Shown one piece after another: positions 1 through 64,000 of a DNA stretch of 64,000 nucleotides (positions within the stretch are counted from its first letter, which is position 1; every line of letters starts with the position of its first letter). The DNA comes from Hyaloraphidium curvatum SAG 235-1 (lineage: Eukaryota > Fungi > Monoblepharomycota), in contig JAIVFI010000035.1 of assembly GCA_025558095.1 (NCBI GenBank), positions 310,001 through 374,000 of the forward strand. The letters are read 5' to 3'. Under the pieces are notes generated by a model. It did not search any database. It was not told the origin of the DNA and saw nothing but the letters and a program-made list of their open reading frames with translations. The position numbers and the translations under genes are program-made.

Positions 1-278
1 GAGCGCCGTGCCGGCGTGCGAGATCGCCTCCATCGCGTACTCGACCTGGTACAGCCGGCCTGCGCGCGCGTGAGCCGCGTCGGCCGCGGGCTGCGCGGCA
101 CCCACCTTCCGGCGAGAAGATCGTCGTCCGCGAGTCGTACCGACGCGCCATGGCTGCGGCGGGACGCGGGACGGGAGGTCTCGAAGGGTGACCGCGTCTC
201 GCAAGCGGATGATGGGGCGGAGCCGTCGCGGACAAAACACCGTTCCCCGAGTTCGCGAGCAGGTCGTTTTGGGCCACG

Positions 279-1731
279 ATGCGTATCGAAACCGAAGTAA
301 AGGTGAGAACGAACTCGTCCGACCCCGCCCCGACGGCGCCGGGCGGCCGGGGAGGCTCCGCGGTGACTCCGTTGTCCCGGGTCTCTAATGTCCCCACTTC
401 GCCTTCGGCCAGCTCGACTTCAAGGATGTACTCATCCGGCCGAAGCGCTCGACATTAAAGAGCCGGGCAGAGGTGTCGCTGCAGCGGGAGTACCGTTTCA
501 GGAACTCGGGGCTCAACTGGGAAGGCGTGGGTGGCATCCCCCCGGCCGCTCTCGGTCCCGCTGACGGGGCCGACGCCGCAGATCCCGGTCATTGCCGCCA
601 ACATGGACACCACCGGCACGCTGGCGATGGCCGAGGTCCTGGCCCAGCACGACCTCCTGACCGCCATCGCCAAGCAGTACGAGGAGGACGACTTTGCCAA
701 GCTCAAGCCCGAGGTCGCCAAGCACGTGGCTATCAGCTCCGGGACCAGCGACTACGACTTTGAGCGCATGTCGCGCTGCGTCAGGGCCAACCCCGACGTG
801 CCCTTCCTGTGCCTGGACGTCGCCAACGGCTACTCGGAGCACTTTGTCGACTACGTCCGCAAGGTCAGGGAGACCTTCGAGGACAAGACCATCATCGCGG
901 GCAACGTCGTGACGGGCGAGATGTGCGAGGAGCTGCTGCTCAGCGGCGCGGACATTGTGAAGGTCGGGATCGGGCCGGGATCGGTTTGCACGACCAGGAT
1001 GAAGACCGGTGTCGGTTACCCGCAATTGTCCGCTGTCATCGAGTGCGCCGATGCCGCGCACGGGCTCAAGGGCCACATCATCTCGGACGGCGGCTGCACC
1101 GTTCCCGTGAGCTCAAATCCTCGGCAGGTAGCTTCGCCGGCCTCACACCTCACACCTTCCAGGGCGACGTCGCCAAGGCCTTTGGCGCCGGCGCGGACTT
1201 TGTCATGCTGGGCGGCATGCTGGCCGGCCACGACGAGAGCGGCGGCGAGCTCGTGGAAAAGGACGGCAAGCAGTACAAGCTCTTTTACGGGATGTCGAGC
1301 GAGACCGCCATGAACAAGTACGCGGGCGGCGTCGCTCAGTACCGCGCGGCCGAGGGTAAGACAGTCACGGTACCGTACCGCGGGCCCGTCGAGCGGACGG
1401 TGCAGGACATCTTGGGCGGCGTGAGGTCGGCGTGCACGTACGTCGGCGCGGCCAGCCTGAAGGAGCTCAGCAAGCGGACGACCTTCATCCGGGTCTCGCA
1501 GCAGGTTTGTCGCATCTTCCCATTGCTTGGACCTGTAGCTCACCTTGCCCCGTTCAGCTCAACCAGGTGTTCAGCGGCAGCGAGATCGCCCCCCCCGCCG
1601 CCCCGGACCGGCGGCCTTCGCAGATCAACGGCACCTCGCCCGGCCGCGATGCCAACCTGACGCACGACGACTCCTTGGGCCCGCCGCGGCACCAGAACGC
1701 CAACGGAAGGGCGAGCCCCCACCTGCCGTGA
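279..1731 (+). CDS. GMPR: GMP reductase (GMPR/GuaC type 1), multi-exon
   Basis: Spliced translation reads MRIETEVK|[95 protein letters not shown]. First intron is 303-412. Confidence 0.93.
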
Positions 1732-1871
1732 TCGAAAAAGAACCGTGTCGCTGGCGACCTGTATCATAGACAAACGAAAAAGGACGCGTGCAGTGTGTAT
1801 TCTCTGCTTTCTGCAAATGCCATCGGATTTCATCCAGCAACTGCCACATCAACCCTCTACTTCAAATGCAT

Positions 1872-3770
1872 TCAGCCAAACAGCTTGAAAGCAGGGTCGG
1901 CGGGCACAGCGGCCTTTGGCGCGACCGCCACCGTGGCCTGCTGGTGCTTGGCCAGACCCCCGAAGAGGTTGGCAAACAGCTCGTTCTTGAGCCCGTCCTC
2001 CATGTCCGCCACCTCCCGCGGCGCCATGAAGTTGCGCAGCTTGTCCATCACGTGGTACCGGATCTTGCGGCCCTTGCTGGCCCGCGTGTCAACCTGTTTC
2101 TTTGTCGCCTTCTTCTTCCGGTCCTGGAGCTGCTTCAGCAGCAGGTGGTTCGAGGCCATCTGCATCGGGTCCATCGACGAGCTCGAGCCGCGCGAGTCGA
2201 TGAGCTCCTTCAGCAGGAGCGAGTAGAAGTCCGTGTCGTCAAAGATCTCTGTGTCCAGGTTGGCCAGGTGGGCATCCACCGCCGCCTTCTCCTCCGAGAC
2301 GGCGGCGTTCCGTTCCTTGGCATCCGGACGGCCCAGACTCCGCCCGTCCCCGGACCGCCAGAGCCGCGTCCGCTTGCGCAGCCTCTCCTTGTCGGCAAGG
2401 ATGTTGCGCACCTGGGCGCTGGCCGCCTGGTTCACGGCTTTGAACTTGGTGGCGACCGACTGGGCGCCACCGTGAGCCTTGGCCCACCACTTGTCCAGCG
2501 TCTGGTCGCGGTAACTTTCGAACAGCCGCTCCAACTCGTCCAGATCGTTCCACCTATCCTCGAGCGACTGGTTGGGATGGCTCTTCCGCTTCCTGTTGCT
2601 GGGAAGCTGGTCCGCCGGGAATCCGGGCGATTGCTCCAGGAGATGGAAGCGCAGGTTCATGAGGTCCGTAATGACGTGGGACAATTCGGAACGCATCTCG
2701 TGGAGATCATCTTGCGGGGTCGGGTGCGGCTCCGAAGAGGTTGCGGAAACGAAGCTGCTCAGCAGGTCGTGCGGGGGCAGCTGGTTGGCGCTGGTAAGTG
2801 CTGGCTGCAGCTTGATTCGAAGGTCAAGCAGCGATTCGAAGATGGCCTGAAGAACAGCGACACGTTAGAGAGACGAGAAAGTGCCCACGACGACGGAACG
2901 TACCAGCTGGGCCTTGACGTTCTGGCCCTTCTCAACATCGGCACGTGCACTGGCCGAGAGCCGCTTCATCAGCTCCTTCTCTTCTTCCTCCAGACGCCTG
3001 AGTTCAGAGTTCACATCGCCGCCTGCCGCCTTCGAAGACCGTTGTCCCTTCCTGCCGCGATGGTCCGCAGCCGTATCGGATTCATCCTCCGACTCGAGGT
3101 CTTCGCTATCAGATTCGTCGCGAGCTTCGCCTTTTGGCTTCCTCGAAGAGCCGTTGACAAGCTTCCTGGCGAGATCCCTCAGATCGATGCCCCCGTCTTC
3201 CTCGGAATCACTGGCAGCGGGACCTTCCTCCGCCTCGAAGTACTCCGTCTCCGTCCGAGAAAGAGGAGCGGACTCCCTACGCGCAACGGGTTCGTCGTCG
3301 TGATCCGGTCCGCTTTCCCCTGAGGAGCTTTCCTCGCCGGCGCTCGCTTCCGAGCCCTCCTGACCCGACCACTCCTCGGGCTCCTGTTCCGAATCCTCCT
3401 CTCCGTCACTTTCGCTCCCAGAGCCCTCCATGAGAGACTTGCGGTCCACGCGGCGGCCGACGTAGCGCTCATCTCCCAAATCCAGTTCGAGGTTCTTCCG
3501 TATCGCTCCCTCGCCCACCGAGACGTATCCTTTGCGGATCGCAGCTTCTTCGTCCATGCTATCCCGGTCAGAGTCGCTGCCAGGCGCGTCGCCACCGTTC
3601 ACGGCGTCGCCCGCCTCGTCGAGCATCGTAAAGACGCTCTTCCCCTTCCCCTTGGCGAGGAGGCCGTTGTCCAGGGCGGAGCCCGCCTCGGGGTCAAACT
3701 CTGTGCTTCGTACATCGCTCGTGATCTGCTTCAGGAAGCTGGCGAGGCTGCCTTTGGCCTTCGAGGTCAT
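1872..3770 (-). CDS. BFR2: AATF/Bfr2 (TRAUB-domain) nucleolar ribosome-biogenesis protein
   Basis: Acidic N-terminus; C-terminal EIFDDTDFYSLLLKELI and VDTRASKGRKIRYHVMDKLRNFMAP motifs; one intron near 2850-2900. Confidence 0.9.
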
Positions 3771-4034
3771 GTTTTGGTTGTTTGCTCGCGGCGTCTATGC
3801 ATGATCGGATTTGCTGCTGCGCGGCCGCACCTCGTCGGGGGACGTCTCTAGCCATCCCGCGCGGAGCTTCCTCAAGCAGTAGATTGGAACGACGTCGTTC
3901 ATCGTGTTCTTTAGGAGGAGTTACTGGGAACCGCTGGTCGGCCGCGTCGGCCACGAACCTGGGGACCTCGAGCCGACTGTTACACAACCGACTTCTAGGG
4001 CTGGAGAACGGACACGCGGGACCGGCTACCTAAA

Positions 4035-5971
4035 ATGGCGGCGACGGAGAATGTGGAGAAGAAGAGTCTGATTCCTCCGGCTCTGTTGCGGTTCTATCCC
4101 GTGGGTGGCGGCCTCGTTCACGCACGACGCTCGGCTTACCTTACCTTACGGCTCCCCTTTGCCTCTCCCTCGATCGGGCGACCTCGTTCATGCACGGTGC
4201 TCGGCTTATCGTTCGGCTCCCCATTCCCTCTCCCTCGATTGGTCAGTATGCCGAGGACCAGGCCATTCGCATCGTTGCGATGAAGGGACGGCTGCGCGCA
4301 TGGAACGTCTGCGTAACGGAAGTCGCCAAAGCCTTTGAGCAGCTCGCGATGCTCGAGAAGGAAATAGGAATGGTCTACACCAACCTGGCGACGGTGCTCG
4401 TGCCTGACGAGAAGGAGATTGCGGGGAGCAGCGCCCTTGCGAGGGCTCGGGACGCGGCCTCGCGCATCGCAACCGAGTACGGCGAATTCCAGTCGGCCAT
4501 CGCGAACTCGGCTAGGCAGCTCGCATCGTTGAGGGACGCGCAGATATCGATGTCAAAGTCGTGGGCCTCGACCTGCGATCGGGCATTTCTCGCTGTTGAG
4601 AAGAGTCGGATAGCCACTGCGAATGCTGTTTTCGTGTTCGAGCGGGCTAAGGACAGGCTTCCCACCGGAATGGACCAGTGGCTCGTGGACCAGGTGCTCC
4701 GTAACGCGATAACCAAAGGCGTTGCCGCCGAGAACCAGTACCAAGGGGAAATGGCGGAGCTCGGCCAACGGATGGTGGACACCGAGGCGAAGCTCGTGGG
4801 GGACCTGCAAAAGGTGTTCAACGAGCATCACGCCTGGATGAAGACGCATTCTAGCAACGTCCTGCTCCACTACGGGACGCTGGGATCCTTCCTTGGCACC
4901 TTGACCCCCTTGGCTGCGTTCGAGGTGTTCAACAAGCGCCACGATGTTGCGAATTCTCCCGCTTGGAACACGGCGAGGACGATTCCCGACTTTCCCTTCA
5001 CGATACCCACCTCCAAGGTGATCAAGGAGGGGTTCGTGGGCCGGCCGGGCGGATTCTGGGGCAAGGGAAAGGATTCGTGGGCCGTGATTTCGGACAAGGG
5101 TTTCTTCCACGTCTTTGATCACGCGCGACCAAACTTGGTAACGCGCGCGATTGGATGGGCTGAGACGAAGAAGTTTGAGACGATGGACAAGCCCGACGCG
5201 GTCATCTCGATCAAACTCCGGAGACCGAAAGTCGACATCGGAATTCCGATGCCTGCGGAGCTTCTTGCAGCATCCGGCAACGCGACAGCAGCATTGGACA
5301 AGCAGCTTAAGCAGCAAGGGGAGGATCACGCTTTCGAAATCACGGTCCGAGGAGGCAGCGACTCTGAAGAGGCGACTGGCCCAGAAACCAAGTACACATT
5401 CAAAGCGGAAACCGAGGAGCAAATGGTGGACTGGATGGTTGCTATCAAGAAGGTCCTAGACCAGAGTGCCCGGCCGAGGCTCTTTGATTCCAGCTCGCCG
5501 TCGTCGTTAATGGTTCCTGGCAGTGGTGCTGCGAGCGCAGCGGGGACTGCTTCCACCAGCGCTGTTTCCAGTGCCAACGGGTCGCCTCGATCCGCCGGAT
5601 CTGCAAATCGGATCCCGGCGGAGAGCCTGCCGGGGTCGCCCAACGGAAAGGTGGACATCGACGAGGTTTTCGGGTCGATCGCGGGCCCCACGCGCAGCAA
5701 CATGGACAGCCCCACATCGAGTGCCAACCCCTGGCAGACCAAGCCGCCGAATCTCTTTGAAGATGAACTCACGGACGACTTTTTCGGGGACTCGCCGTCC
5801 TTTGGCGGAGGCGCAACTTCGAACTTTGAGGAGGTCGTGCCCCGATCGCCGCTTCTGGTCGGTTCCACTACAGCGGCGCCAAGCGCCGCAGCTGTTGCTG
5901 GGATCAACCAGGCTGCTTCGGACCTCTGGCAGGCGGACTTTGCATCGTTCCCGTCTCCGCCGGCGCGCTGA
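4035..5971 (+). CDS. BAR + PH domain phosphoinositide-binding protein (Slm1/Slm2-like)
   Basis: Helical N-terminal half, then a PH domain (VIKEGFV...WAVISDKGFFHVF...YTFKAETEEQMVDWMVAIKKV) and a Ser-rich tail; probable intron after the first short exon. Confidence 0.7.
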
Positions 5972-6159
5972 GTAGAGTGTGAGGTGTTTTTCGTGGATCC
6001 TGTACATTGGGTGTCGAAACTGAGACCTCAAATGATCTTCAAATGAGTTCTTGAGGGAATCGTGTCAAAGACGAAGTTACTCTTCGGGTCCTTTGGATCG
6101 GGAGTGGGATTGGGGCCGATGCGAGCGCTCTGACCCGCAATGGCGCTAAAGAGAGGCTG

Positions 6160-6543
6160 CTAGTACTTGCTGAGCAGCTCGACGACCTTTTTGTACTGAT
6201 TCGAGATGTTGATTTTCTGCTCGGCCAGGTGCCGGGGGCTCACGCCGGCCGGGGTGGTGACCGCAGGCGAGGCCCCAGCCTGCAGCAGGAGTTCGACCAC
6301 GTCGTAGTGTCCGTTGCCCGCGGCAAGATGCAATGCCGTCAGGTGCTCATGGTTCGGGGTCGACAGCAACCGCGAGGCCGCCGGAGAACGGAGGATCGCC
6401 GCCGCGAGAGAGACGTCGCCCAACTGAGCCGCAGTGTGGAGGGCAGTAGGCGGAGACTGCTTGCAGGGAGGCGGCGGCGCGGTGGCGGCAATGGTCGCGA
6501 GCGCGCGCTTTGCGGGGGAAGCGGTGCGGAGAAGAAGGGCCAT
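6160..6543 (-). CDS. small ankyrin-repeat protein, possible mitochondrial presequence
   Basis: TALHTAAQLGD and TALHLAAGNGHYDVVELLLQAGA ankyrin repeats. Confidence 0.75.
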   Translation of the reverse strand: MALLLRTASPAKRALATIAATAPPPPCKQSPPTALHTAAQLGDVSLAAAILRSPAASRLLSTPNHEHLTALHLAAGNGHYDVVELLLQAGASPAVTTPAGVSPRHLAEQKINISNQYKKVVELLSKY

Positions 6544-7171
6544 GTTTGGACTGGGCGACACCGCGGGAGTCAGTCGAGCGGAGCCGTCCGCTGAGCGCAG
6601 ACGCTACCGACGTGAAGCAGAAGCACGATGAGGTGAGCGCAGCGGGCAGAACTGGGGCCAGAGCGTGGTGTCGGCACGGCGGAGCAGTCAGCTTTTGGGG
6701 ACCCTCCTTGTCGAGCTCCAAAAAGGAAGGAACTTCGCCTCCCAACAGGCACAGCAAGTGCCAGGCAAATCAGCAGCCCGCTCCACATGGCCACTACTGC
6801 TTGTTTGGCACCCACTTTGACCTAGTCAGCGACCGGATGGGAGCTTGGACGCCTTTGGCTCGGAAAAACTACGAGCCGGACCGTCCCCGCGCAAGAAGAG
6901 TCCAACGACTGCCATCCGAGCGCCGAATGAGCCCGCAAGTTAGCCGGCGCATGCCACGCATTCTCCGGCGATATAAGAGCATCCATCGTCCGTCTTTCGT
7001 GCAGCCAATTCGTCCCAATCCGGATTCCCGCGGGCTGGGCCCCGCCCACAGGCCGATCACCCCGGAATCCCAAGCCAACATCGGGCGAAGGGCCACCTGC
7101 CCGGCAGGCGGATGACGCGGAGCTGCACGATGCGACTGGGATCTGCCTCCGACCGGCCCTCGGTTGGCCGA

Positions 7172-7930
7172 ATGTGGCTGCTGGCGTTGCTGGCGGTCCT
7201 CTGGGGGACGGGCGCCGCGGCCGCCCCGGCGCCCGTCCTCGATACCCGCGGGGAGGCGCTCTCCGGTGCTCGGAACGATGCGGATCATCTCTCCAAACGG
7301 TCCTCGTCCCTTGATGGCCTCGGCATCGTGAGTATGTTCGAGGGGCGGCGGGACGGCAGCTGCCGACGCCGAGCATACAGCCGCTCCTGCCGGCGAGGCC
7401 ACACCTCATAGAATCTGCTAAACTGTCCCTCCTGGACCTCCAGCTCTACAATACCAAGGACCGGGAGGGATTCTGCCGGAATGGCGTCGTCCACAACCAT
7501 CAGCAAGTCTGCGCGCTGTCCCGCGAAGCATTCCTCTTTGTCAACGCTGAGGAGACGTCCGAGGACCTTTCGGCTTGTGGAAAGCGCGTCTGCATCGTCC
7601 ACGGGGAATCCGTTGTGGACTGCGTGGTCTCTGACGCGTGGGTTATCGTCGGCTGCAAGTACGGGTTCGAAGCGCTCATCGGGCCCTTCGGTATCCTCCA
7701 GATGCGACGGCTGTCGACCTACAGACATCAAGATCACCCCCGCCGTCTTCTCTCTCCTCGCGCCTGCGCACGCAGACCTCGCACTTTCGAGCATCCCCGT
7801 CTCCTGGCACTTTTGCGGTCCCGACGACGTATTGAGGACCGCACCGCCGGCTGACCCCGCATTTGGTGCCGACGCAACTCCCATGCCGATGCCAGCGGTT
7901 GATCTCGGCGCATTGGGCAGTGATGCGTGA
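7172..7930 (+). CDS. secreted RlpA-like double-psi beta-barrel (expansin/loosenin-like) protein
   Basis: Signal peptide MWLLALLAVLWGTGAAA and a KR pro-site; spliced exons give GFC...CALS...ACGKRVCI...VVDCVVSDA.CDGCRPTDIKITPAVFSLLA...IPVSWHFC. Confidence 0.65.
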
Positions 7931-8166
7931 AGAAGTCTGAAAAACCCTGCCCTTGGAGAGGACTGATCTGGTCTGAGCGAGCCGGGGCGTAGTGGTATCT
8001 GCTGTACATACTGTATACCTCCTGTTGTAATTGCAGTTTCGTTGTCGCTAGGCTTGACTCGCCGTGCCATACCAGGGGTTTGGGTTGCGGTCTCCATCGT
8101 CGAATCCACGTTGCTCCGTTCTCGTTCTCTCCACCGTCGCGGCTTTCGGGCTTCCCTGTGAAGTCA

Positions 8167-9300
8167 TGAGCGCTCTACGTGTGTTGCCCCGGAACTGCCT
8201 CCGGAACCCATGGACTGCCGTCGGCTGCGTCTCGTCGGCGACTGCGCGAAGGCTCCCGCCAAGAATCGTGCCCAAGATTGTTCCGCGGGGTAATCCGCAT
8301 CGCGGGTACTCGACCACGCCTTCGGACGCCGTCGAGATCGTGATTTGCGATCCGCGAGTGCTGTTCCCGCCTCATGGAGACCCTACGGATCCCGCAGTCG
8401 AAGACTCGGTCATTGGCCCCATAAAGGTTCCACGAGACGTCGTGTTAGGTCCTCCCGCTGAGGAATTGGACTCGTATCAGCCGATGAACTCTTTCTACTT
8501 CGGCGAGAGATCCGAGGAGGCAGGTTCGGCCTTTCGACGGACACTGCCTTAGCTAATCCTATTCCATCAGTTGTTCGAGTACGCTTTCCTCGGAAATCAC
8601 AACACGGCCACGGATTACACGTGCATCGCGGTCAAGGACCATCTGGCGGAGCTGAGGGAGTCGGGGCTGGACTGGGACGCTTTCCGCGAGGCCTGGAAGA
8701 GCGAGCGCGACACTGCCGGAGGACAGTACAGATTCTCCCGGTTTGCCAAGAGCCTTCCATTCCTCGGCAACCTCGAAAGCAGCTATGGGCTTGAGGGTGC
8801 CTCGGTCCACGTCCTCAGGCGGGGCGGGGAAGTCAGGGGCCTTCTCATAACCAGCATCCCCGGAGACGCCGACTGATGATGGCCAGGCTCTATGCCGTTC
8901 GCAGATGGACATCTATGTTCTTGAGCATCAATTGGTTACACTGATGGAGAAACCCCCCCCCTCCCTCCCCCCTCCGTCCGGACCACTTCATTCGGTTAGA
9001 TCTTTCGTCAAATGGGATGATGGAAGAGCGAAGCGCCTCGAGCAAGCCTCGAGGCACGTTCTCGGTCTTTGCCGGCCCTCCGAGGGCCGAGCCCGAAGGA
9101 GAAAACGGGCAAACCCCCTCAGATATCTCGCACGCTATCCGCCATCCGACGCGGACTTCGTAGGCCATCCCGCCAACGAGGCAAAGGCCGACACCACGCC
9201 GCAGGCCACAGACTACGGCGCCGGTCGGGCCCTACCCCGTTGTTTGGTGTACGGGTGCGCCTTGCAAGTCGTTGCCGCACGGTCGTTCGGTGCCTCCTTC
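8167..9300 (+). CDS. hypothetical protein, possibly mitochondrial; 3' end uncertain
   Basis: Arg-rich presequence-like start (MSALRVLPRNCLRNPW); ORFs 8064-8552, 8571-8876 and 8905 onward can be joined by short introns. No family recognised. Confidence 0.4.
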
Positions 9301-9495
9301 ATCAGCGAGGGTATAGTTATTTTAAGTTGTTGTAGTCATAAGGTTAATCTGCGCGGCGGAGGCGTCAGCTCTCGCCCAGGGCGCCGTGCAGACGGGAAGG
9401 CGAAACAGACCTTAAGACGTGAAGTTTGTTTGTTGTCGGCCGCACGGCTCTTGTACGGGGTAAGGGACTGCGCATCCTGGAGCTTCTTCAGGTGG

Positions 9496-11038
9496 ATGCC
9501 TCCCGGGCACAGGCGGCAGAGCAAATCCCATTCGAAACCCCGGGAAACGCTCATTGGCCAGCGCAAATCCCGTTCGGAACCCCGGACAACGCTCGTCGGC
9601 CCCCTCCTGTGCGCGGCAGCGGCCTTGCTCCTCGCGATCGCCATGGCCCCGCGCGTGCTCGCCGACCTGCTGTCGATCGCTCGTGCCGCGATGCCTGGGG
9701 CGGTGGACGCGCCCGAAGGCGCCGACCCGCTCGCCGTGGCGGCTGCAATGGACGACCGCCCGTACAACGCGGCACCCCCGCCGACCGCGCGCGAGACGGC
9801 GTCGCTGGCGCGCAACGCGTCCACCCATCTCCGCGGGATCCTCCCCTCGTATTCCCGCGATCAGGCCCCGACGCCGTTCCTGCTCGCGGCGGACGACGTG
9901 CGGTGTCCGCCAAAGGTCAGGGAGAAGCTGCGGGTGCGGTCGGACGCCATCAACGCGGCAACGGAACGGAACCGCCTCTTCGTGTTCGAACTCATCGACA
10001 TGCTGGAAGGCCGCGAGTTTGCCCAGCCGGTGCCGGTCTCGCCGAGCTTTTTCCCCATGTCGAACTACGTGCCAACGACGGCGTCGGCAAGCTGCCAGCC
10101 CAGCAGCTACGACTCGATAGAGACGCTCATGGGCCATCTGTCGAGGGACTGGTCGACGGAGCACGACTTTACGGGGGCCAAAAGCTACGAAATCATGCTG
10201 CGCATGTTGGAGAAATACGTTCCCAAGGGCGGAAAGGTGCTGCTTCCGGGAGCCGGCCTCGGAAGGCTCGGGTTCGAGATCGCCAAGCGAGGTTTCCGGG
10301 TGGAGATGAACGAGTGGGTCCGCCGCGCTCTTGGAGGTGCTGAGCCTGACACCGCGGCCGTCCAGCTGCTCCCCCGTCATGGCTGCGATAGCGCACCTCA
10401 TGCTTTCGCACGTCCGGCATCCGCGGCATTGCCACCCGTTCCTGCACCGCTGGAAGAATCTCATCCACGGCGACGAGCGGGACCAGATGACCGTTTTTGA
10501 GGTGCCCATGGTGCCGCCGGGAACCGAGGCGGCGGAGCTGCGCGCCAAGGGTGCCGACATCCTTCCGATCGACATCACGCTCGGGGAGTTTGGGAAGCTC
10601 TACTCCGCGCCTCCGAACGACAGCCGGCTGCGTGCTGCAGGGAGCGGCTTCGATGCCGTCATTTCCTCCTTCTTCATCGACAAGGCCAACTCGGACACGT
10701 GGGGCGCGTTGCTGGAGATCGTTCTGCCGATCAAGCCCGGTGGCATCCTCATCAACGCTGGACCACTGGCCTGGAAAGGTTTGCTCTACGCGTGTTTTGG
10801 CGCTTTGCTTTGCTGACGTGACATTTTAGGCGACGCCAAGCCTATGCTCACGCTGGACGAGGTCCTGCTGTTCTGGGAGACGCACCCGAAGACTCGTTTG
10901 GAGCTCCTCGACCAGGAGAGCCTTCCGGTGGACTATTCCCGCCGCGAAGGCGCTTTGCTCTACACGGAGCGCTACATTTCGCCGATCATGGCGCTTCGAA
11001 AGACGGCGGGCATGGAAGAGAAGGAGGTCCGGCTGTGA
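9496..11038 (+). CDS. N2227-like / carnosine N-methyltransferase family SAM-dependent methyltransferase with N-terminal TM anchor
   Basis: LSRDWS, KVLLPGAGLGRLGFEIAKRGF.VEMNE, FDAVISSFFIDKA, KPGGILINAGPL motifs. Confidence 0.8.
9518..9601 (+). repeat. imperfect 42-bp coding tandem duplication
   Basis: Encodes QSKSHSKPRETLIG / QRKSRSEPRTTLVG. Confidence 0.7.
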
Positions 11039-11442
11039 AGGCCGAAAGATACCCTGTAGACGCTCGCAACCAACCCAATCCAGCAGCATTGCGGCTCCGA
11101 TTCCGAACTTCCACGTGATTGGCTGTGCAAAGCAAGAAAGTGGCCTTGCTCGTGAGCGGAATGGACCCCTATCTGGGCCCCTGCGGCAAGATGCGGGCGG
11201 GTGTTGGGGGTCGTGCCGCCGAACGCCTAGCACACAGACCGCACAAATCTCTGGGCAAACTCCGAGCTCTGCGGGCAGAACTCGGCGCAAGCACATCTCC
11301 GCCCGCCCGAGCAGCGGAAAACAAGGCCATTCCGGGCCAGAAGTGGGATTCCGGGCGACCAGAGCCGCGCAACCGAACCCGGCAAACACGGCGCCTCATC
11401 AGTCGGCATCGCCCCCACGGAGGACCCCAACGCAGCTGCACG

Positions 11443-13068
11443 ATGTTGCAGGCCAGCGCCACGCAGCGCACGGCTCCCGATGCCGTCGCCCACCGGGCCG
11501 GCCCCGGTGGAAGCGCCACCCTGGGGGCAGCTCCTGATGCAGTCCTCCACCGGGCCGGAACAGGCCTCCGGGGGCGAGGGCTGCTGGCAGCGGCCGTTGC
11601 CGCCATTGCTGCGTGCTTGTCGGCGGCGACGGCGGCGAATGGTTTCCTCCTGGAATGCAACAGCCCGGACCAGATGCTGAACACGTACAGCGTCCCGTCG
11701 ACGTCCATGCGTGGGTTGTGCAAGCCACCGGCGTATCAGGAGTACGTTGCTTCGCTCAATGGCACGGGCGGAAGCGCCACGATGCCCCAGGAGCGCGATA
11801 TACCTCCCTCGTACAACTGGGGCTTTGAGCTTTTCGATTACTGGGAAGTTCCCGAGACTGCTGGACAGTCTGGCGCCTACCACGTGTTTCCCGACTCGCA
11901 CGTGCCCGCCGTGCCGCATCCCAACGGCGGGTGGGTCCTCTTCTGGGCCAATTCCGAGAACTGGAGGTCTCGGGGGTTTGGACCTGGCCCAGACCAGCAG
12001 CAATACTACGAGCCCTTCGGCATGATGTACGGCGGACGGACCTGGCGATGGGGCTATGATAACGGCGGAAAATGGTTCGTGCTTGGCCTGCGCTGTTGAT
12101 TGGGCAGTCGCTCATACACTCGTACAGGCTCATGTCGGTCTCGCCGCACCCGACGGACGGGAACCCTTGGCATTTGGTCGGATTCTACCATGCAGAAGAC
12201 GGTTTTTGGTAAGCACTGATCGCCCTGTCGCGTGAGGGATAGCTGACCGAGCATACGCATTGCTCAGGCCTTACCAGGGCGCCGGTGGCCCTGCATGGAA
12301 GACGATAGGCGTCACGCATTCGTGGGATGGTATGTCAGTTTCGCACCCTCTGAAAGCCCGGTCTCAACCTTCTTCAGCCGGGATGACATGGCATGACTAC
12401 GGCCCCATCATCACCAGCAACACGCCGAGGCCGGAGGACTCCCGACCGTACTTTGGCGGCGTCGGAAACTTGTGGGTGCCCGCGCATGTGCCATCGGTCG
12501 CGATGCTGACATGGTCTGTCAAGTAATGCCGCTTGGGATTCCGCCAACCAGAGGTGGCTGTTGCTGTTCTCGGAGTACTGGATCGGAGCCGCAATCAGCC
12601 ACGACCCGAACGGCATGCCCGAGACGTGGTTCAAGTGGAACGGCTACGACCAGGGCTTCTCCCAGCCGGGTTGGGGCGGCGTCTTCACGCCCTTGCCGGG
12701 TCTGGAAAGCGTCCCCGGCGGGAATCCGAGCATGAGCTGGAACGTCTATCTCAACAAGTGGCTCATTGTCTACGGCGCGTGAGTAGCAGCCTCTTGAAGT
12801 CCGAGAAAGTTTGCTAATGGATGGTGCCTCTTGCAGCTGGGACTACGGCCTCCACATCAGCGCCTCCTTCGATGGCGTCACCTGGGACCCGGTCCGGTAC
12901 CTGGTCGGCTCCGTGGACGGATCGAGGGCTTGGTACCCCACCCTGTCTTCCGAGTACGGACCATACCTCTCCTTCCAGCAGGTTTCGCTTTACCACGCGG
13001 ACAAATTCGAATACCCGGACCGGCGCAAGGTCATCAAGCGCCAGATTCGTCTGAACCGATACGACTGA
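11443..13068 (+). CDS. secreted or membrane-anchored beta-propeller glycoside-hydrolase-like protein, multi-exon
   Basis: Hydrophobic segment LLAAAVAAIAACLSAATA; Trp/Gly-rich; Asp-box-like motifs THSWDGMTW and SASFDGVTW; YDNGGKW, GFYHAE, GNPSMSWNVYLNKWL, WYPTL. Confidence 0.6.
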
Positions 13069-13402
13069 GGGAGCCGGCCTCCCCCCATACTGACATACTG
13101 ACACGGGAACGATAGATGTAGACCCATCATATGGAAATCATATGGAAAGTGAATCGAGTGATCATCCAGGTTGACAGAAGGGTACATGAGGGTATCGAAG
13201 AGCAGTCCGCAAGCATGATCATCTACGTCAAATGACAAAGCAACAGCTGAGGTCCGCTCGCCCAACCATGAGGGCCACGCGGACAAGTTGCTGCTCGAGA
13301 AGCCCAACCAGAGGGCGAACCGGGCAACAAGACGTGTGCTAGCCCTGGTAACCCGACGAAGCCGGTCCGAAGGAAGCACAGAAGCAACTTCCAATGCCAT
13401 CC

Positions 13403-13731
13403 TCAGGCATCCTTGTTCGGCGTTTGAAGCTTCTGGAAGAAGGCACGGCCCTTCAACTGACAGGGGCCCGCCACGTCGTGGTCTAGCAGGTCCAACGGTC
13501 AGCGACGGAGGCTCAGATCCCGACGCCAGTGAGCTCTCTACCATTGCAGTAGCTGCAAACGGCCTTCTTCGCCGCCCGACGGCCCTCATCGTCGAGGAGG
13601 TCCGAGTCAAGGAGAGCGACGGTCGGAGAGTGCGACCGCGCCGGGGGCAAGCGCGGCGAGTCGGCCGCAGCCGACGTTGCGGAGGTCGGCGTCGCAGCAG
13701 AGCCGTCGACAGGGAGGGAAGCCGCGGCCAT
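13403..13731 (-). CDS. small hypothetical protein (~90 aa) with CxxC-x2-H-x5-C motif
   Basis: ATG at 13731; canonical intron 13483-13541 (GTAGAG...GCTGAC...TAG) gives AVCSYCNDHDVAGPCQLKGRAFFQKLQTPNKDA*. Confidence 0.5.
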
Positions 13732-13885
13732 TTCTGTGCAAAGAAGGGGGGGGGGGTTGTTTTGGGTGGGGTTGTTTTTTCTCCTGCGGCGCGGCTGGCG
13801 GAAGCGCGCGGGGGGCGGGATGAGTCGGAGTTTCGCCGTCCCACTCTCTTCAAGAGTCGTCGGCGATATCCGTTACAATCTGTTT

Positions 13886-15779
13886 CTAAGTTTTCTTGCC
13901 CTTCTTTGCGCTCGAACCACCGAAAAAGTCCTCGATCGTCCTCTTCCTGCCGTTGGCGCTCTTGAGCGACGCCGGATCGGGCACCACCTCTTCGTCCGCC
14001 ATGTCCTCGCCTTCGCCGTTGTCTGCCTCTGCCACCACGTCCACAGTCCCGGCACTTGGGCTGGGGGGCTTCCAGCTCCCTGCAGGTGCCACGCCGTACT
14101 TCTTCTCCTTGTACGCCGCGGCGATCCCGTCAATGCACCGCTTGCTGGCCTCCTTGTGATCCACGATGGGATCGGGATAGCCTGCCTCGCGGATCCGCTT
14201 GCGTATGTCGGCAGGGGCCGTCCAAGGCTCGATCAGATGCTTTTCCGGCACCGCAGCCAGCTCCGGGACGAACTTGCGGATGTAGGCGTAGACCTCCGGC
14301 TTGTACTTTGCCGGGAACGCCGACGGGGAGTAAACGCGGAAGTACTGCGAGAAGTAGGCCGATGCCGAAAGCCAGAGCCAGTTGCCGACGTTGAGCGCCG
14401 GATCCGCATCCAAGAGCAGCTCCTCGAACACGTCCGCGCCGCGCTCCCAGGAGATGTAGAGGTCGCCTCGGGTCAAGAAGCACGCGACGCAGTGCCGCGC
14501 CAGGTGGTGGATCCAACCTTCGCGACGGAGCTGGCGCATGATCGCGTCGATCCAGGGGAATCCGGTGCGTCCGTTCGTCCACGCCTCCAAGTGCTCCATG
14601 GCCTTGCGGTCCTCAGCCGTCGGATTCGCCGGGAGTGAGGGGCCGGCGAGGCGCCATGGCACCTGCAAACACACCGGATTCGTGGCCATAAGGTTGTAGC
14701 CCGGCGTCGTTGCCGCGCAGTAGTAGAACTCCCGCCACAGCAGCTGGCCCCAGAGCGAGACCGGGGGCTGCGAATGGCCTTTTCCCGCTGGCGAAGAGTA
14801 GAGGGCGAGGAGGCGAGAGCGAAAGAGGCGCGCGGACAGCGAACCGAACTTGAGGTACGGCGAGAGAACGGTCGTGCTGGCGTTCGGGTGCATCATCGCA
14901 GGCGAAGTCTCGGGCTTCTCAAACTTGGCGGCGCGAGCGGTCTGGGCCAGGAAAGAGTCCAGACGTCGCAGAGCCTCGGTCTCGCCTCCAGGATGGGGCG
15001 ATCGCTGGTCTTCCGGGGGCAACCGCAGCTTGAGCTCCTCGGCCGTGGGCACCGAGAACGGGGATGCAGGACCGGCTGGCTCGACAAAGACGCTGTGCGA
15101 ATCCGGCGGCGATCCGGCGTTCCCAGTAGGTTCTGCGAGGGCGGAAGAGGGAAAAGAGAGCTGCTTGGCATCGTCGTCGGATATCGCCGGCATGCGCGTC
15201 GGGGCATCCAGCGGCGCGGAAGGTGCCGGCATCTTCTCGACCACCCCCTGGAACGCGCGGTAGGTGAGGGGCACCTTGCCCTTGTTGGCCTTGACGACGT
15301 CCTTCGGGTCCCAGAGCGTGTGGCCGAGGCACGAGACGGCTTCCACGCCGGCCGCGGAGCAGAGCGCGCGCACTTTGGCGTCCCGGAACTCGGCGTAGGG
15401 CTCCGTGTCGGCCTCGAAGAAGAGGTGCGTGGGCTTCCAGCGCGAAAACACGGCGGGAAAGAGCCGCAGCGGGTCCCCGCGGAGCACGAGCAGGCGCGAG
15501 CCCAGGCGGCGGAGGGACCTGTCCAGGTCCTCGAGCGTCTCGAGCAGGTGCACCCAACGGCGCACGCCGACGCGCATCACATTGGAGTAGACGAACTGCG
15601 GGTCGACTTCAGGCGCTGTCAGTGGCGGCGAATGGAGACGGACAACAGATCTCACGGCAGAAGATGGGCAGGACGCGCGGAGCGGCGGCTAGGGCCTTTG
15701 CCAGCGCCGGGTTGTCGTGCAGCCGCAGGCCCTTCCGGAACCAGACGATGGCTACCGTTGCCTTGCTCTCGCCGGCCAT
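13886..15779 (-). CDS. (6-4) photolyase / animal-type cryptochrome family protein
   Basis: VWFRKGLRLHDNPAL, LSPYLKFGSLSAR, GQLLWREFYY, GRTGFPWIDAIMRQLRREGWIHHLARHCVACFLTRGDL, LLDADPALNVGNWLWLS; basic NLS-like C-terminal tail. Confidence 0.92.
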
Positions 15780-16029
15780 GCTTGATCGAACTGCGGGGAC
15801 AGCTCGGCAAACTGTGCTGGGGATTCGGATCGGAAATCCCGCCCGGCGGGGATCATGTTCGCTGCGGCGGGAGAACGCCCGCCGAAAAGCATCACGCGGA
15901 ATCGTCAGCGCCACTTCCGATTCACCAGCGACAGATACTTTTCGACTACAATCAACTGGTTCCGCGGGCGGATGCACTTCCGAGCCGATTCTACACCTCA
16001 AGAGCCAAGATGCAGCGAATCAACCCGAA

Positions 16030-17163
16030 TCATCCAGCCAACAGCGCCGCCTCCTCCACCGGAGGACCCACCCCCAGCGCCTCCAGCTCCGCCACGATCT
16101 CCTTCTTCAGCGCGACCAGCAGCGCCGGCCGGTCGGTCAGCACGCAGCCGGCGCCCAGCCAATCGACGGCCCGCACGAGGCCGTGGCGGTCCTGGACCGT
16201 CCAGACCTGAGTCCGGTAGCCCCGGCGCTTCGCGCGGCGGGCAAAGCTAGGCGAGAATCCAAGGACGTTGGCCTGGATGCTGTAGCCGAAGACGTCGGAT
16301 TGATGCCGCGAATCGCGGCCTGCGGAGGAGTCGTCGCCCTTTTCGGAGCGAGAAACAAATGTCCGAGCAAAGCCCGCAGTCCGCTCAAACAGGGAGCCCA
16401 GGACGACGCCGTCGAAGAAGGAAAGGGAGCCAAAGTCGGGGGCAAACAGGCGCAGGGAGATCCTCCGGCACTCGGGCAGGATCCGGACGGCGGCCTCGTG
16501 GTAGTCGTCCCGCCAGCAGTTCAGGAGAACGCGCTCGAAGGGGTCCGGCGACGCGTGGGCGAGCGCAAAGGCCTGGAGGGCCTCCCGGATCCGGCGCATC
16601 GTCAGCTCGGGGTCGTTGCTCGAAGGTTTGAGGTCTGCAGGGAACAACGCTCAGCCCACAGGCATTCCGAAGGGAATATTCAATAGCGACGAACCAAAAT
16701 GGACCTCGGCGAGAGGAAAGTCGGCCAGCAGCTCAACGATCTCCTCCATCGTCGGCGGCGGGTCCCCCTCGCGAGCTGCCCCGCTGGCGTCGAGCTTCCG
16801 GACCTCCTCCAGCGTCAAATCGCGTAATCGACCCTTGGAACCCGTCGTCCGATCCACGGTCGAGTCGTGCATGGCCACCAGGCGGTCGTCCTTCGTCAGG
16901 CCCAAATCGCACTCTATCCCGTCCGCCCCGGATTCAAGGGCAAGCCGGTACGCCCTCAGCGTGTTCTCCGGCCCGATTGCCGCGCCCTCCGAGGGCTTGT
17001 TGGCCCCGCGGTGGGCGACGATGGCCAGGGCCTTCCACCGCTCGAGCCGCTCCTCCGGAGTGTCCGCAGACTGCCCCGGCGAGCCCGACAGGTGCAACCG
17101 CGTTCGGTACGCGGTCCAGGCGAACAACCCGGCGCTCACGGCGACCGCCGCGATGGCCGCCAT
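16030..17163 (-). CDS. glycerophosphodiester phosphodiesterase (GDPD) with N-terminal TM segment
   Basis: IVAHRGA, ENTLRAY, GADGIECDLGLTKDDRLVAMHD, VWTV...LTDRP; one intron near 16640-16700. Confidence 0.85.
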
Positions 17164-17555
17164 TCCGTTTCCCGGTTTCCGGTCGTCAATCGTCAAGCGC
17201 AGTGATCGGCGGGCGGCTGCGCTCTTGCCGGACCCTTTCCGGTTTCCGCCCGCCCAGTCTCCTCGGAGGACAAGCGTGATGTGGATTGAGAGTGGAATTG
17301 CCTACAGAAGGAAGGTGGGCATTACAACAAGGTCGTTCATTGGTTTCCGTTCGCGGGACGGGGCGAAAACGGGCATCTGATTGCTCCAAGCCTGCGCCCA
17401 GATCCATCTCCAGCTCACGACCGACCAAGAACGCGACGACATCATGCTTGTATTGTTCAGAATGAAGAAGTTGCGCTCGGCGGGTATAGTCAGAGGGCGG
17501 AAAGACGAGCTCCGGTGCCTCGGAGAAGACAGCAAGGCATCCAGCCGATGATGGC

Positions 17556-18144
17556 CTAGTCGGCCTTGGCGTGGTACTCTGCAGGCGTGTTCAGATAAGC
17601 CGATGCCCGCTGCGCCCGCTGCCGGCCCACCTTGGCTGGCCAGGTACTCCTCCAGGCTGATCTTGCCGTCGCCGTCGCGGTCGTCCTCACGCAGGGTGTG
17701 GTCAACCATGTCGTCGACCTCCTGGACGGGGATACGCTGGTCCTCGGGCGCGTCGTAGTCGCTGAATGCTGTCCGCAGCTCGTGGCCGTCCAGGAAGCCG
17801 TCGTTGTTCAGATCCGTGACCTTTCGGCGGGCAGAAGAGCGGAGAGACACACGGAGCAGCGGGAGCGGAGGGGAAAGAATGAAAGCACGGCGAGAGAAAA
17901 TCAGACTCCGGCCGCCCAAGAAGCCCGATGGCATCACCTTGAAGAAGGCCAGGTCCGCGTCGTCCTCGTCCTTCAGCGTCACGTTCTCCGCGATGTGCTC
18001 CTTCGTGTGCTCCTTCTTGTGGCCCAGCGGGTCGAAGTTGGAGTGCTCGCCTTTCGGCTCAAAGTTCGCGAGCGCGGGGGCGGCGAGTGCGGCCAGGAGG
18101 AGGGCCAGGAGGAGGAGCGCGAGGCGCGAGGCTGGGGGGCCCAT
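17556..18144 (-). CDS. MCFD2-like secretory-pathway EF-hand protein
   Basis: Signal peptide; HTKEHI; two EF-hands (DLNNDGFLDGHEL, DRDGDGKISLEEY); two introns. Confidence 0.75.
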
Positions 18145-18303
18145 GGCGCGGCGCGAGGGCAGCGGGATTCCCGCGAGCCGCTTTGCTAGAGCACGCTTCC
18201 CCGGACTGCTGGAAGTGTGACGCAGTCAGACGCGTTGTTGACACCGGCGCGTCGATCGGTGACCGTCGACGTGGCAAGTTCGAGCGGTCTCCGCCCAGCA
18301 CGG

Positions 18304-19305
18304 ATGGCGCGAATCGCGGCAATTGCCGCGCTCCTCGCGCTGTGCGTCGCGGGCGCCGCCGGCGACGTGACGTTCGACGACGCGTGCGACCGCCCGCGGT
18401 GCCGCGCCGGCCGCCCCGTCCGCAACCCCGCGCACACGCCGGCATTCAACGGCTGCGGCGTGCCGGGCTTCATGGTGGCGTCGCCGCAGTACGACATGAC
18501 GCGCTGCTGCAACGCGCACGACGTGTGCTACGACGACTGCGGAAACAGCCGCTCCAAGTGCGACGCCGACTTCCTCGCCTGCATGCAGAAGCTGTGCGAC
18601 GACGGCTGGGCTGGCAAGCAGCGCGAGGAGTGCAGGGGCACCGCGTCCGTGTTCCACATGGGCACCGCGCTCATGGGCTGCGCGGCGTACCAGGCCAGCC
18701 AGAGGAACGCGTGCCTGTGCCTCGAGACCGTCGGCGGCGACGGCGACGCCGAGGCCCCGGAGGACGACGACGCCGCGAAGGATGACCAGACGATCGCGCT
18801 CGAGTCGATCATGAAGGTTCTGAAGCCGGCCGACGCGGATTCGTGGGAGAACCGCGAGGAAGTCGACATGGACGCCGCTGCGGAAGGGGATTACCCGAGC
18901 GCGGACGGCGATCCGGACCTCGAAACCGGCGAGGAGCACGTGCACGGCACCCACACCCACGAGCCCCCGCGCGAACCCGTGGACGAGTTCGACTTTGTCC
19001 TCCAGCCGCCGCCGCCCCCGGACGGGCCCGACCCGGTCCCCGACTGGCCCAAAGTGAGCCTCGACGACCCGCCGAAGCCGCCGCCACCGCCGCCGTTGCC
19101 CATCGAGGAGGAGTACGACGGGCCGCTCAACTTTGCCGACGACGTGGAGCCGGACGGAGACGAACCCGAGGAAGGCTACGAGGAAGTCGAGATCGACTTC
19201 GGGCGACCCGGTGACTACCCGGACGGGGAGGGCGAAGAGGACGATGTGGACGAGGATCCGGAGGAGGACGACAGCTACGGCATCCCGGATCGCGAGGAGC
19301 TTTGA
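18304..19305 (+). CDS. group XII secretory phospholipase A2-like protein with acidic tail and C-terminal REEL
   Basis: Signal peptide; FNGCG, MTRCCNAHDVCYDDCG..KCDADFLACM, GCAAYQASQRNACLC (PLA2G12 pattern); intronless. Confidence 0.85.
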   Translation: MARIAAIAALLALCVAGAAGDVTFDDACDRPRCRAGRPVRNPAHTPAFNGCGVPGFMVASPQYDMTRCCNAHDVCYDDCGNSRSKCDADFLACMQKLCDDGWAGKQREECRGTASVFHMGTALMGCAAYQASQRNACLCLETVGGDGDAEAPEDDDAAKDDQTIALESIMKVLKPADADSWENREEVDMDAAAEGDYPSADGDPDLETGEEHVHGTHTHEPPREPVDEFDFVLQPPPPPDGPDPVPDWPKVSLDDPPKPPPPPPLPIEEEYDGPLNFADDVEPDGDEPEEGYEEVEIDFGRPGDYPDGEGEEDDVDEDPEEDDSYGIPDREEL

Positions 19306-19477
19306 TATTGGCAACGATCGCATGTGGGGCAGAGCAGCTATTTGTCACGGGTGTACAGCGAGTAACCTAATGGTGGCTCATCGGAGGAAGCTAAATCCAA
19401 TGACAAGGAAAATGGCTACGTCATTGACAGGGCCAAAGACCGGAATCACTTGGTAGGCTTCCATAGGAGAGGCCTTT

Positions 19478-20570
19478 TCACTTTCCGACAACATAAAACG
19501 TGTAGAGGGTCTTTTGGCTGTAGGTTTGCCCCGCCTTGAGAATGACCTGGTTTCGCCAATCCGGGTAGTTGATCGCCGCCGGGTACTTGGACGTCTCGAG
19601 GCAGAATGCCGCTCGCGGCCCGTACGCCCCACCACCCTGCGTTTTCTTGGCGCGGTACGAAGGCTCGAGCTCGCTGGGCACGTAGAGCTGGAACCCCGGC
19701 GCGTCCGTCCGCATCTCCATCCTGATCCCCGTGCTCGGACACGTGGCCGTCGCGCAGGGCACCTCCAGCGACGGGTCCGCGACGAAAAAGTCGTCGAAAT
19801 TGCCCTCGTTGCGCGACCCGATCGGCGCCGCGCTGCGGAAGTCGTACGCGGGCTCAACGCCGATCGGCACCACCTCGCCCGAGGGGGCCCAGTCGAGCTT
19901 AGGGTCGCGGCGGAGCCAGGCCTTGACGCCCTCGGAGAAATGGAGCACTGTGCCGTCGACCGAGGGGTCCTCGAGGCCCGAGAGGTTGAAGTAGGCGTGG
20001 TTGGTCATGTTGACGATCGTGCTGGCGCCCTCCACGAGCTTGGCGCCGTACTCCATCGAAAGCGTGCCGTCGTCGGTGAGCGCGTACCGGGCCGTGGCAT
20101 GGACGGCGCCCGGGAACCCGCCCTCGCCGTCGGGCGAGGTGCGCGAGAAGGAGATCGACGATCGGTCCTGCGAGTCCACGGTCCTTCGGCGGCAAGTGAG
20201 TGGAACATTCCGCGGCCCATCGCAAAGCTACGCACCAGATCTTGCAGTCCCAGCCGGAATCCTTGCCCCCGTGGAGCGAGTTCTGCCCGAGGTCCTTGCG
20301 GAGCTCGTAGGTCTTTCCGTCCAACTCAAACTCCGCCCCCACGATCCGGTTCGCGATCCGGCCGACGGTGGCGCCAAAGTACGGGTACCCGGGTTTTGAT
20401 TTCGCGGCCACGTAGTCCTCCGGCGCGTCGTAACCGAGGACGACGTCGCGCTGGACCCCGTCGCGGTCCCTGACCACCAGGTTCGTCACGGTCGCGCCAA
20501 AGTCCGTGATGGTGACGCTGACGACGGGGCCCTTGCCCGTGGGAGGTCGGAGGACGTACGCCTTGGCCAT
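19478..20570 (-). CDS. aldose 1-epimerase (galactose mutarotase)
   Basis: DVVLGYD, YFGATVGRIANRI, NSLHGG, GEGGFPG, NMTNHAYFNLSG, FCLET; one intron. Confidence 0.9.
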
Positions 20571-20652
20571 GGTCGCCGCTGCTGCGTGGAATGGGGCGGG
20601 GATTCGGCGTGGCGTGTTGGGGGACAGCGAGACCCTGGGGACCTCTGTTGAC

Positions 20653-21928
20653 TCAGGGCTTCGAATCGCTCCGATCGAGTTCCTGGTACCGTTCCCGGGC
20701 CTTCCTCCTCGCCACCTCCCGCCAATCCATTTCCTCGCCCGGATTGGCTGGAGAAGCGCCCGAAAAGCCCAGCCCGGTTGTGCCCCGGGTCCCGACCGCC
20801 TCAACAGGCTCGGTGAGGCCATCCCCTCGCTTTCCGAGGCCACCGCCGCCCGCGTAACCCATCTTCTGCAGAAGAGCGGCGCCCTTGCCTCCGACGGGCG
20901 TCGACAACGATGCGGCCGGCGCGGAGGGACCCCCGGGTTCGGTGCTCCGGCTTCCGCCTGCGTACGGTGTCCGATCGCGCCCGTGCAGCTGTCTCCGCCG
21001 TTTCGAGCGGTCGACGTAGCCGTCGGCCAGCGTCGGCCGCGGTGCGGTGTCGCCCAACAGGCGCTTCTTCAGGTCCCCCAGCTCTTCGCGGAATTCACGA
21101 TCGAGGCGAGCCCGTCGGCTGTCCTTCGGAGTCGAGGCTCGCTCCCGCTCCTCCAGTGGCACGCCTCGTGCTCCATCTGCGGGATCCGACGTCGTCTTGA
21201 GCTCCTTCCCAGCAACGAGCTTGCACTCTTCGCACACGTCCCAAGGAGGCGGGTGGAGGTGGACGTCGAACACGGAGGATCCGATCCTGAGCACGTCACC
21301 GTGCTTCAGCGGCCGGGGTTTGCTAGCAGTCTTTGCCGCGGACATCCTGTCGTCGTTCACAAAGGTGCCGTGCGTCGAGCCGACCTGGAAGCGAAAGAGG
21401 TCAATGAATAGCTGGTCCTCGAGCAAACAAGGCGACCGTCGAAACGGGCGCGAGGTTCACATCGACAATGTAGTATTGCGCCGGCTCCGGCTCGCGAGAA
21501 GCTTTCTCAGGAGCCCCGGTGCCCTCGGAACCTTCGAAGTCGACAAAGATTGTCGCATGAGACTTGGAGACCGGCATTTCCTTCAGCCGGAGACGGTTTC
21601 CGGCCGAAGAGCGATCGCGTCCAATGGTAACGCCGCTCCCGTCAACAACCAGGACCAAGCCGACGCCGATTCCAGGAGCCTGGCTTTCGCGGACGCGGAG
21701 TCGCAGCGTGACCCCGGGATCCGGCGGCAGAGGCACGACGGCCTCGGCAAGCGCGTCCCACGCGCAGTATTGTCCCGAGACGGTGTCGTATATCAATCCC
21801 GAGGCCGGGTCGTGGAGGAAGCGCGTGTGGGACGCGTCCTCGCCCGACATGCCAGGGTGAGAAGGTACGTCAGGCGCGCGCGTGCGGGGAATCCGGTGCA
21901 AACCCGGTGTGGGCTCGCGTGCTGCCAT
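20653..21928 (-). CDS. AGGF1-like protein (OCRE + FHA + G-patch)
   Basis: Aromatic OCRE-like start (HDPASGLIYD...QYCAWD); FHA domain (TIGRD...VSKSHA...GSTHGTFVND); YVDRSKRRR; G-patch GKGAALLQKMGYAGGGGLG...GLGF. Start may be the ATG at 21850. Confidence 0.82.
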
Positions 21929-21969
21929 TGCGTTTCGCGGGGCGATGCGAACGGAGCCAGCGAGACACT

Positions 21970-24900
21970 ATGACTTCTAATGGCGCGGAAGCCAAGATCG
22001 CGGACCTGGAACGCGGGCCGCCCGTGGACGGAGACTGCGAAGGGCCGGAAATCGCCAACTTCGGCGTAACTCCGGAGGAGCTTCAGAGCCTCTTCGACCC
22101 GAAGGACGCCGAGGCACTGAGAAACTTGAGCGGGGGCTTCGGAATCTGCAAGGCGCTGGGCGTGGATCCCCATGTCGGGCTGCAGGAGCCGCCCCCGGAC
22201 CTCGAGGAACGAGTTCGCGTGTTCGGGGCGAACCGCCTTCCCGACACCCCCTCGCTGTCGTTCCTGGAGCTCATGTGGCTGGCGGCTCACGACAAGACGT
22301 TGATCATGCTGACCCTGGCCGCGTTGTTTTCCTTGGCTTTCGGTCTGTACGAGGTGGGCGGGCTCTCTTCCGCCGTGGACCGCGCTGACGGCCCGCAAGG
22401 ACCTGACCAGGGATCCGGAGGACCCGCCGATTCACTGGGTCGAGGGCACGGCCATCATCTCCACCGTTATCATCGTGACTCTGTTCAGCTCGCTGAATGA
22501 CTGGCAAAAGGAGCGGCAGTTCCGGAAGCTCAACGCCACAAAGGAAGCCCGGGACGTCATAGTCCTACGTTCCGGCGATCACAAGACCGTGTCGGTCTAC
22601 GACGTGGTTGTGGGCGACATTCTTTTCTTGGAGCCGGGTGACGTCGTCCCCGTGGACGGCATCCTGCTTGAGCTGTCGAACTTGCGCACGGACGAGAGCG
22701 CCGCGACGGGAGAGTCCGACCAGATCCGGAAGAACCTGGACGGCGACCCCTTTGTTTTGAGCGGTTCGAACGTGACCGACGGCACGGGCAAGTTTGTCGT
22801 CTGCTGCGTTGGCGAGCGGAGCTACAGCGGCACGACCATGATGGCTCTGCGGACCGACACGGGCCAGACGCCGCTGGAGGTCAAGCTTGATGGCCTGGCC
22901 GAAGATATCGCGAAGCTGGGGGCCATTGCTGCCTTTACCATGTTCGTGAGCGTGTCGGTCAAGTACGTCGTCACCACGATCCTGTCGGGCCGCGGCTTTG
23001 GGCCCGACTGCGAGACCCAGGAGTGCTCGGCGTCGGTTGTCCAAGCTTTCCTCGAGATTTTCATTTCCGCAATCGCGTATGTTCGCCCTCTGGCTGCCTT
23101 GCTCATGAAACCTGATTCTGCTGCGCAGGATCGTTGTGGTTGCCGTTCCCGAGGGCCTGCCACTTGCCGTCACTCTCGCGCTGGCCTACGGAACCATGAA
23201 GATGCTTCGTGACAATAATCTTGTTAGGGTGCTGTCGGCCTGCGAGACCATGGGCGGCGCAACGTGCATTTTGTCGGACAAGACAGGCACGCTCACACAG
23301 AACAGGATGACCGTTACCCGGGGCATTCTCGGCCGTGACCGGTCGTTCGCTGGGGACTCTGACATTGCGAAGCTCTTGGGCGATGATCCCCGAGCCGGCT
23401 CTGGCGAGCCGATTTCCACGACCGGGGCGGCGGATTCGTGGACTCCACTGGATCTCGTCCTGCTTCTTCAGGAGTCTGTTTCACTGAACAGCTCAGCATT
23501 TTCGAGGCCGGATCCGGAAGACTCGAGCGCACGCCAGGTCGTTGGCTCCAAGACGGAGACGGCCCTACTCGACTTTTGCACCAAGATCGGGGGGCCAAAC
23601 TCCGATTGGGAGAGGGTTCGCACCGCTCCTTGGGTGACGGTTGTGCACGTCTATCCGTTCTCGAGCTTATCAAAGTGCATGGCGACCGTCGTGAAGATCT
23701 CGGCCGGCGATGCGGGCATTGATAACGGATTCTACCGTGTTTACGTGAAAGGCGCATCGGAGATCGTCCTCGACTACTGCAGCACGATGCCGAGCTTTCC
23801 TCCTGATCCTCGGGGACGTGCGGTGCTGGGAGACATCACAAAAGGCCTGCAAGAGGAGATCAAGGTGGGATTGCAGACGTTGTTCGTGGATCTGTCGCAG
23901 CTGACTTTGAGCAATGAGACGAACGTCATCGACCGTTACGCCGGGGAAGCTTTGCGAACCATTTGCCTGGCTTATCGCGACATTTCGGCATCAGACTTTG
24001 ATCGCCTCACTTCAGGCCGGCTGCGCGACGTGGCAAAGGCCGGCCATGGCGATTCCGAGCCGGATCTCGAAGCGATCTTGAACACTTCGCCGGCCTTTGA
24101 GGAGTTCGTTCACAGCAAGAAGTTCACCATGCTTGGGATCGTCGGCATCGCGGATCCCCTCCGAGACGGGGTCGCCGACGCTGTCGCCCTGTGCAAGAAA
24201 GCCGGCGTGTCGGTCCGCATGGTAACCGGAGACAACCCCCTCACCGCCAAGTCCATAGCCGTCTCATGTGGGATCTACGAGGAGGGTGTCGGTATCGCAA
24301 TGGAGGGGAAGGACTTCCGGCTGAAGGCCGAGGCCGGCGAGGCGGATGATTTGCTGCCCAAGCTTCAGGTTCTCTCGCGCTCGTCGCCGCGGGACAAGCA
24401 ACTGCTTGTGAGCATGCTGCAGAAGCGTGGGGAGACGGTTGCAGTGACAGGAGATGGTACGAACGATGCTCCCGCGCTAAAGATGGTAGGCTCCTCGCTC
24501 CGTCGGTTTGCGCGTGACGCGGAAGAGTCTGATCACGACAAGGCGGACGTCGGATTCTCCATGGGCTTGTCTGGAACGGAGGTGGCCAAGGAGGCTTCGG
24601 CTATCGTCCTCATGGGTGCTGCTTGGCTTCTGTGAGATCCATCGAGGAGGTGCTGACCATATCCTTAGATGACAACTTTGCTTCGATCGTGCGAGCCATG
24701 ATGTGGGGTCGGGCAATCAACGACGCGGTCAAGAAGTTTCTTCAGTTTCAACTGACCGTCAACATCACCGCAACATTGCTTGCCTTCGTCTCCTCGCTCG
24801 CGGACGGCAATGAGCAGGTGAATAGGGCCTGCTGCCGATTTCGACCGTTTCTGATCCAGAGCTGGTTGTGGCAGAGCGTCCTAACTGCTGTGCAGCTGCT

Positions 24901-26325
24901 GTGGGTGAATGCAATCATGGACACCCTCGCTGGACTCGCGTTGGCTACCGAGGAACCCACGCTCGAAATCCTGGATCGCCCTCCGCAGGGAAAGGACTCA
25001 GCTTTGATCACCGAGAACAGTGAGTGCCGCGCAGGTAGCAAACGGAATTGCCACGCCTGACTCGTTGCACAGTGTGGAAGATGATATTCGTGCAAGCTAC
25101 TCTTCAAATCACTGTTTTCCTGGTGCTGCTGTTTTATGGGCCGTGGATGCTCGGGTGCGTCCTTGCCTTTCTCCGGACATGGCGCGTATGATGACGATAA
25201 GATTGCAGTCTTCAGTACCTGGCTGCCGCTGGCGGTATCACGCATGACCTTGATACGGTCCAACCACCGCCCGGTTTCCCCGGGACGCAGCCCGAGTTCT
25301 CGCAGCTGTGCTGGGACCAGAAGCGTCAGCTCCGCAGCGTCATCTTCAATGCCTTTATCTTCATGCAGCTTTCGAACGAACTCAATTGCCGCAGGCTGGA
25401 TAACAAACTCAACGTTTTCGCCAACCTGAGGCACAACCTCGCTTTTGTCTACGTCACTGTCTTTGTGCTCTGTGTCCAGCTGATCATGTGGGCTTGCCCC
25501 GCCGCAGGCGCAGTTTCTAGTTGACTGACCGGGCTCCGTCAGAATGTTCTTTGGTGGCGCCGTGTTCCGCGTCACGCGACTCTCCGAATTCGAGTGGGCT
25601 GTTTCCGTCGGCCTAGGTAGAGCTTCGAAGAGTTGCTCCGATGCGCATTGCTGATACTGATCTCGTCTTCCCGCACACCAGGCCTCCTTTCGCTACCGGC
25701 CGGGGTTCTCGCCAGGCTCGTCCCGAACGACGTCATCTTCTTTTGGAAACGTTGGCTTCCGGACAGCGGGATCGCGCAAGCGGCACTGGAACCACCTGTG
25801 GCCGAGCCGTCTCCCGGCGAAATGGGCGCGTCACCAACGGAAGCTCCGGTGACATCTTCAGGTGCTTCTCCATCCGAGGAGTCTCGGCCGTATGAAGTGT
25901 CGCTCTCGATCACACCGGTTCAGTCGACAGAGAGAAGCGCGACCCCTGTCCGCCCCTCTCGATCTCCGGAACCGCCGGACCACACCGGGCACCCTCCTTC
26001 ACGCCCTCGCTCCCCATATGGCTGGGATCGCTTGACATTCTACCGCCAACTCCGCGGAGGCCGCTTGCTGGTCGCGGATGCGTCCAGCATCGCGAGCTCC
26101 GGGCGCGCACCAAAGCGCGAGCTCTTTTACAAGAGCCCCGCTGTCCGGCGCTGGACGGTCGTCCAGGATGCGGTGATGAACAGGACGCTGAAGCGAAACC
26201 AACGACCAAGTGCCGACATGGACCGATTGCTGCCCGAGGCGCCGCAGACGCTGGAGCCGGAAGAGGATAACGGCCAAGGGCGCGCAGATTCCCCAGAAGT
26301 GTCGATTGATGCCAATGACATCTGA
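21970..26325 (+). CDS. PMC1: P2B-type (PMCA/Pmc1-like) calcium-transporting P-type ATPase, multi-exon
   Basis: DESAATGES, VAVPEGLPLAVT, CETMGGATCILSDKTGTLTQN, KGASE, MVTGDN, VTGDGTNDAPALK, KKFLQFQLTVN, LLWVNAIMDTLAGLALATE. Confidence 0.9.
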
Positions 26326-26332
26326 ATCGGTC

Positions 26333-28757
26333 TCAACCCGGACCAAACCCATTCTGGTGAATCCACTCCAGGACCATTTCGTCGATATCGTCCCATTCTC
26401 CCTCTTTGAGCGGTGCGAGATGAAGCATGCTGGAGTTCGAAGACCACGCGGATCCAGGAGAGAGTGATTGGGAATGCAGCGGGGAAGAAAGGTTCGTCGC
26501 TGCCGATTGAGCCAGGGTGCCGCTTCCCAATGCGGTGCTGTGCTTTACGCCGGCGATTCCATGCGCCACACCGACGCCTCGCCGGCTCAGCCGCGGCCTC
26601 GGTTTGATTTTGGCACCCCGCTTGCACATCTGGAAGTACAGCCGCGTGTAAACGCGGACATAGATCTGGAAGACTTTCCAGGCAGTCCATTGCTTGACGA
26701 CGTCCTCCACCCAGGGCCGTTTTGCAATGGCGGCTTCCAGCGCCTCCCTCGGCAGCACGTGGGCCGTGACGAAGGTCAGGCACCGAGCGTCGCGCGCCGG
26801 ATTGACCTTGCGCATGCACTCGGTGCCGATCGTATCCCCACGCACGTAGACGGTTCCGTCGAGGCCGACGACCCCCTTTTGCAAGAAGTAAACTCCGTCG
26901 CATCCACCTGATTCCCACAGCAGCTGGTTCGGGGACCAGACGCGGATTCGAATTGCCGATGAGAGCTCTACGATCATGGAAAGGTCCGTCGCAACGAAGG
27001 GAGTGATGTACGGAAGCGAGGATATGAGGATCGCGAAGAGATCGATGGAAATGAGCGCCCTGGTCGAATCTGGGAGTGCTCGTAAGAGTGTGTCGAACCT
27101 GGAAGTGAGGCGCCACTCGTCAGGCTGGATCCGGAACCACCGCGATGCCAAAGCTCACTTTGCGATGTGCTCGACGCTTCGCCGCTCCTCCCAGAATCCA
27201 ACGACCTTGCTCCCGTACTTGTCCTTCCTGACTCCCAAGGTGCTCAACATGTCCGAGTACTTGCTGAGGTGGTGCTCATGTTCGAGCTGATCTCGCTGCT
27301 TGACCGAAGCCCGCGCAGTCAGGCTCGGTAGAAGGTACAAGACGACGCAAAGCGAGATCAGGCTCATTATCCCGGTGAGGACGTACTCGCGCTCCGCACG
27401 AGGGTACAGCAAGGGGTGTGCGGAGGGCGAGCTGAGCGCCACCGTGAGGGCGCCGTAGTGGAAACAGTACATGTACTTGAGCCACGTCGGCGTCGTCCGG
27501 AACTGCCAAGCCCATCCCGGATCCTCGTTCGGGTGAAAGTGTCCGTCGGACACAAACTTGTACGCGCAAGCAAACCAGTGAGACAGTATGAACAGCGTGA
27601 AGATGTACTGTTCCAGGAGAGGCAGGAGTCAAAATTCAGTGGATGAGGTGTACACGACCGAAGATACCTTGAACGCAGTGACAGCTCCGGAGCGGATCCA
27701 ATGCGGGCCCTCTTGTTCCAACTGCTTGATTTTCCGATTTGCGCGCAAGACCCTCAGAAGTTTGAGCAGCCTCGTCAGCCGCAGGACGCGCAGGAGGCGC
27801 AGGAACTCGAACGAGTCCTCTTGGTTCGGCACAAAGAAGACGATCAGCTCGAAAGGTATAGTCGACACGAGATCGACGAAGAACCAGGTGCGAATGTAGT
27901 GCATCGCGATCTTCTTGTGTGTGCGGATCACAGTGTCCGTGGAGGGATCGTGGTAGGCGGTGCAGAACTGGACCATGATGTCAAAGAGGAAGCAAAAGTC
28001 CACGACCCGATTGAGAAGAAATAGAACGTCGATGCCGTCTGACTGCAGGAATCTTTGGCGGAGATTGAGGCCCAGTCTACTGAGCAAGCCACCGGCAATG
28101 TCTACCCACGCGACTTCAAAGGGGGTCAAGATGCTCGTCCAAATCAGCAAAATAATGGTTATCATGTCCCATCGCATCACGAAAGGCGAGTGCGCATCGA
28201 GCAAAGGGAGCGATCCTACTTGGTCGGCCACCACGACGTACGGCTTCGGGATCCTGTGCGACACGAGGTGCGGGGGAAGTCCGATAAGCGACGTGTTGGG
28301 TCTCCATCGCACAATGCTGGTGGAGAAGTGTTCCGGTAAGCGTCACGGTGACCGAAGAGTGATTCCGGCCCGGATAGCCCACCCGTCCTTGACCGATTTC
28401 CGGACGGGGATGCGCATGAAGTCCTCGACCCCGTCCGTCCCGGTTTTCCTCGGGAAGGGTGTCTTAACGAAGCCTTCGTTGACCACGGGAAGAATGGAGG
28501 CTCCGCCGCCGTTTGCGTCCGAGACGACGACGTCGAGCACGCGAAGGACTTGGTGCACCACCCTGGAAGGCTTCAAGCATTCGGCGTGCCGAAACCATTG
28601 AGTCCAAGTCGATTTTAACTTGGACGGATGTTCTTTGGCCTCTTCCGGGTCGAAGGCGTCGTTTGGATCCGGGGCAAAGGGGTCGTAGGCGGCCGACGCG
28701 CGCTCCAGTGCTCTCGGCCCGGAACCCTGGGCGATGAGCCGGCGGAGGAAAGCCATG
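26333..28757 (-). CDS. CNBD-family (CNG/HCN/KCNH-like) 6TM ion channel with degenerate pore
   Basis: S1 WDMITIILLIW...PFEVAW; S2-S3 DIMVQFCTAY...YIRTWFFVDLVSTIPF; S4 LRLLRVLRLTRLLKLLRVLR; C-linker and cyclic-nucleotide-binding-like domain. Confidence 0.8.
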
Positions 28758-28870
28758 GCAAATATCCCGGGACAAGGCTTTTGCAATGTTTGGCAGGCTA
28801 TTGGATCCTCCTCCAGCCAGCCATCGCGCCAGAATTGTGGTCGGAAAGTGGGTGGAGGAACGAACAACCA

Positions 28871-29974
28871 TCACCTCCTCCAACGAAGCTCCCACACCTC
28901 ACGCCCCACCCCGGCAGCGACGTCTAGCACTTTTCTCGCGTCCATGCGGCCCCTACGTTCGACCTCCGCTAGGAAGTCCAGGAAGGTACCGGTCAAGCCA
29001 AAGTAGACGCGCTTGGCGGCGACAAGGGCTACACCGTCAGTTGCCAGCGACGCTTCAATGCAGTCCAGGAGAGATCCATGTGCTTGACGTCGATAAATTG
29101 TTTCGGACGTGAGCACCAGATCGTACGGCGGCGACAGAAGGGGAGCCAGACCCGCCCAGTCCCCTGACAACAGCCGTACGGTCCCGCCAGCACCCGCTTG
29201 AGCCAAGTCAAGCTCCACGTCTTCGTCGGAAGGTTCAGGGCCAAGGTTGAGGACGACATTGGGTGCGGTAACGAGCTGGAGAACGAGCTCGTTCTGCACA
29301 ATGGTCAATCCACCAAGCGACTTGGACACGGATCAATCGCACTCACATAGTCCTGCAGGTGCACGGTGGAAGCTACTTTAGTCAGGCAGTAGATGCCGGG
29401 AAGCGCGGAACCACAGCCGAGCTCCAGCACACGTTGCCCGCGCAGAGAGCTCTGCATGGCAGCCAAACACCTCAGCAGGTCGTGGGCGCATTCCCAGGTC
29501 TTCAAGCCTCCTTCGTACTAAGCTCGTCGCCAGAGCGAGTGTCAGACGATTCCGACGCGTGGACGGCAGAGCTTGCCAACAGACCTCTCCGGCGATCAGA
29601 TCGGTGCCTTCCACGACCGAGCGAGCAATGCTGGAGTAAGCGGCGAGGTCGTCCGCAAGCGCGACGGAGAACTTGACGTCGGAGAGGTCACGCTTCAGCA
29701 GCGTGAACGGGGCGAAAGCGTCCTCGCCTGCCACAGGCGAAATGCGGACCCGTTCCCACAGGACCCGTGCAGGCTCCAATGTGTCGACCAACAGCTCAGC
29801 AGCAGGAGCAGGTTTCGAAGGTCCTGGTTCGGCGTCCTCTCGCCGTCCAGCAAGATTGGAGCCGTCCGAAGTTCGAGCAGCGGGCTGCACTCCATTCCCC
29901 TCGGCGGAATCTGCGATCCCATCTGCCTCATCTTCGAGGTCCTGCTCGACGGCAAACGCGAATTTGAACGGCAT
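28871..29974 (-). CDS. histidine protein methyltransferase (Hpm1/METTL18-like)
   Basis: RDLSDVKF, DLIAG.YEGGLKTWEC, RVLELGCGSALPGI, YDLVLTSETIY, VAAKRVYFGLTG. Confidence 0.88.
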
Positions 29975-30152
29975 TTCCCTCTGCAGCGCCCAGCAGGGAG
30001 CACGATTTGCTTGTTATCGATCGCGGAGTGGCCGTCCGATCGCGCCGACGGACGGAGCGGACGACCGCGCCAGCCGGACAAGCTTGAAAGAGCCGGTGTC
30101 TCCCGTCATACGGAAACGACTTGGGACCTCTCTAGCTCTCTAGTTACCACAC

Positions 30153-31764
30153 ATGGCAGCCACCCAAGTGGCCACGGAGACCTTCTCGCTGGTGGACGCT
30201 GCTCTGGCCGAGGCGAAGCAGGACTTCCAAAAGCGCAACCCGAAATCACTCGAGCACTATGAGTCCGAGGCGACACAGCGGGTTCCGGGGGGCGGTTCGC
30301 GTCTGACGCTCGTGCACCCCGTAAGTCCGGCGCTAGGTCGCGGGAGCTAGCGCGTCTGACCGTCTTGCAGCCCTATCCCCTGTTCGTCACCAAGGCCCGC
30401 GGCAACCGCCTTTGGGACCTGGACGGACACGAGTACCTCGGTGGGTAGATACGTCTGCGACGCTCAAGATTCGCTGCTAAGACGGCTTTGCGGTAGACCT
30501 CTTTGGGGACGCCACCGCCGGCATCTATGGGCATTCGCATCCCGTGATCCACCGAGCTCTCCAAGCGGCGATGGATGTTGGCCTGAACTTGGGCGGGCAC
30601 AATCTTTACGAGGCGAAATTCGCGCAGGAGGTGTGCAGGAGGTGGAACCTCGACCTTGTCCGCTTCACCAACTCCGGGTGCGTCTTTCAACTGGTGGATA
30701 TCTTCCGTCGCTGACAGCTTGCTGTAGCACCGAAGGAAACCTCATGGCGATCCAAAATGCGCGCATCGTGACTGGGCGCGACAAAGTCATGGTCTTTGAT
30801 GGGTGTTACCACGGCGGATGCTTCATCTTCCGCGGCGGACCCACCCCCATCTGCGCGCCCTTCGACTACTGCATCGGGCGGTTCAACGACGTGAACCACA
30901 CGCGGGAGCTTATCAGGCAGAACGCCAAGGATCTTGCCTGTGTGATCCTCGAGGTCATGCTCGGCGGCGGCGGGTGCATCCCCGCCTCCAAGGAGTTCAT
31001 ACACATGCTCCGGGAGGAGACGGAGCGCGAAGGGATCTGTCTGATCTTCGATGAAGTCATGACGAAGTGGGTGTGCCTCTTAAGGAGGTCTGGTTGCACC
31101 GCTGGGGTGCTCGCCGTCTTGCCTCGGCTTGAAGTTCGCTGACCGCGGCATTTGCAGCCGCCTGTCGCCTTCCGGGATCTCTACACTCTACGGTGTCATG
31201 CCCGACATCACCACTCTGGGCAAATCCATCGGCGGCGGCATGAGCTTCGGGGGATGGGGCGGCAAGGCCAAATACCTCTCTCGGTTCGATCCGAGGAGGG
31301 CAGACGCGCTTCCACACGCCGGCACCTTCAACAACAACTCCATCTCCATGACCGCAGGCTACTTCGGGATCACCGAGGCTTTCACCGAAGAAGCCTGCGT
31401 CGCCCTCAACGCCAAAGGGGACAGGCTGCGCGAGCGACTGAACGAAACTTGCCGGAAAGCCAGTGCCCCGCTCTTGTTCACCGGAATCGGCAGCATGCTC
31501 TGCGTTCACGCCACGATCTTGCCTACTCTCACTACCGTCGAACAGATGCGCACCCACACCTCGCAGGCTTTGCGTGAGCTCTTCTTCTTCGACATGCTGA
31601 CGGCCGGCATCTGGGGCTCCAAGACCGGAACGATCAACCTCTCGCTGCCCTTCAGCGATGCGGACGCGGACTTTTTCGTCTCGGCGGTCGCTGCCTGGAT
31701 CGACAAGAGGAAGCCGGTGTGGGACGAAGTCCGTCGCGAGCTTTCGGCAGCGGGCAAGCTTTAG
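30153..31764 (+). CDS. class III PLP aminotransferase (beta-amino-acid / GSA-aminomutase-like), multi-exon
   Basis: PGGGSR, RFTNSG|TEGNLMA, YHGG, LIFDEVMT, DITTLGKSIGGGMSFGGWGG, HAGTFNNN. Confidence 0.88.
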
Positions 31765-31943
31765 TTGCAGAAGGATCGCTGCGAAGCATGAAATGTATTC
31801 GTTGGAGTCGGATTTGAAATCGATGTCGATGTTGAACGTATTTCGCCGAGTGAGGCGTCCACGAGCTGGCCGCCGACCTGGCCGCCGACGGCTCCCGGGT
31901 CATCACCGTCCGGCCGTCCGGAGAAAGACAGAAGGGGCCCGTG

Positions 31944-33347
31944 ATGGACCTCACGCGCCCCGCCACGTCCTTTTGGACGCGGCATCGCAACAAGTTCTTC
32001 ATCGCCGCGGGCGTCGTCTCGTCGGCGTACCTCGCAGGACAATGGGTCTCGGCCAAGCTGAGCGAGATGAACGAGCGCGCGGCCCTCGAGCGGACGGCAC
32101 GGGACAACCTGAAGAAGCGATTCGAGCAGAATCAGCAGGACTGCAGCTTCACGACGATGGCATTGCTGCCTGATTTGGGCGAGAGGTGCGCCTTCCCGGT
32201 CCCGCGCGTCGTCCTCCCCTGACACGATCCTCCGCCGCCGGCCACGCGCATCAGACTGCTGAGCGAGTTGAACGTGGAGGCCTTGACGGCCAGGCTGCAG
32301 CAGAAGCGTGCCCTTGCGCCGGCCGGAGAGTCTGCGGAGGGAGGCGATGGGCAAGCCGAAGCCCAGCAACCGGAGCTCGACAAGCGCGAGAAGCTGCGCC
32401 TCTGGAGCGAGCTCAAGACCATGGCCTTCACGAGGACCGCGTCTTCGGTCTATCTGGTCTCGCTGCTGTCGATGCTCACGCATCTGCAGCTGAATCTGCT
32501 GGGACGCTTCATCTACCTGGATTCGGTGGTGCAGATCGATTCTCAGACGACGACGCCGACCGTGTCGCTGGAACTGGACGGGGAAGCGAAGCCATCGCTG
32601 GATGCTCAGACGGAGCGGCAGTACCTCCTTTTCTCCGCGTACCTGCTCACCGAGGGCTGGCGCCGCCTGGTCGATCGCGTGAAGCACGCGGTGGAGGAAA
32701 CGGTCGGCAACGTGGATCTTCGCCAGCCCGTCACGTACGACGATCTCGTTACGTACGTGGAGAACATTCGCGCCAAGGTCGAGGTCGAAGAGGCACCCTC
32801 GCAAGAAGCTTTCGGACGCGGCGTGTCGGGGTCCTCGACCATCCCCAAGGGCCTCCCGCACTCGTTCGAGCAGTACTTGCTGCCCGAACCCGGCTCGTCC
32901 GAAGAGCTGGATGTGCTCCGCAACGCGTCGCACAACTCGGAGGAGAGCATCTCGCCCCAGTTGGCCGGCCTGCTCGAGACGTCGCACCGCCTCCTTGGCG
33001 CGAGGGATTTCCAGGCCGTTCTCCGCGGCGCATTGGACGACGGCTTCGAAATCCTGCTCAAGTCGCTCAAGTCACCGACCTTCTTCCCGCGCGAAGTCCC
33101 CGGTGCCCCGGCCCCGGCGCTTCGGGAAGTGCAGGATGGCGAAGCGGAGCCCGCCTCCGGTCCGACCGGGGAAGAACGTGGCCTGAGCCCCCCGATGGCT
33201 TCCATCCTGCCGCCGGTCACGAGGCAGGTGCACCAAGTCCTTCACTCGGGGCTGCCGAACGAGTACCTCCGAGCGATCGGGGAGAATGTGGGCGTGAAGG
33301 GCTGGAGCGCCGTTGTGTACGCGGGATTCTCGGGTGATTCGTTCTAA
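31944..33347 (+). CDS. PEX3: peroxin Pex3
   Basis: RHRNKFFIAAGVV TM segment, ARDNLKKRFEQNQQDCSFT, KLRLWSELKTMAFTR, QLNLLGR. Confidence 0.92.
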
Positions 33348-33400
33348 CGCGACTAATACAAAAGCAAACTGCGGCAAAAAGAAGCTACATGCCCATTTGA

Positions 33401-35921
33401 TCACTGTCCGTCCCGCTTTTCGAACTCGGCCACAACTTCACGGCCGACGCCAAGGCCCACGGCATTCTCCTTCAACCTTTCGAGTTCCTCCGCCGTGGCT
33501 TCCTCGTACCCATAACCTGCCAGTTCCCCTGCAAGCTGTCGCAGAAGCTTCGCCACCATCTTCGCGTGCAGCCACGTAACACCCATCTCCTCCAAAACCG
33601 CGACGAGCGTCCGTACCCCGAGGCGAGCCCGATCGATGATTCCCCGAACGTTCGGATCCGTGCTGGTGTGGTCGCAGTTCCTCAGGCTCAGCAATTGGAC
33701 CAGTCCCGCCTGGAAGAACATCCACGGGGTGATCTGCGCCAGTTGCTCTGGTCCATCCTCCCACGGCGCCCGCGACCGGGAGACAAACAGGTCCGCGAGG
33801 CGCAGCACGCTGTCGGCGTGTTCCACGCACGTCAGAAAATGCGGAGAAGCGATCCAATCAACGTCCCGCGCCATCGACGAGAGCACGCGAGGGCGGTGAA
33901 GAACGATCTGCACCGTGTGGTAAAACGTGCTCATCATGACGTCGAAAATGGAGCTGACGTCCCTCCCGAAATGAATTTTGGGGAAGAAAATGCGCGTGAA
34001 CTGCAAAGTCTCCGGGGCCTGGACCTCGGAGCTCTTCATTTCGGGGGGCACCGCCTGCCACCAATCCTCGATTGCCTCCTCGAGAGCCTTTAGCTCCGCG
34101 GCGCATTCCGCACTGAAGGGGCTGATCCCTTTCAGAGCACAGCGTTGATGGAAGGACAGAACCCGCGCGAAAGCCTGAAAGAGCACGCAGCAATAGCCGA
34201 AAGGGTCGAGGTTTGCCGGAAACGCAATTTTGCCGGTCGGAGATAGGCGCTGCGCCCGCGTTAGACCCATCCACTCCAGTGCAACCTCGGCCGGTGTGTT
34301 CAGCTTAGTGAGGTCGGCGTCAACGAGAATGGCAGGGTAGGGCTCGATTTGGAACAGGCCCGGCCGCGGGCCCGCTTCGTCGGTGAACTCGAAGATCTGC
34401 TGGTCGCACGGCATGGAGACGCGACACTCCTCGTCCTGGATCATGCAGCTTCTGTCCGACGCAACGGCACCCTCTCTGTCGAGAATGTACGCGGTCCACC
34501 ACGCCCTCCGGCGCTCCTCCTTTTCCGCCCACGTCATGGGCGGGTCGTCGGGACCAAGAGTGGCCTTGAATTCTTCGGAATCCGGGTCCAAGTTCAACTT
34601 GATGTCCTGGGCGACGCGGATCATTATCCCAGCCTGAAGCCACTCTTGCGATCGGGGTGCGACCGTGACGACGAGGTGCAGGATCATGTGGATCAGACCC
34701 TGAACAGTGCTGAGAGACCCCCCCGATTCCAAAGTGGGATAGAGCAGCGCTTTTGCCTTCTGATAGAAGTAGTCGGGAGCCTGCAAATGCCCGAGATTAG
34801 GAGGCGGTCTGCGGGGCCCATGCGGGCACGACGCCGACACGTACGGCCGCGGGATCAATGGCTGGGTGCTTGGAAAAGCGACATGCCAAGCAGCACATGG
34901 CATAGAGGAGAAAGCGATCGTGCTCGGCAAGCGGCTTGGCCTTGAAGGACGCCGGGTGCAGAATCGGGAACCAGAGGAATCCGGGCGACGTCCAGTACGT
35001 GTTGTAGACGATGTCTTCCATGGCAGCTTCCGGCCCGACTTGGTCCCCGGAGGCGCCCGACTCGGACCCACCGGTGCCGACGCGTAAAGGCGGCGAAGCG
35101 GCCGACAAAGGCTCGGCGTCCGATCCGTCAAAGGTGTACGTGCCGGCGAGGGATACGTCGGGATCGGCCCCGAACGACGACGCACGATCCGAACCTGGAC
35201 CGCCGCCATCGACTGGGTCGAGAAAGTAGCTCATCCCGCCGTCGAGATCCAGGGCTGCCGAGGTAGGAAAAGGAAGCAGGGGTCCGGTGCCGAAGGAGCG
35301 CAGGACCTGTTCCGAGAGGAACTCGAAGCTTGCTCCCGGAACCGTCACGGGCATCGCAGCCTGAGGATTCAGCGGATCGATGATGACGGCAGGTGCGGCG
35401 GAGGTGGCCGACATCGCAGGAACTCCCAGGGTCCCCAGAGTTCCGCTGAAAGAGTAGCTGAGCGCCGGAGCAGCAGCGCCTCCAGACGGCCGCTGCATCG
35501 AAAAGAGCTCGAAATCGCCGCTGGTTTGCTGAGGGGCAGGCGCCGCCTGGCGAGGCAAGCGGAACACGGCAGGGTCCTGCGCCAGCATGCCGCTGAGCGC
35601 GGCCAGGTCCGCCACGGGAGCCGAGGGCCGGCGAGCAACGGCGGACTGGCGAGGGTAGGGCTCCGGCCTGTCGGTACCGCCCTTCTGAAGCATTTCCTCC
35701 AGCTGGCGGATGCGGGTGAGCAGCGCGGACGGCCGCCCTTTTGGGGGACCCCGCTTTCGCGTCGTGCGGGCATAGACGCACTCCTCGTTGGCGAGTATGC
35801 AAGGAGAGCAGCGGGGCTGGGCGTTGTCGCAGCGGGATTTGCGCTTCGCGCACGCGTCGCAAGCCCGCGAGGCTCGGACGCGGCGGGGACCGTCCCCTCG
35901 GTCGCCTTCGTCGCGGATCAT
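33401..35921 (-). CDS. Zn(II)2Cys6 fungal transcription factor with fungal-specific middle homology domain
   Basis: CDACAKRKSRCDNAQPRCSPCILANEEC; FPILHP; EERRRAWWTAYILDR. Confidence 0.92.
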
Positions 35922-36852
35922 GTCGCCCTCGACAGCAGATGCTGCGCTGGATTCCAAACGGCACAAAGCAAAGCAGGAGTCGGAAAGGACTGTTGGCGAG
36001 CCGCGAGTCTCCCAGCGGAAGAGGATGGCAGTCGGTGGTCGTGCGCCGCTGCACCCTTCCCCCTCTCACTCTCGAATGTCCGCGTGATCACACAAGGCCA
36101 CAATTCTGATTGTTTTAAAATAGCAAAGATCGGTTTCATCACTGACTACAGGAACTCTGGGGAGAGGTTGGAGGAGATGAACTTGGCTCAGCTTCTTTGT
36201 TACAGAGGAAACGAGCTCAATTGCTGCAGAGGCGTCATTCTCCGTCGCAACCGGTACCGTGGATACTAACCCATCATCATCAATCGCGAGCGAGGCAAAG
36301 ACGTGAACGCTCCGGCTGTTGGCGGTCGTCTGGGCCAGATTTCGAAGGACACTGGATCCACAACCCTGGGAGAGCAAAAGGAAAACAGAGCCTGAGATGT
36401 GGTTCCGGTGCAATAGATCTGACGGCTGCTGACCCCTGATCTCGGCACTCGATTCGACAGTTGCGAGGAAGTGGAATTGGGAGCGCCCGTTGCCGTAGAT
36501 CTCGCTCCGAGAGGGCCCGACGCCGGTTCGACGTGTCTTGCCATGCCAACAGAACTAAAGAGAGATGGCGATAAAGATCCAAGCCGTGCCTGGACAGTAG
36601 GAGTCCGATGTGCCAGGGCCCAACACCGAGGCGCGGATCGCCGGCAGAAGTTCACAGGGCGGCTCATGCCGGTAGATCCGTATCGAGAATCCTTCTAGCA
36701 GCTGGGAATGCTCAACTACGACGCGTATCGGGCCGCGATGGCGGCGTTTCGGCGGTTGAGTGAAGCGGTCTCGATCGAGCAGCAGCGCGTCGCGGCGTTC
36801 GTTCATTCTAGCTCCCCTCCGAATCCCACTCGCATTCCAGTCGCTGCTATCG

Positions 36853-38042
36853 ATGACGAAGCGGAAGAACGGCGAAATGAGCAGTGCATCGGGCTCAACG
36901 GCACCTGCTGGAAGCCGGCCCCGTCGCGCGGCCGCTCCGGTTGACTACAACGAGTCGAAACGACCGTCGCGGAATGCGGGAACCCAAAGGACCACCACGA
37001 ACCGCGCGCTCCCAAAGAATCCGAAATCTTCTGACGGAGCTTCGAGCGATGAGCCGGACGAAACTCGGGATCCTCCGCCGCTGCCGAGGTCGCCCGAACG
37101 TCGGAAGGGGACGACTGTCACGAGCTCGTCCGGGCCGAAGGTCGGATTCGAGGACAGCGACGACGAGTTGCCGACCATCGAGCATCTGATTAGGAGCAGC
37201 CCGCTCTCGGTGACGAACGGGATCGGTGGCGTCGCGGTCTCGTCGCCCGTTCCGCACAGGATTCGGGGGTCGTCGCCCGTTGCGTTCTCCTACGATTCCG
37301 ACGATGATGACGCGCTGGCTCCAAGCTGCGGCGATGCCGTGCTGGCCCGATACAAGGGCTCTGTTGATAAGAGATACTACCCGGCCAGGATCACGAAAAT
37401 CGAAGGAAGCGGGAGGTTCACCGCGGAGTTCTGGGACGGGAGCGTGCGAAAGCTGGATCGCGGCGACTTTTTTCTCCCGAGGGACCAAAAATTCGCATCG
37501 TGCAAGGTAATCTCTTTTGGGGCTCTTTGGATACGACCACTGAGTGTGCCCGGATTCAGATCGGAGAGCTCCCCGACACTTTCTTGCACGACGAGGAGTA
37601 CGTCGACGAGGCGCTTTCCACCAAGGTTGCCGAGTACATTCCGGAACTTCTCAACGTGCTCCGCAATGGGTGCCACCGCCTTTCCCTTTTGCTGGCATCC
37701 AAGCAATCGCAGAACGCTCTGAAAGAGCTCCGCGCACTACAAACCTGCGGCGCGTTTTCGTCGGATCAGTGGGAGCTCATTGTGCGAGAGCTGCTCGCGG
37801 CCTTGGAGACGGAGCATCCCGACCCCGATTACAAGTCGTGGGAGCCGCGGGACAAGGACTTGCTCGTGCGCGCCGTGCTGCTTCCGGAGTTCTGCAAGCG
37901 CGATGTCATGGCTGTCACAAAGTGCAGCGAAGAAGAAGCCGAGGTGGCCATCATGGACTCGAAAACGCCGGCCAGCGTCGGGACCGGCACGGCCTGGGTC
38001 GAGCAACTTTTGGCGACGAGGACGCTCTATTCGTCTATGTGA
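36853..38042 (+). CDS. Tudor/Royal-family domain protein; possible further 5' exons back to ~36300
   Basis: GDAVLARYKG...YYPARITKIEGSGRFTAEFWDGS Tudor-like fold; intron near 37507-37558; upstream VVWARF..PW segment is PWWP-like. Confidence 0.55.
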
Positions 38043-38324
38043 ACGAGAGGTCAAAGTGGACACTGCATGTCCAGCTGTGCAGATGAGTCAAATCCAACAG
38101 TCCCAACAGACGGCGTCAGTGGCATGGTCATGCTTCGGAGCTCCTCCCGACCACCGGAACATGGGCGCTCGGGGCCAGGATCGGTGGCGTCTGCGATGCG
38201 ATTGGCGGCGTCCGCGAGGGGATCGGAGGTGTGCCGCGGCGGGCAAGCACTGTCGAGAAGGCGTCCTGCCAGTGTGTGCGAGCTCTGAGCGCCCCTGTAT
38301 AGCGCGTCAATCGAGATGGGAGCA

Positions 38325-40338
38325 TTAAGACCAATGATGCTCACTGGTGGCGTCTCCGAAGCGAGAAAGCCGACAAATCTCGCTGAGGCCAGGTAGGCCA
38401 TGCACGTCTGGTGGAAATGTAAGTGAGGATAATCCATGAAAAGGCAATTTGCGGGACCGACATCCGGAAGCCGTCACGATTATGGCTTTGTCCTTGATCA
38501 ACGCCTTGGCCTCAGATTCCACGTCAGCGAGTACGACGTCAGTCGAAGGGAGCACCTTGCGATGCTTGTGCTGGTGGTGATCGGCACCGAGGCTGGCGAA
38601 GGACGTGGTCGAATGCGTGCGCTCCAGACCACGATCGAGCGTCTGAAGCTTGTCTTCCGGTGACGTGTCGTGCACGGCGGCGAGCGTGCGGCAAAAGATC
38701 GGCGTGACTCCGTACAGCAACGCCATGCGAAAGACCGCGGCAGGAGAGCCCGTGGCGGCAATTATCGGCAAATTCGGCCTCGATTTTGATATGAGAGCCG
38801 CCATGTCACCCGTGGTGGTCAGCGTGAGAATCGCTTCAGCCTTGGCCTGGGCGCCGATCGACACGGCACCGTTCGCGATGGCGAAGCGGAAATCCTCAGG
38901 CACGATCGGTTCCGCAGTGTGTCCCCAACCGCTGGAAGGAACTGCATCCACTTGCATGCCTTGCCGATGGTATCTGACCTCCTTCTCCGCCGCGATGCAG
39001 ACGGTCGCCATCACTTGAACCGCAGCGACCGGATACGCGCCCACGGCAGCTTCACCCGACAGCATGATCGCATCGGCCCCGTCAAAAACTGCGTTGGCCA
39101 CGTCTGATACTTCGGCACGAGTGGGGACAGGTGCGTGGATCATGCTCTGCTAAAGCTGTGAGCAAGGACCGTAGACGGGCGCCTAGCCACTTGCCTCCAA
39201 CATCTGCGTCGCCACAATCACTGGTTTCGCCGCTTTGGAGCAAGTAGGGTTGGAATTACACTTTTCTTGGGCGACTTCGTCGTTAGCCTACCTTGGTGTG
39301 CCTTATCTATCAACAACTTTTGGCTTATTGGGACCGATTCGAGCGACAGCTCCACTCCAAGATCGCCTCGGGCCACCATGACGCCATCGGACGCTTCAAG
39401 AATGTGGTCGATGTCTTCCATTCCGCCGGGAGTCTCAATCTTTGAGATAATCATGGGTCTCCACGTCTCCAAGTTGATTCGGAGCAGCCCCGGACTGATT
39501 TCCAAGGTCAAGCTGTCCCCAGAATGATAGTCGTAATGGTCGCTGTCGGCCATCTCGACGGCGCGCAGTTTCTCCATGGCCTTCCTAAGATCCTCGACGT
39601 CCGAACGACGCTGCACGAAGGACATTGCAACAAAGTCCACGCGCCACTTCCAGCAAAACTCGAGATCCCTGAGGTCCTTGTCGGTCACGCAGGAAACGTC
39701 CAGCTTGATGTCGGGTACGTTGATCCCCTTCTTCGACTTGAGGCGCCACGAGTTCTTCATTTCGAGCACGAGCTCGTGGTCACTGATCTTCTCCACCACT
39801 TGCGCCCGCAGATTGCCGTCGTCAAAGAGCACACGTTGGCCCGCTTCCAGCTGGCGGCACACGGGCTCGATCGCGGTCACGATCCTCTCGGAATCCCCGT
39901 GATCCGTGGGATGGTACGCGAGCTTAATTCGCTGCCCGTCCGCGACGTCGATGTATCCCTCGCCGGCGAACGGAGAGGTCCGTATCTTTGGCCCGCACAA
40001 GTCTCCGAGGATGGAGACCGGGATCCCGAGGCTCGCGCTCGTCGCCCGAATGAGCTTAACGACAGGCTCCTGCTCGTACGGGTCGGCGATATGGGAGAAG
40101 TTGATGCGGAAGACGTTGACCCCGGCGAGTATCATCTCCTCGAGTCTCGGCAATCTGGAACAGCCACAGAGAAGGGGATTCGGGGCACACGGTGCCCAGA
40201 AGACGGGAACACGGTCAATGCGGCAGACGATAAGGTCGCGTCATCAGCGGCGCAGGGAAAATGAACCCGGGGCCACACGCACGACGCAGGACCCAGAGTA
40301 GCGACTATCTTGGTCCGTCTTTCAAGGCGGGAGCTCAT
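38325..40338 (-). CDS. pyruvate kinase, multi-exon
   Basis: RRTKIVATLGPAS, FRINFSH, DLCGPKIRT, SKIETPGG, DGVMVARGDLGVE, PTRAEVSDVANAVFDGADAIMLSGE. Confidence 0.93.
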
Positions 40339-40620
40339 TGAGGCCGCCATTTGAATGGAGAGGCCGCCACGTTGACGTCGGATGCGATCCTTCTCGCTGG
40401 CACCGCTGTGACTCTACACCGGTGCGCGAACGGACACTGACCCTAACTTGTGTGGCGGAGGAGGAGGGAGGACGAGAGAAGACGAATGTGGCCTGGTGGA
40501 GGGAGGAGCGAGGACAGGAGCGACTTGGTTTGGGACTGAAGGCCCTATATTGAACAACCTAAACATCGATTCGCCCCGCCCGCCGCCAACTGCACGACTG
40601 TGCATCTGAGGCTTGCGACG

Positions 40621-41625
40621 ATGAAGAGCATCGTTGTTGGCAGCGGAGCGGTGGGCGCCTTCTACGGGTCGCGATTGCACGAGCCGCCCGTGTCTCTCGT
40701 CTCTTGTGTTCTCCGGAGTCATTTCGACGCCGTTCGAGAGCGCGGCGGCTTCAGGATCGAGACCCAGAAGTGGGGTTCGTACGAATTTAGCCCCGAGCAC
40801 CTGTTTCCGGGAACGACGGACGCGTCTTCCACCAAATGGGACTACGTACTCGTGGCGTGCAAAGTCCTGCCCGAGAAGCTGTCGGTTGCGGACCTGGTAG
40901 AGCCCGTCGTCACGCCGGGCCACACGACGCTCGTTCTACTGCAGAATGGGTTGGGCATCGAGCGCGACGTCGCGAGGAGGTTTCCGACCAACACCATCGT
41001 TTCCTGCTGCCTTTATGTGGGATGCACCACCATTTCGCCCGGCGTTGTGCGGCATTTCAACGTCGAGCGGATTGTCATGGGAGTCTACCGCGGCGAGGAC
41101 CTGCACGGCGCGTACACGGTTCCTGCGGATTCGGACGCCAAGATCGCCAGGCTGGCGGACCAGTGGAAGCGCTCCAACACAACCGTGGAGGTCATCCCCG
41201 ACATTTATCCCGCCCGACTGCACAAGAACGCTTGGAACGCGTGTTGGTCCGTGCTTTCAATCCTGAGCGGAGGCATGACGGCGGACGAGCTCGTCGAGGG
41301 CGAGATGCTCGTGCTCTCCCGGCAGATCCTCGAAGAAATCTTTGCGATCGGACACGGACTCCTCGGAGAACGGTTCCCGCCGCCCGGATCCTGGACGATC
41401 GACGAGTATCTCAACGTCACGAAGACCTTGGGACCGTACCGCCCGTCGATGCTCGTCGACTTTGAGGAAGGGCGCGACATGGAGGTCGATGTGATCAGCA
41501 CGGAGCTAGTCCGCATCGCCCGGGAGAAGGGCATCGCGTGTCCCAGGCTGGAGACGACAAATGTGCTCCTCCAGGCCGCAGTCAAAGCCCGCGATTCGAA
41601 ACAAAGACTTGTAAACGGCGAATGA
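40621..41625 (+). CDS. ketopantoate reductase (PanE/ApbA family)
   Basis: GSGAVGAFYG Rossmann motif, LLQNGLG, KNAWN, YRPSMLVDFEEGRDMEVD. Confidence 0.88.
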   Translation: MKSIVVGSGAVGAFYGSRLHEPPVSLVSCVLRSHFDAVRERGGFRIETQKWGSYEFSPEHLFPGTTDASSTKWDYVLVACKVLPEKLSVADLVEPVVTPGHTTLVLLQNGLGIERDVARRFPTNTIVSCCLYVGCTTISPGVVRHFNVERIVMGVYRGEDLHGAYTVPADSDAKIARLADQWKRSNTTVEVIPDIYPARLHKNAWNACWSVLSILSGGMTADELVEGEMLVLSRQILEEIFAIGHGLLGERFPPPGSWTIDEYLNVTKTLGPYRPSMLVDFEEGRDMEVDVISTELVRIAREKGIACPRLETTNVLLQAAVKARDSKQRLVNGE

Positions 41626-41663
41626 ACATAATCAGACAATCCTCAGCTCATCTCCTCTCCCCT

Positions 41664-42055
41664 TCAAGAGCTTTCCTTCTTGAAGTATCCAGGGTATCGG
41701 GCCATCAAGTTCCCGCCCTGAGCCAGGACCCAGTCGCCGACCGAGAGGTACTGGTCGACCGCGTACTTGGCCGTCTCGTTCGGGATGTTCTCGGTGGCGA
41801 TTTCTGGCGCGGAAGAGGTGAGAGGGAGGTGGAGAGGCCGGCACGCTGGAACGCACTGTAGCCGCCCTTTTGCTTGACGCCGGCGAGGATCGCCGAGAAC
41901 GCAATCAGGTCAACGGTGAGAGGAATGATCTTCGTGGTGTTGAACCTGTGCACGCGGACCAGAGAGGGTCACCCAAGTGGAAGTTTCCGCGACAGGGTCA
42001 GATGACGTTCGCAGCGCGTCCTCGCGGCCCCGGCTGCCGGCTCCGCGACTCACAT
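41664..42055 (-). CDS. small DUF1748-like fungal protein
   Basis: Spliced MFNTTKIIPLTVDLIAFSAILAGVKQKGGY-KIATENIPNETAKYAVDQYLSVGDWV; the start codon is split by intron 41946-42053. Confidence 0.7.
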
Positions 42056-42199
42056 CGCTTATGGAGAGTCGAAATGAGAGACGAGGGTCTTGATGGCCGA
42101 AGCAGACCGTTGGCAGCGAGGACGGGAAACGGCTCTTCGATCTTGCGTTGCGCGCTGGCGCTGCCGCGTCGATCATCAAGCCTGCGAACCTGCTGCGAA

Positions 42200-42699
42200 A
42201 TGGCCCCGCCGACGGTCGCGCTCCTGAAGCCCGATTTCGTCGCGAGAGGCGCATCAAATATGCGCCGCGTCATGCTTCTCCTGGAGACGGAGGGATTCGT
42301 CGTGTTGAAGGCCCATCGCGGGATCACATGGAACGCGGCGCAGGCGAGTTCTTTCTACACCCCACACAAGGGAAAATGGTACCTCGATCGTCTCGTCGTG
42401 GGTTGAATCGAGAACCATTGGACTTCCTTTGTCTGACGGATTCATCTCGCGGTGATTTCGGTCGTTGACAATATCATTCACGAACACGCTCAATCCTTCA
42501 GTCCAACATGTCGAGCGGACCTTTCCATGCTCTGCTCCTGGGCCGGAAGGACGCGGAGGACCCCGTGGCTGCCTGGAGATCCCTCTTGGCCAGCGAACTG
42601 AGGCCGCGCTACGGCATCTCGGACACCCGCAACTCGTTCCACGGGTCCAGCGACTACGACGAAGCAAAGCGGGAGGCGGCAATCATTTGGAAGGAGTAA
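42200..42699 (+). CDS. nucleoside diphosphate kinase family, NME6-like
   Basis: TVALLKPD, FYTPHKGKWYLDRLV, MSSGP, YGISDTRNSFHGS (catalytic His retained). Confidence 0.8.
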
Positions 42700-42778
42700 C
42701 AGAGCGACGTTACTCAGCATTCGCTCCCGATCGGCTCGGAGGAAGGGTGATGGCGAAGCTACTCGTGACAGAGCTCTA

Positions 42779-44232
42779 TCATTCCTCGCGATCTGGCTCA
42801 GAATCAGTATCGACGTCCACGCCTTCCACGACTGTTGGCGGCGAATCGGGCGGAACGATGGCGTTCCGGAACTCCGCCCTCGCCTCTCTCGTGTGCTCTG
42901 GGGTGTGATCTGTCTCATCTTTGGGCAACCAGCTCGTCAACCCGTGAAAATCAGCGCGAAGCACATGGGAACCTACAGTCGATATGGACGAAGCAGCGCT
43001 CAATGTGCGGGAGCTCTTCGATCAGGTCTTGCAGACCTTGGGCGATGTCGTGGCTTTCCCGTACGCTCATGTCTCGCGGCAGCACAATGTCGATCTCGGC
43101 GATATAGAGGTTCCCAAGACTGTAGCTGCGGACCGTGTCCACGGCCTCGATCCGCTCGTCGAACGTGAGCGCCAAATAGGTCAGCAGGTTCAGGGCCTCT
43201 GGCTCCGCGGACGCGCCGACCAGCAGCACAATCTGCTCGTACGCCGTGCTTGCCCAGCTCTTTCGGGCAATGGAACGGGAGTGAGCGTGACTAACAGCGG
43301 CCAGGCAGGCGACTGACCTTCAAGATGAAGACCCCGACAAGCAGGCATCCGAGAGGATCCACCCAACCGGCAAGATACACGCCAGCAAGCGCCGTTGCCA
43401 GGCCGAAACCGTTGATAATGAGGTCGTTGCGATGATCTTGGGCAAGCGTCCGCGCGGAAAGGAACTCCGATAGCATGGAGCAATAGACCAGCAGCGCGGT
43501 TTTCGTGACCAACGCGCCGACGATGAAGGCAACAGCAAGAAGGTCCGTCTGCTTGGGTTCCTCCCCCGTCGACATGACGCCCTTTATACCCTCTACAATC
43601 AGCTGGATTGCAACCGTACTCATCAGGGTTGCGAAGACAATCGTCCCGAGAACCTCCAGCCGGGACTTTCCCGTTGGGTAACGTCGCCGATCGACGTGGC
43701 GGGCAGCGGTCCCCGTGGCGAGGAGCACCAAGCTGCTAATCAGGTCCATGAACGCATCCGCCATTGTAGCGAAAAGCGACAGCGATCCCGTGGCCAACGC
43801 GGCGTAGCCTTGACCGAGGAAAAGGAGCGCATTTGCCACGGTAGACGCGTAGACCGCGATCTTGACCCGCGTCTCCTTGCTCATTTCCTCCTTTTCCGGA
43901 TCCTCGAAGTCTTCCGAAGGAGGATTGAGAAACATCTCGATGAGATCGTTCTGGCGCCGGTAGAATGCGCGAACGTCCCTGTTCTTTAGTTGCGCGATGT
44001 CCTCCTCCGATTTGATCTTCGAACGGAGGTGTAGCGGATCGTCCGCGGGTGGGACGAACGGCTGCCGATGCAGCCGAGGCCCAACCGTGACCACGACATC
44101 GTCCGCGATTGCGGCATTGCGAGGATTCAAGGTAGCTGGGGATGCCGGGGTCGACGGAATCGCCTCGTAGGCCATCCTCTTCACGAAAGGGACCTTGGAC
44201 ACGAGCGTGTCCGGGGGGGGAGGGGACGACAT
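42779..44232 (-). CDS. cation diffusion facilitator, Mn-CDF (MTP8/11-like)
   Basis: FYRRQN, DAFMD, YPTGKSRLE, AQDHRND, ESHDIAQGLQ, ERCFVHID. Confidence 0.88.
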
Positions 44233-44352
44233 CACGAGTAATCGCGTCGGAGTCGCCGGCTTGTTTGCTCGCGCGCCGGCCTTGCTGCCAAGATTCTTTC
44301 TCGTTAGCGATCACCACTCGCCATTTAGACTCTGGTGCGCCTCGAATCGAAT

Positions 44353-45871
44353 CTAGTACTCCGTCTCCTTCATCTGACCTAGCGCCGCCTCGATCGCTGT
44401 CGTCGGGACCAAGCTCAGGCGCCGCTCCCGCTCGTCATCGAACTCTTCCGCAACAATGCCCATCAGCTCGTGCTTGGGCTGCCGTGTCAGAAGCATTTTC
44501 ATTCCCTCCTTGAGAGGGAGCCCTTCGAACAGCACGGAGTCTAGGTAACGTGTCAGCTCGCTGAACGCCAGCAACCGACCGCCGAACCTACACAAAGTCG
44601 TGATCATCGGGGCTGTGGGAGCACCAGGTGGTGAGAAATGATTACGGATTGGCTCGACCAGAACCCACCATCAACATCCAATCGCGCGACAAGGTCTTTC
44701 GCGGCCCGAGTCGTCTCCACACCCTCGGCCACGGATCCGAGCGACTTGATGATGTCCTCCAGCTTCTCTCCCTTGCCCAGCCTGAAGCCGACCGTAAAGT
44801 TCCGGCTTTTGTCACTGCAAAACTTGTTGGACGAGTCCGCAAGGTCACCGGCGTCAACCCACCTGCTGCACGTCAGCGACAAGTCGCCCACGCCAGAGAG
44901 ACCCGCAAACGTCAGCGGATCGGCACCGAGCTTCAAGCCGACCCGCGTGATTTCGGCCAAGCCGCGCGTGATGAGCATAGCCCTCGTGTTGCTCTGGAAC
45001 CCAAGGCCTGTTGCGGTTCCAGAACCAATAGCAACCACGTTCTTCAATGCCCCCGTGATCTCCACTCCGATGGTGTCCCTGGTCGTGTACACGCGGAAGT
45101 GGGGAGCGTGGAACAAGGTCTGACACCACACGGCCCGCTTGTAGTTCTCCGACGCCACGGAAACCGCGGTCGGAAAGCGTTGCACGACCTCGACGGCGAA
45201 GCTGGGGCCGCTCAGAAAGGTGGCGTTGCGTGCGTACTCTTCGCCGAGAACCTCCTTGACGATTTCGTTCGGCAACAGGCAGGTGCCGCCTTCAATGCCC
45301 TAAATGGAACAAAGGGGGTCAGAGGCAATCGAGACAGTGCCGGCGCCATGATTACCTTGTTGACAAAGATCAGCAGGTGCTCCGGTCGGATCTTGGGCTT
45401 CACGTCTGTGAGAACCTTCCTCATCACTTGTGTAGGTATTGACGATAGTATAACGGTTGCAGATGCCATCAGCTCGTCCGAAAGTTCAGTGGTGGCCTTC
45501 AAGTTGTCCGAAAGCAGGTACTGTCGCGGAAAGGCTTCAATCCAGGCCGACATCTAAGTGCGAGACTGCCCACGTCGCCGAGATACTTGGAATTGAGGTG
45601 CTTCTCGTTGATCGAGTCCACCACCGCACGATCTCGGCCCCACATGACCACCTCGTTTCCAAGGTCGGCAAGGTGATCCTGAGGTACGCGAATGAGCCAC
45701 AGGGTCCCCTTGGCTGCAGCACGGTCATCTCACAGCAAGGCATGTTCCAAAGTTGCCGTAGCCCAACACCACGACCTTCTCCTTTGCGCCCTGGTGGCTG
45801 TGGGGCACCGGGCGAGGAGCACGGGGCTTCGCACCTCCGGTCGAGGTTGCGGGACCGTCTTCGTCCGCCAT
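44353..45871 (-). CDS. NAD(P)-dependent glycerol-3-phosphate dehydrogenase, GpsA-like, multi-exon
   Basis: VLGYGNFGT, LSGPSFAVEV, GALKNVVAI, TRGLAEI, GLSGVGDL, SRNF, VAEGVET. Confidence 0.9.
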
Positions 45872-46052
45872 CTCCGGCGACCGCTCAGATCGAGTCCCGA
45901 AAGCAACGATGCGCGGTGGAGATTGGCTCGAAGGCCGCGATTCAGGAAGATGGAGCGCGGGAGACGCGAGACCCTGACGCTTGATGTGCGGCGCCGCGCG
46001 CGCGCGCGCCTGCTGAAGTACACGCGCCCGCGACGCGTCGCTGCCGACCGGA

Positions 46053-49000
46053 ATGAGCGCGTCCGGGTCGGGCTTCCTGCGGCGACGCAGGGAGCTCCAG
46101 GACGCGATTCTCAGTCCGGTGGAGGACGACGACGACGAGGTGCCGAGCGACAGCCTCGATTCTCAGTCACAGGCTGAACGGTTCCCCGCGCAGATCATAA
46201 AGAAGCGGCAGAGATGGACCGCACACGAACGCACGTACTCGGACAAGATCATTGCCGGGGTCCTGACGGTCGTGGCCGCCGTTGTGAGGCTCCTCTACAT
46301 CAACCACCCCGTGGGTGCTGGACTTCGGGACTCCCTGCTTCAGTCGTTGACGCTACGTTTCGCGTCAAGAAACAAGTTGTATTCGATGAGGTCGGCAGTC
46401 AGCTCGTTCACGTTCGGGCGGGAGTAACCTCGAGCTGGCCCCGTGCGCTGCTCTTCCGCGGTGCGCTTCTAGGTTCATTTCGGAGGTTTCGCCAACCAGT
46501 ACCTCAAAGGGACCATGCACGTGGACGTGAGGATGTCAGCACCGGGTTATCATTACAGTCCGTTGACGCTTCTGGACAGGTCCACCCGCCCCTAGCCAAG
46601 CTGCTCATTACCTTGGCCGGGTACGCGCGCTTCCCCTTTCCTGAGCCGCTGGGACCGTTGACACCCCTTTCGGCTCTGAAGGTTGCTCGGAGGGTACCAC
46701 GGACAGTTCACTTTCAAGGAGATCGGGATGGACATACCGGACGACGTCCCATACGTCAGCATGCGCCTCCTGGGGGGCATCTGCGGGCTGCTGACGGTTC
46801 CGCTGGCGTTCTTGACGATGAGGGCGTCGGGTCACACTCCGTTGGCCTCGGTTTTGACGGCTGTCTTTGTGCTCTTTGGTGGGATTGCACCTTCCCCCGC
46901 TCAGGGGCTCTTCTGACGGTTGTGGCAGAGAACTCCCACATCACGCAATTCCGGCTGATCCTGCTGGTATGCTTCAGGTGCCTGGATTGTCTTTGCTCGG
47001 CCTGATTGGGACTCGTACGCTGCCAGGACGCCCCGCTGGTGTTCTTCACCGCCCTTTCGATCTACGCGTGGTGCCGCTTCTGGAGCTTCCGCGAGCACCC
47101 GTTCACAAAGTGGTGGTGGTACTGGCTGACGATCACGGGCCTGGGTCTGGGGGCTTCCGTCAGCAGCAAGTGGGTCGGTGGGTGTTCTTGGTGTCCCCAT
47201 TTGAAGGCACAGCTCATGCGGTACAAGGCCTGTTTGTCATTGCTATGATCGGCACTTCGACGGTCAAGGATCTGTGGATGAAGCTGACGGAGCCGACTAT
47301 ACCTCCCGTGGGTGAATTGGTCGGAGCGTTCCACCGGAAGCCAACCCGCACCGTACCAGGCTGTCTTCGCTCGGCATTTCCTCGCCCGAGCGCTTTGCCT
47401 GATTGCTCTGCCCATCACTTTCTACGTCTGCATGTTCGGAATCCACCTGCTCGTGTTGAGGAACGCCGGCAATGCGGCTGGGTTTGTCTCGCCCGAGCTC
47501 GCGGCGACGTTTGATGGCAACACAGTGGTGCGTTCCTCGGGCGCGGGCGTGGATGCTCCAAACCTTCACACTGCATGGGTCGCGCAGATCACGGAAACCA
47601 TGTCAGACGTTATGGTCGGCAGCAAGGTCTTCATCCGGCATGTCGGAACCACGGGCGGCTACCTGCACTCGCACGTCCAGACCTACCCCACCGGCTCCAA
47701 GCAGCAGCAGGTGACGCTGTACCCCTACGGCGACGAGAACAGCTGGTTCCTCGTGGGCCGGCCCCAGGGCGAGACGAGGCCGGCCCCGGACCGGATCCGC
47801 AGCGGCGACACGATCACCCTCCTTCACCTCCCCACCAAGCGGCGGCTCCACAGCCACGACCACCGCCCGCCCATGTCGGACCAGACGTACCAGAACGAGG
47901 TCTCGTGCTACGGCACCGAGACGACCAACGATCCCAACGACCACTGGGTCGTCGAGATCGTCAAGGGCGACCCCGAGGAGCCGCGCAGCTCAGACGAGGT
48001 CATGACCTTCCGCACCCTGTTCAGGCTGCGGCATCGGAACCGGGGTTGCCATCTCTTCAGCCACCCGGTGAAGCTGCCCAAGTGGGGCTTCGAGCAGCAG
48101 GAGGTGACGTGCGGGACGGGGGTGCTCAAGAGCAACACGGTCTGGCGGGTCGAGGCGAGCGAGCATCCCGAATGTGGGTCTCGGCCGTCCCGCGCCGGCT
48201 GCTGGTGCTGACTTGCCGGGATCTGCAGACATGAACGACACGTCGATGAAGGTCACGCTCAAGAGGCCCGGCTTCCTTGCCAAGGTCATGGAGCTGCAGA
48301 GCGTGATGTGGAACGTCAACTCGGGTTCGTGCCTCACAGGCGGACACCGTTCTAGCACTGACCGCTCGATGCAGGCCTGACGTCTACGCACCCGTTCGAC
48401 TCGCGGCCGAGCACGTGGCCCGTCCTTTCCCGCGGCATCAGCTTCTGGTCGGGCAAGGACAAGTACAAGGACATGCAGATCTATCTCATCGGGAACCCGG
48501 TGGTGTGGTTCGCGGGCGGCATCTCCATCGTCGTGGGGCTGGTCGCGCTGCTCGTCTGGACGGTGGCGTCGCGGAGATCGGGGGAGGCGCCGTGGGTCCT
48601 CGCCGACGGTGGGTTTGTGCAGCCGGGGCGCGCTCGGACTTGTCCCTGACAGTCGCCGCGGTCCAGGCGTCCCGTGGACCTACATGAGCTCCTTCATTTT
48701 CTTTGCCCAGGGCTGGGCGCTGCACTGGCTCCCGTTCTTCCTCATGAAGCGCCAGCTCTTCCTCCACCACTACCTCCCCGCCGAGTACGTCTCGATCCTC
48801 GCCTTCGGCGCCCTCTTCGACTTTTGCACCGAGCGCGCGCGCGCCGCCGTCTCGCTCGCCATGGACTCTGCCCGGCTCTCCCCCGGCGCGTGGCGCGCGC
48901 TGCGGTGGGCCTCGCTCCGCGCGGCCCCCCTGCTGGCGGCGGCGCTGGCCACGTGGGCGATGCTGGAGTACTGGCGGTACGCGCCCATCGCGTACGGGTT

Positions 49001-49076
49001 CAGGACGACGCCGGAGAGGTGCGCGGCGATGAGCAAGCTGAGGCCCACGTGGGACTGGAACTGCCCGGCGGCGTGA
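46053..49076 (+). CDS. dolichyl-phosphate-mannose:protein O-mannosyltransferase (PMT family), many introns
   Basis: VVFDE|VHFGGF, DVHPPLAK, SKWVG, MIR domains (GGYLHSH, QQQVTLY, RRLHSH, LPKWGFEQQEV), RQLFLHHYLPA. Confidence 0.92.
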
Positions 49077-49215
49077 GGATGTAGAGGGGGGCTCGTGCAC
49101 GGTGGTGGACGGGTATCGATACCGATTAGACGATGTTGGGGTATCTTGGTCGAGGTACAGGGTATCGTCGAAAGGAGAAGGAGCGTTCTGTCGTCATCTC
49201 GAGGCGAAGGAGCGT

Positions 49216-50122
49216 TCAGTCATCGTCCTCGAAGGCGTCGGCCCCGTCTGCCGGCGTATCCGGCATGTTGCGCGCCGCCGTCGCGAACATTTTGATGATG
49301 CCCGAGACCTGCGGCGGCAGGTGAGGGGATAGAACGATTCGGCAGCGCGGTCAGCCCACCTCGATGTTCCTCGCGAGGTCGCTCGGCGTCCGCCCCTCCG
49401 CGTTCCGCGTCGTCAGCAGATTCAGCAGCGCATCCTTGCTCTGCTTCGCCGCCGCGTGCTCCAGCAGCAGCTCCGCGCACTTCGCCGAGCCGCCCCACGC
49501 GGCCGAGTGCAGCGGCGTGTCCCCCAGCTTGTTCTGCTGGTCCAGCACGGGGTCCTTGGCCAGCAGCATCGACACGCATTCTGCGTGGCCGGCGCGGCAG
49601 GCCCAGTGCAGGGGGACGTTGCTCGCCGAGTCCAGCTCGTTCACCGAGGCGCCGGCGGCGAGCAAATCGGCGAGGAAGGCGGTGTTGCCGCGCTTGGCGG
49701 CCTCGTGGACGGGGAAGTCGATCCGCTGGGTGTTGTCCCCCACGTACTGCGGGTTCAGGGGGCAAGACAGATCGGGTTGCCGGGTGCAGGGCACGAGACA
49801 GGTCGGGTTGCCGGGGTGGGGACGCGTCAGATGGGTTCCGGGGTCTGCGGCGTCGCGCGGGCCCACGTTTGCCGGCACCAGGCCCTTCCTCTCCCCAATC
49901 TGGCAGAGCCACCAGTCGTCGCTCTCCTTGCTCAGCACGCTGCGATGGCCGTGAGGCGCGTCCTCCGGGGCCGGCGGCGGAGGCCCACGTGATCACCTCC
50001 CCGGCGGAGAAGGAGAGCATTCGCTCATCGGTGGGCTCGTAGTCGTACATCGCGACCACGGACATGAGCGACGGCCGCCGCACTGGCCGCCGCGGCGGCG
50101 GGGGTCTCTTCGCGTCGGCCAT
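49216..50122 (-). CDS. OSTF1: osteoclast-stimulating factor 1 homolog (SH3 + ankyrin repeats)
   Basis: PPPP start; SH3 domain (AMYDYEP..LSF..G..DWW..GLVPAN|YV); PVHEAAKRGN, PLHWACRAGH, NKLGDTPLHSAAWGG; acidic end. Confidence 0.88.
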
Positions 50123-50183
50123 CGCACTCAGCGGAGCTGTGGGCGGGCAAGGGGTTTCCCAGAGTAGGACCGGGACAGAGTAG

Positions 50184-51180
50184 TTTCACACACAGCGGGA
50201 CGCGGTTCGGCTCAAGCAGACCGGCAAGCTTGGCCCGGACGAGATTGCTGCTGTACTCGCAATTCACCGAACGACGTATTTCCGTTGGATCCGCCGATGT
50301 GGGGCTCAGACCGTTCCGGACCATCCCCGCAAGGCCTTCCGCAAGGTGTCCGACGAAATGGTCCGGCACGTAGTTGACGAGGCCAAAGCTCGCGTCCGCG
50401 TGACGCAAAGGGAGCTCGCTGCTGACCTGGCGGAAAAGTTTGGCGTTTTGGTGTCGCAGCAGCATATCTCGCGGCTGCTGAAGGCCAACAGGGTCACGAG
50501 GAAGAAGCTCACCATTAAGAGCGCCGAAGCCCTGAAACAACCCGAGCGGCACCGCATGTTCCACGAGAGGGTCACTTCCTTTGATTTGGGGCGCCTAGGT
50601 GCCTTGGACGAGTCCTCATTCCAACTCAACGATCCGGGGCGCTTCGGCTACTCGGAGAAGGGGACTCCCGCCGTCGTATACCTGCCAGGGAACCGGGGCC
50701 CCAAGGTGACCCTTTGCCTCGCCATCTCACCCACTTCGCGACCCGGTAATCACACTGGAAACGTGATCTCGTACCAGATCTACAGCGGCAACATGAACAC
50801 CGAGAGGTTCTGTGCTTTTCTCAAGACTATTCGCGCCGGGGCTTGTGGGTCCGAGTCCCTGGGCGTTATCCTGGACAATGCGGGTTTCCACGGCTCTCCT
50901 CTGCGGGCAAGGAAGACCACGGACGGCACGGCAATAATAAAGAACCTCTCGGGCAAGTCGTTCCTTGCGGTCCAGGCCGTAGCAAAGGCCAACAATCTGA
51001 GCCTCATCTACCTGCGACCGAGATCGCCGGAATTTAACCCGACCGAGTACGTGTTTGCCACGATCAAGAACCTCGTGAGGCGGGACTGCCCCAGGACGGT
51101 GCCGGATCTCGTCCGGTCCATCGAGAGGGCCATTCAAATCGTCGGCCACGGCGATCTGATGGCGACGTTCCGGCACTGCT
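50184..51180 (+). CDS. IS630/Tc1-mariner DDE transposase domain (N-terminal part of a long ORF)
   Basis: HTH EIAAVLAIHRTTYFRWIRR; second HTH TQRELAADLAEKFGVLVSQQHISRLLK; catalytic LDESSF (D 50607), ILDNAGFH (D 50874), SPEFNPTEYVF (E 51045); ends TFRHC with no stop codon. Confidence 0.9.
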
Positions 51181-53370
51181 TGAAGCTAAGCGAGGCTGAG
51201 TTTGTGCGCATCGCGGAATCCGCGTCCGCCGGCAAATGTGTGGCGCGGAAGGTCACACTACAAGGTCAGATCTCTGCCTTTGCTTCTCCGGCTCCTCAGA
51301 CGTGCCCTTCCGCGATGGAGGGCGCAGCAGCGACCCAGACCGAAGCAAACGCGGCCGAGCGGCTCGCTGAAGAGGTGGACTGCCATGACGGTTGCGCATC
51401 GGGCATGCAGACCGCGCTGACTCACGACAACGCCCACTCCGAGCAGGCTCGCAACCTCGGCGTCGCCCACATCAACCCGCACCAAAAGCACACTTTGCTG
51501 ACCCTGAGGGAAGTTCTCCACGTCGATGGTTCGGCGAGGGAATTCTTTGGGCCGTGGAACGACTTCACGGACTCCGCTCAAAGGACCGCGGGCTTCGACG
51601 CTGCGGACGTCCTCGGGGGCCTCTCCAACCTCGGTGAAGCTCCTTTTGAGTTCATCTGTCAGCGGGTGGCATCGGGTCGGGGGTACAAGCTGGAGCGCGA
51701 GCTTTTCGTCGCGCGCCTCCGGAACATCGTCGCCCGGCGGCGCCGGGTCGCCCCCAGTCTGATCGGACCAGACGCACCGGCACCTCCCTTTTTCCGCCCC
51801 GCGGACGATGGCGCGGATCTGGGACCGCCGTCAGCCCCCGACGTCTCCATCTCCCAGCTGGATAACCTCGCCCGCTATGCCGACGTCCCACCGGAACTTA
51901 ACGTCTCGTTCAAGAAAGCCAGCCGCGCCGCGTTGAAACAGCTGTTTCCGCTCTCAGCCCTTGCAAACGACACCGTGCTGGACGAGAGGTTCGCCATCCT
52001 CCTATCGGGCCTTGTACGAAACGGTCGTGGACCAGAATGGCTACGTGCGCTCGCTGTTTCTCTCTGGGGACAGCTCGGCCCGGCCGGGAGGGCACGCATG
52101 GACAGCTTCGAAACATCCGAGACAGCACGTCGTGCTCTGCATTATGTTCACCAGCCCATTTCGAAGGTCTGTCGGTTGGAGTACCTCGAACGCGCGGCTT
52201 CGACCGAGTCTTTGCCAAGGAACCTTAGGCAGATACTGGAGGAAGCGTGCCGCACGCTGAAGGACCAGCAGGGCCGCTCGCTTTTTGATGCGTCGCCCGG
52301 CCTGGAGTACTTCCTTGCTTCGCTCTCCCTCCCGCAGCGATGCAAGATAGTCATGGCGGCGCGTTTGCCGGATAGTGTGGCGAGTCGCAATGCGGAAGGG
52401 CGCAAGAGATTCTTCGATTGGGCGGTGTGGAACCCGATGGCGGCCAACGAGGAGGCCCTCGCCATCGAGAATCCGGGTTCCGTTCCCGTGCTGGTGTGCA
52501 ATCTCCTGTCGAGCAGCCCCGCAATCCCAAACTGATTTTTGCCCCGGCAGCTGCTTTCGTTCCCGGGCCTTTTCCAGATGAGCCCGGGCGTACCTGGACT
52601 GGATGCAGAGGGCGATAAGCTGCTGGCAACCCTGTTCCTGAAGGCGGAGCAGCTCGGGTGGGAACACTCTTCCATGGTGACGCTGCGGCTGCTGGAGTCG
52701 GGGCCCAAGATGCGCGATTTTACCCTGGACTTGTGCGGTATGCCCGCGCTGGTGCGCGGTAGCAACCCCGAAGCACGGCAGGAGGCCGCGCGCACCGCGC
52801 TCGACGCCAAGCTCCACTTCCTCGCGGAATCCGTTGGACTGCTGGACTTCGGCCGTATCCAGAAGCGGGATTGTCCGCTCTGTTCCTTCAGTGTGCAGGT
52901 GGAAGGCGAAGTCCCGGCGAAGGCTGGGCGGCGGCGCAAGGTCGCGGCGTCGGGGATGGTGGCTGACGGAGCTGCGCGGGAGCGTGTCTATGACGCCGAG
53001 CTTCGGCTCCTCCACCACGTCAAGGGTGCGCACCTCACCTGCAGAGCGTGCCCGGGGAAGGGACATCAGTTCGACCTCGAGAGTGAGTTCCGGCAGCATG
53101 TCGAGGAGAACCACCGTGGGGCGTGAGTTGCACCGCGCTTTCCATGCATGCCTGGGACCGATGCGAAGCTGACCGCCGCCGCGGACAGTTTGGTCGCCCC
53201 AAGGAATCTCACCACGTCGTTCGGCCAGTTCATTGCCAACGCACACTACATTGTCCCGTTCGCGTCGACAAACCTCAAAGCCAACATTCCTACGGGCCTC
53301 GGCGGCTCGTCCTGCCCTTTCTGTTTCGCCGGTGGCGGGAGGCACCGGCAGGAGTGCTCTCCGAAGCGGC
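51181..53370 (+). CDS. uncharacterised cargo/linker region with zinc-finger motifs, in frame with both transposase and Fanzor
   Basis: Open frame across introns 52494-52550 and 53123-53188; CPLC...H, CRAC..F....F.QH...NH (C2H2-like) and CPFC...H...C motifs. Confidence 0.6.
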
Positions 53371-56300
53371 GGTGGGTCGCGCTCAACGGCTTCCTCGCAC
53401 TTGGCGACCCCCAGCACGAGCGATACAAGACGATGACGGAGCTGGCCGTCGAGTGGTTCCCGGCGGCCGAGGTGTGCCACCCATGGGCGCGGGGCCCGTA
53501 CGAGCAAGTCGGGCCCCTCATCACCAAGGCCTGCACCCTCGCCGCCATCTTGTTCAAGATCATCTGGACCAAGATCTTGTTGCAGATCCACAACAAAGAG
53601 CTCCCGGACCAAGACGGATCCGTCACGCAGGACATGCTCGCCAGCTTTCCCCCGTCTTACGTCGCAAAGATTGCCATCCACGCCGTGCTTGGTGCCGGCC
53701 AGATGTCCGCCGCTGTTGGAACCCGCCGCGCGGGAAAGCAGAAGTCGGCCGGGCTCGGTGCTGGGGCGAGATACTCGGGCCATTCGGGTGCGCCAGGAGT
53801 GGAGCAGCTTGTGGACGGCGGTCCGGACCTCGGAGCCAACGACGACGATCGAGACGAGGTGCTCGAGGACGTTGACTTCGAGGACGATGACGACGCGATG
53901 GCCGAGGACCAGGCCGGCGCCAAGATCTTGGCCGACTTCTTGCACGGCGAGCTGGATCAGATTGAGGACGAGGACTTGGTTACGGCTGAGGACACCCCCG
54001 ATCTCTCGCAGGTTGCTGATCAGGGCGCACCGTCCGTTCTCACCGTCGCGGAGCACAACGCAGCGGCAAAGCTTGTCCGCAAGGCGGCCGTTGCTGCGTT
54101 TGCAGAGGCGCGGGAACTTGTGGGCGAGACGTACGAAAAGCTCAGGCCGCTTTTCGTGCAGGGACCTTTGCTCCGCTATGCCGAGCAGGTCGCTTTCAAC
54201 CGAGCTCGAAGCGTGCCGCAGCGGCTGCTGACTGCGCTCAAGGTTCTCATCCGTCGCTTCCTACGCGGGGAGGTGAACGCGGGCGTCGGCCGGAGGCGGA
54301 TTGGCCCAATCCTCAGCTACGCTCTGGCAAAGCTCGGATATGGGGACGACGACTTCTCCAATTTCCCGTTCGAAAGCGCATTTGGCTGTGGTCTTGCCGA
54401 GGCCACGGAGCTCAGGGTCGGGCTGGGGAGGCTTTTCCGGCCGTTCAGAGGCTTGCAGCTGAACCGGATCGTTGACCTCCGGGATTCAAAACAGAAGCCG
54501 CCGGTGCCGGCAACCGTTTCGCAGCGGAGGGTTATCGCTCGGGTCCTGCAGGACAAGCAGGCGGGCAACCCCGTGGCGGCCGCGGTGCGAACCGTGAACC
54601 TGCCGAAGGGCAAGCCGCGCGGAAAGGTCGACGCGGAAACGGAGGCGGTGCGCAGCTACCTCCAGAACATTTGGGAGACGCTGCCGCGGGCCTCACCTGC
54701 GGAGAAGGCTGACTTGCGAAAGGTGGAGCTGCAGGAGCTGAGGGACTGGGTGGTTGCAAACCGTCTACAGCTTCGGAGCATCCCCTTCCGCTACCCGGCC
54801 GTGACCACGGCAACGATTCGGTCGACAGAGCAGAAACCCAAGTTCTGGGTCCCCGAGCACGCCGAGGACATGAACGAGGCGGCGGCGGCGGCATTGGTGG
54901 GGCAGAACCGGCCCCACTGGGAAAGCGAGAAGCTTCTGGTGGCGCGGATGAGCGAGTATGACCTCGACAAGTGTCGTTCATCCACGAACCCCGCGGACGA
55001 AGCCTTCGGCTTCCAGATGTGCTTCATCGCCCTGCACGAGCTCGAAAAGCAGGACGAGGCGCTGAAGAAGAGGGCCGCGTCCGCGGCTGCTGCACTGCCG
55101 GAACCTGGAACGGCGCGGAGGACGAGCACCGCCAGGGACCCCGATTCAACCCCAACTTTCCCAACCATTTCAACTGCTCCGGTCAAGGACAGGGAGGCTT
55201 CGAACAAGACCAGGAGGGCCCGCAACACGTGGCGGCCGCACCGCGTCGAGAAGCGGCATTACAGCAAGAATGGCTCCCCGAAGCGATGGCACGGGTTCGT
55301 CGTGAGCTTCCGTAAGCGCCGACCGCAGCCGGGGCCCGAGGGACTCGCCAAGAAGGAGACCATGGAGACGAAGCGGCGGGAGCGCAAGGCGGCCGCCGCC
55401 GCCGCGATGGCGGGGCTTGGCGCCGCCCAGACCGGCAAGGAAAAGGCAGCCTCGTGGGCGCGGCGGAAGCTTCGGGCTGCGGTCGCCGAAATCAGCTTGT
55501 CCCCCGTGACCGTCTACATCTCGGCCTCGGATCTGCCCGAGTTTTTGTCCAAGCTGGGCGTGGAGGTCGCGCCTGGCATCGACACCTCGCGCGTTGACTC
55601 GGACTACCTATTCGGCCACCTGCTCAACGGCGGCAACCAACTCGTCAACGAGGACCGGCTCTTCCGCCTCCGTCAGCAGGGCAAAGTCTCGGCAAGGGGC
55701 CATGCCGCCGCCACGCAGCCCATCTATCGTCGCACCGCGGACGTTCTGAGGTACTCCGGCGTCCGGGGCATCTATCATTGCGGCAGCACCCTGGGCATTC
55801 TTAACGAAGAAGTCTCCTTCGTGGAAAAGGTCTCGTTCCAGCAGTCGCAGCAGCAGGAGCGGCAAAACACGACACAGGACGTCGAGCCGCCAAAGCGCGC
55901 AGCGCATTCGCCAGCAGCCGCGCCGGCTCCTCCTGTTCAAACTCGGCCCACCGTCTCCGTTCCCGCCGCAGCTCATGTGCCCGCCGGTCTTGCTGCTTTC
56001 GAAGTGGATGTTTCGTTCCCTCGCGATGTTCCGATGGATCCCTACCCGCCGCTCTACACCGGTCCATGGCTGCCAAACGGCGATCCGGACCCGCCGTGCG
56101 ACATGGCTGTCTTCGATGGTGGGCATTTTGCTCAGTGACGCACGGGTTCGGAGGCTGATCGGATCCTCACTTTTCCAGGCCAGAATCGGATTTGGCATGG
56201 GGGCATGGTCTACTACCTGCAGGCGACGGCCCAAGGGGACGAATCGGTCCCGATGGATTGGGAGCCCTCTTATTGTGCCAGCAGCAACCTTAACTTCACC

Positions 56301-58550
56301 ACCATGCCTTCCGAGCCTCCGGCGGACTGCGGCATCCCCGCCGCGGTCCCGCCGGAACCCCCGCCCTTTTTCTCCTTCGTCGAACCACCAGCCTCGACTT
56401 CTCTCCCTGCCTCCATTCCCCCGGAACCGCCCCCGCATTGGGTGCACGACCCGTGCTCGTGCTGTCAAGATGCCGCCTGCAAGGCCGTGGACTGTGCGCC
56501 CAACGTGTTCGCGCCCCTGAGCTCGGGGCACAACGACCCTCCCTGCGCGACTGTCTCGCCCGGTGACTCGGTGCCCGAGACTTCTGTGCATCCATGCGCG
56601 GCCCTTCCTTTCCCCGACTTCTCGCCGCCACTTCCTTCCCCGTTCCTTTCTTGCTTCCCTCCCGAAGTCGTCGTTTGCGCGGTCGAACCGTCGCCGCCGA
56701 CGGTAACGGTCGAGGGCAAGTTCGCTGCCCCCGTACCTCCTCAGCTGGCCCCGACCCCGGTTCCGCTCCCGCCGCGTTCTGCCGAGCCGTTGCCGCGGCC
56801 CCCGGTCGACTTCAAGACTGGCATTCCCGTCTACTACCTCAGCCGCCCTGACCATGTGTCCGTGCTGGCACCCAATCTCCTGCACATGCCGACGCAGGCG
56901 GAAATGTTCGAGCGGGCCGAGCGCGGCGAGCCAGTGGAGGGCGGGGTCGTCGACGTGGATCCGAATCGCTGGTTTCTGGCTGTTGCCAACCGCCGCGTCG
57001 ACGTGCGGCTCGTTGCCAAGAGCCTGAACCCCGGGCCGAACGGACGCTACGACTTCGCCAACAGTCATCTGCCGGGGACAACGGAGCGCATCACCGTGAC
57101 CAATGCCGACGGCACCAAGTCGCACTACGTGCCGAAGCGGGCGAACCCGTCATAGGCCGACGGTTCCGTCAGCTTCGGGAGGATCGTCGGCTTCCACCTA
57201 GAGCACTCCTGCTCCGATACTAAGCGGATCGCAAGGTCTTTCGGTCCGTCGCCGCCTGCCGCTGGAGCGTGCAGACACCACCCGCTCTGGGAGCCCAAGA
57301 TCTCGGAGTTCAAGCCGCCGGCGCCCGATTCGCGCCCCAACGACGCTGCAAAGGCGGAGAAGCACGCTCGGCGCAACGTCGAACTGTTCCCGACCCCTGG
57401 CGGCTGCACGGACGAGTTTGGTGCCAAGCTGTGGGGCGAGGTCGCTGGTGCCGGCCGTGCGGGGACCCCGGCGCTGCCGGAGCTCATCCTCGGTGTTCCG
57501 GCCAAGCTCGACCGCCGCCTGTGCGGCTACGACAAGGCGGCCGCGCGTCTGAATGCCACCAAGCGGACCACCATGCTGGACGTCAACGATTGCGAGGGCA
57601 ACCCTGTGCAGAAGTCTCTCCACGATTTCGAGCGCGACCTGCCCTCTCAACGCACAACGAACAGTGCAGCCTTCTCGGACTACACGAGGGCGCTGCTGCC
57701 ACAACTCGACCGCATCCTGGACGTCTACTGTTCCGGAGAACGGAGGTGGGCAAGCCAATCCCTGTGGCAACGACTTCGCTCACGCATCCTGCAGCCTGGA
57801 TCGTGTGCGCACGATTCGCCGGCGCCGCGAGGTCCTCAGCTGGATCTGTCGCGACATGTGTCGCAACCCGTATTCGGGCAAGTACGATCCACAGACGACC
57901 ATCGCATACGGCGCCGCGCGATTCGGCCATGCGAGCAAGGGCGGCCCGGCCTCCCGGATCGTTCGCTTCAGGGCGGAGCTGGCCAAGGCCGGGATCATGG
58001 TCTTGGTCAACGAGTACCTCACGTCCCAAATGTGCAGCTGGTGCGGCAGCCGCCGTGATCATCCGACTCGCCTGACGTCCTTTCCAGCTGCAAGACCACC
58101 TATGTCGTCGGAATCCGGAACCCCGGCTCCAAGGGCGAGGTGCGCGGGGTGAAATACTGTCCCCTCTGCCGCCGCTTCTGGATGCGCGACGTGAACAGTG
58201 TGCACTCCATGGAGCACCTCTTCTGGTTCGGCCTCATCACCGGAGGGGAGCGCCCCTGGCCGTTCAGGCCGGACACCAGGAAGCCGAAGCCGCAGCCCAA
58301 GCTCCGAGCTGGGACTGGTGCAGCGCCGCGCAAGTCCGCGGGTGAGCGCGCTCGCATTCGCGACGGTCATCCCGAGCGTCATCCCGAGCTGATCCGGGAG
58401 CTCCAGGTGCCGCCACAGGCCGCAAGCGTACGGCCGCAAGCGCCGCGAATGGGTCGGTCAAGAAGCTCAAGCCGGCAAGCTGACCTGGCCGCGGAAACAG
58501 TTACAAGTTGGCGTGCCATGCACCGCGTGGGCGCCATTGCATTTGCTTGA
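53370..58550 (+). CDS. Fanzor1 (eukaryotic TnpB-like RNA-guided endonuclease), expanded and intron-containing; in-frame TAG at 57153
   Basis: Candidate RuvC-I VVDVDPN (56946-56966); LPSQRTTNSAAFSDYTRALLPQLDRILDVY; IAYGAARFGHASKG; VLVNEYLTSQMCSCC; VRGVKYCPLC; WMRDVN; GERPWPFRP. Introns at 56119-56178, 57746-57794 and 58041-58087. The 5' boundary is an estimate. Confidence 0.87.
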
Positions 58551-58660
58551 TCGAGGTGGAGTCCGTCAGGGACCGCCTTTTATTCGCAGGCTCGATGATG
58601 AACATTGCTGCTAGGCCGCAAAGGATTGCGGCACAGTGGGCACAGTAGCAGTTTCTGAGA
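58280..58660 (+). ncRNA. candidate omegaRNA (Fanzor guide scaffold) region
   Basis: Position 3' of the nuclease core, as expected for TnpB/Fanzor; hairpins GGCCG-8nt-CGGCC (58418-58435) and GCCGCAA-AGGA-TTGCGGC (58615-58632); short repeats. Extent is inferred. Confidence 0.4.
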
Positions 58661-58691
58661 GTGTCTAAGGCATCTGAGGCAGCTGGCCCGA

Positions 58692-59803
58692 ATGTCTTCG
58701 ATCTCGATCGATCCGCCGCCGTCCGAGGGCGGCGACGCGCCTTCCGAGGCGGGCAGCGTGGAGGCGCTGGGCGCGCCCCCGCCCGGCCCGCGCCCGGCCG
58801 CGTCGCCCAACCCGTGGCTGTCGGACGACTCGCTCGCCAATGCATTCGCCGACGTGCGGCCCGCCGCGGGGCCGCCGCACGGCGCGTCGCAGTCGTCGAT
58901 CGCCTCGCTGCCGGCTGACCGGCCCGCGCCGTCGCCCGCCCCGTCGTCGGACTCGCTCGTCTCGTCGGCATCGCCCCCGCGGCTGGCAGTGCTGCCCGCC
59001 CGCGCGCGCCCGCGCAGCGTGTCGCGCTCGTCGATGGTGCCGGACGGCGACAGGAAGCCCGCGCGGCAGCCCAGCGACCACGCCGCTGCCGGCGCCTTCC
59101 CCATGCCGCGGCCCGCCCGCGCGCTGTTCGACTTTGTGCTTGGCCTGCTCGGCCGCAGCAGGTCGCCGGCCGAGCAGTCGCAGCTGATCGAGCAGTCGGT
59201 CAACGCGACGATCAAGGTCTGGAGCCAGTGGAGGCAGTTCAAGTCCTTCGTCAACCAGGGCCGCATCGTCGAGACCTCGATCGCCGTCGTCATTGGCGAC
59301 TCGTTCAAGGACGTCGTGCGCAGCTTCGTCAATGACGTCCTGCTCCCGCCGATACAGTGGTTCACCGGTAGCGCTCGCAGCTGCCCCTCTCGCGCCCCGT
59401 CCCTTGACGCCCCGTCGCAGGCGGCTCCTCCTTCTCCATGCACTTTGTCCTCCGCCGCGGCCGCACCCCCGGCAAACCCTACGTCACCCTCGAGGAGGCC
59501 CGCGCCGACGGCGCCCTCGTCTTTTCCCTCTACTCCTTCGCCGACAAGCTCTTCAACTTCTTCGTCGTCGGGGTGGCGGCCTACTACCTATTGCGGAGTG
59601 GGTACCCGAACCGGCATTGGCTCCGACATCCGCTGACAGACTCGCGGTCCGATCCAGGCTTCAAGTACTTTTTCCACCGCTACATCGAGCCCGAGACCAG
59701 GGACTGCCCGTATTGCTTCTCCAGCATACCCAAGAAGGCGACTCGGTGCGCGTCGTGCACGAGCGCCGTGGAGCCGCAGACGGTGTACTACCCGCGATAT
59801 TGA
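58692..59803 (+). CDS. MscL-like large-conductance mechanosensitive channel with C-terminal zinc ribbon
   Basis: WRQFKSFVNQGRIVETSIAVVIGDSFKDVVRSFVNDVLLPPI; YVTLEEARADGA; FNFFVVG; CPYCFSSIPKKATRCASCTS; two introns. Confidence 0.82.
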
Positions 59804-59833
59804 GCCCTCGAATACAAGGGTGGTTCCTCGGCG

Positions 59834-62076
59834 TCACATCTCGACCGCCCGCCTCGCCGCCTCCTGGCCCGCAGCCAGGCTCGCAAAGGCCCCGCCCCTG
59901 GCAATCAGCTCGTCGTACGTGCCCCGCTCCGCCACGCCGCCGTCCCGGACGAGCAGGATCTGGTCCGCGTTGCGGATCGTGGAAAGCCTGTGCGCGATCA
60001 CGAGCACCGTCCGTCCCCTCATGACACGTTCCAAAGCGACCTGGACCAGCCGTTCCGAAACGGGGTCGAGATTGGACGACGCCTCGTCGAGCACGAGGAT
60101 CTTCGGGTTCTTGAGGATTGCGCGAGCGATCGCGATCCGCTGCCGCTGGCCACCTTCCCATCAATGAGAGTGAGCACAGGCCGTCCCCACAGAATAACGG
60201 GCGACCCACCTGACAAATCGACGCCCCGTTCGCCAAGCTTGGTCTCCCACCTGTCCGGGAAGCCCTCGATGAACTCCAGGCAGTTCGCCGCCGCAGCCGC
60301 CTCGCGGACCTCTTCCTGCGTCGCATCCGGCCGTCCGTAGCGGATGTTCTCCTCGATCGAGCCCGCCCAGAGAGTTGGTTCTTGGGACACCACCGCGGCG
60401 ACGTCGGACCTGAACCAGGTCGGATCCAGCACGCGGAGATCGTAGCCGTCGACCTCGATCGACCCCGCTTCCGGGTCGTACAGGCGCAGCAGTAGCGACA
60501 GGATTGTCGATTTGCCGGATCCCGACGGTCCCGCGATGCCCGTCACGGTTCCGGGGGCGCAGTCGAAGCTAAGGTTGGAAAAGACGTGGCCGGAGCGAGT
60601 AGGGTAGGTAAACACGACGTTGCGGAAGGAAATGCGGCCGCCGAGAGACGGACGTAGGCCGTCGATGGAGGTGGTGCTCGTGAGTGCTGCAGATTGCCCA
60701 CCGGGGATTGGGAGGGATCCGATGGGTGGCGGCTCCCTGCTGTCCAAGATACCGAACACGCGGGTCGAAGCGCCCAAACCGCGCATGAGATCCGTATACA
60801 CTCCGCCAATGCCGACAAGGCTACCGCCGACGTACGCGGTGTAGAGGAGGAAAGAAGTGAGCTCTCCGACAGTGATGGCACCGGAATGCACCATGGACGA
60901 GCCAAAGTAGAGTACGGCCAGCACCGTGAAGTTGCCGCTCATGCCGGCCATCCCAAAGAACGTCGCAGAAGCCAAAGACTCCGTCTTGGCGAGGCGGAGC
61001 ACTTGGCCGATCCGGGCATTGAACCGGCCCTCTTCAGTCTTTTCGCGGCCAAAGAGCCTGACTGTCCGCAGGCTCGAAAGCTTTTCCTCCGCCTCCTCGA
61101 CGGCATGTGCGAGCGCTTCCTGCGTCCGCTTTGAAAGGCTCCTGACGAATCTCCCGTAGAGCCTCGCCGCGATCGCGAGCGGGGGCAGGACCGAAATCAT
61201 TATCAGGCACAGCTTCGGGGAGATCGTAAAGAGCAGCACAGTGCCAGCCACCGATGTCACCGTGCTGCGCAGGCCGTCCGAGACATTCTGCGTGACTGTC
61301 CGCGACATGATCGCAACATCCGTAGACAATCGGGAAACCAGTTCTCCGGTTCGCTCTTTGTCATGGTACGCAAGCGGCCGAGAAAGCAGGTCCGCGTAAA
61401 ACGTCGATCGAAGCCGCGCGACGATCCTGCTCCCGGCGAACTGGATGAGGAACACCCGGCCGGCGTTGGCAGCGGCTCCCAGCACAAAAACCCCGGCGAC
61501 GATGGGATAGAGGCCCGACAAGGTTGCGGGCAAGTCGACGCCAGGTGCCGAAACCACGTCCAGAGCCTTGCCCAGGCCCCACGGAATAGACATCGTGACT
61601 CCTGACGAGACAAAGAGCAGGGCGACGGCCCCCGCGATCATGCCCGCCTCGGGTCGGGCGAGGGACAGGATCCGCTTGAGCTCCTGGAGACCGCCTTTGG
61701 AGTCGTCCTTTGATTTGTCCGTCTTTGACACGCCTCTGGCGTTGTCGCTCGGCGCCTTAGCTGCCGAATCGTCGCCAGCGGTCGACGCCGGTTTCGGAGC
61801 ACGTCTCCGATCCGCTTCTGCCGGACCCACCCGATCTGGTCCACCCTTCTTCGAATCGCGGCAGACCGCAGCGCTTCGGAATGTTCTGGCTCCAATGGGT
61901 TGCCTCAAGTGGGAGTTGGGCGCTGCGATTGCACTCCCAGGGCGGAGGGGCGATGCGGAATCATGCACTCGCACGAGGCTCGGAAGGACCTCCTTCCGCA
62001 TGGAGCAGACAGAACGGAAGCTTCCTAATGGTGGCATAGCTGAGCGCACAGCCCGCAATGTACTGGCTGCGAGCAT
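59834..62076 (-). CDS. mitochondrial ABC half-transporter (Mdl1/ABCB10-like)
   Basis: Mitochondrial presequence; TMD ([18 protein letters not shown]); Walker A GPSGSGKS; LSGG; LDEASSNLD; IAHRLSTI. Confidence 0.9.
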
Positions 62077-62240
62077 CGCCGCTTCGTTCCAATGTTGAGT
62101 TGTTGATCACCGCGAACTCACGCCTTCGACTACACTACCGGAAGCGCGGACGATCGCCTGGTGCTGCGCCATAATCAGTCTATATCCAACAAGCATGTAC
62201 AGGGTGTCTTTGTGTGGTATCGCGGCTATCCTTCCAACTC

Positions 62241-64000
62241 TCACTCCTCGGAGGCACCCGCCCTCGGCGCAACGCCCGAGCGATCGGCGAGAGCATCCGC
62301 GTTCTCATTGGTCCACTCGCCCTCAGCAATCTCCTCGAATCGCGTGCCAGCACCTTTGGCGGGTGAGGACTTTTTGGAGGCGCGGCCCTTGCCCTTCTTC
62401 ACCGGCGACTTCGAATCCTTGCCGTCCGCGTCGCCGAAGCTGCGGTCCAAGAGCTTCTCGAGTTCCTCGTCCGTCAAGATCGATTCAGGCGCCGGCACCT
62501 CCTCGCCTTCCCCTTTCCCAAGATTGACGCTCTCTGCATCTGTTCCGTACAGCGCCTGTGCCAGATCATCCAGAGACAGATTTGCCCGCGTGAGCAAGCT
62601 CTTGGTTCCTGGGAGGGCCCGCATCGCGCCGCCCTGAATGACGAGCTTCTCGAGCTTGCGCTTCGAGCGCGCTTTCTCGATGATCTTGGCCTCCACCGTC
62701 CCCTCGGTGACGAGACGATACACCACCACCGGTTTGGTCTGGCCGATTCGGTGCGCACGGTCTTGTGCTTGCAGATCGGCTTGGGGGTTCTGGGCGGGGG
62801 CAAATGAGCTACGAACCACAGACTGTAGTGGGGACGCTGGAGCTCACCCAATCCGAGTCGTACAAAATAACCGTGTCCGCAGCGACGAGATTGATGCCCA
62901 GGCCACCGGCCCTGGTGCTGAGAAGAAAGATCCTAACATCCGGGTCGTTGTTGAAGGCGTCGATGGCGATTTTGCGGTCCTCCAGGCTGACACCGCCATC
63001 CAACCGCGAGCACTGCCAGCCCTTGTACTCCTGGAACCATTCCTCCAGGATGTAAAGCACATTGACCATTTGCGAAAAGATCAGGACCTGGTAATGCGGC
63101 GTTTCAGTCATCGTTTGCAAAGTGTGTGCCGGCCAAGGCTCACCTTGTGCCCCTGGGCAAAGAGGGCGGGAAGGAGGCGCTCCAACAGAAGCATTTTGCC
63201 GCTCTTGGTGACAATGTCCGGAAGCTTTTCCTTCTTCTTCCCACGCCCGTCCTGCAGCACGCGCCTAACGTTGCCAGCGAGCGACTCGTCCCCGCTGTCG
63301 TCCATGGTTGCGGTCTCGTCCTCGTCCTCCGTGCCCTGGAACAGATACGGATGGTTGCAGATCTTCCTGAGCTGCATGAGCAGGTTGTTGAGGCTCCCCC
63401 GCCCCCCCCGAGCCAGCATCTCCTTGTGCGCAACCTTGACGGCCAGCTTCATCGCCTCTTTCTTCTCTGCCGCCGCGGCCACGGCCCGGCCGATTGCAAA
63501 CTCGCTGCCCGTGTCGACGTCGTACCGTCCGGTGGCGGATAGGTTCATCGCAGCCGCGCGCTTAGGCCTCTCGCGGCGAACTGCATCGTCGCTGGCCCCG
63601 GAATCAGAAGCCGCGTCATCTTCGACATCGACGGTGGAAGCAGTGTCCGAGGCATCGTCTTTGCCAGGCGCTTTGGAGGTCTTGGCAAGGGCAGTGCGGA
63701 GAGCCTGCGATCCAGAGAGGGCGGCCTGGTAGAGCTTCCGCTGATACGGAACAAGCGGAGCAAAGAGAAGGTACTCTTTCTTCTTTGGCAGTGATGCTTC
63801 GACTAACGCGAAGGTCAGCTGCTTAGAGGAGGTTGGGCGACCGAGGGCCTACCATCCGACTTGACCCGGCGCAGGATGAACGGCCGCAGGATCGTGTGGA
63901 GGTGCGTGACAACCTTGTCCTTCTCCTCCTTGTTGATGATGCTCGCCTCGCCTCCTGCGTTCGAGAGATCCGACTCGAAGTCGAACCACGACTGGAACTC
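62241..64000 (-). CDS. SNF2-family chromatin remodeller (Irc5/HELLS/DDM1-like), 5' part outside window
   Basis: [85 protein letters not shown]. Confidence 0.88.

Follow-up and report, generated by a model that had tools for sequence, protein, structure and literature searches.

A transposon of Hyaloraphidium curvatum with an IS630/Tc1-type transposase and a Fanzor1-like nuclease in one reading frame, inserted at a fixed distance from a host motif

Findings

We identify in the fungus Hyaloraphidium curvatum an 8.6-kb IS630/Tc1-type transposon, present in 10 near-identical copies (family 1; 99.7% identical to one another), in which a transposase, zinc fingers and a Fanzor1-like nuclease are encoded as one polypeptide, a conclusion supported by the reading frame and its splicing, from which we infer the full-length protein. 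Its insertions lie at T^A in a single orientation, 21-24 bp downstream of a family-specific motif of 10-11 bp. The copy in the window (the whole 64,000-nucleotide stretch analysed) is a defective family-1 member spanning 50182-58666. A sister family of 5 copies (family 2) retains the fusion in a product of 2,622 aa, and an element from a lake metagenome has a fused frame of ~3,160 aa, with introns predicted in both. Pattern scans of viral and metagenome sequences recovered nothing close, and the literature searched contained no description of a transposase-Fanzor fusion occurring in nature. Contig C2 carries two further transposase-RuvC pairs.

A single spliced reading frame

A sequence-only reading of the window had proposed one giant spliced frame of ~2,600 aa, broken by canonical introns and by one unexplained TAG. 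The common frame meets stops at 52533, 53124, 56136 and 57153, the first three of which fall within predicted GT-AG introns. In the public run X1, whose reads were compared with 52400-58300 of the window, all five introns are joined out at exactly 57, 66, 60, 49 and 47 nt with GT..AG ends; the two proposed to restore the frame further downstream (57746-57794 and 58041-58087) are among those spliced. The TAG at 57153-57155 is private to the window copy, with TCC AAG in every other copy and in the X1 contigs; the unexplained break is thus a mutation of this copy alone, and read-through or editing of the codon, which we had considered, is superfluous. An uninterrupted single frame is present in 7 of the 10 family-1 copies, 4 of the 5 family-2 copies and 15 of the 17 full lake contigs. 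Hence the single frame stands, but its proposed length does not, since intact family-1 copies give 2,697 aa. The window copy has no ATG because a net 140 nt were lost just inside its left end. Its coding parts (+, forward strand) are as follows.

50201-52493 (+): exon 1, IS630 transposase and a 431-codon stop-free linker; 2,316 nt in intact copies
50205-51200 (+): IS630/Tc1 transposase, HTH and DDE; D at 50607, D at 50874, E at 51045; D-x56-E
52494-52550 (+): intron 1, 57 nt, contains TGA; spliced in X1; position and phase as in family 2
52551-53122 (+): exon 2, helical domain and two C2H2-type zinc fingers (52872-53114)
53123-53188 (+): intron 2, 66 nt, contains TGA; spliced in X1
53189-56118 (+): exon 3, zinc finger CxxC-H-C (53313-53357), acidic stretch, helical region, putative WED-like segment (about 55473-55820)
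56119-56178 (+): intron 3, 60 nt, contains TGA; spliced in X1
56179-57745 (+): exon 4, proline-rich linker, RuvC-I Asp (56958), large insertion, private TAG (57153-57155)
57746-57794 (+): intron 4, 49 nt, frame-shifting; spliced in X1; homologous in family 2, L061 and the lake element
57795-58040 (+): exon 5, RuvC-II Glu (58012), six residues N-terminal to the C4 zinc finger
58041-58087 (+): intron 5, 47 nt, interrupts the first CxxC; spliced in X1
58088-58550 (+): exon 6, remainder of the C4 finger, RuvC-III Asp (58188), basic tail, stop

The five intron positions are identical in families 1 and 2, with differing intron lengths, and the middle regions of the two products share 22-45% identity per 100 aa. 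The linker after the DDE domain is conserved at 29-44%, and the probability of its 431 codons lacking a stop by chance is 8e-6. Applied to 50201-52400, a rule based on splice signals, which retrieves each of the five real introns, gives no candidate. Of the sequence words that make up the element, 84% occur in run X1, which therefore includes most of exon 1. A search of this and related DNA for copies with the same fusion found it in family 1, family 2 and the lake element, and in three lineages the intact relatives read on past the end of the DDE domain without meeting a stop there. The proposed fusion is thus borne out as a single frame by intact copies, splicing and two other lineages, and the protein of full length would follow from it.

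Transposase and nuclease domains

The Tc1/IS630 identity assigned to the transposase was upheld by hidden Markov model searches, with a match to NF033545 (IS630 family) of 125 bits against a cut-off of 100 and to PF13358 (DDE_3) with an E-value of 5e-15. The triad of the intact protein is D144, D233 and E290; DD34E-type spacing is absent, the second D-to-E interval having a 22-aa insertion (D-x56-E). The transposases of families 1 and 2 are 65% identical, and both families have imperfect, bipartite terminal inverted repeats of 24 bp with GCTACT at positions 19-24 of both ends.

The intact family-1 product continues through the linker to three zinc fingers, a WED-like segment and RuvC. The RuvC triad is intact (D2200, E2535 and D2578, with the Glu six residues before a C4 zinc finger), and family 2, L060, L061 and the lake element all conserve this D-E-D arrangement. 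Relatives that lack the intron match PF07282 (TnpB zinc-ribbon) at 36-39 bits against a cut-off of 26.3, whereas the window exons alone, with the domain divided by intron 5, give no match. The order of the Fanzor1 motif D-X(125,275)-[TS]-[TS]-X-X-C4-X(5,50)-RD is preserved, but the motif itself is not matched, the first spacer having an insertion and measuring 337 and 324 aa. The zinc ligands, C/C/H/H in the two fingers of exon 2, are invariant in four lineages; the fingers are atypical, carrying a long insert, and gave weak Atlas leads to C2H2 families. Profile and fold searches were run exon by exon. Exon 3 had no match in Pfam and NCBIfam, and resemblance to known motifs suggests a WED-like segment at about 55473-55820; structural and profile comparison for a WED/REC lobe yielded no match. 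A sequence search of PDB returned weak TnpB/Cas12 matches alone (E 0.004 or worse). Two low-confidence AlphaFold models (pLDDT 51 and 58), which between them covered exon 2 and the RuvC-I region, gave no informative match in fold searches. Of the profile and model checks suggested for the fusion, those with the DDE profiles and, via intron-free relatives, PF07282 were therefore positive, whereas the models added little.

Target-site choice

The left and right boundaries of the window copy, with the host motif, are as follows.

50149-50158 (+): host target motif AAGGGGTTTC, family-1 consensus AAGGGRYTKC, at -33 to -24 from the insertion point
50181-50182 (+): left junction T^A, T being host and A the first element base
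50183-50200 (+): left inverted repeat remnant, the outer 13 of 24 bp, then a 5-nt filler in place of the lost segment (net -140 nt), to which the inner GCTACT box and the ATG belonged
58644-58666 (+): right bipartite inverted repeat, 2 nt lost; final element base T at 58666, host A at 58667

The motif is present at 8 of 10 family-1 sites, two lacking it, and at 5 of 5 family-2 sites (p<2e-4, leave-one-out applied; the statistics rest on these 15 sites in this genome). In family 1 its T at -26 is invariant, and the mirror position has no motif. Families 1 and 2 use different and unrelated motifs, which are asymmetric and distal, unlike the short or palindromic preference of IS630/Tc1/mariner elements. 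Positions -2 to -20, where an adjacent TAM would be expected, contain no conserved bases in family 1, and the lake family showed no significant motif at a fixed distance. We rejected the possibility that the motif belongs to the element: it is degenerate, yet the copies are 99.7% identical, and it is therefore host DNA. These oriented insertions, with each family keeping a fixed spacing to its own motif, lend support to the suggestion that the fusion bears on target choice.

At the junction, T occupies -1 in 10 of 10 family-1 and 3 of 5 family-2 copies, and A occupies +1 in 15 of 15. Six other family-1 copies, forming one haplotype clade, have a T^C left end that is co-inherited with seven internal SNP columns, and the right end is CA in all family-2 and lake copies. 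Because this TC/TA variant is inherited with the element haplotype, the target TA appears, by an indirect test, not to be duplicated. The left flank of the C15 copy is unique, so that no empty site was recovered for it; such a site could in any case not separate duplication from none.

A model for insertion and homing, and its alternatives

With moderate confidence, we propose an autonomous, recently active, cut-and-paste element of the IS630/Tc1 type in which protein-DNA contact by the fused arm recognises the motif and tethers integration to it, and in which the Fanzor serves homing by cleaving empty sites. The C-terminal arm would bind the asymmetric 10-11-bp motif through domains that we infer to be the three zinc fingers and/or the TAM-reading lobe of the Fanzor, and would position the DDE domain for insertion into T^A 21-24 bp downstream, with the left end toward the motif. 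An engineered ISY100-Zif268 transposase likewise inserts at TA on one side of its binding site, at a distance of 6-17 bp (PMC2831304). As nothing would be duplicated on insertion, excision may restore the empty site exactly, and scarless excision favours restorative homing (PMC13565253). By analogy with TnpB/Fanzor biology, an omegaRNA running off the right end into the flank might then guide the active RuvC to cut the empty site, with the element copied back by recombination. The fusion would thus let one module set both the integration and the cleavage site.

Insertion might itself be RNA-guided, as the sequence-only reading had envisaged in a eukaryotic analogue of CASTs: in such a single-protein system, which we consider unlikely, the Fanzor and an element RNA would bind a TAM plus seed, equivalent to the motif, and the transposase would insert beyond the R-loop. 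The R-loop footprint of Cas12/TnpB is about the size of the 21-24 bp spacing, the orientation is fixed, and the motif is longer (10-11 bp) than the 4-5-nt TAMs of Fanzor1. The interval between motif and element is also shortened by 3 and 15 nt at two family-2 sites. The best internal match to the family-1 motif lies in a hairpin at 58616-58631, 40 nt from the right end, but about one such match is expected in the element by chance; a conserved 3' block is almost complementary to the family-2 motif, yet family 1 has an identical block and no such motif at its sites. The 3' end does include one candidate RNA.

58501-58581 (+): candidate omegaRNA scaffold, conserved with family 2 out of coding frame; 21-nt identical block, hairpin, T run

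Nothing in Rfam matches this candidate and its folding energy is not unusual; a 19-nt block occurs exactly in the 15 elements only, and no stand-alone omegaRNA locus was found by it. Right flanks of other copies match target sites no better than chance, the top matches being a self-palindrome, and a guide sought in the 3' 450 nt of the element matches targets no better than random DNA. With the RuvC triad intact as well, these results count against the CAST-like proposal.

The fusion may also be real with the target chosen by the transposase domain alone or by a docked host DNA-binding protein, the Fanzor being co-expressed homing cargo. The AGGGG of the family-1 motif and the CGCGT of the family-2 motif seem to resemble fungal STRE and MCB sites, the window copy sits between two divergent genes, and the transposase has 22 extra residues separating its second D from the E. 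We nevertheless regard this as quite improbable: the motifs are unrelated although the transposases are 65% identical, a one-sided site 24-33 bp away is difficult for a DDE core to reach, and the related ISY100 transposase reads merely a short palindromic site (PMC2831304). That the frame instead yields two products acting apart, through an internal promoter, a poly(A) site or proteolysis, is very unlikely: the long low-complexity linkers might be cleaved and exon 1 lies outside the 52400-58300 compared with X1 reads, but in three lineages the frame stays open after the DDE domain, conservation of the linker is 29-44%, X1 has most of exon 1 (84% of element words) and exon 1 lacks a splice candidate.

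Relation to known systems

Transposase and nuclease are separate genes both in the Fanzor1-carrying Tc1/mariner elements PGv-1 and PUl-1, which have TA duplications (Bao and Jurka 2013, PMC3627910), and in IS630-TnpB elements of branch DDE-6 (Altae-Tran 2023, PMC10691335). The elements described here share with them an IS630/mariner DDE upstream of TnpB/Fanzor within terminal inverted repeats, a nuclease ending near the right end and a rearranged RuvC-II Glu, but have one frame of 2,600-3,200 aa with three extra zinc fingers; the H. curvatum element further differs from the two mariner elements in its distal, fixed-distance motif and apparent lack of TA duplication. ISY100-Zif268 (Feng 2010, PMC2831304) similarly joins an IS630-family transposase to a C-terminal three-finger module and inserts at TA on one side of an asymmetric site (9-10 bp there), with a defined spacing; it is artificial, without a nuclease and acts at 6-17 bp, whereas the present system is natural, acts at 21-24 bp and has a fused RuvC, with a putative role for its fingers.

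Type V-K CAST and Tn7 TnsD also direct insertion in one orientation, at a fixed distance from the site that they recognise, and a TnpB-family effector is tied to transposition in type V-K CAST and in engineered TniQ-TldR fusions (10.1101/2025.08.27.672191), in the study of which dead TnpB and Fanzor2 fusions failed. Type V-K CAST is bacterial and uses several proteins with TnsC/TniQ, a nuclease-dead effector and a defined guide; the H. curvatum element is eukaryotic, with one polypeptide, an intact triad, no TnsC/TniQ domains in Pfam and NCBIfam searches of its exons, and no guide found in flanks or 3' end. Spy transposons (PMC4122938) are likewise eukaryotic DDE elements; they have inverted repeats and leave the target unduplicated on insertion, but are related to IS5/PIF, insert in AAA^TTT and have no Fanzor.

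Conclusions

Whether a eukaryotic transposon uses TnpB/Fanzor for site choice is testable with this element, which offers intact active copies, two families with different motifs for domain swaps, and insertion geometry as a read-out. The proposed scheme may answer what a DDE element gains from Fanzor homing, namely footprint-free movement with one module for target and TAM. Even without RNA guidance, the element would be a natural site-selective, oriented, duplication-free DDE integrase, the goal of engineered transposase fusions; were the RNA-guided reading true, an altered RNA would retarget insertion. It is thus a natural candidate for inserting DNA into eukaryotic genomes in a targeted and possibly programmable way.

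A single spliced reading frame joins an IS630 transposase to a Fanzor-like nuclease

A search of the 31.9-Mb Hyaloraphidium curvatum genome recovered ten copies of the 8.6-kb element (family 1), which are 99.7-99.9% identical, end in imperfect 24-bp bipartite inverted repeats and have spread recently. Seven copies bear out the earlier proposal of one fused ORF, at 2,697 rather than ~2,600 aa; the C15 copy has a 1-nt frameshift and the C7b copy a 171-nt in-frame deletion. In the window copy (50182-58666) the four long ORFs do share a frame, with stops at 52533, 53124 and 56136 that lie within proposed introns. Contigs from the public run X1, whose reads covered 52400-58300 in the splice-joint test, omit exactly the five proposed introns, each GT..AG; given these five precise joints we conclude that X1, initially only guessed to be RNA, is so. 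Of sampled words of the whole element, 84% are present in X1. The frameshifted C15 allele (window 53324) is also found there, indicating that broken copies are transcribed too.

The TAG at 57153, which the sequence-only reading left as an unexplained break, is a private change of the window copy (TCC AAG to TCA TAG). This copy further lacks 140 nt inside its left end, including the ATG, and 2 nt of its right repeat, and is dead. It sits between two divergent genes:

49220-50122, minus strand, spliced SH3/ankyrin-like gene (known from translation alone)
58692 onward, gene for an MscL-like channel (PF01741), its start 25 nt past the element's right end

Left-end indels of -7, -22, -140 and +1 nt in family 1 (L041-L044, the last being the window copy, at 50196-50200) all begin at +14 to +20, three of them removing an inner GCTACT box. 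Family 2, a sister family in the same genome, has three left-end variants (L021-L025), from +32 on. The cluster in both families reflects either a break hot spot or the survival of immobilised copies.

Protein searches were run exon by exon. The frame has the following architecture:

N-terminus: IS630 transposase (profile match), catalytic D144, D233 and E290
Between the two enzymes: linker
three zinc fingers, ligands invariant across four lineages
unassigned region
WED-like segment
proline-rich stretch
C-terminus: RuvC residues D2200, E2535 (six residues ahead of a C4 finger) and D2578

The C-terminal order of D, E six residues before the C4 finger, and D is that of Fanzor, and relatives whose C4 finger is not split by an intron match PF07282 above cut-off. 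Both catalytic triads are intact, and the protein carries a Fanzor nuclease signature; the nearest named relative of this part is KAI9033139.1 (H. curvatum).

The fusion recurs in other families

A search for relatives, a check that the earlier reading proposed, recovered the same fusion in one frame in family 2 and in a lake-metagenome element, and intact copies of families 1 and 2 have no stop after the DDE domain. Family 2 has five copies of 8.66 kb, four of which have a single 2,622-aa frame; seven introns are predicted, and five of these match family 1 in position and phase but not in length. Identity between the two families per 100 aa is 58-68% in the transposase and 75% around RuvC-II, versus 22-45% in between. 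The lake element (10.4 kb) shows the domain order of family 1. Of its 17 full contigs, 15 give one ~3,163-aa frame once five predicted GT-AG introns are removed; predicted intron 3 contains an 8-nt indel polymorphism, which supports the gene model. As these contigs come from a single study and are possibly consensus mosaics, we counted them as one lineage. Two further loci, L061 and L066, are partial relatives.

The lake locus L065 (1682-3721) has a linker exon with an apparent internal duplication of ~200 aa. Two more IS630 transposase and RuvC pairs, each ~8.5 kb apart, lie on the minus strand of contig C2 (G000:C2:426757-435534 and C2:397656-406415). A third IS630 family, 48% identical and with open frames of 800-900 aa (G000:C5:421668-422648, C23:314207-315187, C15:543645-545093), has no RuvC match nearby; a truncated member lies 7 nt from the C15 family-1 copy.

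Insertion is oriented and at a fixed distance from a family-specific motif

The right host base is A at all 15 insertions in the genome and the left host base T at 13. Six family-1 copies, forming one haplotype clade, have the left end TC instead of TA, and every family-2 and lake copy has the right end CA. Because these inner terminal bases travel with the element, the junctions fit duplication-free insertion between T and A, while other IS630/mariner elements duplicate TA. Transposase and ends place the element with IS630; in this feature it departs from that family.

Family-1 sites carry AAGGGRYTKC at -33 to -24 upstream of the left end (8/10), with T at -26 in all ten; none of 5,000 null sets came close, leave-one-out background fractions were ≤0.003 for the eight sites, and nothing was found at the mirror position. 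All five family-2 sites carry CGCGTCGATCA at -31 to -21, with identical spacing at three (p<1/20,000). In the other two, L023 and L024, the left end carries a common 9-nt insertion, position -1 is not T and the motif lies 15 and 3 nt nearer the element; target DNA was lost at this junction, possibly as a nuclease scar. The two motifs do not cross-score. Insertion by these two families is oriented, at a fixed distance from a family-specific motif and free of TA duplication.

Lake flanks, whose junctions are ragged, gave no significant fixed-position motif; [TCG][GT]GGAC at -31 in three of them and in L066 is suggestive only. Three lake insertions (L072, L076, L085) occupy the same TA of one 28-nt repeated sequence in otherwise different surroundings, and the left flank of L076 holds a 14-nt G-rich filler. 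A hairpin at window 58616-58631 looks like the family-1 target motif, perhaps by chance; the 55-nt segment that contains it is missing from family 2.

Possible mechanism

We lean towards a model in which a motif read by the fused arm tethers integration, with Fanzor-mediated homing in addition. A sequence reader in this arm, either the three zinc fingers or the Fanzor lobe, would tether the DDE domain; the engineered ISY100-Zif268 fusion, which likewise combines three fingers with a 10-bp site, directs insertion to TA on a single side of its binding site (PMC2831304). Given the intact RuvC and footprint-free ends, restorative homing would be the most economical role for the nuclease, and scarless excision favours it (PMC13565253). 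The fusion would keep the integration and cleavage motifs on one module.

RNA-guided insertion, which the sequence-only reading had likened to CASTs, is unlikely: a conserved non-coding block 3' of the stop in families 1 and 2 may be an omegaRNA scaffold, but no guide was found above chance in the flanks to the right of every copy or in the 450 nt at the elements' 3' ends. The suggested link of the fusion to target choice is supported by the oriented, fixed-distance insertion. Target choice by the transposase alone or by the host seems less likely still, and separate transposase and nuclease products are improbable.

Fanzor or TnpB is known beside mariner/IS630 transposases as a separate gene (PMC3627910, PMC10691335, PMC10530073), whereas here both form one frame. 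In the literature searched, which left many subscription papers and Repbase outside it, we found neither a natural transposase-Fanzor fusion nor fixed-distance targeting by mariner/IS630 elements carrying Fanzor or TnpB. The fused element is real, recently active and kept in at least two organisms, and its target rule is unusual.

Follow-up and report, generated by a model that had tools for sequence, protein, structure and literature searches.

A region of the 64,000-nucleotide window of the Hyaloraphidium curvatum genome analyzed here was described, in an initial annotation made from the sequence alone, as a divergent but plausibly active Fanzor1-type nuclease in which both the rearranged RuvC triad and the zinc finger appeared to be intact. 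This raises the questions of whether the region belongs to the Fanzor1 family, what kind of element carries it, and whether the copy in the window could give rise to a functional protein. Our results make it very probable that positions 56178 to 58483 encode the C-terminal RuvC and zinc-finger module of a Fanzor1-family protein, that this module ends a giant IS630/Tc1-transposase reading frame within a multicopy transposon, and that the gene is dead in the copy found in the window. The features on which this reading is based are listed in Table 1.

Table 1. Coordinates in the window of the transposon copy, its exons and introns, and the motifs of the nuclease module
Feature	Position	Strand	Remarks	Evidence
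Whole transposon copy	50183-58665	+	TA flanks at 50181-82 and 58666-67	blastn against 9 other copies
IS630/Tc1-type DDE transposase part	50346-52535	+	frame 0, same frame as the nuclease	Pfam DDE_3 PF13358
Intron	53123-53188	+	66 nt, GT..AG	spliced RNA contig
Intron	about 56118-56177	+	60 nt, GT..AG; removes the stop at 56136	spliced RNA contig
Exon	56178-57745	+	Pro-rich linker, RuvC-I, ~150-aa RuvC insertion, beta3, long helices	RNA joints 56117>56178 and 57743>57793
VVDVDPN	56946-56966	+	RuvC-I, Asp codon 56958-60	window translation
Premature TAG	57153-57155	+	CA>AT at 57152-53; TCC AAG (Ser-Lys) to TCA TAG	copy alignments
Intron	57746-57794	+	49 nt, GT..AG	spliced contig, H. curvatum run
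Exon	57795-58040	+	IAYG, alternative Glu, first zinc-finger Cys	Fanzor1 HMM
IAYG	57901-57912	+	RuvC-II strand; Gly 57910-12 at the canonical Glu position	
VNEYLTS	58006-58026	+	alternative catalytic Glu, codon 58012-14	
Zinc-finger Cys no. 1	58033-35	+		
Intron	58041-58087	+	47 nt, GT..AG; splits the first CxxC knuckle	spliced contig, H. curvatum run
Exon	58088-58341	+	CPLC, RDVN, GERPWPF tail	Fanzor1 HMM
CPLC	58158-58169	+	second zinc knuckle	
RDVN	58185-58196	+	RuvC-III Asp, codon 58188-90	
RPWPF	58251-58265	+	within the GERPWPF tail motif	
Intron	58342-58406	+	65 nt, GT..AG	spliced contig, H. curvatum run
Last coding exon	58407-58483	+	basic tail; stop TGA at 58481-83	frame after the RNA-supported splice
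3' noncoding end	58484-58665	+	expected place of the putative guide (omega) RNA	

The window consists of GC-rich DNA of eukaryotic character. In the 32-Mb H. curvatum genome, the central nuclease exon was found in ten copies at 99 to 100% identity, and further relatives of this exon comprised five copies at 84% identity and two distant paralogs. All of the motifs named in the initial annotation were present in the window translation at the places assigned to them. They follow the Fanzor pattern, with an Asp in DPN, a Gly at the site of the RuvC-II Glu of TnpB, and a replacement Glu and an RD Asp that lie, respectively, six residues ahead of the first CxxC and six residues past the second. Fanzor proteins in general have Gly or Pro instead of the canonical Glu and have the RD 4 to 8 residues beyond a C4 zinc finger. 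When 50 sequences were aligned, the RuvC-I Asp was conserved in 35 of 36 and the adjoining Pro in 34 of 34, with the third position of the DPG/DPN motif being Gly in 25 and Asn in 9. The old RuvC-II Glu column was Gly and the alternative Glu column was Glu in every sequence (40/40 each), the RuvC-III Asp was conserved in 39 of 40, and the four zinc-finger columns were Cys in 37 to 40 of 38 to 41. The linker between the two zinc knuckles was 22 to 23 residues long throughout the subfamily, longer than the 12 to 18 residues that the published search pattern allows. The published Asp-spacing patterns are likewise search patterns and not definitions of the family. The distance from the RuvC-I Asp to the alternative Glu, approximately 334 residues here and 339 in the distant paralog L017, fell outside both D-x(120,160)-E (PMC10711439) and D-x(125,275)-[TS][TS] (PMC3627910) and is this long because of an insertion of ~150 amino acids after beta2 of the RuvC domain.

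Since the motifs fall in two reading frames, the gene must be spliced. Contigs from three public RNA-type runs were compared to positions 52800 to 58700; the RNA label of the run from the same organism is a guess, and its contigs are spliced. Five introns were recovered, and the frame shifts that they introduce are exactly those required to connect the exon translations. The C4 zinc finger is whole only after removal of the 47-nt intron: the unspliced DNA reads CSWC, and the CSCC given in the initial annotation arises once positions 58041 to 58087 are removed, as they are in the spliced RNA contigs, so that reading was upheld and all four Cys are present. Comparison to the 84% subfamily supports both this intron and that at 57746-57794: the subfamily differs within them by indels whose lengths are not divisible by three, with the GT, the branch site, and the AG all kept, and its counterpart of the 47-nt intron, unchanged in position and phase, gives CSKC. 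Position 58418 was also considered as the acceptor of the last intron and was ruled out by the RNA contigs, which place it at 58406. Short identical pieces were detected in two environmental poly-A RNA runs, one from freshwater and one from a biofilm. These results demonstrate that the Fanzor gene of the element is transcribed and spliced. We infer that the basic tail GRKRTAASAANGSVKKLKPAS encoded by the last exon resembles a nuclear localization signal.

We then compared the ten copies of the carrier element by blastn and found them to be at least 99.6% identical across window positions 50201 to 58664, with the sequence covered in five of the copies lying on either side of a ~500-bp stretch that corresponds to 55800-56296. 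The element is ~8.6 kb in length, and its full copies reach ~158 bp further left than this shared stretch, to GTTTCACACACAGG..., and terminate at the right in ...GTGTAGC followed by TA. The region at the beginning of the frame matched the Pfam DDE_3 family with 56.2 bits, compared to a cut-off of 28.6. The carrier is a eukaryotic non-IS607 transposon with a DDE_3 transposase, TA flanks, and ten copies, and from its copy number and identity it appears to have been mobile recently. In the full copies, the start ATG is visible and precedes the equivalent of position 50201 by 22 nt. From 50202 to 57745, frame 0 is interrupted by four stops only, two of which lie within RNA-proven introns, one of which, at 52533, has plausible, putative splice sites, and one of which is the TAG at 57153 to 57155. 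The nuclease module is most probably the C terminus of a giant spliced open reading frame that starts with the IS630/Tc1 transposase, with in-frame splicing supported by RNA from at least 53189 onward. Within the 3' noncoding end, a block at approximately 58545 to 58588 is conserved with the 84% subfamily, and one contig of the H. curvatum RNA run crosses the right end of the element into the flank of another copy. The 3' end did not fold better than shuffled sequences (z of -1.3).

The nuclease exons were also compared to those of the 84% subfamily. The dN/dS ratio was lowest, at 0.08, for the exon containing the Gly, the Glu, and the first Cys, and it reached 0.25 in the exon of RuvC-III and 0.31 in that of RuvC-I; because dS is saturated, these figures are rough. 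These estimates demonstrate purifying selection on the nuclease exons, and they bear on whether the module cuts DNA at all. It might have been conserved as a noncutting, RNA-guided DNA binder or regulator, like nuclease-dead TnpB or Cas12 derivatives. Its fusion to a transposase and a long unknown middle part, the large insertion in RuvC, and the lack of a recognizable REC1 or WED (HMMs of the Fanzor1 N terminus and of the subfamily WED strand detected nothing upstream of RuvC-I in this element) would be in keeping with such a role, as would the example of CrFNuc, an intron-bearing Fanzor1 that showed no cleavage in vitro (PMC10530073). However, four paralog lineages and the environmental relatives alike retain the three acids and the four Cys, and the strongest constraint that we measured falls on the exon carrying the Gly, the Glu, and the first Cys. 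Nuclease-dead derivatives usually lose their catalytic acids, and this counts further against a noncutting module, which we consider unlikely.

The initial annotation of the window copy as intact did not hold: as read from one assembly, this copy has a premature TAG of its own and has lost its start codon. The nine other copies have CA at 57152 to 57153 and encode Ser-Lys, and the transcript contigs of the H. curvatum run carry the same intact C,A reading, so the TAG is private to the window copy. The distant paralogs L016 and L017 align straight through the site (…GSVSFGRIVGFHLEHSC… versus …GLLSTGRIYGVRFEHSC…), which indicates that it is coding sequence and not intron; an intron at 57130 to 57270 that would mask the TAG was ruled out by this alignment and by the Ser-Lys of the other copies. 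Because the TAG lies between RuvC-I and RuvC-II, the product of the window copy would be without two of the three acids. At the left end, the terminal GTTTCACACACAG is followed by 5 filler bases (50196 to 50200), after which the element resumes ~143 bp further in, and junction alignments with the full copies showed that the frame lost its start codon along with these ~143 bp. The right end has lost two bases, which leaves GTGTC in place of the terminal GTGTAGC. No stop was found in the nuclease part of any other copy in the copy alignments; elsewhere among the copies, there was one 1-nt deletion upstream and one in-frame deletion of 171 bp.

The window copy could nevertheless be functional, with its triad intact, if the TAG were an assembly or sequencing error or were read through. 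The TAG results from two substitutions side by side, which is unusual, and is known from a single assembly. Only the intact reading is seen in the transcript contigs, and the copy alignments revealed no frameshift private to the window copy. All of this would fit such a reading. Yet within this gene family TGA and TAG act as normal stop codons, and the independent damage to the same copy, the 143-bp left-end deletion that includes the start codon and the two bases missing from the right end, fits decay, which makes a functional window copy very unlikely. We conclude that the window copy is a dead copy, or pseudogene, with the TAG call itself coming from one assembly and being possibly an assembly error. 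It provides a useful natural null allele and is the wrong copy to clone.

The family to which the module belongs was investigated by searches run exon by exon. Direct comparisons were uninformative: phmmer searches of PDB sequences with single exons, or with one classical relative, gave no match, and neither did a word-based homolog search with the paralog open reading frame. Paralog L017 has an uninterrupted open reading frame of 686 amino acids, which matched the Pfam Cas12f1-like TNB family with 32.2 bits, compared to a cut-off of 26.3. A paralog product has been deposited as a hypothetical protein of H. curvatum. A profile of the in-genome family was then searched with HMMER against 1.8 billion representative proteins, and 1,067 relatives were recovered at an E value of 1e-3 or better, headed by Fanzor1-like proteins. 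Metagenome fragments from the same subfamily ranked highest, and after them came numerous proteins of 600 to 800 amino acids that bear TDG, DPGR, A-x-G-x-A-x-F, dEy-TS, WNRDVNAARNI, and GERP-x-x-F. A profile built from 27 relatives matched the Fanzor1 proteins SpuFz1 (9e-42), GtFz1 (1.6e-38), and PpFz1 (3.8e-31) over their full length and matched ApmFanzor2 with 1e-11 only. The matches to SpuFz1, GtFz1, and PpFz1 demonstrate that the 27-relative alignment represents bona fide Fanzor1.

When this Fanzor1 HMM was applied to the window, it recognized, at a level far above chance, the exon at 57795 to 58040 with 68.2 bits (E of 1.8e-21), the exon at 58088 to 58341 with 37.8 bits (E of 2.9e-12), and the helix "LPSQRTTNSAAFSDYTRALLPQLDRILDVY" before the intron at 57746 to 57794 with 21.2 bits (E of 3e-7). 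It also set VVDVDPNRWFLAVANRR on the "vvglDPGrkdlfvavse" columns, a placement that is collinear with the others and not significant alone. Profile-profile comparison of the subfamily and Fanzor1 by hhalign gave a probability of 99.7% (E of 9.8e-27) from RuvC-II through RuvC-III and of 96.2% (E of 2.3e-9) for beta3 and the helices, and on a slice it placed the DPN and DPG in register with an E value of 8.7e-5. A global alignment with full-length Fanzor1 misplaced the N-terminal half and was replaced by one trimmed at the TDG strand; in the paralogs and relatives, (T/S/Y/L)(D/N)G aligned to this Fanzor1 strand, with one relative having TNV. VVDVDPN was thus aligned to RuvC-I, with its DPN in register with DPG, by alignment, HMM, and profile-profile comparison.

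The same profile allowed the window protein to be aligned with Spizellomyces Fz1. The Asp at 56958, the Glu at 58012, and the Asp at 58188 occupy the same columns as D383, E541, and D606 of SpuFz1 (D777, E935, and D1000 of the MBP-fusion chain, given here in native numbering), which reads VVVIDPNKRD, LLDEYKTS, and WNRDM in those columns. In SpuFz1, these three residues coordinate two Mg ions (PMC11423790). The family Glu was also aligned to E467 of ApmFanzor2, the Ala mutant of which is inactive (PMC10530073). The near-invariance of the columns and the match to SpuFz1 indicate that the residues selected in the initial annotation were the right ones. That annotation had also taken DPN in place of DPG as a sign of divergence; since active SpuFz1 itself has DPN at its catalytic D383, the motif says nothing against activity.

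The relocated Glu, which had been put forward as the signature of Fanzor1, turned out to be a poor guide to the family: it is common to Fanzor1, Fanzor2, and pro-Fanzor/TnpB2 (PMC10711439, PMC10530073), and the conserved Gly and Glu were already remarked on by Bao and Jurka in 2013 (PMC3627910) and again later (PMC10530073). The placement in Fanzor1 stands instead on the profile matches to verified Fanzor1 proteins and on the fold of a paralog. An AlphaFold model was made for paralog L017, which is ~30 to 40% identical to the window protein, with a multiple alignment. The model had a mean pLDDT of 71 and a pTM of 0.63, and values in the core from 170 to 600 mostly exceeded 85, with two brief dips. 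In it, D198 ends beta1, G504 ends beta4, E538 is located two residues after beta5, and D573 begins the last long helix, with further long helices at 420 to 487. The predicted topology is that of a RuvC domain in which the Glu has moved from beta4 to after beta5. The nearest fold was that of SpuFz1 (Foldseek E of 8.5e-6; VIA Z of 13.7 over 239 residues, with an rmsd of 4.1), followed by PpFz1 (Z of 12.6), Cas12j (12.3), Cas12f (about 10.6), ApmFz2 (9.6), and TnpB (9.6). The shared Glu and the finding that ApmFanzor2 is the best direct PDB match of the subfamily profile alone (E of 2.5e-4, ahead of GtFz1 with 0.45) would suit a relative of Fanzor2 or of prokaryote-type TnpB, but the ApmFanzor2 match spans the zinc-finger/RuvC-III stretch only, whereas the matches to verified Fanzor1 proteins span beta3, the helices, RuvC-II, and RuvC-III, and with the Fanzor1 TDG strand present in the paralogs, their nearest folds being Fanzor1, and the carrier being Tc1/IS630 and not IS607, such an origin is extremely improbable.

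As a Fanzor1 module, the window protein is best compared to SpuFz1 (PDB 8GKH, 9CEU-9CEZ), the host of which belongs to the chytrid clade (chytridiomyceta), as does H. curvatum (Monoblepharomycota). Both proteins have DPN at RuvC-I, a Gly at the old Glu position, a Glu six residues before CxxC, an RD after the second CxxC, and a G-x-RP-x-x-F tail, a likeness that is visible only through profiles and to which phmmer is blind. The two differ in the distance from Asp to Glu, which is ~157 residues in SpuFz1 and more than twice that in the window protein with its insertion after beta2, and the window element is also unlike SpuFz1 in its 22-residue knuckle linker and in having no recognizable REC1 or WED. 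Whereas SpuFz1 is a separate protein of ~640 amino acids, the window module forms the end of a probable fusion to the transposase. In its carrier, the element resembles the Mariner/Tc1 Fanzor1 elements (Bao and Jurka 2013, PMC3627910; "Fanzor1c" of Jiang et al. 2023, PMC10530073), which likewise have a TA-flanked, Tc1/mariner-type carrier with its own DDE transposase. In those elements, however, the transposase and the Fanzor are separate proteins, and in the window element they share one frame, RNA supported from at least 53189. The NEYLT...C motif is nearly identical to that of ApmFz, the mimivirus Fanzor2 (PDB 9B0L), but the likeness does not extend beyond the zinc-finger/RuvC-III stretch, and ApmFz is also the weaker of the fold matches given above for the paralog model; unlike the window element, ApmFz is a compact Fanzor2 of ~500 amino acids in an IS607-type setting.

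By analogy with SpuFz1, the module encoded by intact copies of the element would bind an RNA derived from the 3' end of the element and make a Mg-dependent double-strand cut in guide-matched DNA, the two Mg ions being held by the Asp, Glu, and Asp, and the nuclease would serve the maintenance or the spread of the element. More tentatively, and with considerable doubt on our part, intact copies may join the Fanzor1 module and the Tc1/IS630 transposase in one polypeptide of ~2,600 amino acids that couples cut-and-paste transposition to RNA-guided cleavage, and that would represent an undescribed Fanzor1 subfamily with a ~150-amino-acid, His/Cys-bearing RuvC insertion and without a classical REC1.

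The catalytic arrangement found here is already known for Fanzor proteins, and the element therefore adds a member and not a principle: it is a divergent member of the known Fanzor family. With it, a divergent Fanzor1 subfamily is recorded from a fungus of an early-diverging lineage, and a transposase and a nuclease joined in frame would provide a natural single-chain protein with which to study the service of Fanzor to transposons.

Across the entire nuclease subfamily, the RuvC domain carries an insertion within which an H-x-C motif is invariant and is followed, some 14 to 20 residues further on, by a Cys that is usually succeeded by x-H. In the window these residues read EHSC...CRHH, with the conserved His and Cys at 57204-57281, and the insertion may be an additional metal-binding module. 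PpFz1, a solved Fanzor1, also has a RuvC insertion, described under a different name (FRI). Two distant nuclease paralogs lie approximately 29 kb apart on genome contig C2. The one in stretch L017 is an uninterrupted 686-aa ORF, and the one in stretch L016 has been deposited as a hypothetical protein of 894 aa (KAI9033139.1), which ends at an intron preceding RuvC-II.

Features of the element and of its distant paralogs
Feature	Coordinates	Strand	Description
RuvC insertion	window 56970-57440		~150 aa, between beta2 and beta3
Distant nuclease paralogs	L017:1090-3150; L016:1144-3171	both (-)	genome contig C2
Frame-0 stop	window 52533-52535		sole stop between transposase and remainder outside RNA evidence
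Left-end deletion sites	window 50183-50200; L023:4236-4250; L025:4230-4257
Conserved 3' non-coding block	window 58545-58588		GCTTGATCGAGGTGGAGTCCG...

All five RNA-supported introns of the element were very short (47-66 nt, window 53123-58406). The frame-0 stop is spanned by in-frame GT..AG candidate introns of 57-96 nt, for example 52494-52550. One transcript contig from the public run X1 continued beyond the right end of the element (window 58664 onward) into AGCTAGCGATGGCC..., the sequence that flanks the contig C28 copy; therefore, at least the C28 copy is transcribed out into host DNA.

Lesions were found in other copies. The C15 copy (L024) has a 1-nt deletion, upstream of the nuclease at the equivalent of window 53324, that shifts the frame, and the C7 copy (L005/L022) lacks 171 bp of the Pro-rich linker (equivalent of window 56312-56482), a loss that leaves the frame unchanged. 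Internal deletions were also observed at three of the six left ends examined, all beginning directly after the terminal GTTTCACACACA(GG), with the window copy missing approximately 143 bp and containing 5 filler bases, the C11 copy missing 22 bp, and the C28 copy missing 7 bp. These deletions look like end-joining scars at a single recurrent break point.

When compared to the 84% subfamily (five further genomic copies of the nuclease exon), the block in the 3' non-coding end was more strongly conserved than much of the coding sequence, and the 55 nt that follow it (58589-58643) were missing from that subfamily. The block is a candidate for the core of a guide-RNA scaffold.
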